Shown here: one piece after another, positions 1 to 64,000 of the stretch
How positions within the stretch are numbered: the first letter of the stretch is position 1
Layout of the letters: every line of letters begins with the position of its first letter
Source of the DNA: Octopus vulgaris
Lineage: Eukaryota
DNA length: 64,000 nt
Direction of reading: 5' to 3'
NCBI GenBank assembly: GCA_951406725.2
Contig: OX597823.1
Coordinates: 52,886,001 to 52,950,000, forward strand
Made by a program: the position numbers and the translations under genes
The notes under the pieces: model-generated
What the model was told of the DNA's origin: nothing
The model's database searches: none
What the model saw: only the letters and a program-made list of their open reading frames with translations

Positions 1-14
1 TACAGAAAAGTATT

Positions 15-395
15 GGCACAGGATTAGCTGAGTGATAAAAAGCTTGTTTCCCAACCCCATGGATTCGGATTCAGTTCCACTGCATGGCACCTCGAGCAAG
101 TGTCTTCAACTATAGCCTCAGGCCGACCAAAGTCTTGTGAATGGATTTGGTAGACGGAAACTGAAAGATGTATGTCTATGAATATGTATGTGTGTCTTTG
201 TGTCTGTGTTTGTCCACCATCACTGATTGACAACGGTGTTGGGGTGCTTACGACCCCGTAACTTAGTGGCTCGACAAAAGAGACTGATAGAATAAGTATC
301 AGGCTTAAAAAAGAAAAGTACTGAGAAGATTCATTCGACTAGAAATTCTTGAAGGCGATACCCCAGCTTGGACGCAGTCTAATGACTAAATACGA
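15..395 (+). mobile_element. tRNA-derived SINE family A (CORE-like), diverged copy
   Basis: Head ...ggattcagttccactgcatggcacctcgagcaagtgtcttc, body gatttggtagacggaaactgaaag and tail cagtctaatgactaaa match the cleaner copy at 35111-35527. Confidence 0.8.
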
Positions 396-597
396 AAAAA
401 GATGTAATTGATACTACAAGATCTAATTTTTTTCAATCTTTCACCCCTGAATATCTTTTTTCTCTTTTTTTCCAGTCGATTCACGAAGAAAATGCAACGC
501 TGACTGCGGTGGTATTTGGAATCAGAAGACAGAAATCCGTATAAAGGCATCCTGTCGGATGCGTTAACGCCTCTGTCAATTTGCCACCCTGTATCTC

Positions 598-803
598 TTT
601 ACTCTTTTACTTGCTTCAGTCATTTGACTGTGGCCACGCTGGAGCACCGCCTTTAGTCGAGCAAATCGACCCCAGGACTTATTCTTTGGAAGCCTAGTAC
701 TTATTCTATCGGTGTCTTTTGCCGTACCGCTAAGTTACGGAGATGTAAACACACCAGCATCGGTTGTGAAGCGATGTTGGGGGGGGGACAAACATATACA
801 CAC

Positions 804-848
<45 letters not shown>

Positions 849-1005
849 CATTCGACGGGCTTCTTTCAGTTTCCCTCTATCAAATCCATTCGCAAAGCTT
901 TGGTCGGCCCGAGGCTATAGTAGAAGACACTTGCCCAAGGTGCCACGCAGCCGGAATGAACCCGGAACAATGTGGTTCGTAGCAAGCTACTTACCACACA
1001 GCCAT
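598..1005 (-). mobile_element. SINE family A, near full length
   Basis: Reverse complement of the family A pattern, with (ctctttta) tail repeats and an internal (TA)n/(CA)n tract. Confidence 0.9.
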
Positions 1006-1225
1006 GTCTACTTTTCACATAGACAGTTATCTTCTGTTCATTGTGCGTGTCTTCGTTTTCTTCGTTTAAATGCATCGATTTGAATGTCTACATATCTATT
1101 GAAACGATGGTATGTACACGTTTGTCTACGAATTCTCTTGAAGTGTTTTTTATGGGTATGCGTGCGCCTGTGTGCTAGCATATTTATTTGAACTCTAAGT
1201 TATGCATGCATATCTATCTCTCTAC

Positions 1226-1331
<106 letters not shown>

Positions 1332-2223
1332 CATGCCTGAAAATGTCTGTGTGCTCGTTGAGATATATGCCTGTATACGTTTATATGTCCCCTGGGACTC
1401 ATGCTGGCAGTTGATATGTTAATTTATTAAAGATCACTTTAACTTTATAACTAATTAGGCGCTAAATATTATATGAAGGGAAAATAGAAAGTGAAAAGGT
1501 AAAGGAAATCTGTGTTCTGTTGGGATTTCATTTTGCCTCTATTTGGATGTTGTTAAGTTGTAAGCATTTACCTACACGTCTTTAATAAAAACATATGGAT
1601 GAAAAAAAAAAACAACTCAGATCTCCTCGATATAAGTATTAGAGCCAACGTTTAGAAATTTCGAACGTAATTAGAAAATGCATTTTAAAGTTGCTGCATG
1701 ATAAGCTCCGCACCATCGACGGAGGAGTTTATAGTAACGACGGTTTATTAATTTTTAGACATAAAAAAACAGGGAGTAGAAAGACATAACCAAATTAGTC
1801 AATGGCTTGAGCCTAAAGGGTACAGTAATCAATAACATCAAGTGCTAACTTTTTTGATGTACCATCCAAACTTTCTAAGAAAAATTTCGAAATGACTATT
1901 AAAACAAACAACTAAATCTTGTATTGAGAGAATGATTCAAACTACTCACCGCATGTTCAAGATATCAATTTGCTGTTTAGCGCGCAACTGGTAACATGTA
2001 AACCCTAACAACATGTAGCCTGTTCGGGCCGTCGGTGACTAAACTGAAAACACCACCAGGTTTACTTGGTGAGTACGGTGGTCTTCGTACACTATGAAGG
2101 ATGAAAAATAAGATACCTCAAAGGATGGATGAATGCAGAAGAGTCAACGATCATCCAATAAGGTGATGATAGATCGTTAGAGACTAAACCTTTTTTTAAT
2201 TTTCTCTCCCTATTTCTGTGTTC

Positions 2224-2259
2224 CTTTCTGTCGAAGAGCGTAGGCTCGAAACGTAAAAG
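2224..2259 (+). ncRNA. Minimal type-I hammerhead ribozyme, family 2 (PLE-terminus type), variant core
   Basis: cttt-CTGTCGA-A-GAGC-gtag-GCTC-GAAA-CG-TA-aaag: stem I cttt/aaag, stem II GAGC/GCTC, GAAA, ACGT palindromic stem III, GUA cleavage triplet. Confidence 0.6.
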
Positions 2260-2486
2260 ACTTTCTCACTCAGCTGGAAAAATGGGTAGTGCTTGTATGT
2301 CAAAGGGCCAATAGTTCACCCAAAGAACTACGTTAAGGTATGTGGGTTCGCTAACTGGAACACTCGTCGACGTAACAGATGGATTGCCAATGTCTATATA
2401 TAATGTATACGTATAATTTATATATATATATATATATATATTGCATATATATATATATAAGTATATATGTATGTATGTATGTATGT

Positions 2487-2487
<1 letters not shown>

Positions 2488-2572
<85 letters not shown>
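2488..2572. repeat. (GATA)n microsatellite
   Basis: Direct reading. Confidence 0.95.
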
Positions 2573-2573
<1 letters not shown>

Positions 2574-2892
2574 TGTGTATGCGTATATATGTATTATGCA
2601 TGTGCGATATTTGTGAGGACTTAGGAATTTCTGGTTTGGAACCAACGTGTGCAACTACCCTACAAATGTAGTCGGTCTCTATACCGTGGCGAAGGCCCCT
2701 AATCCAACTGGAAAACTTTAATGGACAACTTGAAGTATATTGCTCATTAAGTTTGCTCTAAGTTTCTGATATCAGTATTTTTATAAGCCTTCACCAGTTA
2801 AAAATGTGTAGGTACTTTAACAGCAATATAAAGCTGTTGGATCCTCATACGTTGAGAGCAATAGGAGTATCCACGCTATATACACGAGTGTG

Positions 2893-3200
2893 TGGAGACA
2901 CATGGCTTAGTGGTTAGAGCAGCGGTTTCGCGGTCGAAGGATCTCGGGTTCGAATCTCAGACCGGGCGATGTGTGTGTTTGTGAGCGAAAACACCTAAGC
3001 TCCACGCGGCTCCGGCAGAAGGTAATGGCGAACTTCTGCTTACTCTTTCGCCACAACTTTCTCTCACTCTTTCCTCCTGCATCTTGCAGCTCACCTGCGA
3101 CGGACCGGCGTCGCGTTCAGGTGGGGACCCTATACGCCAAGAAACCGGGAAACCGGCCCTTATGAGCTAGGCATTGGCTAGAAAAGGAACAAACAAACAA
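2893..3200 (+). mobile_element. tRNA(Arg)-like SINE family C
   Basis: A box tggcttagtgg, B box ggttcgaatctc, (aaac)n tail; head shared with 27310-27430, 37987-38215 and 52798-53131. Confidence 0.8.
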
Positions 3201-3208
3201 ATAAACAC

Positions 3209-3240
<32 letters not shown>

Positions 3241-3302
3241 ATAATAACGAAGACTGTTATATACGCCATTATCACCGATATACAAATTTATGATGTCTTG
3301 TA

Positions 3303-3538
3303 AGTAAAGTAAAGTTACCTTCTCATCTGGGCCAGTTTCCTGGTCTGCATAGCATATAGGTTCCCTACCTGGACGGGATGCCGGTCCATCATCGGATTAC
3401 TCGTTTTTGCCAGATGAGTGGACTGGAGCAACGGTCAAATGAAGTGCTTTGCTCAAAAACACAACGCATCATTCGGTCCAAGAATCGAAACCACAATCTT
3501 ACAGTCATGAGTCCAGCATCCTAACCACTAGGCCACAC
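3303..3538 (-). mobile_element. tRNA-derived SINE (C-type head, CORE-like body)
   Basis: Minus strand: tggcctagtggttagg...gtttcgattc head, gtgtttttgagcaaagcacttc body, gatggaccggcatcccgtccagg segment. Confidence 0.7.
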
Positions 3539-3779
3539 GTACACGCACATACGCACACGCACGCACACACACACACACACACACATATGAACGTATACCT
3601 ACGTATATGTATGTACGCACGCATGAACGTACGTACAGGGCAGTGGTTCTCAAACTTTTAGAAGTCGTGGCTCACTTGAAGCCTTACAAAAACTGCGGGC
3701 ACGCTACACAGAAAATGTTAAGAAATATAATATGCAAAATATAAAGAAATACAGAAATAACCGAAAAAAGAGTATATAC

Positions 3780-4183
3780 TCTTACTCTTTACTCTTTTAC
3801 ATGTTTCAGTCATTTGACTGCGGCCATGCTGGAGCACCGCCTTTAGTCGAACAAATCGACCCCGGAACTTATTCTTTGTAAGCCCAGTACTTATTCTATC
3901 GGTCTCTTTTGCCGAACCGCTAAGTGACGGGGATGTAAACACACCAGCATCGGTTGTCAAGCAATGCTAGGGGTACAAACACAGACACACAAACACATAC
4001 ACATACATACATATACATATATATACATATATACGACAGGCTTCTTTCAGTTTCTGTCTACCAAATCCACTCACAAGGCATTGGTCGGCCCGAGGCTGTA
4101 GCAGAAGATGCCACGCAGTGGGACTGAACCCGGAACCATGTGGTTGGTTAGCAAGCTACTTACCACACAGCCACTCCTGCGCC
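3780..4183 (-). mobile_element. SINE family A nested in the hAT element
   Basis: Near-complete family A copy between the transposase 3' end and the TIR. Confidence 0.9.
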
Positions 4184-4199
4184 TATTTATCATCTATTT

Positions 4200-6007
4200 T
4201 GCGCTGGTAAGAAGTATGAGCCGGGCGTGTCTTGGCAATTTCTTCAATGTTGGGATATATGTATGATAAGCAAACTCATTTCCTCGTCATTAGACTGAAG
4301 ATTTGTTCTCTGTTTGCATTTGATGGTAGTGATGATGGAAAATCCTAATTCGCATAAATCTGATGTTAAAAATTGCAATAATATGGCTAAGGCTTTTCTT
4401 CTTTTTTTGTGGCGGGGGAAAGGATATTGACTGGTATTCTTCTCTGATTGAAATCCAAATCTTTTTTGAAGACTAGATTCGTTATATTTAATCTTCAATC
4501 CACCATCAGCGGGTATAGCTGCTAAGTCTTCTTGTCCGGTTATTGTTAAACTAGCATCATTTGAAAAATCTATGAATGGATTTAGAATCCAAGCGTATTG
4601 TTCAGTTTTAAGTGATGGAAAATAATAATTTATCTTCCAAATTTGTCAAATGTTCAAGTATTAATGAGAAGATATCATTTATAGAAGTTCTACTTATCAA
4701 AGGAAACATTTTTAAATTACTCTCAGAAGCTCTTTTCTTCCAGATAAGTTGTTTTTTCTTGAAACGCTTTCATTTTATCAGTAGATGTCAAAATATTTTC
4801 TTCATTTCCTTGCATGTTAGTATTCAAAATACTGAGGTGCTGGAACATATCAACCAAGTACACTAATCGCCAATCCAAAATTTACATCGCAGGAACTCAC
4901 AAAACTGGTTTTGTTCCATTTCTTCAAAAAATTTCGGGAGCCCTGGTAGCTCAGATACATGATTAAGTACTTTCCCATTTGAAAGCTACCTCACCGCTGT
5001 GTGCAAAAGCAGGCGTCTGTGCTGTGAATCCATATCGATACAAAACTGCTCGAATAATCGTGACTTTACTGGTCTAGTTATTATGTAATTTACAATCTCA
5101 ACAGCTGGATTCAAAACTTCTCTTAATTTGTCTCCTAATGATTTTGCTATCAATGCTTGTCTATGTGAGTTATGACGACATTTTCATTTTGCTTTTTCAC
5201 AAAGGTTGTAAGGCCCTTAAGCGCCATCTGTACAAATGCCGACACACGACTTCCATGATATTTGCCATTTGCACAGGTAATTATTCAAAATGTTGAAAAC
5301 ATCTTCGCCCTTTGTAGTCGCACTTAATTCTTTGCAAAAATGAAATTGATTTACAATTTGATCCTCATCAATAAAACGAATAAATGCTAAGAGCTACGCT
5401 TTGTTGGCATTGTCTGTTGACTCATCAATTTGTGATGCAAAATCTGAATACTGAAGCTTATTACTACAAACCTTTTTTCTCGATATTAGATGAAATTTCC
5501 AGAATACATCTGTGGACAGTATCGTTGAGTAGAGAGATCTTATTTCTTTCTTTTGCTGCTTCATTTCCCAGCATTGTCTTCACAATCTTCTTACATGCAG
5601 GCAGTGTGAGATTTCATATTTTGTGCTATCAGTTCTGAGACCTCGTAAGAAATGATTTGAGCTTTTTCAGAAATCGTCATTATACTTTCGAAAGAGTTTC
5701 CTGCTATTATCTGCTGTTCTTACAATCTTTTGAAATAACTTATAGATTTACCGTGTAAATGAGAAAGCTTGCCTTTAAAATGCTTGCTCGGTTTACTAGG
5801 AACCAATGGTTCGTTTGACGTTTTACATCCACATATTAAACATAGCAGCAAAGGATCATTAATGTTTCCAGTCCTATGTAAACAAAATACTAAATAACTT
5901 TCGTTGTATTTGTGAGTAGACCACGTTTTGGCTCCTTACTGGAACTGTTTCCGCTGCGTTCACTTCCAGAATAACATTCACGTTTCTGTTTTAAGAAATC
6001 TATCCAT
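4200..6007 (-). pseudogene. hAT transposase pseudogene (ZBED5/SCAND3/Buster-like)
   Basis: Starts MDRFLKQK; BED-like PLLLCLICG segment; DESTD catalytic motif (~5410-5425); CTDGA (~5222-5240); C-terminal LLQFLTSDLCELGFS dimerisation motif; many stops and frameshifts. Confidence 0.85.
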
Positions 6008-6986
6008 TTGTATGGGTGTATTATTGTATATTTATCTGAAACTTTTATCTATCGTTTACTTATAATGGGCTAAAATTCCATAAAGTATTAAAGTTTTAGA
6101 TGGGTAGATAGATATATCAGTGACAAGAATACGTATCACGAAAAAACGTTGCACTATTTATCAAAACACTTCCTCTTGCAGAACCTATTACCGCTACTGT
6201 CACCGCTACGCAGCAGCCGTGCTTGCTCATTAGTACAAAACACGTTTGAACAAGTTTACAACGTGTATAAAACCTTCTTCCGGGCGACTGGATCTTCCTT
6301 GTTGGATATCTTTCCGCTCTTAACATAATAATAATGATCTGCTGTAAAGAACATTTCAATGCTGAAGTGAGAATATAATGTAATGTAAATTCATTTTTTC
6401 TCATCACAAATATCTACCTAGATCCTAGAATTTTGTGGGGCACACCGAATCATGTCTCTGGGCACACCAGTGTGCCAGAGCACATCCTTTGAGAACCATC
6501 GGTATTGGGCTACTATCGGTAAAAGTGGATCATGCATTTGTATTTGCATTTGCAAACCTGGGCAAGAAATATTTTTGTTTTAGAAAAACAGGCAGCTGTC
6601 TATGCATGCAAGTCTCCTGTAACCCACGACACTGGCGTATATCTAAGGACAAAAGGCCGCGGATCAGAGCTGACACGGCTTCGCACCAATGTCTTTGAAG
6701 GTGTTACTGTCAGACTGTGAACATTTGGAAGAGACATCACAGGGCACCTTGCTCAACTTTTTGATATTTCTGCCAATATACAGTTCTGCAATTGGGATTT
6801 TTTTCTATTTAACGACCACCCCACGAATGCATGAAAAATATATTTGACTAGATGGGACTATGAATAACAGCACAGAGAATTGAAACAAGTGTTAAGTAGC
6901 ATTCTGTTCCATTCTACAAATTCACAAATAGGCGCGTGGCTTATTGGTAATGTATATAATGTATATATAATACGTAAATAGAATGC

Positions 6987-7060
<74 letters not shown>

Positions 7061-7063
<3 letters not shown>

Positions 7064-7436
7064 AGTGGCTGTGTGGTAAATAGCTTGCTTACCAACCACA
7101 TGAGCAAGTCTCTTCTACTCTAGCCTCAGGCCAACCAAAGCTTTATGAGTGGATTTGGTAGACGGAAACTGAAAGAAGCCTGTCGTATATATGTATATAT
7201 ATATATGTATGTATGTGTGTGTATATGCTTGTGTGTCTGTGTTTGTCCCCCCAACATCGATTGACAACCGATGCTGGTGTGTTTAGGTCCCCGTAACTTA
7301 TCGGTTCGGCAAAAGATACCGATAGAATAAGTACTAGGCTTACAAAGAATAAGTCCTGGGGTAAATTTGCTCGACTAAAGGTGGTACTCCAGTATGGCTA
7401 CAGTCAAATGACTGAAACAAGTAAAAGAGTAAAAGA
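7061..7436 (+). mobile_element. SINE family A with small deletion in the head
   Basis: ggagtggctgtgtggtaa head through aagtaaaagagtaaaaga tail. Confidence 0.9.
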
Positions 7437-7443
7437 ATATATA

Positions 7444-10400
7444 TCTCTTATGATAAAAGGCAGATTTTCTCTGCCTGTTCCCATGTTCCTTTTTAATACA
7501 ATTCTACAATATAGAATTTTTTCAATTGGAATTTACCTATGATTTTTCCAAGTAGATTCGATTGGGTCATGGCATGTAAAGTTTTTTCAATTTGACCCCC
7601 AATTAAGCAAAAATTCGAGAAAACTCAATATTTTACGATTTGCCTCTCTCATTTCAAGTGCTTCACTCCTTCCATTACCACCACACTTTCTCCTACTTTC
7701 TCTTTGCAAGTGTGCAACAATTAAAGTGAAAGTATTTATATAACAGGGATGAACCATTAATACTGGTCATCCTTTTTGCTAGAGGAAGATACGCTATGGT
7801 TTTATATGCTACACCACTGGTTTTCAATTCATATTAATCAAATTAATATTCAATTTTTCACCCTTATTATGTGTGTGTGTGTGTGTATTAGCAATTCGTA
7901 AATTAAAAGGTTTGTTGTTATATTATTACTGTGACTTGTAATCATTTGTTGGTTCCTCGTCAGGGAAACGTTGTTGTGTTGCATTTGTTAAATAATTGTA
8001 AACCGTAACCCTACCCCTTTCGGAGAAGGGGCTTTGGTTATTGCTTAAAAATTGAATTGTGTCCCTGTTTGGGGAAATTGACAATATTTTCACCGTCTTT
8101 ACGGAAGCATTTTTGTTAAAATGCCTTCGATAGAAGAAAGTCCAAAAATGAATTTCGCTGCAGCCGTACACTTCTATACAAGAGGGAGGACAAGATCCAA
8201 TTGATCGAAATTGCAAAGACAGGCCTACAATTCCAGTCTGTTATATATTTTGAGTATTGTTATCACTAGCGATATCAAGATATAACTTTGTATTTTGTAT
8301 TTTATGTGTAGATGTATATATATATATAGATGTACATGTAATATGTACACATATATATATATACATATATACATGCATAATATATCTACCCCTACACACA
8401 TACGCACACACATACATACATAGGGGCAGGTGTGGCTGTGTGGTAACAAACTACGTTCGAAGATACTGTACTTGATATGGGCGGTAGTGCCTTGCCGGTC
8501 TATGGCCTACCTTCAACAAACCGGGAAGGCACAAACACTCTGTTTTCACATTTGCTGCGTGAGACATGTTTTAATGTTGACGAGCTTGCCGAGTACATAG
8601 CCGACAATGAGCCAAAGCTCCTTCCAGAACAGAAGTTCACTTACAACTCCGTTGTTAATTCAGTCCGGGCCAAAGCTGGGGAGATTTTTTTCCTGGACGC
8701 TCCTGGGGGCACTGGGAAAACTTTTGTCAACAAATTAATATTGGCTGAGATTAGGCGAACACAAGGCACTGCCCTAGCTACGACATCATCTGGAATTGCG
8801 GCTACTTTGTTGCCAGGCGGCAGGAGAGCTCACTCCACTTTCAAGCTCCTGCTTCTCTTAGCGAAGACTGAGACACCAACTTGCAACATCAGTAACAGCT
8901 CCGATCACACAGAAGTCTTCAGACGATGCAAGCTTATCGTTTGGGATGAATGCACGATGGCCCACAGAGGTGCTCTTGAGGCACTAGATAGATCTCTCAG
9001 AGACATCAAACACTCTTCAGCTCCCATGGGAGGCATAACACTTCTTCTTTCAGGGGACTTCCGACAAACACTTTCCGTTATTCCCAAAGGGACTAGAGCT
9101 GATGCAGTAAGTGCGTGTCTTAAGTCATCCACATTGTGGCCACTGGTGAAGACTCTCAAACTTCACACCAATATGCGTGCTCATATGCGACGTGATATCA
9201 CATCAGCAGCATTTTCTCACACCCTCCATGCACTTGGCGAAGGAAAAATACCAGGGGATGAAAATGGTAATATTGCCATCGATTCCATTTGTACCATTGT
9301 TAAAACGCCTTCTGATCTCAGAGATGCAGTGTTCCCAGATCTACAAGCTAATTATCAGAATATGGATTGGATTGGCCAAAGGGCTATTCTGGCCCCGAGG
9401 AATAAAACTGTTCACCATATTAATGATGAAATGCTAAAACTCATTCCTGGGGATGTCTATGTATATAAGTCTATCGATACAACTCCTGACCCAGAGGACG
9501 TCATCAACTATCCAATTGAGGTACTCAATTCCTTTGAGCCTCCCGGACTACCACCACACTTTCTCAAACTTAAAGTTGGTGCCCCTATAATGCTCATTAG
9601 AAATTTGTTTCCCCCAAAACAATGCAATGGCACACGTTTGATCGTTAAGTCCTTATCTCCCCATCTGATTGAGGCCACCATTATCACAGGGTGCGGTCGA
9701 GGCAACGTTGTGCTCATTCCTAGGATGCATCTTTTCCCGTCAGAAGCAGACCTACCTTTCATATTTCGGAGGTCCCAGTTCCCAGTAAGGCCATGTTTCG
9801 CAATGTCAATTAACAAAGCGCAGGGTCAAACACTGTCTGTGGCGGGAATACATTTGGGAGAGCCATGTTTCTCTAATGGTCAGCTTTATGTTGCCTGCTC
9901 GCGTGTCGGCAGCAACAGTGATGCTTTCGCATTCGTTCCACAACGAAAAACAAAAAACATTGTGTATAAGGAGGTTTTATAGGATTACTATGTTTCATCA
10001 TTTTCGAACACGTTACTATTTCACTTACATACGACTCTCTTTTATGATGGCATTTACATTTTTAGGCGTTTCATGACATTAATTCACACTTAACCAACAC
10101 CTGTCCTTCGCTCACCTCTATTTCTATCCATTCATCATCAAACCACCGACCTCATCTTCTATATCCAACGTACATGACACATCTACACTCTCACTGTTAA
10201 AGTTTACATAAGCGACAACACGATCGCAACATAAACTTTGGAAACTAAGCAACAGATCATTTTATACAACAACCAATTTACTCATAACGCCCATCAATGA
10301 AAACATCTCTACCACTGTGTTGTGATTCATCTATTCAGCACCACTACAGTCTTGCCAGTCTGACATATGGTGAGTAGATGCTATTGTTCTATATTTTATA

Positions 10401-10808
10401 AATTACCCATATTTACTTACCCATGCTTCCTTCCCCTCTTGCCTACATAGGGCATCCATTCTCTTTTAACAGCATGAGGTTTTGTAACAGCGCATCCGCT
10501 GCCGTTCGTGGAAAACGAAGAGGCCCTATTCACCTGCGAACGTTTTACACCGCCTTCCACGACTATCAAATTCTTACAATTTTGAGAACAATAACATGGC
10601 TCTTTTCAAGGCAACCTTGCATTCAATTCTTACACCATTCTACGAGGGGGTAGGAACCCCTTTACACGGCTTTCTATACACTTACAAATACAATCATTCG
10701 CTGTAAACGTATATCAATATTTGCCTGAATAATCATCATAATTCAGTGCAATCATTAACAGTACTTTCAAGCAATTCAGCCCCGAGCATCGCCGGGCAAT
10801 TCTGCTAG
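7444..10808 (+). mobile_element. Helitron, internally deleted (Rep domain missing)
   Basis: 5' TC preceded by A (7443); 3' hairpin cccgagcatcgccggg (10781-10796), CTAG (10805-10808) followed by T; encloses the helicase ORF. Confidence 0.8.
8477..9982 (+). CDS. Helitron PIF1-like SF1B helicase (C-terminal part of RepHel), 501 aa
   Basis: Walker A DAPGGTGKT, IVWDECTM, GDFRQ, RAILAP, CNGTRL, FAMSINKAQGQT, GQLYVACSRV and the typical Helitron end KTKNIVYKEVL; probably a pseudogenised remnant. Confidence 0.9.
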   Translation: MGGSALPVYGLPSTNREGTNTLFSHLLRETCFNVDELAEYIADNEPKLLPEQKFTYNSVVNSVRAKAGEIFFLDAPGGTGKTFVNKLILAEIRRTQGTALATTSSGIAATLLPGGRRAHSTFKLLLLLAKTETPTCNISNSSDHTEVFRRCKLIVWDECTMAHRGALEALDRSLRDIKHSSAPMGGITLLLSGDFRQTLSVIPKGTRADAVSACLKSSTLWPLVKTLKLHTNMRAHMRRDITSAAFSHTLHALGEGKIPGDENGNIAIDSICTIVKTPSDLRDAVFPDLQANYQNMDWIGQRAILAPRNKTVHHINDEMLKLIPGDVYVYKSIDTTPDPEDVINYPIEVLNSFEPPGLPPHFLKLKVGAPIMLIRNLFPPKQCNGTRLIVKSLSPHLIEATIITGCGRGNVVLIPRMHLFPSEADLPFIFRRSQFPVRPCFAMSINKAQGQTLSVAGIHLGEPCFSNGQLYVACSRVGSNSDAFAFVPQRKTKNIVYKEVL

Positions 10809-10814
10809 TATATA

Positions 10815-10866
<52 letters not shown>

Positions 10867-10912
10867 ATATATATATATATACATATATATATATACATAC
10901 ATATATATATAT

Positions 10913-10964
<52 letters not shown>

Positions 10965-10989
10965 CATACATATTGTTGACGTCATAAGA

Positions 10990-11480
10990 ATCTTATAAAC
11001 TTTTGAGAGAACTTAAAATAATTCTTTGTGATCTTAGCTCGCCTTTTATGTGCCCATCGCATTGTGTACACTGTGTGGAGTTTCTGTTCAGTCCTCTGCG
11101 TATCGGCAACGGACATTTCCCTGATGGCAACAGCGTCCAACTAACTTTTCTACTTACTAAAATGTTCGTCTTCATGAAGTTTATCCTTAAGGTTCTCGAT
11201 TCTAAGCTTCGCTTCAACTTCTGGAACTTCTCTTTCGAGTCTAGCACAAACTCTGCTACGTCATTAGAATATAGGAATACTGATGGAGTGCCGGTTTTTA
11301 ACTCGCTTGTTGCAAAGTGGAGAACTCTAATAGGGGGCTGAGAACTGAGCCTTAGTAAACACGTAACTGCATTCCTGCCTAAACTCGCAGCCAATCATCA
11401 CTTGGCTGACTGCACCCCAATACATGGCTGTCTCCGCTTCCACCAACCATGTATTTTTTTCACAATTCACCAAATCTTAG
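10990..11480 (-). pseudogene. RTE-like LINE reverse transcriptase fragment
   Basis: FLYSNDVAE (degenerate YADD) ...LKRSLESRTLRINFMKTNILVS...KCP...QCTQC. Confidence 0.65.
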
Positions 11481-11493
11481 CACCATGAAACCG

Positions 11494-11584
11494 GTTACAA
11501 AGAGTAAGTCCTGGGGTCGATTTGTTCGACTAAAGGCGGTACTCTAGCATGGCTGCAGTCCAATGACTAAAACAAGTAAAAGAG
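11494..11584 (+). mobile_element. SINE family A 3' fragment
   Basis: taagtcctggggtcgatttgttcgactaaaggcggt...aacaagtaaaagag. Confidence 0.85.
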
Positions 11585-14108
11585 TGACCGAAACCGATTT
11601 CTTTCAAACTTTGCATGCTAAATGGATTTCATATGAGACTCTTAAATATGAGATTTTTTTTCTTACCTAACTCTAATATTTGCAGAGTTATGATCATTTG
11701 GTATCTCCAAAAAAGTGACATTTTTTCCGTTACTCAGTAACTTTGAGAAGTTATATTTCAGTTACTATTTGAGTTAGAAAGCTCAAGTTTCTTTTTATTT
11801 TAAAGCATTTAAACAACTCTACAACTATTGTTCAGTGTATATTTCCCTTATGATAACATTTTTTTAAATCGATCTAAAATTTTACCTTTGACCTTACACA
11901 GGTCAAAAGACGCGGTCATCAATTTTTTTGAAATTTTGTCCATGCCCTACTTAGTCAAAACTCACATAAAAAAAATTCATGCTGGGATCTCAATGGTAAG
12001 TATTTGTAATACATATAATTATAGTGAAAAGTAGTGACAAATTATCAAAAATTGCTTACTAAACAAGACAATTTGAGCTTGAAGGATAAAACAAAGTGCT
12101 GATAATCAAAATAAGCATTTTTATTATTTCAATAATAATGTCTACTTTTCAGCTCTGCTATGGTCAATGGTGGTAATGCCATTACCAACACCTAGAATCA
12201 TCAAACAAATTGTTGGCACCCCCATCGCCCAAAGGGCCACTCCAGATGGCTTAGCAGATGAAACCACATGCCCCAACTTCCCACACTTGCTTTGCTCTAA
12301 ATGATAAGGTACATGTTAGATGAAATTCTGAAATCTTCGAAATTTAATGATATATTCTGTTGTATCTGGGCAGAGACATTTTCTTTTTGTGCCTTATAAT
12401 TTAACACACTCACTGGTTAAATTTCTACTTATTCCTTATTTTTATTTTCCTAAAATTTTCGTTGCGTCTTGCAACTTTTTCAATAGTCTTGACTAAATTA
12501 TAAGGTACAGAAAGAAAATGACTCTCCCGAGACACAACAGAATATGCTTAAACACACGAACTCATATAATGAATCTTACAAACCATTTTTCAGTCAAAGT
12601 ATATGTTCCTCCTGCAACAGATCTGGGATCAAATTTACAAAGGATGTCTAACTAACCCACTGTTAAAACATCTGACTTTCTAGGATACTGAAAATGATTA
12701 TGAGGGCCCTTTAGGTTCAAGAAAGGTGAGTTTTACTAGCATAGTTTCTGGGTATGTTTCTAGAAAACCGGTTAACTACCAGTCACCATCATAAATTTCA
12801 GCTACAATCTCTTTTATATCCTCAAATTGAATAGCATCATGGATGGAGATTCTAATTTTAGTATAATTGTCTATAGTAGATATCATTTTCACCTTAATTT
12901 CTGTAGGCGAGCTTTAGATAAAGTAATGCAGCTTTTGTATCCCTGGAATTGTCCTTGCATTTCTAAATCTCTCTCTCAATAGATTATCCATATTCTGCAT
13001 TTCATCATTTGCAGTTTTTCTGATCTTTTTTCTGTTGTTTTGAATTTTTCTTTTAACTGTTTGATTATTTCAATTTCAAGGTGATGATCTTTAAGTTCTT
13101 TTGAGTTTTGATGATTCACCGACTTCCCTTCAAGGTGAAATCATTTGCATCTTTTGAGCAACAGCATTTTAGATTTATTTTCTTTTTTCCTCAGCACACA
13201 TGATGGTTATATCTATCTATATATATATATATATATTTTTGGAGATTCCCTAATTTCAAACAAAACTTTGTTGAGGATCTGTAATTTTGCATTTTCTTCT
13301 ACAAATGCATCTGTTGATGATGAAGACACTTCAGTGGTAGTTGACGCATCATCTCTCGTATCTTCTAATGATGGTTCAATTTGAAATGTAGGCAAAGGTT
13401 TTTCTGCGAGAGTCACATATGTTTTGTCCAGGAGTTAGGCTTGCTTTAGGATATTTTGATGCAAAATCTGTTGTTATTGTTTTTAAACCGTCTTTCACAG
13501 GCGCTTTATACTTTTTAAATGGGTCACATCGCTTTCCTTACTAAGCTAAAAATCATTCTTTTAAATCCATCTGTAACTAGGAAAAAACTAAAATGATCAT
13601 ATAAATCTAATTTGAAAAAAAAAAAGAATTAAGTAATTTAATTAGGCTGTATAACATGAGCCATAGTTAATAGAAGACCTTATAACTATTGTTCCCACCG
13701 AGATCCCAGCATCAAATTTTGTTTGTGAGTTGTGACTAAGTAGAGTAATATTTGAAAATAATTTTTAAAAATCGATAACCGCATCTTTTGACATGTGAAA
13801 CATCAAAGGTCAAAGATTAGGTGAACTTTTTAATTTTTATTGTAAGGAAAAAAAATACACTGATCAAAAGTTGTTGATCCATTTATATGCTTTAAAATGA
13901 AAAATATAAAATGAGTTTTCTAGCTCAAATAGTAGCTGAGATATGTCTTCTCAAAGTTATTGAGTAACCGAAAAGATGTCACTTTTTTGAAAATTTAAAA
14001 TGGTCATAATTCAGCAAATATTAGTCAGATAAAAGATATTTCATATTTAAGGGTTTCATATTAAAACCATTTAGAATGCAAAGTTTGAAAGAAATCAGTT
14101 TCGGTCAC
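11584..14108 (-). mobile_element. DNA transposon relic with ~410-bp imperfect TIRs, superfamily uncertain
   Basis: 11584-11991 is an inverted copy of 13700-14108 (gtgaccgaaaccgatttctttcaaactttgca / tgcaaagtttgaaagaaatcagtttcggtcac); internal minus-strand coding remnant RFRNARTIPGIQKLHYF...IYDGDW*...FLEPKGP at ~12590-13000. Confidence 0.75.
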
Positions 14109-14779
14109 CTTTGACACCTGCGTTGATTTCGCATGGAACGACCCAGAAGACATTTTCCTTTACTTTGCGTTACCCATATATTCGTCTGAGAGTCGCACGG
14201 CCTTATTTTGTTCGTATAATGTATATTTATTTTGTTTTGTTTGTATGCTCACATATGAGTCATGATTTTTTTCGTCACCGTCTCCAGCGCTCGCTCGCCA
14301 TTCCCAGCAGCTTCTTACTGGTGATACCATAGTATCGCTAAAGGTGTGAAATTGTAAGGGGTTTTCGGACGATAATTGACGGGGGATTAGCAACATCCTG
14401 TCTTGTCTGTTCATTTGCTATGTTACTGTTCAAATTTTGGTACTTACTATATATATATATTGTGGTTACAATAACTGTGCGTCAATGCAATTGTTTTAAG
14501 TAAACTGGATATGCATGCATGTATGTATGTATGTATGTATGTATGTATGTATGTATGAATGTATGTATGAATGTATGAATGTATGTATGTGTGTGTGCGT
14601 GTGTGTGCGCGTGTGTGTGTGTAGATGGATGGATGGATGCAGTGTTGTATGATAATTTTTACAAAGAAAACTTCGATTTTTGTTATTTACATTTGCTACA
14701 GTGATAAAAATATTCAATTTCGATAACGTTCATGTAAGTACTGCAAAGTTATCACAGTGCATAATTTAGCTCAAAATTA

Positions 14780-14817
<38 letters not shown>

Positions 14818-14842
14818 TTTATTTTTATCTTTATTATTATTA

Positions 14843-14923
14843 TTGAGTGAGAGAGCAGTGCATGCCATCAAAGTGACACAGGCGTAAAATATACGAAGCC
14901 CAGTATATCCATCATGACTACCC

Positions 14924-14925
<2 letters not shown>
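14843..14925 (-). repeat. Truncated copy of the (TAA)n-associated non-coding element at 17588-18113
   Basis: gagtgagagagcagtgcatgccatcaaagtgacac...atcatgactacccgt shared; strand inferred. Confidence 0.75.
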
Positions 14926-14977
<52 letters not shown>

Positions 14978-14979
<2 letters not shown>

Positions 14980-17089
14980 AGATGATAATAGAAAGGGAAT
15001 CCAACAAGATCTAGAAAAGTCGTACATGAAAGAATTTGAAATGGTGAAGACACGCCAGATTCAGAAGTTTATGAAACTCAAATGTCAGAGAGTGAAGACT
15101 GAAGACCGTCACCCACCTGTGAAAGCAGTAATTAATGTAAGTAGCCGACATCTAGAAAGCTCTGAAGAAGCAGTACTAAACAAAGGCCTCAACTTTGCGA
15201 CAACCATCAAACGCATTCCATATATGGACATAATAGTCCCTATTGAAGAGATAGCCGTAAAGATACTAAAAGCTCAGGGAGACTAACTAAGGTGGAAAGT
15301 GAGACAGGTACCAGAAAAAGCGAAACTTCCCAAACCAAACATCACTAAGGAAAAAAAGTTCGCTATCAAAAGACGACAGAGTGACAATTCCATCATAATA
15401 CTTGCAGCGGAGAAGGGAAATGCTACAGTGGTGATGAACAAGTCTGACTACTCGGAAAAATTGGCAAGTCTTGTAGGTGATGGTAGCTACAGCAAAGTAA
15501 AGAAAGGCCTAACTCTGAAAACAGAGAGGAAGATGTCACAGATCTTGATCATGAACACGGATCACTTTACACCAATGAAGTACAGACAACTGACTACAGT
15601 AAACTACCGCACATGTACCGTCTCCTTAAGATTCACAAGGATGGTATTCCATTAAGACCTATAGTTAGCTGCATGTCATCCACTGAGCCGCTTCCTTGTG
15701 GATATAATCAGTCCATTAGCAGGAAAGTCAACATCGTACGTGAAGAATTCCACCCACTTCACAGAATTGATCAAGGATACCCCCATTGAATCCAACCAGA
15801 TGGTGAGTCTGTTCACCAAAGTCCCAACTGGTGAAGCACTATCGGTGATTCAAGAAAAACTAGTGACAGGCACCCATCTAAAAGAACGCACTAGTATACC
15901 AATAAGAAACTTGATGGACATGTTAACCTTCTGTGTAGAAACTACCAACTTCAGTATGGACACTGATATATATATCGACAAGAAGAAGGTTTAGCTATGG
16001 GTTCGCCATTATCACCGATAATAGCCAATATATACATCGAATACTTTGAGAATTTGGTTTTAGGATCAACACCACTAAAACCAACCTTATAGCGGCGATA
16101 TGTTGATGACACCTTTATACTCTGGTCGCACCAGGAAGATGTCCAAGTGCTGTTAAATCATGTGAACTCAATAAAGCCATCTATACAAGTTCATAATCGA
16201 AAAGGAAAAAGATAATCAGCTAGCATTCCTGGACGTATTAATAGCACGCACCAAGTATGGATTCAGGATATCCGTATACAGCAAGCCGACCTTCACTGGA
16301 CGATTCCTCAACTTCAATTCCCACCATCTATACAGTGTAAAGAGAAGGATTGCTCAGTGCCTAAAACATCGAGCAAAGAATATAAGTATCGATCATGATG
16401 CACACCATGAAGAAATTATCAAACTCAGTAACAATCTGTTAAGTAACAACTAATCCAAAAACATACTATCTACTCCAATTATGAAGAAAAGAGAGGATGA
16501 AACCAATAAACTGTCCACAGTCTGTCTACCCTATGTGAAAGGCCTATCTGAAAAGATACAAAAGATATGCGGACCATATGACATCATGACAGTATTCAAG
16601 AATAATATAACACTTCGCAGATATCTCCTTCGAGTAAAACCACCAATAGAAGAGAATATGATCAAAAGCTGCGTGTACTCCATCCCATGCAGCTGTGGTA
16701 GGTTATAAAAAGGTGAAACATGCTGCCCCCTCAAAATAAGGGCAGAGGAACATCGCAAAGCTGTGACACTAGGAGATAGTGATAAATCGGGTATAGCTGA
16801 TCATGTATGGAAGAATGGAGACCACCTCCCCCTGTAGGATGAAGTTAAAATAATAGACAGAGAACACCACTGGAAAATACGAAAATTAAAGGAAGCAGCA
16901 CATATGCTAGGACACAACAACTTCCTAAGCAGACCGAGTGCAGATATGAATAGCATATGGGAACCGGTATTAAGGAAGGATAAAGAAATATTAGATTTAT
17001 AAACGCTAAAATTCACTCCATAATTGCCCACATGCATATGGCGTAGTGGTTAAGAGCGCGGTTACTAACCCCAAGATTCCTGAATAATG

Positions 17090-17143
<54 letters not shown>

Positions 17144-17288
17144 TCGAAAAATACCTTAGGAATGAGAACCAAGGTTCGAAATTTATCCAAGACACTTGAT
17201 GAAGGCTGGAGGGTATATCAGCCGAAACGTTGTGCTAACAACACACAAGATGAGGACAAATATCCGGCAAATGTAAATAATGTAAACA
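14978..17288 (+). mobile_element. Penelope-like retroelement (RT + GIY-YIG), decayed, with 3' pLTR carrying tRNA-like head and hammerhead
   Basis: VLNKGLNFA, IIILAAEKGNATVVM, SLFTKVP, GLAMGSPLSPIIANIY, RYVDDTF, LPYVKGLSEKI, CVYSIPCSCG..GET, KLKEAAH; multiple stops and frameshifts. Confidence 0.9.
17191..17236 (+). ncRNA. Minimal type-I hammerhead ribozyme, family 1 (core C3>T)
   Basis: gacac-TTGATGA-A-GGCTG-gagggtatat-CAGCC-GAAA-CG-TT-gtgct. Confidence 0.7.
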
Positions 17289-17320
17289 ATAATAATAATA
17301 ATTATTATTATTATTATCGA

Positions 17321-17435
17321 GGCGGTGAGCTGGCAGAATCACTAGCACGCCGGACAAGATGCTTAGTGGCATTTCGTCTGTCTTTTCGTTCTACGTTCAA
17401 ATTTCGCCGACGTCGACTTTGCCTTAATCCCATAA
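17321..17435 (+). mobile_element. SINE family B 5' part
   Basis: ggcggtgagctggcagaatc...gttcaaatttcgccgacgtcgactttgcc. Confidence 0.75.
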
Positions 17436-17587
17436 GATAAAAACATTATCTCCCTCGGTGATTGGCTCTGGATTGTGTTCGTCCCAGTTCTTAGGTTGCG
17501 GATATAATAGTGACAGCATATGCTCCAGTGCAAGTATTGGCCCACTCGGTCATGCCTGCTTTTATATTCTGTATTATTATTATTATT

Positions 17588-18113
17588 GAGTGAGAGAGCG
17601 GTTTATTACATCAAAGTGACACTGGGGTAAAATATACGAAGCCCAATATACCCATCATGACTACCCGTCTGATAAGGGTACACCAGGCACATGCATCACA
17701 ACCACATGTGCGCAACATGGTGATCTCATATCAAGATAAACAGCACATGACCTTGCAGGTGGGGCCCAGTTAGCATTTTCTTCAGGTTGAGTAGCCCATC
17801 CCGTTCAAACGGTCCCTGAATAAGGGTTGTTTAAGGATGTTGAAAAAACCACCCATGTTTCCAGAGGTGAATTATTCAAACCCCAAAGAAGCCCTCTCAA
17901 CACATGGCTATGATGCTCCCCCACTACTTCTGCTCGTGATCAGAGATGCACATATCGTCAGCCACTAAGGGACATGCTCAACTGGTTAAGGTCAAACAAC
18001 TGACAAGCAAATCTGTGGTATTGAGCAGAATATTTGCTGTAGCCCATCTTTTATACCAAGACAAAACAATGTACATGATAACACTTCCAATCAGTTGAGA
18101 TCAGAAGCCATGA
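17588..18113 (-). repeat. Non-coding interspersed element between (TAA)n tracts
   Basis: Second partial copy at 14843-14925; bounded by (ATT)n on both sides; no ORF; strand inferred. Confidence 0.6.
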
Positions 18114-18130
18114 GTTATTATTATTATTAA

Positions 18131-18190
<60 letters not shown>

Positions 18191-18191
<1 letters not shown>

Positions 18192-19422
18192 TCTCTTTAT
18201 CACAGGTTTTGTTGGAGCTCCTGGAATCTTGCATGTGTAGCGGGCTTTACTACCTGCAGCCTACAGTACCATACTATTCGTTCTTTTTCAGCTATCTAAT
18301 ATTTTCGCGGTTCTTTCTGGCCGTGCCAAGGAGGCATGTCCTTTGTAACAGTTCTACTGGGCATTCTATTCCAATTTCTTTTATATTCTTCTTGATGCTT
18401 TCTAATACTGTTTCCAAGGACCCAACAATAATAAATACTATCTTCACCTTCTTCAATATCCATAGCGAGGCTATTTCGTATTTAAGAGGGTTATATTTAT
18501 CTATCTTTTCGCCTTCCTTCTTGACTATTCCGTTGGGCAAAGGGCATACAGCATCAACTAAATAGCATATGTGGTGCACCATGCCCACCACCATTAGGTC
18601 CAGTCTGTTATACTCTAGCACCTGATGTGTTTGGATTGGGAAATCCCAGAGGATTTTTTAGTCTTCGACTCCGCCAGTCTTTTAGCCTGTGTTCATATCA
18701 CGTCTTGCCTCTCTCTAGTCCTCACTTTTCGCACAGTTTCCAATGTTGCACTTTCGCTACCTGATCGTGTCGCCATAACGTGTAACAGTTTAGGGCAAGT
18801 CTAAGGCATTCGTTCGTTATATGGGCAATGGTTTCATCCACTCTATTACAGATGCTGCACGACGGAGACACTTGCTCATTCCTAAGGTTGACCCTTCAGT
18901 TCGTAGCCAAAGCTCGGTCTTGCGCTGCCAGTATAGTGCTCTCGGTCTCTTTATTTTAGTGTTCCTTTCATCAGCCAATCCCACATATTTTTACCAGCAA
19001 TTTCTTTTATGGGTACTTGGAATTGATTGTGTAGTCCCTTTTTGCATAATTCTTTTTCATGCTCTTTTAGTATTTCTTCCTTTTTTCCCTTTTTCTTCGC
19101 TTTCAATACTCTCCCATTCCTAACTATTTCTAGTAAAGTTTCCTTACTTTGGGCTAGGTATCTCATTAAGCTCTCGTGTTCGATACGCACACTATATTCC
19201 ACACTTATTAGTGCTCTTCCTCCATTTGCTCTCTTCATGTTTAGGCGATCAATGTCTGCATATGGTTGATGCGCTCCATGCACCATTAGGAGCTTTCTAG
19301 ACTTCCTGTCCATCTCCTTTAGCTCATCCTTAGTCCACTTCAGGATTCCAGCGCCACACTGAATTACTGCGATTGAGCGCGTTTATTGCCGAAACTATGT
19401 TTCTGGCATTCAGCTTTGAATC

Positions 19423-19423
<1 letters not shown>
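18191..19423 (-). mobile_element. R4/Dong-like RLE LINE, 5'-truncated and decayed
   Basis: SKLNARNIVSAINA, MDRKSRKLL..HGAH..ADIDRL, RLDLMVV, KYNPLKYEIASLW, LLGTARK; (ATT)n on both sides. Confidence 0.85.
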
Positions 19424-19505
<82 letters not shown>

Positions 19506-19573
19506 TTATTATTACTATTATTATCGCCGTCGTCGTCGTCGTCATCATCATCATCATCATTATTATTATTATT

Positions 19574-20525
19574 CAGTAGTTTTATTTTTATCCCGTGCTT
19601 CCACTGCACTACCGAGCGCAGCTCTGTGTGGCTTGGGTATGTGCTGTGGTTTGTTGTGGTGCTCACGTAACATGTGTGCAGTGCCTAGTAGTGGTATTTT
19701 CTGTATATTTTATATACTTGTATGTCCTGGTGTTTTTGTTATGTATTTATCTGAATGTTTTTTATCATACCTAATGCGCCATCTATAATAGGAATTGTTT
19801 CTGGTTTTAGGCTCCACTTTCGAGTTACCTCTATTTCCAAATCTTTGTATTTTGAAAGTTTCTCCGTTTCTTTTAGAGAAATGTTGCCATCTGTTGGTAT
19901 TGATTGGGACGCATTCTTTTTCTTGGTGATCTCCGACAACTATATCGGGCAATTTATCCTTGATTTCTCTATCTGTGTGTATTGGCATATCCTAGAGTAT
20001 GGTTGCTTTCTCATTTTCTGTAATCTTTTCTGGGGTGTACTTATACCAACTTTTTTTCAGTTGTTATTCCATAGTGTTGGTATAGCTTCCAGCGTATTAT
20101 AGGTCCCAACTCTGTCGTGTCTGTGAATATATTCCTTCTTAGCCAGGACTGGGCAGCTAGAGACAATATGATTTGTTGTTTCTTCTCCATCACCACATAT
20201 TCTGAAGTTACTTGTATTTCTGTTCATTATGTATTTTTGGTGATTTCTAGTGGTGGTGGTGGTGATGGTGGGGGCTTGATCTTGCGCTGCAATTAAAAAC
20301 CCTTCAGTTTGTGCTTTGAGTCTTGAGCTTCTCAGCTATTGTTGGGATTTTGCTTTGTCTATTTCATGCCTGTTTAGCTTAACCCAATATTTGCCATATA
20401 GGAAATTTTCTTGCTATCGTGTTATCATGATACATTGCTGTTCCAGTTTTAGTTCGGAGTTGTTTTACAGCTTTTGTAGTTTCTTCTTTTTCTTCGTAAT
20501 TGTTAGGTACTATGACTTCTTTTTT
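19574..20525 (-). mobile_element. R4/Dong-like RLE LINE 3' fragment, second subfamily
   Basis: EGFLIAAQDQ, RHDRVG, PIHTDREIK..PDIVV, KLSKYKDLEIEV, IIDGALGMIK; ends in an (ATT)n tract. Confidence 0.85.
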
Positions 20526-21199
20526 GTATTGTCAGCTTCCTTAAAGACAGAAAACAATATTAGAGCTGCTTTTAACTAAAACGAAATCGTGTGTGCGTGT
20601 GTGTGTGTGTGTGTTTGTATGTGTGTGTGTGCGTGCATGCGTGCGTATCTGTGCGTGTGTGTGCATGTGTGTGTGTGTGTGTGAACTTATCTATGTGTCT
20701 TTGTGTTTGAGTTTGTCCACCACCACCGCTTGACAACCGGTATTGGCTTCTTTACGTCCCCATAAAGTGACCCATAGAATAAGACCTGGTTTAAAAATAA
20801 GTACTGGTGTTGATTTATTCGACTAAAAGCTTCAAGACTGTTTCCAAGCATTGTTGTAATCCAAAAATTGAACCAAATAAAGGATGCAAGAAAGAATATA
20901 TTTACTTAAAGCAATTTCTCTTAAACCTTTTATAGCTCGCCACCCTCTTTCACCAAATGGCGTTTTACTAATGTTTCTTTCACATGTTTTGCAAATAAAT
21001 AAATAAACAAAATAAAATTAATAAATAAATGAAATAAAATAATAAAAAAAAAACAATAATTTCTTTGAACAAACCGACGATAATTTCGCACAGTGGTTTG
21101 TTATCCCTATTTTCTGGTATTATCACATTCAGTATGTGCTGCATTTTAGATTTTTGCATATATTACTGCCCTCATATTAAAGAATGCGACGAGTTATAT

Positions 21200-21420
21200 A
21201 CTGGTTTCAAATTTTGGCACAAGGCTAGCAATTTCAGAGAACAGCATAATTCGATTAGATCGACCCCAGTGCTTAACTGGTCGGAACTTATTTTATCGCT
21301 CCCAAAAGATAAAAGGCAAAGTCAACCTCGGTGCAAATTTGAACTCAAAACCTAAAGACCGACAAAATGCTGCTAAGCGTTTTGCTCGGCGTCTCTACGA
21401 GCCGGCCTACTTGCCGCCTC
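21200..21420 (-). mobile_element. SINE family B, diverged
   Basis: tcgaccccagtg...aaaggcaaagtcaacctcgg...tttgaactc. Confidence 0.7.
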
Positions 21421-21449
21421 CGACCACTTATATATTATTACATTAGTTC

Positions 21450-21645
21450 TTCATTAGCACACCAGACAAAATGCTTAGCGACATTTCATCGATCTTTATG
21501 TTCTGAGTTCAAATTCCGCCGAGGCCGATTTTGCCCTTCATCTTTCCAGGCTTGATGAAATAAGTGCCCGACACGCACTGGGGTCGAGGTAATCGAATAG
21601 CCCCGCCTTCAAAATTTCAGGATTTGTTCCTATAATAGAAATAAT
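21450..21645 (+). mobile_element. SINE family B, diverged
   Basis: ttctgagttcaaattccgccgaggccgattttgcccttcatc. Confidence 0.7.
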
Positions 21646-21749
21646 TATTATATTAGTCTTTGCCATTCATCAGACATGATTTCTGTTTGCCGGTAACACA
21701 ATGTCAAACTCTTACTCAAGGCTTTGTCGATGATTTTAGAAAATAATGA

Positions 21750-22140
21750 TTTCAAATTTTTGCCACAAGAGCAGCTTGTGGAAGGGGGTTAAGTCGATTA
21801 TATCGACCCCAGTGTGTAACTGGTACTTATTTAATCGACCCTGAAAGGATGAAAGACAAAGTCAGTATTGACAGTATTCGAACTCGGAACGTAGCGGTAG
21901 ACGAAATACTTATTTCTTTACTACCCACAAGGGGCTAAACACAGAAGACACAAACAAGGACAGACAAACGGATTAAGTCGATTACATCGACCCCAGTGCG
22001 TAACTGGTACTTATTTAATCGACCCCGAAAGGATTAAAAGCAAAGTCGACTCGGCGGAATTTGAACTCAGAACGTAACAGCAGACGAAATACGGCTACGC
22101 ATTTCGCCCGGCGTGCTAACATTTCAGCCAGCTCGCCGCC
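21750..22140 (-). mobile_element. Two adjacent SINE family B copies (21750-21910 partial; 21911-22140 full)
   Basis: Minus strand ggcggcgagctggc...gagttcaaattccgccgagtcgactttgc..atcctttcggggtcgattaaataagtaccag; central block resembles the MetaSINE-type domain as I recall it. Confidence 0.85.
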
Positions 22141-22813
22141 TTATGATTTTACAAAAATAAAAGGCTATTGTTAAGCGAGACCAACACTGAGTACTTTCAC
22201 TTTGAGTTACGTCACTTGAATATTATTTACTTCTGTTCGTCACTTACTTTCTGTTTAACTGAAAACGATATATCGAAACAGATATAGAATTCTATTTACT
22301 GTTAGTTATTCACAAACTACCTGTTTAAAATTATTATTTTTCCTAACTTTAAGACAGCAAGCCAGCATCAAAAGCTGAGAGTTTTGCGGTTTTTTTTTTG
22401 GTTACTTTGTTTTGTATTCAAACCGCACCGACCTCGACTTTATCTTTCAGTTTACTAGTGCTAACATAAATATGCACTAATAGAAAGTGAAATATATTCT
22501 GTCAAGTCTTCTCATTCTCCAAGACTTGAGAAGTGTAGCTAATACTATACGTGCAAATTTAAAATCCATGAGCTTTTTCAGAGGTAATGTGTGATAAATG
22601 AGCGTACCATTAGTGATAGATGACCATTGGTCGACTGGAAACAAGTATTAGGCACATTCATCGTACCTAATGCACCTAATATTCAAGAGTAAACAAGGGA
22701 TCATTACAGCAATGTTTCTCATTCATTTTTTTTTTACCTATAGGTCCCTTTAATTCCTAATTTACTCGGATTGGTCCTCCTTGCCATTCGATTCTTAGAA
22801 AATCCTACTATAC

Positions 22814-22951
22814 ATTATTTAGATTTGACGGATATTTGTCTTCATCTTGTTTGTTGTTAGCACAACGTTTCGGCTGATATACCCTCCAGCCTTCATCAGG
22901 TGTCTTGGAGAAATTTCGAACTTGGGTTCTCATTCCTAAGGTATTTTTCGA

Positions 22952-22982
<31 letters not shown>

Positions 22983-23083
22983 GTTATTATCATTATTATT
23001 ATTATTCAGGTCACTGCATGGAATCGAACTCGGAATCTTGGGGTTAGTAGCCCGCGCTCTTAACCACTACGCCATTTGCTCTG
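22814..23083 (-). mobile_element. 270-bp tRNA-headed, hammerhead-containing element (Penelope pLTR-derived SINE / retrozyme-like) with 14-bp TSD
   Basis: TSD aaatcctactatac at 22800-22813 and 23084-23097; A box tggcgtagtgg; B box gttcgattcc; (AAT)n; HHR; matches 17035-17283. Confidence 0.85.
22860..22904 (-). ncRNA. Minimal type-I hammerhead ribozyme, family 1, intact core
   Basis: gacac-CTGATGA-A-GGCTG-loop-CAGCC-GAAA-CG-TT-gtgc. Confidence 0.8.
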
Positions 23084-23204
23084 AAATCCTACTATACTTT
23101 TATAATTAAATATTATTAGGAATTGTATTTAAAAAGCTGCTAAATTATTTTGTTTACTTTAGAACTATAACCAATTCATTGCACATAAATTTTATCAACA
23201 AAAT

Positions 23205-23291
23205 CTTATATAGACCCCCAATAAGCATATGGGCCCCCTAAGGAGCATATGGACCCCCAAGGATCACGTAGACTCTGGTTGAGAACCACTG
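23205..23291. mobile_element. hAT-like MITE terminus with subterminal repeats
   Basis: Repeated catatgg(g/a)ccccc units ending in TIR ggttgagaaccactg. Confidence 0.6.
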
Positions 23292-24319
23292 GTCTACGGC
23301 GTCACTCATCCCGCAAGAAAAGGCAGGTATGTATCCTTTAAATCATTCTCTATCAACTTATTGGTTTCAAATTTTGGTAAAGGGCCAGCAATTTTGGAGG
23401 AGGGTTCAAGTCAATTATATCGACCCCATTACTAGGCTGGTACTTATTTTATTTATTCTGAAGGAATGAGAAGTCAGCAATTTTAGTCGAACACTTCGAC
23501 CCCGCTATTCAACTAGTAAAAGATAAATGGCAAAGTCGACCTCGGCCGAATTCGAAATCAGAACTTAAAGCCAGAAAAAGATGCCACTAACGCCTATGTC
23601 TGCTTACCACCAACAGAATGGTACACTGGATAATGTAGTCCAAGAGACAATGCTTAAAAACAAGGCGGGATGGTCAAAAATGGAATGTCTTCAATTATAG
23701 ATATGTTCGATATGACAGACTTTAGTATAATAACTCTAGAACTATATTTTAAAAAGTATCACAGCCCAAATTTTGAATTTGTTTTGTAGTGAAACTCATG
23801 AATATATGAGAATATTTTTGTATATATTTGTATCTACATAGAAATTATTTTTGCTAATGTGTATATCAGACTGAACGTATAGGCCTTGTCTTTCTTCATT
23901 AGTTACTTGAATTCGTACAATGTTAAGTTATGTTACGTTAAAAGAGTCCGATAGAATAAGTACCAGATTTAAAACAAATACGGGGTTGATTTGTTCGATT
24001 GAATCCTAGAAGGCGACGCTCGTGCATGGCTGTAGTCCAATGAATGAAACAGATAAATGAGTAAAATAATCCAAAAGCATATGTGAATATTCTTTGTTAG
24101 TTTGTCTCGATGTAACATGTGTTGCTTTATAAACATCATATTATAATTAAAATGAATTGTTGTGTACTGTTGTGTTTAACGGATTATCTGACTGCAGATA
24201 TCGTCGAGGTGATGCTGTTGTTTAACCATAAGTTTGCCCTGAACGAGCTAACCTATGAGTAAAGGTGCTCTGGCCATAACGATCCATTGTTTTCTTTCCA
24301 AGACATGATACCAAGTGGT

Positions 24320-24510
24320 GAACAGGCAGAATCGTTACTGCGTCAGACAAAATGGTTAGCAGCTTTTCTCCCGGCTTTACGTTCTGTGTTCAAATTCCGC
24401 CGAGATCAACTTTTCTTTTCCTTATTTAGGGGTCGATAAAATAAAGTACCAGTAGAGTAATAGGTTCAATGTAATCGACTAGATCCCCACCCACCACAAA
24501 TTTCGCAGAC
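24320..24510 (+). mobile_element. SINE family B, diverged
   Basis: ggcagaatcgtta...gttcaaattccgccgag...ggggtcgataaaataaagtaccag. Confidence 0.75.
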
Positions 24511-24760
24511 GCGGATGAGATTTGGCGCAGGTATAGCTAAGTAGTAAGAATTTTGGTTGGTTCCTAAAACATGGTTCCGGGTTCAGTAGTACCATTGCGT
24601 GACACCTTTGATAAATGTCTTCTACTATACGCGCAGGTCGACCAAAATCTTGTGACTGGATTTGGTAGACGAAAACCAAAAGAAGCTGGTTAAGTGCTCG
24701 CGCGTGTGTGCATATAGTTATATATATGTGTATATATATGTGTATATATATATGTACATA

Positions 24761-24853
<93 letters not shown>

Positions 24854-24854
<1 letters not shown>

Positions 24855-25045
24855 ACGGGAAGCTTTATGAAAATAAACAAAAGACGAAGGCAGGTGGAAT
24901 ACAAACAAACAATTGTATTAGTATGGCGCTCAGGAATATAAATAAAACAAGTCTTTTACGTTTCGAGCCTACGCTCTTCAACAGAAAGATACACAGAAAA
25001 GAAACACGGAAAGAAACAAGGAGAGAAAAAAAATGCGTGCAGAAG
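24854..25045 (-). mobile_element. PLE terminal fragment (family 2) inserted in (TA)n
   Basis: Shares tttctgtgt..ctttctgt(t/c)gaagagcgtaggctcgaaacgtaaaagact with 2213-2262; (TA)n on both flanks. Confidence 0.65.
24952..24989 (-). ncRNA. Minimal type-I hammerhead ribozyme, family 2
   Basis: tcttt-CTGTTGA-A-GAGC-gtag-GCTC-GAAA-CG-TA-aaaga, with a perfect 5-bp stem I. Confidence 0.65.
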
Positions 25046-25062
25046 CTACCAAATCAACATGG

Positions 25063-25151
<89 letters not shown>

Positions 25152-25153
25152 CA

Positions 25154-25440
25154 CAGTAATAACTCACTTTACGAGGACTCGCTTTACCCGGGTTTACGAG
25201 TTTTATTTTTCAAGCACAACATCCAGATTATGAACGAAGTGCAAAAGTTTCTACTACCATAACACTCTTCTGCGTGTTACCGAGAAATTTATAGAGATCG
25301 AAAAAAAGTTTCTTCTAAGCAAACACCTCAATACTTGCCTTTTAAAAAGAATGCTACGAGTGCTTGTGAATCGGCTATTGAGTCCACAAGTGAAGGTGTG
25401 CGCGAGTCTAGTGTGAATGAACGTAATTCAGAAAATGATG

Positions 25441-25498
<58 letters not shown>

Positions 25499-25739
25499 TA
25501 ATTTTTATTATAAATCATCTTGACATTCCTTTAACTTTACATAAAATATTCTTTACATTTTACTGTTGTTTTATTGCTATTGATTTACGAGTATTATAAA
25601 TTATATGGGTAAAATATTCTCCTGGGAACCAATTACTATTTATAACATTGCTACTCTGGAAAATTATTGCCCTGCTTTGCGAGTTTTCGCTTTACGAGCG
25701 ATCGCCCGGAACAAATTTATTCGTATACCGAGGCATTAC

Positions 25740-25741
<2 letters not shown>
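25154..25741. mobile_element. Tigger/pogo-like MITE
   Basis: Imperfect TIRs cagtaataactcactttacga / tcgtataccgaggcattacag with subterminal cgctttac repeats. Confidence 0.6.
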
Positions 25742-25794
<53 letters not shown>

Positions 25795-26401
25795 CATTTC
25801 AGCTTCACGTCCTGTGCTGGTTTGTTTGCGTCTCCGTAACCTAGCGTTTCGGAAAAGATACCGATAGAATAAGTAACAGATTTTTAAATAAGTACTTGTC
25901 TCGATTTATTCCATTAAACACATCTAGGCGGTGCTCTAGCATTGCCGCAATCAAATTACTGAAACAAGTAAAAAGATGAGATTTAAAAGAAAAAAGCAAA
26001 CTTAATATATCTGAAACGTTTTTTTTCTAAATTATCAACGACGCCATTTTTTTCTTCTTCTTAACTTCGGTCGAGTGTGAATTCAAGTATGGATTTTGGC
26101 TTCTTAAATACCAGCAGCTTTCGAATGACTAATGAGAGGACATCCCGCACCTCTGACTATCTATGCTACTGCTGCTGTTGGTATGTAGTTGTATTGATAA
26201 AACAATACAAGTAATCCACCAACTCTTCGTATTGTCTGGCAATAAGAGTTTTGGGGGCTGAGATTATTATTTAGCTTTGTAAGAGAAATAAAGAAGGATC
26301 GCATGGTAGACTGACAGTCACCAAATAAAGCAGTGCTAAACATGGAAGTTTATTTTTCATGCAGACGACGTGGTGGAGATAACATGTATATATATATATA
26401 T

Positions 26402-26484
<83 letters not shown>

Positions 26485-26661
26485 TATATATATATATATA
26501 TATATATATACACGCACATAAACACACATTATATGTATGTATATATACGTATGCATGTATATATATATATATATTTATGTATATATATATATGCATATAT
26601 ACATACATACGTGTATGTATAATATATATATATATATATATATGCATATATACATACACAC

Positions 26662-26717
<56 letters not shown>

Positions 26718-26837
26718 GTATATATTTTATATTTTTATGTGTATATCTATATATACATATAAATACACCTACATATACGTATATATATGTGTGTGTGTAT
26801 GTATGTGTGCATGTATGTATGTATGTATGTATGTATG

Positions 26838-26870
<33 letters not shown>

Positions 26871-27206
26871 GAGAGTGGGTCTGTGTATGTACGTATGTGT
26901 CTGCGTGCCTGTGTGTACGCGCGTGCATGTGCTTATGTATAACAGAAAGCGAGAGAGGGGGAAGGAGGGAGAGAGGGAAAGAAGGAGAGAAAGCAGAGTC
27001 TGGGGGAAAGAGAGCAGAATGGGTATTGTGCATATGTTTAACAAGGTGAACTATGAGGCTACACGGAGAGACGCATAAGGAGCTAAGAAATAAACTGAAA
27101 GACAAACAAGTGGAAAATATATGTACATACATATGTACGTGTGTGCATGTTCATACACATATCATATACATTGTATAATATTCTTATATTATATAACATG
27201 TAAATT

Positions 27207-27320
27207 AAGAGGGTCTGATAAAAAGTTCCTGGCTTCGGGTAAAAGAAAACCAAGGGGGTCGGTTAATTATGATTTTATTTAACATATTCCCTTCTCAGAT
27301 ACACACACTTATTGCAGCGG
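27207..27320. mobile_element. Mariner-like terminal fragment
   Basis: agagggtctgataaaaagttcc...tatttaacatattccct...acacacttattgcagcgg resembles mariner ends. Confidence 0.4.
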
Positions 27321-27430
27321 AGCTTAGGCGTTTCGCTCATAAACACACACATCGCCCGATATGATATTCGAACCCGCGATCCCAAGACCGCGAATCCGCT
27401 GCTATAACCACTAGGCCATGTGCCTCCACA
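27318..27430 (-). mobile_element. SINE family C head fragment
   Basis: Minus strand tggaggcacatggcctagtggttatagcagcggattcgcggtc...gggttcgaat. Confidence 0.75.
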
Positions 27431-27620
27431 TGTATCTAATATAGCTTTATGTTTATCATATTTCAATTTCTTCAGGCATTGAACTGATGCACTTACTTGA
27501 AGGGTTTTAGTTGAAAATCTGCCCACCAGGACGTGCGATATCTTTTCATATTCGTTTCTTTTTAAAGTCTGGTCGGACTTTTTTTTCATCGCTAGGACGT
27601 ACAGGGGAATAATGAACACA

Positions 27621-27716
<96 letters not shown>

Positions 27717-28314
27717 CATACACACAAACTTACTCACACACACATATTAGAGTTACGTAAGATGGGTTTTACAATAGTTTTCGTCTACTAAATTCATTCA
27801 CAGAGCATTGTTTGGGCCAGGTGATATGGTACAAAAAAACTTGCTCATGATGCTGTGCAGTGTCACTGAACCTAATCCTACGTGGTTGCAAGGCCAGGTT
27901 TTTTTTTAACACACAGGCATTCTTATGCTTATATACACATTACGCAGGCATAGAAAAAGATGAATATAAACATAAATATATACATTACATTACAGAATAT
28001 ATGTAAATATAAGATATATAAAAGTATATATATATATTGCGTACATATAAATACATACATAAATATATATATATATTATATATATATGTATATTATAAAT
28101 ATATATATATATAATATATATATATACATACAATATATATACATATATATACACACAAAAATATATATATGTATATATATTGTATATATATGTATATATA
28201 TATATATATATACACATATATATATAAACATATATATAATATATACAGAGGTAGAGACAGACAGACAGACAGACAGACAGGCAGAGAAAGAGACTGACAG
28301 ACAGACATACAGAG

Positions 28315-28367
<53 letters not shown>

Positions 28368-28511
28368 TACATACATATAGACATATATTGTATATATCTA
28401 ATTAGACATGTTTATATGTATATATATTGTATATATATCTACATTAGATAAATAGATATTATATATATTGTGTATATAATATATATATATACATATATAT
28501 ATCTTGTGCGT

Positions 28512-28557
<46 letters not shown>

Positions 28558-28639
28558 TGCTTGTGTATATATATATAATACCTATTTATCAATATATTGG
28601 ATTTGGTAGATGGAAACTGAAAGAAGCCCGTCGTACCCC

Positions 28640-32170
<3,531 letters not shown>

Positions 32171-32174
32171 TATG

Positions 32175-32231
<57 letters not shown>

Positions 32232-32293
32232 ACTATATACTATATATATTGTAATATACCAGACAGCTATAATTATAAGAAATATATATACTT

Positions 32294-32370
<77 letters not shown>

Positions 32371-32697
32371 TATAAGCGTCGATTTTAAATATCTTTGATA
32401 TATATGTATACATATATATTTCTACAATTATGTTTATACATATATATGTCTACATACATATTCATATAATATAATATGTTTTATGTAATGAATGATCTTT
32501 AGATATTATAGATATGTATATTTTACATACTATACACATGGAAGATATGCTATATTGTATATGTACCATACATATCTTATATAAATATATTCAGTATGTG
32601 TCTATATATTTATAGATATGTGTATATATATATATGTATATATGTGCACATATATATGCATATACAATCACATATATATACATATAAATATATGCAT

Positions 32698-32754
<57 letters not shown>

Positions 32755-32859
32755 GCATATACAGACCCATGAACATATATAATATATACTACATAGGCGG
32801 TGCACCAGCATGGCCGCAGTCTAAATGACTTAGAAAAGTGAAAGATGAAATATGAAAGA

Positions 32860-32952
<93 letters not shown>

Positions 32953-33237
32953 GTATAAATGTTCACACACACCCAAGTTATATATATACATATATTTATA
33001 TATATGTATATATATATTTTTTAAGTATGTACATAGATGCACTCTAACACACGCACATGATGTTCTGCTGTCTTTGTACTAAGTACTTGCAGGTACCCTA
33101 AATGCATGTGTCTTTTTCTCTTGGAGTCTTCTACTAATTATTGAAAGTTCAGCAATTATTATTTTCGTTAAATTCTTGCACTGTCTGGCTCAAACACAAA
33201 TGTGAAAGTTTTCTCTTGAGGGTCTGTGAGCGTGTGT

Positions 33238-33287
<50 letters not shown>

Positions 33288-33708
33288 GTCTGTGACAGAG
33301 GTTTTCTCTGGAGAAGCTGTTTATTAAATTCTTCATGCATTATATTGGTCAAGTTCTATGACGACAGCCCAATTTAGAGTGAAGTAGGAACTATAGAACC
33401 CGGAACTGAAGAATTGCGAAAACAAGACATTCCTGTACGTAACGAGTAATAAAAGAAAGAACTGTCCTTAAGGCAAGAAGAAAAGCACTGCTGTAGTATG
33501 GCCGCGACCGCTACCTGATATCAATAAATTTATCTTCGTGCGGTCACCCAGCTTTTTTTTCCTTCTTCCATCGGTCGATTTTGCTGAACCGCTAGAGCAT
33601 GCACGTGTAAACAAGCAAACACCGGTTGTCAAACAAATACCGGTTGTGAGTGACAAACACAAACACACACAAGCATAGATATACACACATACAACATACA
33701 TACATACA

Positions 33709-33742
<34 letters not shown>

Positions 33743-33920
33743 CATACACACATGCATACAAACACACACACTCATGCATGCACACATACACACATACAAA
33801 CACACACTCACACATATATAGAGAGAGATTGATATATACATACATACACATATATATATAAATACATCATATATATATAGATATATGTATGTATGTATCT
33901 GAGCTTATATATGTATCTAT

Positions 33921-34026
<106 letters not shown>

Positions 34027-35110
34027 TGATTTGAATTGATCTAGTTTCAGCTCATGAGCTTTGGCAATGAAAGCCAGGAATTATTTGTATAAATGGCAAT
34101 TAAGTAAATGTAGAAGTCGAAGTATTGAGTGTGTGTGAGCGTGTTTTCTGCTTTGTAATGTAATATGTGTGAGATTAAGGACTTGAGTGTAAGAATAGAT
34201 TTTTAAGCAGTTAGAAAAAGAGAACGAGGGGTATAGAAAGAAAAAGGGAAAATGTAAGGCTATGATAAATGGCTGTGTTTATGACCCTAATAATGAAACC
34301 AGTGATGATATGTGTGTGTGTCTCAATGTCTGTGGTTTCCACCCCACCCACCCACCAGTGCCACGAACGTCACCAGTTCAAAAACGATGTTGGGCTATTT
34401 ACATCCCCATAACACAGCGGTTCAGCAAACGAAAACAGATGCAATAAGAAGTTTAAAAAATTAAATGCTGGGGTCGATTTGTTCGTTTAAACCCTCCGAA
34501 CGAATGCCCCAGTATGGTCTGACGACGTAAAAACGAAATGTCAAAAGCGAAATAGAACGGTTAATCATGCAAACATACATTCATACACACACACGCACAC
34601 ACACACACACACACAAACACACACACGCGCTTACATTCGCACACTCAGGCACACACACACACACACATTATGTTTTAATATTTGTCAAGTTATAATTAAA
34701 AAAATGCAATTTTACATTAAACTAAAGAAATACTCAATACCAAGCATGGTGTTGACAGTGACTTCGAAGATCGACCTGTTAAACATTCACAGTCTGCGGA
34801 AGGCTGAAGAGTCCGAAACTTCGAGGTCACAGTCCACAATGTTCTCGTTAAATCTCAGCATGTATGTATGTGTGTATGTATGTATCTATGCATGTATGTA
34901 TGTATGTATGTATGTATGTATGTATGTATGCATGCATGTATGTATGTATGTATGTATGTATGCATGTATGTATGTATGTATGCATGTATGTATGTATGTA
35001 TGCATGTATGTATGTATGTATGTATGTATGTACGTATAAATTATCTATCTATTTATCTATCTATCTAACCGGCTCTGTCTCTCTGTCTCTCTGTCTCTCT
35101 CTCTCTCTCT

Positions 35111-35527
35111 AGGAGTGGCCGTGTGGTAAGTAGCTTGTTTACCAACCACATGGTTCCGGGTTCAGTCCCACTGCGCGGCACCTTGGGCAAGTGTCTTCTA
35201 CTATAGCCTCGGGCCGACCAATGCCTTGTGAGTGGATTTGGCAGACGGAAACTGAAAAGAAGCCCGTCGTATATATATGTATATATATATATATATGCGT
35301 GTGTGTGTTTGTGTGTCTGTGTTTGTTCCTCTAGCATTGCTTGACAACCGATGCTGGTGTGTTTATGTCCCCGTTACTTAGCGGTTCGGCAAAAGAGAGA
35401 CCGATAGAATAAGTACTGGGCTTACAAAGAATAAGTCCCGGGGTCGAGTTGCTCGACTAAAGGCGGTGCTCCAGCATGGCCGCAGTCAAATGACTGAAAC
35501 AAGTAAAAGAGTAAAAGAGTAAAAGAG
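35111..35527 (+). mobile_element. SINE family A, cleanest copy
   Basis: tRNA-like head (tggccgtgtgg; gggttcagtcc), CORE-like ggcaccttgggcaagtg, internal microsatellite, (gtaaaaga)x3 tail. Confidence 0.92.
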
Positions 35528-36954
35528 TATATATATATATATACATGTAGGTATGTATATATATATGTATGTATATGTATGTATATATACATATGTAAAT
35601 ATATATACGCGTATATATATGTATGTGTTTATGTATATAAACATATAGATAAGATACGCATATACATAAATATAAACATGCATATATATATATATGTGTT
35701 CGTATGTATGTGTACACATACACACATGTATATAGTGTGTACGTATATACTCACAAACATAATATCACCCCCTCTCTCTCTCCTCGTCTCTCTCTCCTTT
35801 TCTCTGAGTGTGTGTGTACACACAAACTTAGATCAGATCCTGCCGGACATACCGCTGGTCAAAAGGCTTTCCGTATATGACCATCGTGACCATCGCGTCC
35901 TTTTATCTTTTTTTTTTAACTGTATATACTTAAGACTACATTGTCTTAATGTTAGTGGCTTTTAATATTGTAATGTGCATTTTGTGTGAGGGTGAAATGG
36001 CTACTGTTTTTCTCAGGTGGAGCAATACTGTGCAGGCTTCCCTTGATATCTTGAATGTGTGTATAGCTGTTAGCTAATGCATGGGCGTTGTGCTAATGTG
36101 TGTATGCGTTTATGCATGTACTCGTTAGTGCGTGTTTGTGTGCGTCGGTAGCGTGAGGAAAAACAAAAAAAAAGTGTGCTGGGGATTTGAGAGACAACTA
36201 AAGAATGAGTGGAAAGAGAGAGACAGACAGAGACAGAGAGTGACAGAGAGAGAGCGAGCGAGAGAGTGCGGCGGGTATAACAGAAACAAAGAGGACGGAA
36301 GAAGAAAGTAGAAGAGAAAAGAAGAATGATAGAAAGATCGTGTTTAATAGTGTGGGTAGTGGTGGTGGTGGTGGTGGTGGCGGTGGGGGAGACAATTGTG
36401 CGAGAGAGAAAGGTAGGGAGATGAAGGTTTATGGCTTATGTAATTAGGAACGCTTGTGTGTTCGTGAGTGTGCGCGCGTCTGTACACGTGTGTGTAGATG
36501 TGTGTGTGTGTGTGCGTTCATGCACGTGAGTATGTAACTGCATGCGCTCCTGTGTATGCATTTCTTCGTGCATGTATGTTTGCGTGCATGCATTGAGACT
36601 ATGGCTTCATGATACGTGCATACGTACATACATACATACATACATACATACATACATACGCACATACATGCACACATACGCACACACATACATACATACA
36701 TTCATACATATATATATACATACATACAATACATACATACATACATACATACATACAGTCATACGCATACACACATACATACATTCATACATATATATAC
36801 ATACAATATATACATACACACATATGCACACACATACTTACATCTATACGTACATACATACATACATACATACATACATACATACATACATACAATAGAT
36901 ACATACATACAATACATTTATACATACAAAACATACACACATACTTATAGACAG

Positions 36955-36958
36955 ACTT

Positions 36959-36995
<37 letters not shown>

Positions 36996-37044
36996 TAGAC
37001 TGACAGACAGACAGACAGACAGACAGATTGATAGATAGATAGAC

Positions 37045-37107
<63 letters not shown>

Positions 37108-37120
37108 CAGATAGATAGAC

Positions 37121-37183
<63 letters not shown>
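36955..37183. repeat. (GACA)n/(GATA)n compound microsatellite
   Basis: Direct reading. Confidence 0.95.
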
Positions 37184-37185
<2 letters not shown>

Positions 37186-37209
37186 TTGTATATGTGTATG
37201 TATTTCGGG

Positions 37210-37523
37210 TTAGTTATTGGATTGCGGCCATGCTGATGCACCGCCTAGAAAAGTTTTAGTAAAATATCGGCCCCAGTTCTTATTTTACAAATCGGGTTCT
37301 TATTCTACTCTTTTCTTATGTCGAACCACTAAGTTATGGTGGCATAAACAAACCAACACCGGTTATCAAGCGGTGAGGGTGAGGGAACAACAAACACAAA
37401 GACACAAAAGAACACATGCACATATACGCGTACGACAGGCTTCCATGCAGTTTCCGTTTACCAAATTAACTCACAAAGCATTCGTCGACCCGGGGTTATT
37501 GTAGTAGTAGTAGTAGTAGTAGC

Positions 37524-37576
<53 letters not shown>

Positions 37577-37587
37577 CAGCAGCAGCA

Positions 37588-37623
<36 letters not shown>

Positions 37624-37875
37624 GTAGTAGTAGTAGTAGATGACTCTTCACTAAGGGGCTGCGCGGTGACCTTCTTAACTTCATAGCCCTACTTGCCCCT
37701 ACGTGCGCGCGTGGAGTAAGAGGCGTGCTTCCCAACGACTTCATTCTGGATTCAGTCCCACTGCGTGGCACCTCGGCTATAGCAGAAGACACTTGCCCAA
37801 GGTGCCACGCAGTGGGACTAAACCTAGAACCATCCGTTCCTGCACCTATGCACACCACAACCACTCCTGCGCCTA
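37210..37875 (-). mobile_element. SINE family A copy interrupted by (TAG)n and other fragments
   Basis: Tail and body at 37210-37500; head at 37770-37875. Confidence 0.6.
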
Positions 37876-37899
37876 TATATATAATTTGTATATATAAAT

Positions 37900-37957
<58 letters not shown>

Positions 37958-37986
37958 CATATATAAAGGTATGTATGTATGTATAC

Positions 37987-38215
37987 CTGGAGGCATGTGG
38001 AGTAGCAGTCAAAGAGTTGGACTCATGGTCGTAAGACTGTTGTTTCTATTCCTAGATTGGGCGATGAGTTTTGTTCTTGAACAAGACACCCCATTTCACG
38101 TTGCTCCACTCCATTCATCTGGTAATAAAATCCCGCGAAGAACCGTTGTCCTCTCTTGGCGAGAGAATATATACGCCACAGAACCTGGAAACCGACCCGA
38201 TGGGACTATATGACT
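37987..38215 (+). mobile_element. tRNA-derived SINE (same type as 3303-3538), diverged
   Basis: tggaggcatgtgg...ggactcatggtcgtaag...cttgaacaagacac...gttgctccactccattcatctgg. Confidence 0.6.
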
Positions 38216-38509
38216 TGAACAGGATCTTTGTCCTTTATCCTTATATAAAGAATGCCAGCCAGAATGTTTCTGGTATTTGTTTCGTCTTTCTATGTTCTGA
38301 GTTCAAATCTCGCTCTAGCTTACTTGACTAGCCGATGCAACATATGCCGCCCAGTTTAGCACCGCCATTTTGCACCTTGGGTGTCGTCTCAGTTTCAAGC
38401 ATTTGGGACAGGTCTCCAGTTTGAGAATATCTTCCTCTTCTGTCTTCCATTAGTCATGAAGTGTCATCACCACTGCCTACATCCCTACAATTAGTAACAA
38501 TAATAGCAC

Positions 38510-38589
<80 letters not shown>

Positions 38590-38593
<4 letters not shown>

Positions 38594-38800
38594 CAAATTT
38601 TGGCCCAAACCTGAAATTTGGGGGGAGGGGGACCAGTTGATTACATCTACCCTAGTATGTAACTGGTACTTATTTCATTGTCCCCGAAAGGATGAAAAGC
38701 AAAACCGGCCTCGACAGAATTTGATTCCAGAACCTGAAGGCGGACGAAATGCTGCTAAGCATTTTTCCCGGGATGCTAACGATTCTGCCAGTTTGGCGCC
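38590..38800 (-). mobile_element. SINE family B
   Basis: actggtacttattt...ccgaaaggatgaaaagcaaa...gctaacgattctgccag. Confidence 0.75.
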
Positions 38801-38833
38801 TTAACAACGACAACAACAACAACGATAATAATG

Positions 38834-38890
<57 letters not shown>

Positions 38891-38903
38891 CAAAAACCTG
38901 AGT

Positions 38904-39590
38904 ATGGCATGGATATACTACAGGAAAGCGTATGACAGTGTCCCACATAAATGGATACTCAAGGCCCTTGAGATATACAAGATCTCTCCTGTCGTCTCAA
39001 AATTCTTAGAGAATAGCATGACCATGTGGAACACACGTCTCTTTTTAAGCCATAGTAATGGGATGAGCCAGTCCAACAGCATCAACATCAAACGAGGCAT
39101 CTTTCAAGGTGACTCCCTCTCTCCATTACTTTTTTGCATGGCACTGATCCCACTCTCAAACGAATTGGATAGTACTAGATATGGGTACAAAGTTTTTAGT
39201 AAATTAATAAACCATCTTTTCTATATGGACGACCTAAAGCTGTTTGCCAGGAATGACCAAGAGCTAGAAGGGCTGCTAACAACTGTTAAAGAGTTTAGCA
39301 ATGATATCGGAATGGATTTTGGCCTTGATAAGTGTGCTAAAGCAACTTTTGTAAGAGGCAAGCTCAGGCAAACAGCTTCTGTTAAATTAGATATTGACAC
39401 TACCATCAAGGAACTTGACCCACAGGAAAGTTACAAATACCTAGGAATCAACGAAGGAGATGGTATACATCATGCTACTATGAAGGAAAAAATAAGAAAG
39501 GAATACTATAGGAGAATAAGGCTTGTACTGAAGACTGAGCTCAACTCCAAAATTGCATTGAGGCCATTAACACCCTGGCACTTCCAGTAG
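38904..39590 (+). CDS. RT domain of R4/Dong-like LINE (partial)
   Basis: KAYDSVPH, RGIFQGDSLSPLLF, HLFYMDDLKLF, FGLDKC, YKYLG. Confidence 0.88.
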   Translation: MAWIYYRKAYDSVPHKWILKALEIYKISPVVSKFLENSMTMWNTRLFLSHSNGMSQSNSINIKRGIFQGDSLSPLLFCMALIPLSNELDSTRYGYKVFSKLINHLFYMDDLKLFARNDQELEGLLTTVKEFSNDIGMDFGLDKCAKATFVRGKLRQTASVKLDIDTTIKELDPQESYKYLGINEGDGIHHATMKEKIRKEYYRRIRLVLKTELNSKIALRPLTPWHFQ

Positions 39591-39679
39591 TCCAGTACAG
39601 TTTTAATATCATTAACTGGAACCTTACGGAACTCCAACGCTTAGACAGGAAGACAAGAAAGTTACTGTCATCCAGGAGC

Positions 39680-40852
39680 ATGCACCACCCTAAGGCAGAT
39701 GTAGACCGCTTGTACCTACCTAGAAGCAGCGGGGGGAGAGGAATGATGCAATTAGAGCTGTGCTATAAGACCTCTACTGTAGGAATGAACAGGTACCTAT
39801 CTAGTACAAAGGACTGGATGCTGCGACTTGTGCGCGAACACGAAAGCAACAAAAAGCTGCATTCTATTGTCAAGGAAGCTTATAAGTTCGAAAGGGAACT
39901 AGACATTAACCTTGAATCAGATGAAGAGCCGGAAACCACTGCTACCAAGCAAGCAAAGCGAATCAAGCAGACTGCAAAAAAGAACGGGCAGAATCAAATT
40001 GAGAGGCGGTGGAGCCAGAAGCCCCTGCATGGACAATATATTCTCCGAAGCCAAAATGCTGATGTAGACCAAGCAACAACCCATCAGTGGCTGAAGAGCT
40101 CTGGATTGAAAGCAGAGACTGAAGGTTTCATAATGGCAGCACAAGATCAAAGCTTGTTTACCAGAAATTACCAGGCTAACGTTCTCCGAAACGGTACTGA
40201 CCCTAAATGCAGATTCTGCGACACATTTGACGAAACGATAGACCATCTCGTTTCGGGATGTCCTGTGCTGACACCAAACGAATACAAAAATCGCCACGAT
40301 AGGGTAGGACAGTATATACATTGGAAGATATGTAAACACTACAAATCCGACACTCCTGCTAACTGGTACGAACACCATCCTCAGCCAGTTGTTGAAGGTA
40401 AAGATGTCACCATCCTCTGGGATTTTCCAGTCAACACTGACAGAACGATCAAGGCTAATCGACCAGACATAATTGTTAAGGACAGGGAAGAAAATACCTG
40501 CAGACTAATAGAAGTAAGCGTCCCCACTGATAAAAATGTATCTGTCAAGGAATTTGACAAACTTAGTAAATATAAGGACCTGGAAATCGAAATACAGAGG
40601 ATGTGGAATCTTAAAACAAAAACTGTTCCTGTTATTGTAGGTGCCCTAGGTATGATAAAAAAGGGATGTCAGAAACACCTAGACAATATCCCTGGAAAAC
40701 CATGTCTCAAGGAAATCCAAAAGATTGTGCTAACAAGTACTGCCCACATCCTTAGAAAACCCTATCAATGTAAATGTCTGTGTTTGCATTACATGGAGAT
40801 ATATCTCTACTTCCCCTCCCCAAGCTTTCAGCTGTATTTCAACAACTCTTAA
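39680..40852 (+). CDS. Thumb, zinc knuckle and RLE endonuclease of R4/Dong-like LINE
   Basis: DVDRLYLPRSSGGRG, AAQDQ, CRFC..ETIDHLVSGC, RHD, RPDIIV..IEVSVP, KYKDL; the true stop is probably near 40772 after a 1-nt shift. Confidence 0.88.
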   Translation: MHHPKADVDRLYLPRSSGGRGMMQLELCYKTSTVGMNRYLSSTKDWMLRLVREHESNKKLHSIVKEAYKFERELDINLESDEEPETTATKQAKRIKQTAKKNGQNQIERRWSQKPLHGQYILRSQNADVDQATTHQWLKSSGLKAETEGFIMAAQDQSLFTRNYQANVLRNGTDPKCRFCDTFDETIDHLVSGCPVLTPNEYKNRHDRVGQYIHWKICKHYKSDTPANWYEHHPQPVVEGKDVTILWDFPVNTDRTIKANRPDIIVKDREENTCRLIEVSVPTDKNVSVKEFDKLSKYKDLEIEIQRMWNLKTKTVPVIVGALGMIKKGCQKHLDNIPGKPCLKEIQKIVLTSTAHILRKPYQCKCLCLHYMEIYLYFPSPSFQLYFNNS

Positions 40853-40951
40853 CCTTCACTTGCCCTAGGGCGCTGGGTGTGCCCCGGCAGGTGATTGCAT
40901 CAAACATGCAGATTAAAAGTAAATGACAATGATAATAATAATAATAATAAT

Positions 40952-42574
40952 ACTCGTTTTCTCCGTTACTTTTTGTAATTGCACTAATACCCATAACAAC
41001 GACACTAAGGAAAGTTAAAATGGGTTACCGCTGTAGAAAGAATGGCTCATCATTGAACCATCTTCTGCTTATGGGTGACCTGAAATTGTTTTGGAAATCT
41101 GAAAAACAGATAGATTCCTTATCCAAAACAGTTCAGAAGTGTGGTAGGGACATCGGTATGGAAATTGGGATTATCAACTGCTCAGTAGTTAATATCAAAA
41201 GAGGGAAGAAAGCAGCCTGCAGAGGCTTGCGCTTACCACCAGGAGAGACCATGGGTGAACCCAACTGTAGTGGGTATAGATATTTAGGGGTTTTGGAGCT
41301 GGATAACATTCTACACAGAGAAATGAAAGTCAAGGTCAGCGAGGCGTATCAAAAAAGGGTGAAAATGGTGTTGAAATCCAACCTCAATGTCAAAAGTTTG
41401 ATTACCGCAATGAATATCTGGGCAGTTGCGGTGGTCAGATATAGTGCATCCATCCTCAAATGAACTAGGGAGGAAATATCAACAATGTGTAGGACGAGAA
41501 AGCTGATAACGCTGCATGGGGTGCTACACATTAAAGCAAACGTAAACAGACTGTATATGAAAAGAAAGAATAGTGGTAGAGGACTAATTAGTATAGACCG
41601 TTGTATAAGGAGTGAAAGGAGAACGTTTGCTGAGTATTTGATAAATAGTGATGAAAACCTGCTGCAACATGCCGCGTAAGATATGGGTGTAGATGCAGAT
41701 GAAATGATGGGCAAAGAGGAGTTTAACCAAAGAGCTGAAGAGAAGAGAAAAGAAGACCTTGAAATGAGAAAGCATGGACAGTTTGAAAGGAATACAAAAG
41801 ACGTTAAGGATAATACAGCATCGTGGGTATAACTTGAGCGAGATGATTTGAAGCATATCACCGAAAGCCTGATCATTGCTGCACAAGACCAGGCTCTCGC
41901 TACCATCTCAGTGAAGTATAACATATATAAAACTTCTGACACCCAGAAATGCAGACTCTGTGGAAAGAGCGTGGAAAACGTGACCCACTTGGGAAGTGGA
42001 TGTGAGAGTCTTGCACAAAAAGAATACAAGTGTCACCAGGATAAAGTGTGTGTATCTTCATTGGCTCTTGTGCCGTAAATACGAATATTAAGTATCAGAG
42101 AACTGGTATGAGCATGTACCAAGTAAAGTTATGCAGGAGGATGGAAAAGTAACGATACTCTGGGGCTATGATTTTCAGACGGATCGTGTAATCGAACACC
42201 GTCAGCCGGATATTATCACACTGAAGAGAGATAAATACTGTCAGATCACTCATGTGGCCATATCAAATGACCCGAATGTTGTGAGTAAAGAGGTTGAAAA
42301 AAATCACCAAGTACTCCGAATTGAAAGTGGAAATGGCAAGACTGTATGGAATGTGAGAGAGTAATGTAAAAGTGATACCAGTGGTGATCGGAGCGTTGGG
42401 CTCAATCCCACTGAAACTTCAAAACTTCTTAAGGCAACTGGAAATACCATGAAAGCAGACTTATTGGGCACAGCGCACATCTTAAGGAAAGTATTATCTG
42501 TCTGAGGTCCTTGTTGTGACTTGACATATGATTAAAGACTCCGCTGCATTTTTACCTACACTGTGTTACGAAGA

Positions 42575-42575
<1 letters not shown>
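40952..42575 (+). mobile_element. Older R4/Dong-like LINE, 5'-truncated, directly downstream in the same (TAA)n tract
   Basis: LNHLLLMGDLKLF, YRYLG, SNLNVKSLITAMNIWAV, AAQDQ, CRLC..HLGSGC, QPDII; followed by (AAT)n at 42576-42643. Confidence 0.88.
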
Positions 42576-42644
<69 letters not shown>

Positions 42645-42661
42645 TAAACATTATCAATGAC

Positions 42662-42830
42662 AGATGCAAGCATGAGTGTGTGATAAAAAGCTTGCTTCAC
42701 AACCACATGGTTTCGGGATCAGTCCCATTGCGTGAAACTTTGGTTAAGTGTCTTCTACAATAGCCTTGAACCGGGCAAAATATTGTGAGCGGATTTGTAG
42801 GCACAAACTGAAAGAAGCTCGTCGTGTATA
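42662..42830 (+). mobile_element. SINE family A 5' half
   Basis: aaccacatggtttcgggatcagtcccattgcgtg...aactgaaagaagc. Confidence 0.7.
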
Positions 42831-42861
42831 GACAGAAGACAGACAGACGGCCAGACAGACG

Positions 42862-42967
<106 letters not shown>

Positions 42968-43357
42968 CAGATAGATAGATATAAACTTTCAGGCTCAATG
43001 CACACGGTTAGTCATATTTGAAAACCAGGACGCTGGTATATGAGAAAACAAGCGGAATAGATCGTTCTAGAGATGGAAGACACATTATATAAATCCGCCG
43101 AATTACCGCGCCTCCATGGCATGAAAATATTAGCTCTTATTTTAATACTTTGTACATTAAATATTTTTCTCACACTGGACGGATTACTTTTGTTGTTGAT
43201 TCTACCTTTAACAGTACAGTGAATTATAAATACACACACACACATATACATACATATATATATACATACATACATACACGCATATATATATATGTGTGTA
43301 TGTATGTATGCATGTATATATATGTACGTATGTATGTATGTATGTTTATGTTTATAT

Positions 43358-44136
43358 ATTGGGTCAGCCCATAAATAATGCGGTTTTTTTCAATTGCATG
43401 AACTAGAAGTCGGAGGGAGACGGGATAAGCTACCTGCATCAACTTGCTATAAAACCAGGTAGTAATTTTACCTTACGCTTATTCTTAGTGCAAGTTTTGA
43501 AGAGTGCAGTTCGATTTTAACAGTTATTTTTTTCAAGGCTATAGTGGAAGTGTCAAAGGAGCATATTCGGCATATTTTACTTTATGAGTTCAATCGCAAC
43601 GGAAAGTGTAAAGAATATCAATACAGTGTATGGGGGTCGGGCAATAAGCGTAAGCCAGTGTCAGCGGTGGTTACAGAAATTTCGAGCCGAAAATAGAGCC
43701 TCATCCTGGAAGATCTGTGAAGCTCGACGAGAACGTCCTACAAACACTGGTGGAACAAAATTCCATCGTAGCTGTTGAGGAACTAGCAGAGAAGCTTGGA
43801 TTTGGTCATTCAACCAGTTTTTCAAGTCAGAGCTAGAAGAAAAACAACCATCTTTGGTTTCAAGATCAAAGTTCTTCATCTATATGCGAGGATGACATTC
43901 GAAAGGCTGAAGCAGTTTGAATGGGAAACGATGTTCCACCCACCATAGTCGCCGGTCATTGCCCCATCGGATTATCATTTATTCCGCAGTCTTCAAAATC
44001 ATTTGGATGAGAAAAATGTAAGTTCTGTAGACGAGGTCAGAACAGTACTGCAGGAGTATTTTTCGTCATGGACAAGTGAATTTTGGAAGAGGAGCCTTGC
44101 AAGTCTACCAAATAGATGGAAGGGCATTGTAGAAAA

Positions 44137-44140
<4 letters not shown>
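43358..44140 (+). mobile_element. Mariner transposon relic
   Basis: 5' TIR-like ttgggtcagcccataaataatgcgg; VEVSKEHIRHILLYEF; CQRWLQKFRA; [22 protein letters not shown] (YSPDLAP..D motif). Confidence 0.85.
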
Positions 44141-44220
<80 letters not shown>

Positions 44221-44282
44221 CATACACATATATATATATATATATGGTGGCAAAAAAATAGATGGAAGAGCATTGTAGAAAA

Positions 44283-44329
<47 letters not shown>

Positions 44330-44920
44330 GTATATATATACATACACACATATATATATATAGGGTGGCAAAAAAATTCTACGAAATTTTTTGCCACCCT
44401 ATATTGATTAATTATGAATTTTCTGGTTAATTCCGTAATGGAATCGGCGGCTTATATTTGCTGCCGATAAATTTGGCGCGAGTGCGATGATTTGAAAATT
44501 TTAGGTTAGATATTGCCGAGACAGTGATAGAAGTGCCTCGTGTAAATATCTGCTCCGATCTGGCTGTTCTTACTGACGAATCTATCGGCCTATGGAAGAC
44601 TAGCTTGATTTAATTTAATCAGGTTAGTTTACCATTAAACAATAGATGAAACGGTGCATCGTATAAGGAACTACAGGGTAAATGTTTTTTTAAATTTTCT
44701 CCTGGTTTGCGGAATTAATGTTGTTTTGCGGTTGAAGCTTTGGCTGTTATTTCTAGTGGGTGAATGGCCTATTATGGCCGTTCCTTGATTGTGATGTTGA
44801 ATTTATAAATGGTCTATGACTATTTAATTTTTTCCCACTAGTTGCTGGTGGCAAAAAAATTCTACGAAATTTTTTGCCACCCTATATTGATTAATTATAT
44901 ATATATATATATATATACAT

Positions 44921-45052
<132 letters not shown>

Positions 45053-45516
45053 TATTGGTTGTTTGAATCAACCTCACTACCTTGTTACTTAAAGCCTGGT
45101 ACTCATTCTGTTTACCTCTGTTGCTGATCTGCTACGTTATGGGGGTTCTTTGTGTTTGTGTTTGTACCTCCACATCGCTTGAGAGTCGCCGTTGGTTTGT
45201 TTACCGCCTCGTAATATAGCATGGAGTACTTCGACAAAATACACCGATAAAATAAGTACAAGGAATAAAAAAGAAAAACAGTTTAATACTGGGAGTTATT
45301 TGCACAACTAAAATCCTTCAAAGGGATGCCCCAGCATGGCCATAATCTTTTGACTGAAACATGTGAAAGATGTGTATGTATGCATGCATCTATGCGTTTG
45401 TGTGTATGTATGAATGCGTGTATATGCCTGTTGAAGTGTATGCATCTCTCTATGCAGAGACACAGAAACACACTCATACGCACACACACAAATACATTCT
45501 CACCTTCCTCTGCCTC

Positions 45517-45589
<73 letters not shown>

Positions 45590-45607
45590 TTATTTATATT
45601 TTTCCAA

Positions 45608-45800
45608 GGCGACGAGCTGGTAGCGCTGTTAATACACCGGACAAAATGCTTAATATCACTTCTTTTGGTTTTACGTTCCGACTTCAAATGCCACTGAGGT
45701 CGACTTTACTTTCTATTCTTTTGGGATCGTGAAAGTAAGTACCAGTTGTGTACTGGGGTCGATGTAATCGACTAGCCCCTCCCCTCCAAAATTTCAGGCC
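45608..45800 (+). mobile_element. SINE family B, diverged
   Basis: ggcgacgagctgg...gaggtcgacttt...taagtaccagttg..ctggggtcgatgtaatcgac. Confidence 0.75.
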
Positions 45801-46698
45801 GATTCCAATCATTTTACTATAGTCTTCTATGACTCCATCTCTTAACGGTTTATATCAATCATTTCTACGATGGTATGTGTGAATCTCTATAAGTGCAAAT
45901 ATAAGACGATGTTATGTTAAGCTAGGCTAAGTCGCGAGCGAGCAGACTTATTACCAGAGACGTCCCGCCTATGACCATCCATTATTATTTTTTTCCGATA
46001 TAATTAATGTATCTAGAACAATATTAACAATGCTAGATTTTTTTTTTTGAGAGAGAGAGAACAATTCAGCAGGCATGTAATAAGGTGGCTATTTAGTTGC
46101 TAATCTTAGAATGTCGAGCAACCACTTGGAGGCTCATTGGTTGTTTAATGCAAGTTGACTTCTCTGTGGTGTGTATATGACGTAACATTTTTATGATAAC
46201 GAGCGTATGAATATGAATAATAGAGAGGGAGAGGGGGAGAAAGAGAACGAGAGAATGAGAGAGAGGGAGAGAGAAAGAAAGAAGAAAGAAAGAAAGAGAT
46301 AGAGAGAGTAAGAGAGACAAGGTAAAAGATCCCTGATAACGACTTTATATAACACTATGCTTCCATACATTTCATATATAAACATTACCATGGCCTTCAA
46401 CATATAAAAGGAATACATATATAAAAGCACAAAAGGTAAAAAATATATATGCACATAAAAATACAAAATATATAGAAAGGCCTATCAAGAGAAGGTATAT
46501 ACAAATCAACTAGAATAGGTAATCAAAGTGTCAATCGATTAAAAAAGTTTTTTTAACCCCTTAATTAAAAATATCTCAAAACAGTTCGTTTTTTAAAAAG
46601 CCATCAATGGTAGGTCGAAGTCTAAGGAGTGTAAGAGAGTTAAAAAAAAATCAGGTTAAAAAAAGACATCTATGTTTTTTTGTCTCTGTCTCAATTTC

Positions 46699-46754
<56 letters not shown>

Positions 46755-46894
46755 TTATATATATAAGGCGAACACTCTTGAGTGCTACTGGTGACAAACG
46801 AGTAATCCACTTCAAATGCTAACCTGGTAGCAATGTTATATTTTATCAGCAACCACAATGAACTGAGTATTTGCTTTGGTTTTGATGATTTGTG

Positions 46895-47260
46895 TATCTT
46901 CAATTACAGCCTGAGGTCGACCAAAGCCTTGTGAGTGGATTTGATAGAGAGAAACTGAAAGAAGCCCATTGTGTATATAAGCGTGTGTATGTGTGTGTAT
47001 GTATGTGTATGTGTGTGTGTATGCGCGTGCATGTGTGTGCGTGTGCGCGTGTGTGTGTGTCTTTGTGTCTGGTCTGAGGGTGTCTCCTGGCATCGCTTGA
47101 CAACCGGGGTTGTAGCTTTTACGCTCCCATAACTTAGCGGCTCGGGGAGAAGAAACGATAGAATAAGTTGTACCAGGCTTTAAAAACAAAAAAAGAAAAC
47201 AAATAAATACTCGGTTCGATTCATTCGGCTAAGCATTCTTCAAGACGGCGCCCCAGAATG
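46895..47260 (+). mobile_element. SINE family A, head missing
   Basis: gaccaaagccttgtgagtggatttg...gacggcgccccagaatg. Confidence 0.75.
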
Positions 47261-47307
47261 ACACTATATATTATCTTCTAATAGATAAAAGATAATATAT
47301 ATAGACA

Positions 47308-47345
<38 letters not shown>

Positions 47346-47503
47346 CACACATAAATATGCATACATGAAATACATGCATATATATACATGAACATATATA
47401 AATAACGTATATATATATATATATATATATATATACGTACACACACACACATATACACATATATGTACACACACATATATATATACACATACATATATAA
47501 ATA

Positions 47504-47546
<43 letters not shown>

Positions 47547-48115
47547 TAGGTACATACATACGCACACAAAGAAGAAAGATGGAGAAATCTTTTTATAATA
47601 TTATCTTAGATCTTATCCATTCACAAGTTATGCCTGTTAACATAGGTGTCACTTTGCGGCTCATTAACAGCTTACTAGCCATACATATTACCGGGTCTCA
47701 AAAACGTGCCCCAGCATGTTCAAGGTGAAGCTGCTGTATTAAGTGCAACTTGCGCGTGTCAACTTAGAATGTTGATTCACACACACCCTTGCCCCCATTG
47801 CTCGGTACGTGAACGAATTGGGCTGCTGGGGCCCAGCATGCGTTGCTGTGGTGCTTGTTTTCTGCGGTTGAATGAAGTGCAGTATCAGGGCACCACGTCA
47901 TATCGTTAGCGGTTCGCGCAGCGTGAAGCACGTCTCCTGTTGCCATCGCTGCTGCTCGCGTGATCCTCGCAGGGTAAGAAGCAAACGAGCATTCGTCTCG
48001 CGATATTCCTCCGGGCTACACAGTTCGTTCGAGAGTGTCGTTTTTTTTTTTTGTGTCCGAGCCAGCTGGTATAAAGATTACGTGGATATTGACAGATCAA
48101 TCAATCAATCAATTA

Positions 48116-48244
<129 letters not shown>

Positions 48245-48434
48245 AATTTCTATCTGTATCTTTCTATATATAACACATACATACACATGTACATATTCAT
48301 AAACATGCACGCAGATACAAGCGCGCATACAATTACCTTTAAAATTCAGTAGAGAAACAGTTATACGGATGCTCATCAGATATGTTGTAACTATAATTCA
48401 GAATGACAGGCTGTAATACACACACACACACACA

Positions 48435-48465
<31 letters not shown>

Positions 48466-48717
48466 TTTCTCTCTCTCTTTCTCTTCCTATCTCTCTCTCT
48501 CTTTCTATCTCTCTCTCTTTCTCTGTCTCTCTCACGCACATACTGACACACACACATGTCATCGATGAGGTGTCGAAATTGTGATGAGTTTTGGTCGATA
48601 ACTGGTGAGAGATGAACGTGTCCTTCGTGCGTTTTTCCGTTTTCCGTATGTTGCTTCGTCGTCCTGCTCTGGAAGGTTTTACTTCACACACACACACACA
48701 CACACACACATACGGGG

Positions 48718-48770
48718 TGACCAAAGCTTATGAGTGGATTTGGTAGACGGAAACTGAAAGAAGCCCGTCG

Positions 48771-48823
<53 letters not shown>

Positions 48824-49075
48824 CTGTGTGTCTGTGTGTCTGTGTGTCTGTGTGTGTGTGTCTGTGTCTGTGTCTGTGTTTCTGTGTTTGTCTCTCCAAC
48901 ATCGCTTGAAAACCGATGCTGGTGTGTTTACGTCCCCGTAGCTTAGCGGTTCGGGGGGAAAAGAAACCGATAATGTAAGTACTAGGCTTACAAACAATAA
49001 GTCCTGGGGTCGATTTGCTCGACTAAAGGCGGCGCTCCAGCATGGCTTTAGGCAAGTGACTGAAACGAATAAAAT
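48718..49075 (+). mobile_element. SINE family A, head missing
   Basis: gagtggatttggtagacggaaactgaaagaagcccgtcg...gactaaaggcggcgctccagcatgg. Confidence 0.85.
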
Positions 49076-49539
49076 AAAAATTATATATATATATATATAT
49101 TTACACACACATCATATACGAACACATAATGGGAGACTGGTTAATAATTTTGCTCCAAAATCAATTACTTCTGATTCTGATTAGATCATCGCTGTCTCAT
49201 ATCATAGGGAGACGTGTTTTATCATTGAATTTCATCGAAGCAATATTAAATTTTGTTAAGGAAACTGTGAGGAAGACTATCTGTTGTATTTTGGTTGTGG
49301 TTCAAGTCCAGCTTTCGCACACTGATTGATTCTCATTGATTATACCTGAGAATTACATTAAAGGTAAACGTGCCTATGGGAAACTCGGCCACAGATTTAA
49401 ACTATAATTCTATGGGCAAGTTGTTCAGTAAACCCGGTGTTGAATACGCTTTCTCAAAACCAACGAAGAACAATTTAATTAAAGTAACACTGCATATCAG
49501 TTCATCTATCTGTGCCTATGTATAGTTATCTATCTTTCA

Positions 49540-49736
49540 TCTTTCACTTGTTTCAGTCATTAGATTGCAGCCAAGCTGGAGCACTGTCTTGGAGAATTTT
49601 TTTGTCGAATGCATCGACAACGGTGCTTCTACTCTTTTAAGCTTGATACTTATTCCATTGGTCCCTTATACTGAATCGTTTATGTTACGGGGACGTAAAT
49701 ATATCAACAACTGTCGTCAAACAGCGGTTGTGGACA

Positions 49737-49782
<46 letters not shown>

Positions 49783-49955
49783 TACACACACATGTATATA
49801 TTTGCATATGTGTCTTTCATTTTCTGCCTACCAAATCCACTCAAAGGTTTGGTCGGCCCTAGGCTAAAGTGGAAGACACTAGCCCAAGATGCCAAGCAAT
49901 GGGACTAAAACCGGAACAATATGCTTGGGAAGTAAAATTCTTACCACGCAGCTAC
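49540..49955 (-). mobile_element. SINE family A, diverged
   Basis: ttgtttcagtcatt...ccaaatccactca...gaagacact. Confidence 0.7.
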
Positions 49956-50049
49956 ATACACACACACACACACACACACATATGTATATATATATTATTT
50001 CCAAAGCCAAGTGCTACCAGTTTACACACGCACTCACAGACACATGTGT

Positions 50050-50460
50050 AAATATATCTCTCTGGGTGTTAAAACAGCTGCTAAATGACTCAAGTGTGGA
50101 TGTGATATAACTCGACTTTGCAAAAGCCTTTGATAAAGTCGACTATGGTGTGATATGTTGCAAACTGCGTGATGTCGGCATAGTTGGAAAACTTGGACAG
50201 TGGCTACACGACTCTCTAAAAGATAGACGCCAGGCAGTTGTGACTAATGGAACCACCTCAAAGGAAACACAAATAGTAAGTTATGTTCCACAGGGTACTG
50301 TTTTAGGGCTACAGCTAGTTATAGTGGCCCTCTCAGACATGCCCTCAGCTGCTCAGATAGCCACCCTTGGTAGCTATGCAGATGATACAAAAGTCTCTCA
50401 GACAATACAAAATTCTGGAAATATTGCGCATCTACAACGGGAGTTGGATACAATGTACTG
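50050..50460 (+). pseudogene. CR1/Jockey-group LINE RT fragment
   Basis: VDVI*LDFAKAFDKVD, VPQGTVLG, YADDTKV. Confidence 0.8.
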
Positions 50461-50469
50461 ATCAGATGA

Positions 50470-50770
50470 CAAATATTCTCTTACGGAATTTCTTGCCAAG
50501 GTTCATGCAGTAATCTCAAAATATCTGGCTTTGAAAATGCTTTCTTGTTCTTTTTATGAAGTGTCCAGTCTATTGTCCCACAAGTGTTCAATATGGTTCA
50601 TATCCGGTGACTGGATTGACCATGAGAGCTTTTTAATGCAATTTTCATCCAACAAATAAAGTCTTCTTTAATCATTTCACCACTGGAGAAAATTGGAATG
50701 AGTTCTTTCTGCAATATGGATACATATTTATCTGAGTTTATGTTTCCCTCACCAGCTCTGATCAGCCATT
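50470..50770 (-). pseudogene. Tc1-like transposase C-terminal fragment
   Basis: EGNINSDKYVSILQKELIP and QSPDMNHIEHLWD motif. Confidence 0.7.
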
Positions 50771-50954
50771 GCTCCAAATTACTCCCCAGACCATCACAGA
50801 ATAGCAACGAGGATTATCTTTCACACTTCACTTAACGAAGAGAAGGATCCTGTCAGAGGGCCCTCGTTGATATGAGCCAGGTGATGTAGATTCCTTTCCT
50901 TTTCCGGTGAATTGTACTATCACTCTATTAAATGCAGAAAGCGGTATCCCGATT

Positions 50955-51260
50955 TTACTTATTCTATCGGTCTCTTTTGCCGAACCGCTAAATGACGGGG
51001 ACGTAAACACACCAGCATCGGTTGTCAAGCAATGCTAGAGGGACAAACACAGACACACAAACATTTACATACACATACATACATATATATACATATATAC
51101 GACAGGCTTCTTTCAGTTTCCGTCTACCAAATCCACTCACAAGGCATTGGTCGGCCCGAGGCTATAGCAGAAGACACTTGCCCAAGATGCCACACAGTGG
51201 GACTGAACCCAGAACCGTGTGGTTGGTAGGCAAGCTACTTACCACACAGCCACGCCTGCG

Positions 51261-51262
<2 letters not shown>
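50955..51262 (-). mobile_element. SINE family A, 3'-truncated
   Basis: Near-identical to other young copies. Confidence 0.88.
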
Positions 51263-51338
<76 letters not shown>

Positions 51339-51379
51339 TATACATACATATGTATGTACGAATGTATGTATGTATATGT

Positions 51380-51482
51380 ATGGCCGACGAAAGCCTCGTG
51401 AGAATATTTGTAGACGGAAACTCTAAGAAGCCTGGTGTATATATCGATATATATATATATATATGCATGCATCTATGTATAC

Positions 51483-51565
<83 letters not shown>

Positions 51566-51870
51566 CATATATATACATATATGTCTGTCTGTATGTATGT
51601 ATGTATGTATGAATGTATGTATGTATGTATGCATGTATGTATATATTTCTGCGTGTGCGTCTTTGTGTCTATGTTTGTTCACCCCACCATCACTTGAGAA
51701 CCGATGTTGGTATGTTTACGTCCCCGTAATTTAGTGACTCGGCAAAATATTGATAGAATAAGTACTAGGCTTATAATTGATAACACCTGGGATCGGTTTC
51801 TTCAACTGAAAACCACTTTAAGGCGGTGATCCAGCATGACCGCAGTCAAATGACTGAAACAAGTAAAAGA
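51380..51870 (+). mobile_element. SINE family A with expanded internal microsatellite
   Basis: ggccgacgaaagcctcgtgag...aaggcggtgatccagcatgaccgcagtcaaatgactgaaac. Confidence 0.75.
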
Positions 51871-51895
51871 ACATATATACGTATGTCTTTATACG

Positions 51896-51949
<54 letters not shown>

Positions 51950-51966
51950 CATACATATATATATAT

Positions 51967-52047
<81 letters not shown>

Positions 52048-52182
52048 TATATATGTATATGTATATATATATTTAAATGCATAAATATATAGATATATGC
52101 ATACATATATACTTACATGTATATATACATATATGCGTACCTTAATACATACATATATGCATGCAGATGCTCACACACAATC

Positions 52183-52531
52183 TTTTACCGGTTTCAGTCA
52201 TTTGACTGCGGCCACAGGAGCACTGCTCTTAGACGGGCAAACCGCCCCTGGTACTTTATTCTTTGTAAGCCTAGTATTTAATCTATCGGTCTCTTTTGCC
52301 AAACCTCAAATTTATGGGGTGTAAACGCACCAGCATCGGCTGTCAAGCGACGTGGTTGGTGGCGGGTGACAAACACAGCCAGACAAATTCATACACGCAC
52401 ACACACATATATACAACGGGCGGGCTTCTTTCACTTTCCGTCTACCAAATCCCCTCACAAGTCTTTGGTCGGCCCGAGGCTATAGTAGAAGTAACTTGCC
52501 CAAGCTACTTAGCACACAGCCACTCCTGCGC
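52183..52531 (-). mobile_element. SINE family A with internal deletion
   Basis: tttcagtcatttgactgcggcc...cacagccactcctgcgcc. Confidence 0.8.
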
Positions 52532-52579
52532 CATGTAGGTATATGTATAAATGTAAAAGTAGATATGCATAAAAGTATA

Positions 52580-53131
<552 letters not shown>

Positions 53132-53171
53132 CATATGTATCTATCTATCAATCTATCTATCTATCTATCTA

Positions 53172-53214
<43 letters not shown>

Positions 53215-53467
53215 GTATATATATATGTATGCACATATGTGTATATATAATTGTATATATGTTTATATATATATATGTAAATATATATGTATATATGTAT
53301 ATATATGTATATATATATATTTATATGTAAATATATATATATATATGTATATATATGTGTATATATATATGTATGTATATGTATATATGCATATGTATGT
53401 ATATGTATATAAATGTATATATACATATATATCTCTACATATACACATGGATGTATGTATATATATT

Positions 53468-53672
53468 TACTCTGTTTTACTTGTTTCAGTCATTTGACTG
53501 TGGCCATACTGGAGCACCACCTTTAATCGAGCAACTCGACCCCGAGACTTATTCTGTGTAAGCCCAGTACTTATTCTATCGGTCTGTTTTGCCGAACCGC
53601 TAAGTAACGGGGACATAAACACACCAGCATCGGTTGTCAAGCAATGCTAGGGGGACAAACACAGACACACAA

Positions 53673-53745
<73 letters not shown>

Positions 53746-53911
53746 TACGACAGGCTTCTTTCAGTTTCCCTCTACCAAATCCATTCACAAGGCTTTGGTC
53801 GGCCCGAGGCTATAGTTGAAGACACTTGCCCAAGGTGCCACGCAGTGGAACTGAACCCGGAACCATGTGGTTGGTAAGCAAGCTACTTACCACACAGTCA
53901 TTCCTGCGCCT
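53468..53911 (-). mobile_element. SINE family A, full length
   Basis: Complete head-to-tail match to the family pattern. Confidence 0.9.
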
Positions 53912-54148
53912 ATTTATGTAAATATACACATACACACACATACACGTATGTATGTATGTTTGTATGTATGTACGTATGTGCGTATGTGCAAATAGGTATG
54001 CATTGTAGGGGTTCGTTTGTGTATGTGTGTGTGTGTGTGTTGTGTGTGTGTGTAGGTGCATGTGTGCATGTGTATATGTGTGAATGAATATATTCGTGTA
54101 TATGTGAACAAAATTCTGTGTAAATATATATATGTGTATATGTGTATA

Positions 54149-54306
<158 letters not shown>

Positions 54307-54538
54307 TTGTAAGCATATTTAATTAATGCATGTGTTTTTATGTATATATGCAAATATATTAGTATATATGTGTATGTATTTATATATATATTGGTACATA
54401 TATTTATATATATATTTATACACATATACATATAAGAGTATATGTGCGTTCGTTTGTGTGTGCGAGCACGCGTGTGTTTCCTTGTAGCTCATTTGAGAAG
54501 TATACATACGTATGTATGTGTATGTATACATTCATATG

Positions 54539-54574
<36 letters not shown>

Positions 54575-54670
54575 CGTGTGTGTATATGTATGTATATACA
54601 TATATACATACACGCATATATATGTATATAATATATATGTGTATATATATATATATAGATATAGATATAA

Positions 54671-54733
<63 letters not shown>

Positions 54734-55438
54734 CATCTATATACACATATATATACACATAGATATACACATAGTTATATATATATGTATATATGCATAT
54801 ATATATGTATATATATATAAATATATGTATGTATGTATATATACATACATACACACATATTCCAGCTTACCTTTGTTTTTATGCATACTTTTACGCGCGC
54901 AATCTCCAGAAATGCATGTTCTGTGAACACTTTCGTACTTGAACAAGCATGTGTGCATATATGTGCATCTGTGCTTATGCCAGTGTGTAGTTCTCTGCAC
55001 GTAAGTGAATAACTACGCCAGTGTATGTTCTCGCTTGTGTGTGTGTGTGTGTGTGTGTGTTTATGTATATGAGTTTGTGTGTGTGTGTGTGTGCGTGTGT
55101 TATGGGTATGGGTCGGTGTGTTTGTGTGTGTGTGCGAGAAAACAGCTCCAGGAATGAATGAGTTATTGCTAATATATTTTGCCAGTTTTTAGACATACCT
55201 CGACTACCAATTGGTCAAGGAAGCGAGGGAATGGTATTCTCTACTAGGTTTTGTATAGTGATCGGTAAATTGTAGCACTATAGTAGACTGGCAACGGGGG
55301 CTGGAAGGAGAAGAATTCCAGGAATGGTCATTTCAGACAGAACCAGGGAGGAAGGAGAGAGTGAGGATTCAGAGGCAAGAAATTCATTTGTGTGTGTATG
55401 TATGTATATAAAAATATATAATATATAATATATATATG

Positions 55439-55526
<88 letters not shown>

Positions 55527-56340
55527 CATATATATACATATATATATATCCATAGACACAGTTATGCACACATATAAAATGCAGTTGGAGATAAGTCTAT
55601 AGGAAACGATGAACTTAGCCTAAAAATCTGCATAATGCATATATACATGTGTTCATTATATTTAATATTTCTGTGTGTGTGCGTGTGTCTGTGTGTAAAT
55701 ACATACAGACAGTCAGACACACACAAATTATATGTGTACATGCATATATGTGTATACGTGTATATATGTATAAGATATGTATAAGTTATATATATGCATG
55801 AAAATACATATATATATATATATGCGTGTGTGTGTGTGTGTGTGCGTGTATGTGTGTGTGTGTGTGTTTGTGCATACATATGTGAGAAAAATTGTCAGCA
55901 TTGACTCAACGGAGTGTATTTCAACTGAATTTGGTAAAATAACTCAGAAAAGTGTTCACTGAATAATGATAGGGCTTCTATTCATAATTCAGGTTTGCGA
56001 CATTAGTTCTTCGTTCTGTAGAGATTTTATGGGCCTCTACTCTATTTCCATTTACCATCTGCAAGATTTCGGTCGACCAGCAGCCATGGTTGGATTCATT
56101 TTGTCTGAGTAACGTTAGCTGGGATGGATCATAGGCACAGATGTATTCGTTCACCCCCCACACCGACACACACACACAAATATATTCACTCATTCTTTTT
56201 TTCCATGCTGTCATCTGCTAGACGTGTGCGTATTAGGAAAGCAATATTTTTACACCCGTATACCCTTTGCAATATTACACGTTACCTGTTTTTCCCCGTA
56301 TAGAAAGTGAAGATTTTTCACGCACACAGACATAGAAGCA

Positions 56341-56387
<47 letters not shown>

Positions 56388-56403
56388 ATACACACACACG
56401 AAC

Positions 56404-57162
56404 AGCCACAAGCTGGAAATAGATGCCAAAGATCCTAAGCTACTTTATCAAATACTAGAAGTATCGCCCGGCGTTGCTCGGGTTTGTTTCGACCCTTTAG
56501 AATTGGAATTTTTGAAGAATAAAAATTTTGCATTATGTAACTTATTCTCTTTAAGTGAACATTTTTCTGGTTGAAATACACTGAAAAATGGCGACACAGC
56601 ATTCAAAGAATCGTAAAAAATAGAGATATTCATAGAAAAAAAAGCACCTTTTTTATGTAAATAATTTTTGGTGTTAACATGGTCCGATTTGAATTCTTTT
56701 CTTCTACGGAATGAAGAGCAAGCCGTCTTCTATCATACTCTCAATTTCAGTCAACTTGCGCCGCAGGTTTCGGAGGAGATAGTGTTAGTTGAAAGCTACC
56801 AAACCTGCCATGCACAGACAACTTCAGCTTTATATATATAGATACATATGTGCTGAAATCGAAGAAATGAAGAAAGAAAATATTTTTGGAAAAGTCATAT
56901 ATCGAAACGATTTCAAGGTTAGCTTGGTAATACACTCTTCGCTTATCAGTATGTCTGTAGCTGAATACATACTTACATGTGTAATCTTGCATGCATGACG
57001 AAAGGTGAGTGTATTACCACGGTGACCTTGAAATCATTTCGATATATGACTAAGCTTTTTGAAAAAAAAAAGGTTTTCCTTGTCCATTCTCTCAATTTCA
57101 GCTCGTGCGTATATTTGATAAAGTAGCTTAGGACCTTTGACGTTTATTTCCAGCGTGTGGCT
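56404..57162. mobile_element. Foldback/MITE-like element with long inverted arms, left arm interrupted by a Helitron
   Basis: agccac..ctggaaata..gatcctaagctactttatcaaata|tac...gtcatatatcgaaacgatttcaagg..tggtaatacactc is inverted at 57007-57162. Confidence 0.8.
56455..56842 (-). mobile_element. Non-autonomous Helitron, 388 bp
   Basis: Minus strand 5' TCTATATATATAAAGCTG; 3' hairpin cccgagcaacgccggg + CTAG; inserted between A and T with no TSD. Confidence 0.9.
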
Positions 57163-57282
57163 TTACTTCTCGTAACTACCCTTACTATGATATTGTATTT
57201 ATAAAATTATATACCTCGTATTAATTTTTACCTTAATTGGTTTTACTCGCTGGCTTCTTGATAAAATCTTATAAAGAGTATA

Positions 57283-57710
57283 ACAGACCGGACTTAGTGG
57301 TGGTGGACAAGGTGCAGCACATATGCTATGTAGTTGACGTTGCATGCCTTTTTGACCCACGAATAAGCAAGAAGGAAGGCGAAAAATAGATAAATACAAC
57401 CATCTTAAGTACGAAATTCCCCGTCTATGGAAACTGAAAGAGTGTGAAGATAGTGCTAATTATTGTTGGGTCCTTGGGAACAGTATCAGAAGGCATCAAG
57501 AGGAATATAAAGGAAATCGAAATAGAGTGACCAGTAGAACCGTTACAAAAGGTTTACCTCCTTGGCACGGCCAGAATAATCAGGAAAGTATTAGATAGCT
57601 GAAAAGAACGAATAGCATGGTACCGTAGGCTGCAAATAGTAGGCCCGCTACACATGCAAGCCTCCAGGAGCTCCAACAAAACATATGATAAAGAGGAATT
57701 AATAGCAATA
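57283..57710 (+). mobile_element. R4/Dong-like LINE 3' fragment (same subfamily as 18191-19423)
   Basis: RPDLVVVDK..., KIDKYNHLKYEI, LLGTARIIRKVLDS*; shared 3' UTR cccgctacacatgcaag..ccaggagctccaacaaaac. Confidence 0.85.
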
Positions 57711-57888
57711 AATAAATATCTTTTTATTATCTTATATGACCGATATAAGAACTGCATATAGTGTATATGGTCTAGAAAACACTAAAGAAATTCTGTGTAC
57801 GTCATAGAGCTCTATGAAACATAATTCATATGGCATCGATAGCACTATGTCTTGGAGGGATTTCTGATGTTTTCAACTTATTGTAATG

Positions 57889-58118
57889 TTGCGAGCTGAC
57901 AGAATCGTTAGCACGCCAGGCGAAATGCTTGGCGGTATTTCGTCTGCCGCTACGTTCTGAGTTCAAATTCCGCCGAGGTCGACTTTGCCTTTCATCCTTT
58001 CAGGGTCGATTAAATAAGTACCAGTTACGCACTGGGCTCAGTATAATCGACTTAATCCCTTTGTCTGTCCTTCTTTGTCCCTTCTGTGTTTAGCCCCTTG
58101 TGGGTAGTAAAGAAAAAT
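57889..58118 (+). mobile_element. SINE family B, near full length
   Basis: gcgagctgacagaatcgttagcacgcc...gtcgactttgcctttcatcctttcagggtcgattaaataagtaccag...tgtgggtagtaaagaaa. Confidence 0.88.
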
Positions 58119-58992
58119 ATATTGTTATTTTTGAATTCATTTCCAGACACATTTTCAAAAAAAAAGCTTTAATATTTCTCGATGCTTCAATTTACGTTTT
58201 AAATATAAAGATACATTTTATAAGTTTATTTAACTTCTCAAGTAAAAAAGAATTAAAAACTATACTGCAAAATCATACCTGTCGTTGATAACAGTTGAAC
58301 TTGATTTGGTAAAGGTAGATTTATAGCAGGAAGTAATTCTTAGTAATTTTTAGCAATTAGAGGTATGATCATCTGCTGGTCCTTCAATCCCATCGTAGAA
58401 ACCTGAGATCAAGGAAAATTATTACTTAGCATTAGTTCGGGTCATATTTATTTAAGATAATCGACAAATAAATATATCCTTAAGAAATATAAAACTGCAA
58501 TAGCGAAGTCAAAAGAGCAGAAAAGGTTATCGAATCGACTCAACTAAAAAGAGAATAAAAACTATAGTATAAATATACAAACAAACTATCACTCTTCATA
58601 TAGCGAAAAGAAAAAGTTATAATTAAAATGTAAGGGTAGACCAGCACGTGGGAACAGCCAAGAGAAAAAGATAAATGAAATGAGCTTACGCCTAAGAGAT
58701 GTGTTGGGACAAATTGACTCAAAGTACGAGTCGAATTTGAGTTGTTTATGTGCTAAAGTCAATTCTTAATAATTTATATCCTTAAGATCCTAAGGTGTTT
58801 CTGTTGACGATATATTGTTACAAAGTGTTTCAATAGTTTTTCGTATAAGAGAATGTTTAGTTTGCTTAGCCATGTTTCATTTTCTTCAACATCTTTATGA
58901 TCTCTGTTGTCGCCAATGAGAATTTCTCCATTATTGATATTATTTACATTATTTGCATTCGACGGATATTTGTCCTCATCTTGTTTGTTGTT

Positions 58993-59038
58993 AACACAAC
59001 GTTTCGGCTGATATACCCTCCAGCCTTCTTCAGGTGTC
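58993..59038 (-). ncRNA. Minimal hammerhead ribozyme, family 1
   Basis: gacac-CTGAAGA-A-GGCTG-loop-CAGCC-GAAA-CG-TT-gtgtt. Confidence 0.8.
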
Positions 59039-59091
59039 TTGGAGAAATTTCGAACCTTAGGAATGAGAACCCAGGTTCGAAATTTCCTCAA

Positions 59092-59137
59092 GACACCTGA
59101 AGAAGGCTGGAGGGTATATCAGCCGAAACGTTGTGTT
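59092..59137 (+). ncRNA. Minimal hammerhead ribozyme, family 1
   Basis: gacac-CTGAAGA-A-GGCTG-loop-CAGCC-GAAA-CG-TT-gtgtt; 5-bp stem I including one G.U. Confidence 0.8.
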
Positions 59138-59461
59138 AACAAAAAACAAGATGAGGACAAATATCCGTCGAATGTGAATAATGTAAATAATGTAAATAAT
59201 GTACATAATTCCTCATCTCTTAAAATATATAACTCAGAATTTCTCCGCTATTTTTTCTTTCGGTAACACTTAATGTCCAGGGTTACCTCTGATGTCTGTT
59301 TATCAGGTTCTTGCGCCGTCTTCTTTGACATCTATTTCGCCTGTCTTCTTTCTGAAATATATAATGAAAATCACATATCTCGAACCCTTTAAAATCTTAT
59401 TCTACGAGCACTTTGTCCAGAACTGTTTTTGTCTTTTCTTTTTCAAGCATTGCCTACACTG

Positions 59462-59872
59462 GTCATCATCATTCATCATTGTTCGACCGTGGTCGAGACA
59501 ATGGAATTTACCATGCTACGCCAGACTTCACAGTCCATCATGGCATTACGGAGGTCCTGTTGCTGGATGCCTGTATCCCTGGAGATTACATCAGAGTAGG
59601 AGAGTGTGCGCCCTCTGGTATTGCGAGTAGATGGCTTCCAGAGGAGGAGAGTAGAAATTACTTCTTTTTCAGCTCTACAACAATGTCCAGCAAACTGGAC
59701 TCTCCTACCTTTCACAAGAGATGACACAGGTGGTAGTTTCCCATATATTTGCATTTTGGTTGGATGGCGCTTCCACGAGAGATTTTGAGCTCTCATAAGG
59801 AGGCGAGTGTAGGTTCCATCCAACCGCCTCTCAAGCTTCTTTGATAGCATCCAGGTTTCTGAGCCATATAGT
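59462..59872 (-). mobile_element. RTE-clade LINE 3' fragment
   Basis: LYGSETWML..RLDGTYTRLLM..SWKRH..RRVQFAGHCCR..WR; short (tga)n tail. Confidence 0.85.
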
Positions 59873-61521
59873 CAATGCTTGGTAGTCAATGCTGGTAGTC
59901 AATGCTTGGAAGACAGTGCTTCCACGAAGTTACTAAATTTAAGATTGCAGACTTAATGTTGTGTGAGTCTCTTGACGTTATTCTGAGTTCTCTGTCATCG
60001 TGTCTTTGCGAAGATCACCATTGTTATGACCACGAACCTTTCGTTCAAATATTTTTGTTGGTTACAATTATATCTTGACCCATTGGCTGGAAGGTAAATA
60101 TAATAGTGAGTTACAAGAATATGCACCCTATTTCACTATCATAACTGACAATTTGGTGAAACCTGGGTGAGCAGGTGTGCAACATCAAAAATTAATGCCA
60201 TCCCCAAATCACCAGCAGAAATTTGAAGACATTTCTGGAATTTAAGCACTGCAGGCATAAAATGCCAACGAAAAAAGACATTAAAAATATGCTTGTTGAC
60301 GCAAGATATTATTGAAATGGTGATAATATACTGATACGCTAGTGTGTCATGTATTTGAAAAGTGGCAGACGTGCTGGTCGTTTATCACCAATAACTTTGA
60401 AAGATTCATACCGTCTGCATTTGCACTACACATATCTGACAAATGTTCCTCACTTAAATTACCAAAAGTATTGGTTTCGTTCTTAAAAGTCCGAGTATTC
60501 CAGGTTAGGTACCATCTATACAACCCTGTTTATTTCCATCGCATACTTTGAAAATCGGGAGCCTTTACATTAGTATCATTTAACCTTTTCCTGCAAGGTC
60601 TGAATTCTTCGAATGTTTTGCTTCCGCTTCACCACGGGCAATTTTATGATTCATTTTCATAGCGATTTCTAAAATGCTATAACTACCTGTCACTAGCTCT
60701 GAAATATTTGCTTAGTTATCTTGGTTGTAGCACTTAGAGTGTCCGACATTGTTGCCACACGATAGTTAATGAATAAGCTGCCTCATTACAGCTTCCTCCA
60801 AATTTGTGTATTTTGCAACACTCATTCCGTTCATTACACCAACAACGCAACGAACGGGTACAGTCAATTTAGATTTTGCATCAATGATATATATTTTTGC
60901 GTATGTTCCGTACTGTTCCTAAAACCCCCGTTACCGAAGCACCAGACTCTAACTGGCTTACAAGTTCACATTTTACGTTCACAGGATTACGTGACTTTTT
61001 TCTTTAGACTTTTACTTTCCAGTGAAGCCAGGATATAAAATACAACGTTGAAAGAGATGCCTAATTCAAGCCAATGACAAGCAATTTGGACAGGGCATTA
61101 GAATTCACCATCCACTAAATATTTTAATATACGAGACAAAAATAAATGTTGTGTCCTAAACCCAAGGACTGGTAATTAAATGTGTTAAATTCTAACTGAT
61201 AAGAATATATCCATTTATATATTTTTCTAAACATAAATCCCTATACATAGGCGCATGTGTTGCTGTATAGTAAACGTCGAGCGGGCGTATGTGTGCATAT
61301 ATTTATACATATGTGTGTGTGTACATATAAGTGTGTGTATGTATGTGTGCGTGCATGTATGTCACTATGCATGTGTGAACGTATATTTGTATTATTGTGT
61401 TTTCCCTACCACTGCCTTACAACCGGTGTCAGTTTGTTTACGTCCCCATTTCTTATCGGTTCGGTAAAAGTGACTATTAGAGTAACTACCATGCTTTTAA
61501 AAAATTCATCTGGCCGCACGC

Positions 61522-61576
<55 letters not shown>

Positions 61577-61659
61577 AGGAACACATACACAGAAGACAGG
61601 GACACGCTTAACAGTTATCGACCAAAAACCATTACAATTCCGCGTCATTATATATATAC

Positions 61660-61716
<57 letters not shown>

Positions 61717-61743
61717 TAGATAGATAGATAGATAGATAGATAT

Positions 61744-61826
<83 letters not shown>

Positions 61827-62009
61827 TAGATATACATATATACATATAAACATTATTACTGTAGCCACAAGGCGTGGAACATTGGGTGAAGATCAAGTCG
61901 AGTACATCCACCCTAGAATACAACTTATTTTACTAGTTTCATAGACCCCGAAAAGATGAAGGACAAAGTTGACTTCAGGGGAATTTGAACACAGTATAGG
62001 CGGACGAAA

Positions 62010-63545
62010 GCCCACCGCCTTGAAGATACGAAAACAATAACATAAATACTAGGATATCTAGACAATGTAGTAACCAAACTAGAAGAACCCAAAGCCTCCC
62101 TTCCTCAAGACAGAAAATCTCACAGAACCTAGGACCCCAACAGACACAAATAAACAAGAATTATCAAGAATTATGAGTCAAAGAACAATCTCAAGCAGAA
62201 CGAACCACAGTCTCAGGACCTAAGAACGAACACAACTACTACAGAAAATATGATAAAAACTAAGAAATTTTGAACGACTACACAAACATTAACAGAATGA
62301 GAATGTTGAAAGATGTAGCTCGCTTCTACAGAATTCTTGACAGAAAGCAATACAAACCTATGCGAGTATTTGGAGATAATCACCTTCATGAAAAAAAAAA
62401 CTTTCAACTCAATAAAATTTAAGCCCACTCGAAATTCGCTCCAGTATAACAATAATAGTTTAATTCAGGTATATGAATCACGTGGCCCTCGGGCCGCATG
62501 CAGCCCTTTTTCAAACACAAGTGCGACCCTCGAATGGCGTGGCTAGAGGTTTAAAAATAGAGAAGCCCCAAAATTTTTAATAATTAAAATGATAATATTT
62601 TAATTAATAAAAATAGGATTATTCATGAGCAAATAAAATATTTTTAAAACGTGTTTACTTGATAATAATGGATTGATTTGACGGAAATCTTTGCCGTAAA
62701 TATATGTTTACAAATATGCAGTCCCTATGGCCACATACATGCGAATAATGCGGCCCGTATTGAATCTGCAGTTTGATATGACAGCTTTAGCCTCAATGAA
62801 AAGCAGAAGAATATCTGTAGTGAATTACATCTAACAGGAGAATTATTTGTCAGGGAAGACAATGAAGAATCAGTTGTAAGAAATAAAAGCGACAATTCAA
62901 CCAATGTTAAGAACAAAACATCAGACTAATTTTTTGATTTTATATCCAACTTCCCATATCGTGAACACCCATATTATATAACTAACTCTACCACTCATCG
63001 AAAGGTACTTGAAATAATCGGCGAACTCAAAGGCCATATTGTAATTAAAGAAACAGATAAGAAAAGTGCAGTAGTTACTATGGATAATGAACACAACCAA
63101 AGGATATCACCAAATATGAAATGATAAACAATTACCGAATATCAGAAGCAATGAAGAAATTTAGCGTCTCTACTCACCGACACTGAAAGCATTCGACAAA
63201 AAAAAAGAAAGAGAGAGAGATGCGACTGCTTGACGAACTTTGAATGCAAAACACTTCACATATTTATCAGAAAATATAACTTATGCTATTAAATATAATG
63301 GTTGTAATGAAAATTTCATAGAACAATCCAAACATAAGAAACAGACTTAGCATTCATAAGTAATAAATAAGAGGTCCTAATACCAGGCAGATTTCACTTA
63401 GTGAACATTTTGACATTTAGACAAACAAATCAGCGACATTCCAAGTCTTTCTATTTTACTTTTGCTTTAACGAAACTACAGATTAAATACTGACAAAAAT
63501 AAAGAAAATTATGTTTATTATAAAACCAAGACTAAATAGTCTATA
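62010..63545 (+). mobile_element. Highly degraded Penelope-like fragment (second family)
   Basis: IVIKETDKKSAVVTMD (~63040-63087) and GIY-YIG-like remnant C..CNENFIEQ..RLSIH..SEHF..KPRLN (~63290-63540). Confidence 0.5.
62465..62786. mobile_element. hAT-like MITE inside the PLE relic
   Basis: gtggccctcgggccgcatgcagccc and gcggcccg...gtttga subterminal motifs. Confidence 0.45.
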
Positions 63546-64000
63546 ACGGGATACTGGATAGAGGTATACTATCTCAGTTCACATTTTCACATAGAAACGC
63601 ATAAACACATACACGAAAAAGTAAGCTATTTCTTTATATTTGACAACCTGGTGTTCATAGTATACATTCACTGGATTAGTAAAAACTTAGATTTTAGTGC
63701 AAATTATCGCACACACTGTCACGTGACCCATTACGCGGACACAACGCGCAAATATTTGTAAATATTTCCAGTAATGAATCTTTACGTCATCTGCAAAGAA
63801 ACTATGAGTTACGTCGACTCCCTCGCATATAAATACCGGAATTTTATTAAAGATATGACGAAAGAGTTGCTGCCAAAATAGACAGACTCACATGCTGTCT
63901 TTTTGCAACTTTCTTTAAAAAAAAGTTATAACATAACAGAGGCAATTGTTCTGCTTTCAGCTATAAGTGTCATTGTTATTGGACGGGTTTGCATGAGCTT

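Follow-up and report, generated by a model that had tools for sequence, protein, structure and literature searches.

Penelope-like elements (PLEs) of the Penelope/Poseidon type have one open reading frame (ORF) for a reverse transcriptase (RT) with a GIY-YIG-type region, which starts inside a pseudo-LTR (pLTR) that also carries a minimal hammerhead. They occur as partial tandems, with 5′ inversions, two 3′ ends 30–40 nt apart and many solo hammerheads (PMC11167929; PMC4209133). Minimal hammerheads, like solo motifs, are usual in PLEs (PMC4209133), and an optional tail and inverted pLTRs are also among their features (PMC8557442). The protein of the Anolis element PAc/Poseidon cuts and extends both target strands, initiates cDNA synthesis at two internal sites within the beginning of the ORF, and requires the first 172 nt of the ORF; cleavage by the hammerhead is dispensable (PMC11167929).

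The Schistosoma elements Sm-alpha and Sj-alpha are short tRNA-derived repeats that carry a hammerhead, but they are SINE-like with canonical hammerheads, and the accessible text names no coding element with the same head (PMC2770079). Metazoan non-LTR retrozymes are short, have a type-I hammerhead and are kin to PLE pLTRs (PMC7761336; bioRxiv 2026.07.22.740005); they form head-to-tail tandem arrays that yield circles, and tRNA is not mentioned in the accessible part of the preprint. The TRIMp3 elements (Cassandra, Helenus, Ajax) have a Pol III promoter derived from a small RNA within the terminal repeat, but these are non-autonomous LTR elements, and the autonomous partners of LTR elements with tRNA or 5S promoters are said to require Pol II (PMC10886601). 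A SINE, as defined in SINEBase, is shorter than 700 bp and non-coding, with a tRNA-derived internal promoter and transcription by Pol III (PMC3531059).

Octopus has the SINEs OK, OR1 and OR2, which are tRNA-derived and similar in size to the unit analyzed here. Ohshima and Okada reportedly traced OR1 and OR2 to a tRNA-Arg in 1994. Both are CORE-SINEs (PMC4758252; PMC4824008), whereas the body of our unit consists of AAT repeats and the start of a PLE ORF, a distinction made by description only. Identity with OR2, suggested by its size, was rejected by description on the CORE-SINE label.

We have analyzed a Penelope family of Octopus vulgaris. Unlike the pLTR of other Penelope/Poseidon PLEs, that of the Octopus family has a head with tRNA-derived A and B boxes, about 80% of its head-bearing copies share one 5′ edge, and its sense strand is free of T4 runs; the clade label is a presumptive one, taken from motifs. 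In contrast to TRIMp3 elements the head sits in a coding PLE, and unlike retrozymes the copies are single or head-to-head. Judged by its sequence, this is a Penelope-like element with tRNA-derived promoter sequence in its pLTR, the solo pLTRs of which mimic a SINE. No report of a tRNA-headed Penelope was found in the literature searched, which comprised neither subscription journals nor the repeat libraries (Repbase, Dfam, SINEBase and the octopus library) that may hold the family.

A hammerhead unit with a tRNA-derived head

The window is a stretch of 64,000 nt of contig OX597823.1 (positions 52,886,001 to 52,950,000, forward strand). The original prediction placed in it a Penelope-mobilized, Pol III-driven hammerhead SINE, a discrete minus-strand unit bounded by a perfect 14-bp target site duplication (TSD). 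Such a unit is present at 22811–23081, with aaatcctactatac at both flanks; the probability of such a pair of identical 14-mers arising by chance near both ends of the unit is ~1e-5. The A box, B box, (AAT)n tract, hammerhead core and tail all lie where they had been placed, and the 5′ end of the copy corresponds to approximately +1 to +3 of the tRNA. Position +1 is the first base of the aligned tRNA, and all positions in the family are counted from it. The features of the window copy and of its relatives in the window are as follows.

22800–22813: TSD, 3′ side, containing the first T4 run downstream of the A box, at 22802
22811–22858, minus strand: tail of ~50 nt, which stops at unit position +238, the first of two family 3′ end-points; its final 3 nt overlap the TSD
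22859–22904, minus strand: minimal type-I hammerhead, with stem I, CUGAUGA+A, a 6-bp stem II and GAAACGUU with the AACGUU palindrome; predicted cut after 22864
22931–22933, minus strand: ATG in frame with the consensus 835-aa Penelope ORF, the 3′ half of the unit being the start of the ORF
22954–23006, minus strand: (AAT)n tract, highly variable in length between copies and a site of later insertions
23009–23081, minus strand: head of the Penelope pLTR, derived from tRNA-Arg(ACG), its tRNA stems decayed
23020–23029, minus strand: B box, read in the sequence as GTTCGATTCC
23064–23074, minus strand: A box, read in the sequence as TGGCGTAGTGG
23084–23097: TSD, 5′ side, 14 bp, the same letters as 22800–22813
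14980–17031, plus strand: coding body of the Penelope family, 5′-truncated and decayed, corresponding to unit positions 571–2652; 93.8% identical to the consensus, with RT and a GIY-YIG-type region at the C terminus
17034–17290, plus strand: 3′ pLTR of the coding copy, comprising a head with its B box deleted, AAT, hammerhead and tail
58939–59234: head-less head-to-head pair of hammerhead/tail arms, ending at +244 and +268

The consensus head aligned with a genomic tRNA-Arg(ACG) (L343) from the first base of the tRNA, with 50 of 73 nt identical (z ~9 against shuffled sequences). The runner-up among 30 other tRNA loci, which covered some isotypes only, was Arg(TCG). This alignment, with both boxes legible in the sequence, bears out the tRNA origin and the intact A and B boxes that had been proposed, and the A box matches the established consensus of type-2 Pol III promoters. 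ARAGORN and Rfam called neither a tRNA nor a hammerhead in the window unit, and the head folded no better than shuffled sequences (z 0.6). Elsewhere in the genome, 23 matches to the core of tRNA-Arg(ACG) are clustered in tandem within 20 kb (G000:C2:211887730–211907125).

The hammerhead had been called intact. All of its elements are there (on the minus strand, CTGATGA at 22899–22893 and GAAACGTT at 22871–22864), in the architecture of its relatives and of the minimal hammerheads of PLEs (PMC4209133), but stem I is weakened by a T>C change. The resulting 3′ strand of stem I, GTGCT, is found in 6 copies against 128 with GTGTT (the six commonest variants being counted), and the minimum free energy (MFE) fold of the window copy is not a hammerhead, whereas a consensus-like copy folds into one. 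Within the hammerhead core the commonest variant is at position 7 (19 vs 156). The MFE structure of the cofolded dimer is not a hammerhead dimer, and the palindrome duplex is calculated at −3.5 kcal/mol.

The label retrozyme-like fails on arrangement. A second hammerhead on the same strand within 700 nt was found at 1 of 92 anchor loci (defined below), and in view of this absence of tandem arrays the copies are not retrozymes as defined in bioRxiv 2026.07.22.740005. The retention of sequence 3′ of the cut site, which had been read as implying an uncleaved monomer template, is ordinary for PLEs (PMC11167929). The window copy is without an optional extension of 31 nt at the 3′ end, which is present in about half of the family. 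If transcribed by Pol III, it would give an RNA of ~285 nt, in view of the T4 run at 22802.

The pseudo-LTR of a coding Penelope element

The unit had also been matched to the 3′ end of the coding Penelope in the window. This match is confirmed, with 87.7% identity at 17034–17284, but it is not confined to the tail: the entire unit takes part in it, tRNA head as well. The family consensus is a unit of 2,652 nt in the order head, (AAT)n, ATG, hammerhead, tail, ORF, stop, head. Its ORF of 835 aa starts from an ATG at +116, ahead of the hammerhead and within the 270-bp unit, and stops 30 nt ahead of the next head. A query comprising the last 330 nt of the window Penelope ORF and the start of the head gave 3,606 candidates, of which 30 loci were examined. 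In all 30 the end of the ORF is followed by the head, and in 26 by hammerhead and tail as well. In long copies the pLTR repeat also precedes the ORF; one of these is a full unit (L272) and another has a tandem junction (L325). Because the head is present in all 30 ORF-end loci and the repeat also lies ahead of the ORF in long copies, the entire 270-bp unit, with its head, constitutes the pseudo-LTR of a Penelope-like element that codes for protein. Other marks of a PLE pLTR are present as well, namely an RT ORF in partial tandem, a minimal type-I hammerhead, an optional tail of 30–40 nt and 5′ inversions.

A Pfam search of fragments of the window gave no match; two relatives of the Penelope protein (P0001 and P0008) carry RVT_1. 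The C-terminal region is, by its motif, putatively of GIY-YIG type, and the element presumably belongs to the Penelope/Poseidon clade, given its motifs and the contrast with a second, zinc-finger-bearing family. Across 579 aa, P0001, which is encoded on an ENA contig, shares 75% identity with the consensus of the family, and represents either a close relative in another animal or a horizontal transfer. No relative was found in viral contigs. Words of the element are present in sequencing runs of five organism labels (A–E), in shares of up to 0.36, and the element may predate several species. The ORF-linked copies L092–L096 (G000:C1:7.9–9.05 Mb) have 7–9 private variants in common and are likely segmental duplications.

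Ends and divergence of the copies

The genome searched comprised 2.8 Gb in 227 contigs. Exact 20-mers were found 919 times just upstream of the head, 4,372 times in the head, 8,740 times in the hammerhead and 90 times just past the tail. Our anchors were taken from the top of the list of 4,372 matches to the head, and comprise the first 92, at 90 loci on contig C1 and from one chromosome arm; 17 extend upstream into the end of the ORF and 75 are solo. The 5′ ends of the solos, the distribution of which the original prediction had proposed to map, form a sharp peak at the tRNA head: 54 fall at −8 to +9 (12 of them at −7), 19 lie deeper in the head and 2 upstream, between −9 and −30. ORF-linked copies (the first 30 loci of 20-mer matches upstream of the head, with one duplicate pair removed) truncate smoothly, with 5′ ends from −29 to beyond −1500 and a median of ~−430. 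Copies are lost at ~3.5% per nt over the head against ~0.2% upstream, an approximately 20-fold difference. The solos have several traits of a SINE, being non-coding and shorter than 700 bp, with tRNA-derived internal promoter sequence and a discrete 5′ end at the tRNA start, and they will be miscalled as SINEs in annotation.

Five copies extend beyond the ORF start to include head sequence. Four of these (L272, L271, L340 and L335) stop at +1, +4, +5 and ~+4, respectively, and the fifth, L325, is tandem. Since four of five ORF-bearing copies stop at the start of the head, the long, ORF-bearing template likely begins there too. For a perfect fold-back junction at −7 the genome gave 1,135 strand matches, against 651 for native read-through junctions; this corresponds to ~650 fold-back sites, as estimated from the first 100 of the 1,135 matches. 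The same junction occurs in reads of organism C, with 328–399 loose-ended reads per run.

At the 3′ side, 67 of 82 measurable ends fall at +236–245 or +263–280, two points 31 nt apart, and at the 10 anchors that have no tail unrelated sequence follows the head or the AAT tract. A 5′ inverted arm is present in 51 of 75 solos, and a short arm is paired with a long one in 33 of 36 inverted insertions (35 of 38 anchors, as two of the insertions are represented twice). A TSD of at least 9 nt was found in 4 of 21 testable non-inverted solos, and is thus the minority state. The two 3′ end-points and the 5′ inversions support the proposal that the unit was mobilized by the Penelope machinery. The tail ends 153 nt past the ATG in the Octopus family, compared with the 172 nt needed in Anolis, so by analogy solos would be without part of the binding site. 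Since they have no ORF sequence past the tail, we predict that most of them are dead ends.

A two-component system with a distinct SINE, as originally envisaged, is not supported: the head is fixed in the autonomous element, ORF-bearing copies start there, and no solo lineage was seen. None of 219 sites distinguished solo from ORF-linked pLTRs (minimum p 0.004, above the Bonferroni level). Shared derived variants averaged 0.26 in solo pairs and 0.34 in solo–linked pairs, with a maximum of 3 in 1,830 solo pairs, and G64A, the sole common non-CpG variant of the head, was found in solos and ORF-linked copies alike. A SINE forming its own non-autonomous lineage was therefore not observed among 61–75 solos, although small lineages would escape a sample of 92 anchors.

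The solos are the younger copies, with a divergence of 3.9% (n = 61) against 5.7% for ORF-linked pLTRs (n = 15, p 0.04; n = 29, p 0.0002); confined to the tail, the test gave p 0.009 overall and p 0.12 for like-ascertained copies. This leaves room for SINE-like spread, and either such spread or a late, solo-only master would explain the difference. Both boxes are retained in 31 of 61 solos. Boxes and hammerhead core are no more conserved than their surroundings (divergence 5.0% for the A box, 3.2% for the B box and 5.3% for the rest of the head; 5.5% for the core and 4.3% for the rest), as expected of dead copies.

Transcription and origin of the solo copies

Intact A and B boxes persist within a decayed tRNA fold, with the A box 13–14 nt downstream of the 5′ edge. 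No T4 run occurs in the 2,652 nt of the sense strand, where codon-aware nulls expect 2.9–5.1 (p 0.027, 0.002 and 0.002); under Markov nulls the absence is not significant (p 0.07 and 0.22), and G4 runs are likewise absent from the unit. Decayed copies of the family have 34 T4 runs in 75.3 kb (0.45 per kb), and the corresponding figures for 25 related PLE ORFs, taken from 80 metagenome loci, are 92 and 28.6 kb (3.2 per kb); 3 of these 25 control ORFs, including the intact 2.3-kb ORF of L352, are without any. An A/B-box pattern, which fits the Octopus head by inspection, was found downstream of the ORF at none of 41 control loci with at least 200 nt there. The second, head-less PLE family of the genome has 6 T4 runs in 2,889 nt and no B box. 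The relatives L350–L352, examined by eye, have CCAAT and TATA in a long 3′ UTR, a UTR that is absent from the Octopus family. In Octopus a TATA-like TTTATAAG, located 28 nt upstream of the 5′ edge, fits Pol II equally. RNA-seq of organism C (three raw runs, ~6% of each, and one contig set) had equal depth on both strands, climbing toward the 3′ end as does genomic copy number, with three weak start piles, none of them at the head. If solos arise as by-products of the element, as set out below, these sequence features make transcription by Pol III the likelier choice over Pol II; it is counted against Pol III that an uncapped RNA must still give the 835-aa protein.

We put at about even the chances that the window copy is a solo pLTR of a coding PLE with a tRNA-Arg head, made by the element's own RT on an RNA whose start likely lies, with Pol III as the probable polymerase, 6–7 nt upstream of the head. 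By analogy with Anolis Poseidon (PMC11167929), the Penelope protein would bind its RNA at the junction of pLTR and ORF and start reverse transcription at two internal sites. In an RNA initiated at the head this junction would always be close to the 5′ end, and initiation there would copy just 240–270 nt until the template ended, giving copies of SINE size. ORF-bearing copies would need a rarer tandem template, and their truncation would be random. Inversions might arise where the small hairpin at −7 let the cDNA end fold back, or where both target strands were primed. The hammerhead, of the usual PLE type, would be uncut in the template or re-ligated. The thousands of short copies that begin at the head suggest that the element likely sheds SINE-like copies of its own end and serves no separate SINE. 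The need for the binding site is here borrowed from a lizard element, and a single shared source would not predict younger solos.

Pol II might instead feed this by-product route, starting from the TATA-like box that lies at the stop codon of the ORF; the head and (AAT)n would then be a passenger, a former small SINE inserted just behind the start site. The position of the box 28 nt upstream of the edge would suit this, as would the TATA boxes upstream of the hammerhead in related pLTRs and the transcription starts inside the pLTR of D. virilis Penelope and of Chlamys (PMC8557442); a capped RNA removes the translation problem, the intact boxes are possibly a SINE inheritance, and AAT runs also end other local repeats. 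We nevertheless consider it unlikely, given that the box reads TATAAG in 36 copies and TATAAA in 5, with no CCAAT seen upstream, that the sense strand is T4-free, and that no TSD surrounds head plus AAT. An independent SINE with this head is also missing among the 92 anchors, the 10 tail-less ones having unrelated downstream sequence.

It is rather improbable that solos are a self-propagating Pol III SINE, in which solo or 3′-pLTR copies would be transcribed to the next T run, with the Penelope protein copying them again in trans. Diagnostic sites, shared derived variants and shared 3′ flanks were not seen in the copies compared, about half of the arms have the 31-nt extension that short-ended solos cannot template, and the Anolis protein requires ORF sequence past the tail (PMC11167929). 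On the other side stand the sharp 5′ edge, the ~4:1 excess of solos over ORF-linked copies and their younger age, the retention of both boxes in half of them, the T4 immediately after the TSD of the window copy, and the existence of non-autonomous PLE derivatives (PMC8557442; bioRxiv 2026.07.22.740005). Finally, the edge might be an RT stop or fold-back site in a long read-through RNA that does not start at the head, owing to the TGCCC-AC-GGGCA hairpin or residual tRNA structure. No other single junction is as common as the perfect fold-back on this hairpin, and 19 of 75 solos stop within the head; but many ends at −6 to +9 are not fold-backs, just 2 of 75 lie between −9 and −30, the head has no more structure than shuffled sequence, and a 5-bp stem would hardly halt four in five cDNAs. 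We regard this last reading as very unlikely.

Returning to solos as by-products of an RNA begun at the head, the fuller proposal is of a coding retrotransposon run by Pol III, in which the Pol II promoter would have been swapped for a tRNA-Arg one and T4 purged from the 2.65-kb unit, with cap-free translation and thousands of solo pLTRs; this we hold only tentatively, and think it somewhat doubtful. A coding Penelope with tRNA promoter sequence and no T4 provides a direct test of the rule that autonomous retrotransposons need Pol II, which PMC10886601 states for the partners of elements with a Pol III promoter. It would also offer a route to SINE-like elements without a chimera step and, if the Pol III reading is true, a SINE born inside its own mobilizer. 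In vitro, the making of PLE insertions has been examined for a single element to date; the family adds a large genomic record of it, with copies in the thousands, a 5′ end of the template that is fixed, short arms paired with long ones and a defined fold-back point.

The second PLE family of the genome is very young, with 99.4% identity between two copies (L321, at G000:C8:57974800–57981300, and L322). It has an intact ORF with a zinc-finger-like GIY-YIG region, a pLTR of ~450 bp, a hammerhead of CUGUUGA type and a pyrimidine-rich sense strand, and is present in at least 19 open-frame copies. Other repeats were seen in the window. A decayed non-LTR element with RT-like frames lies at 38889–41460 (plus strand) and resembles, we presume, Dong/R4; similar sequence follows the AAT tract at two loci of the Penelope family (L090 and L124). 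An open frame of 511 aa with a PIF1-like helicase P-loop at 8447–9979 (plus strand) is probably a piece of a Helitron. A degenerate tandem array occupies 27970–32703, with a repeat of ~1.7 kb and shorter sub-repeats.
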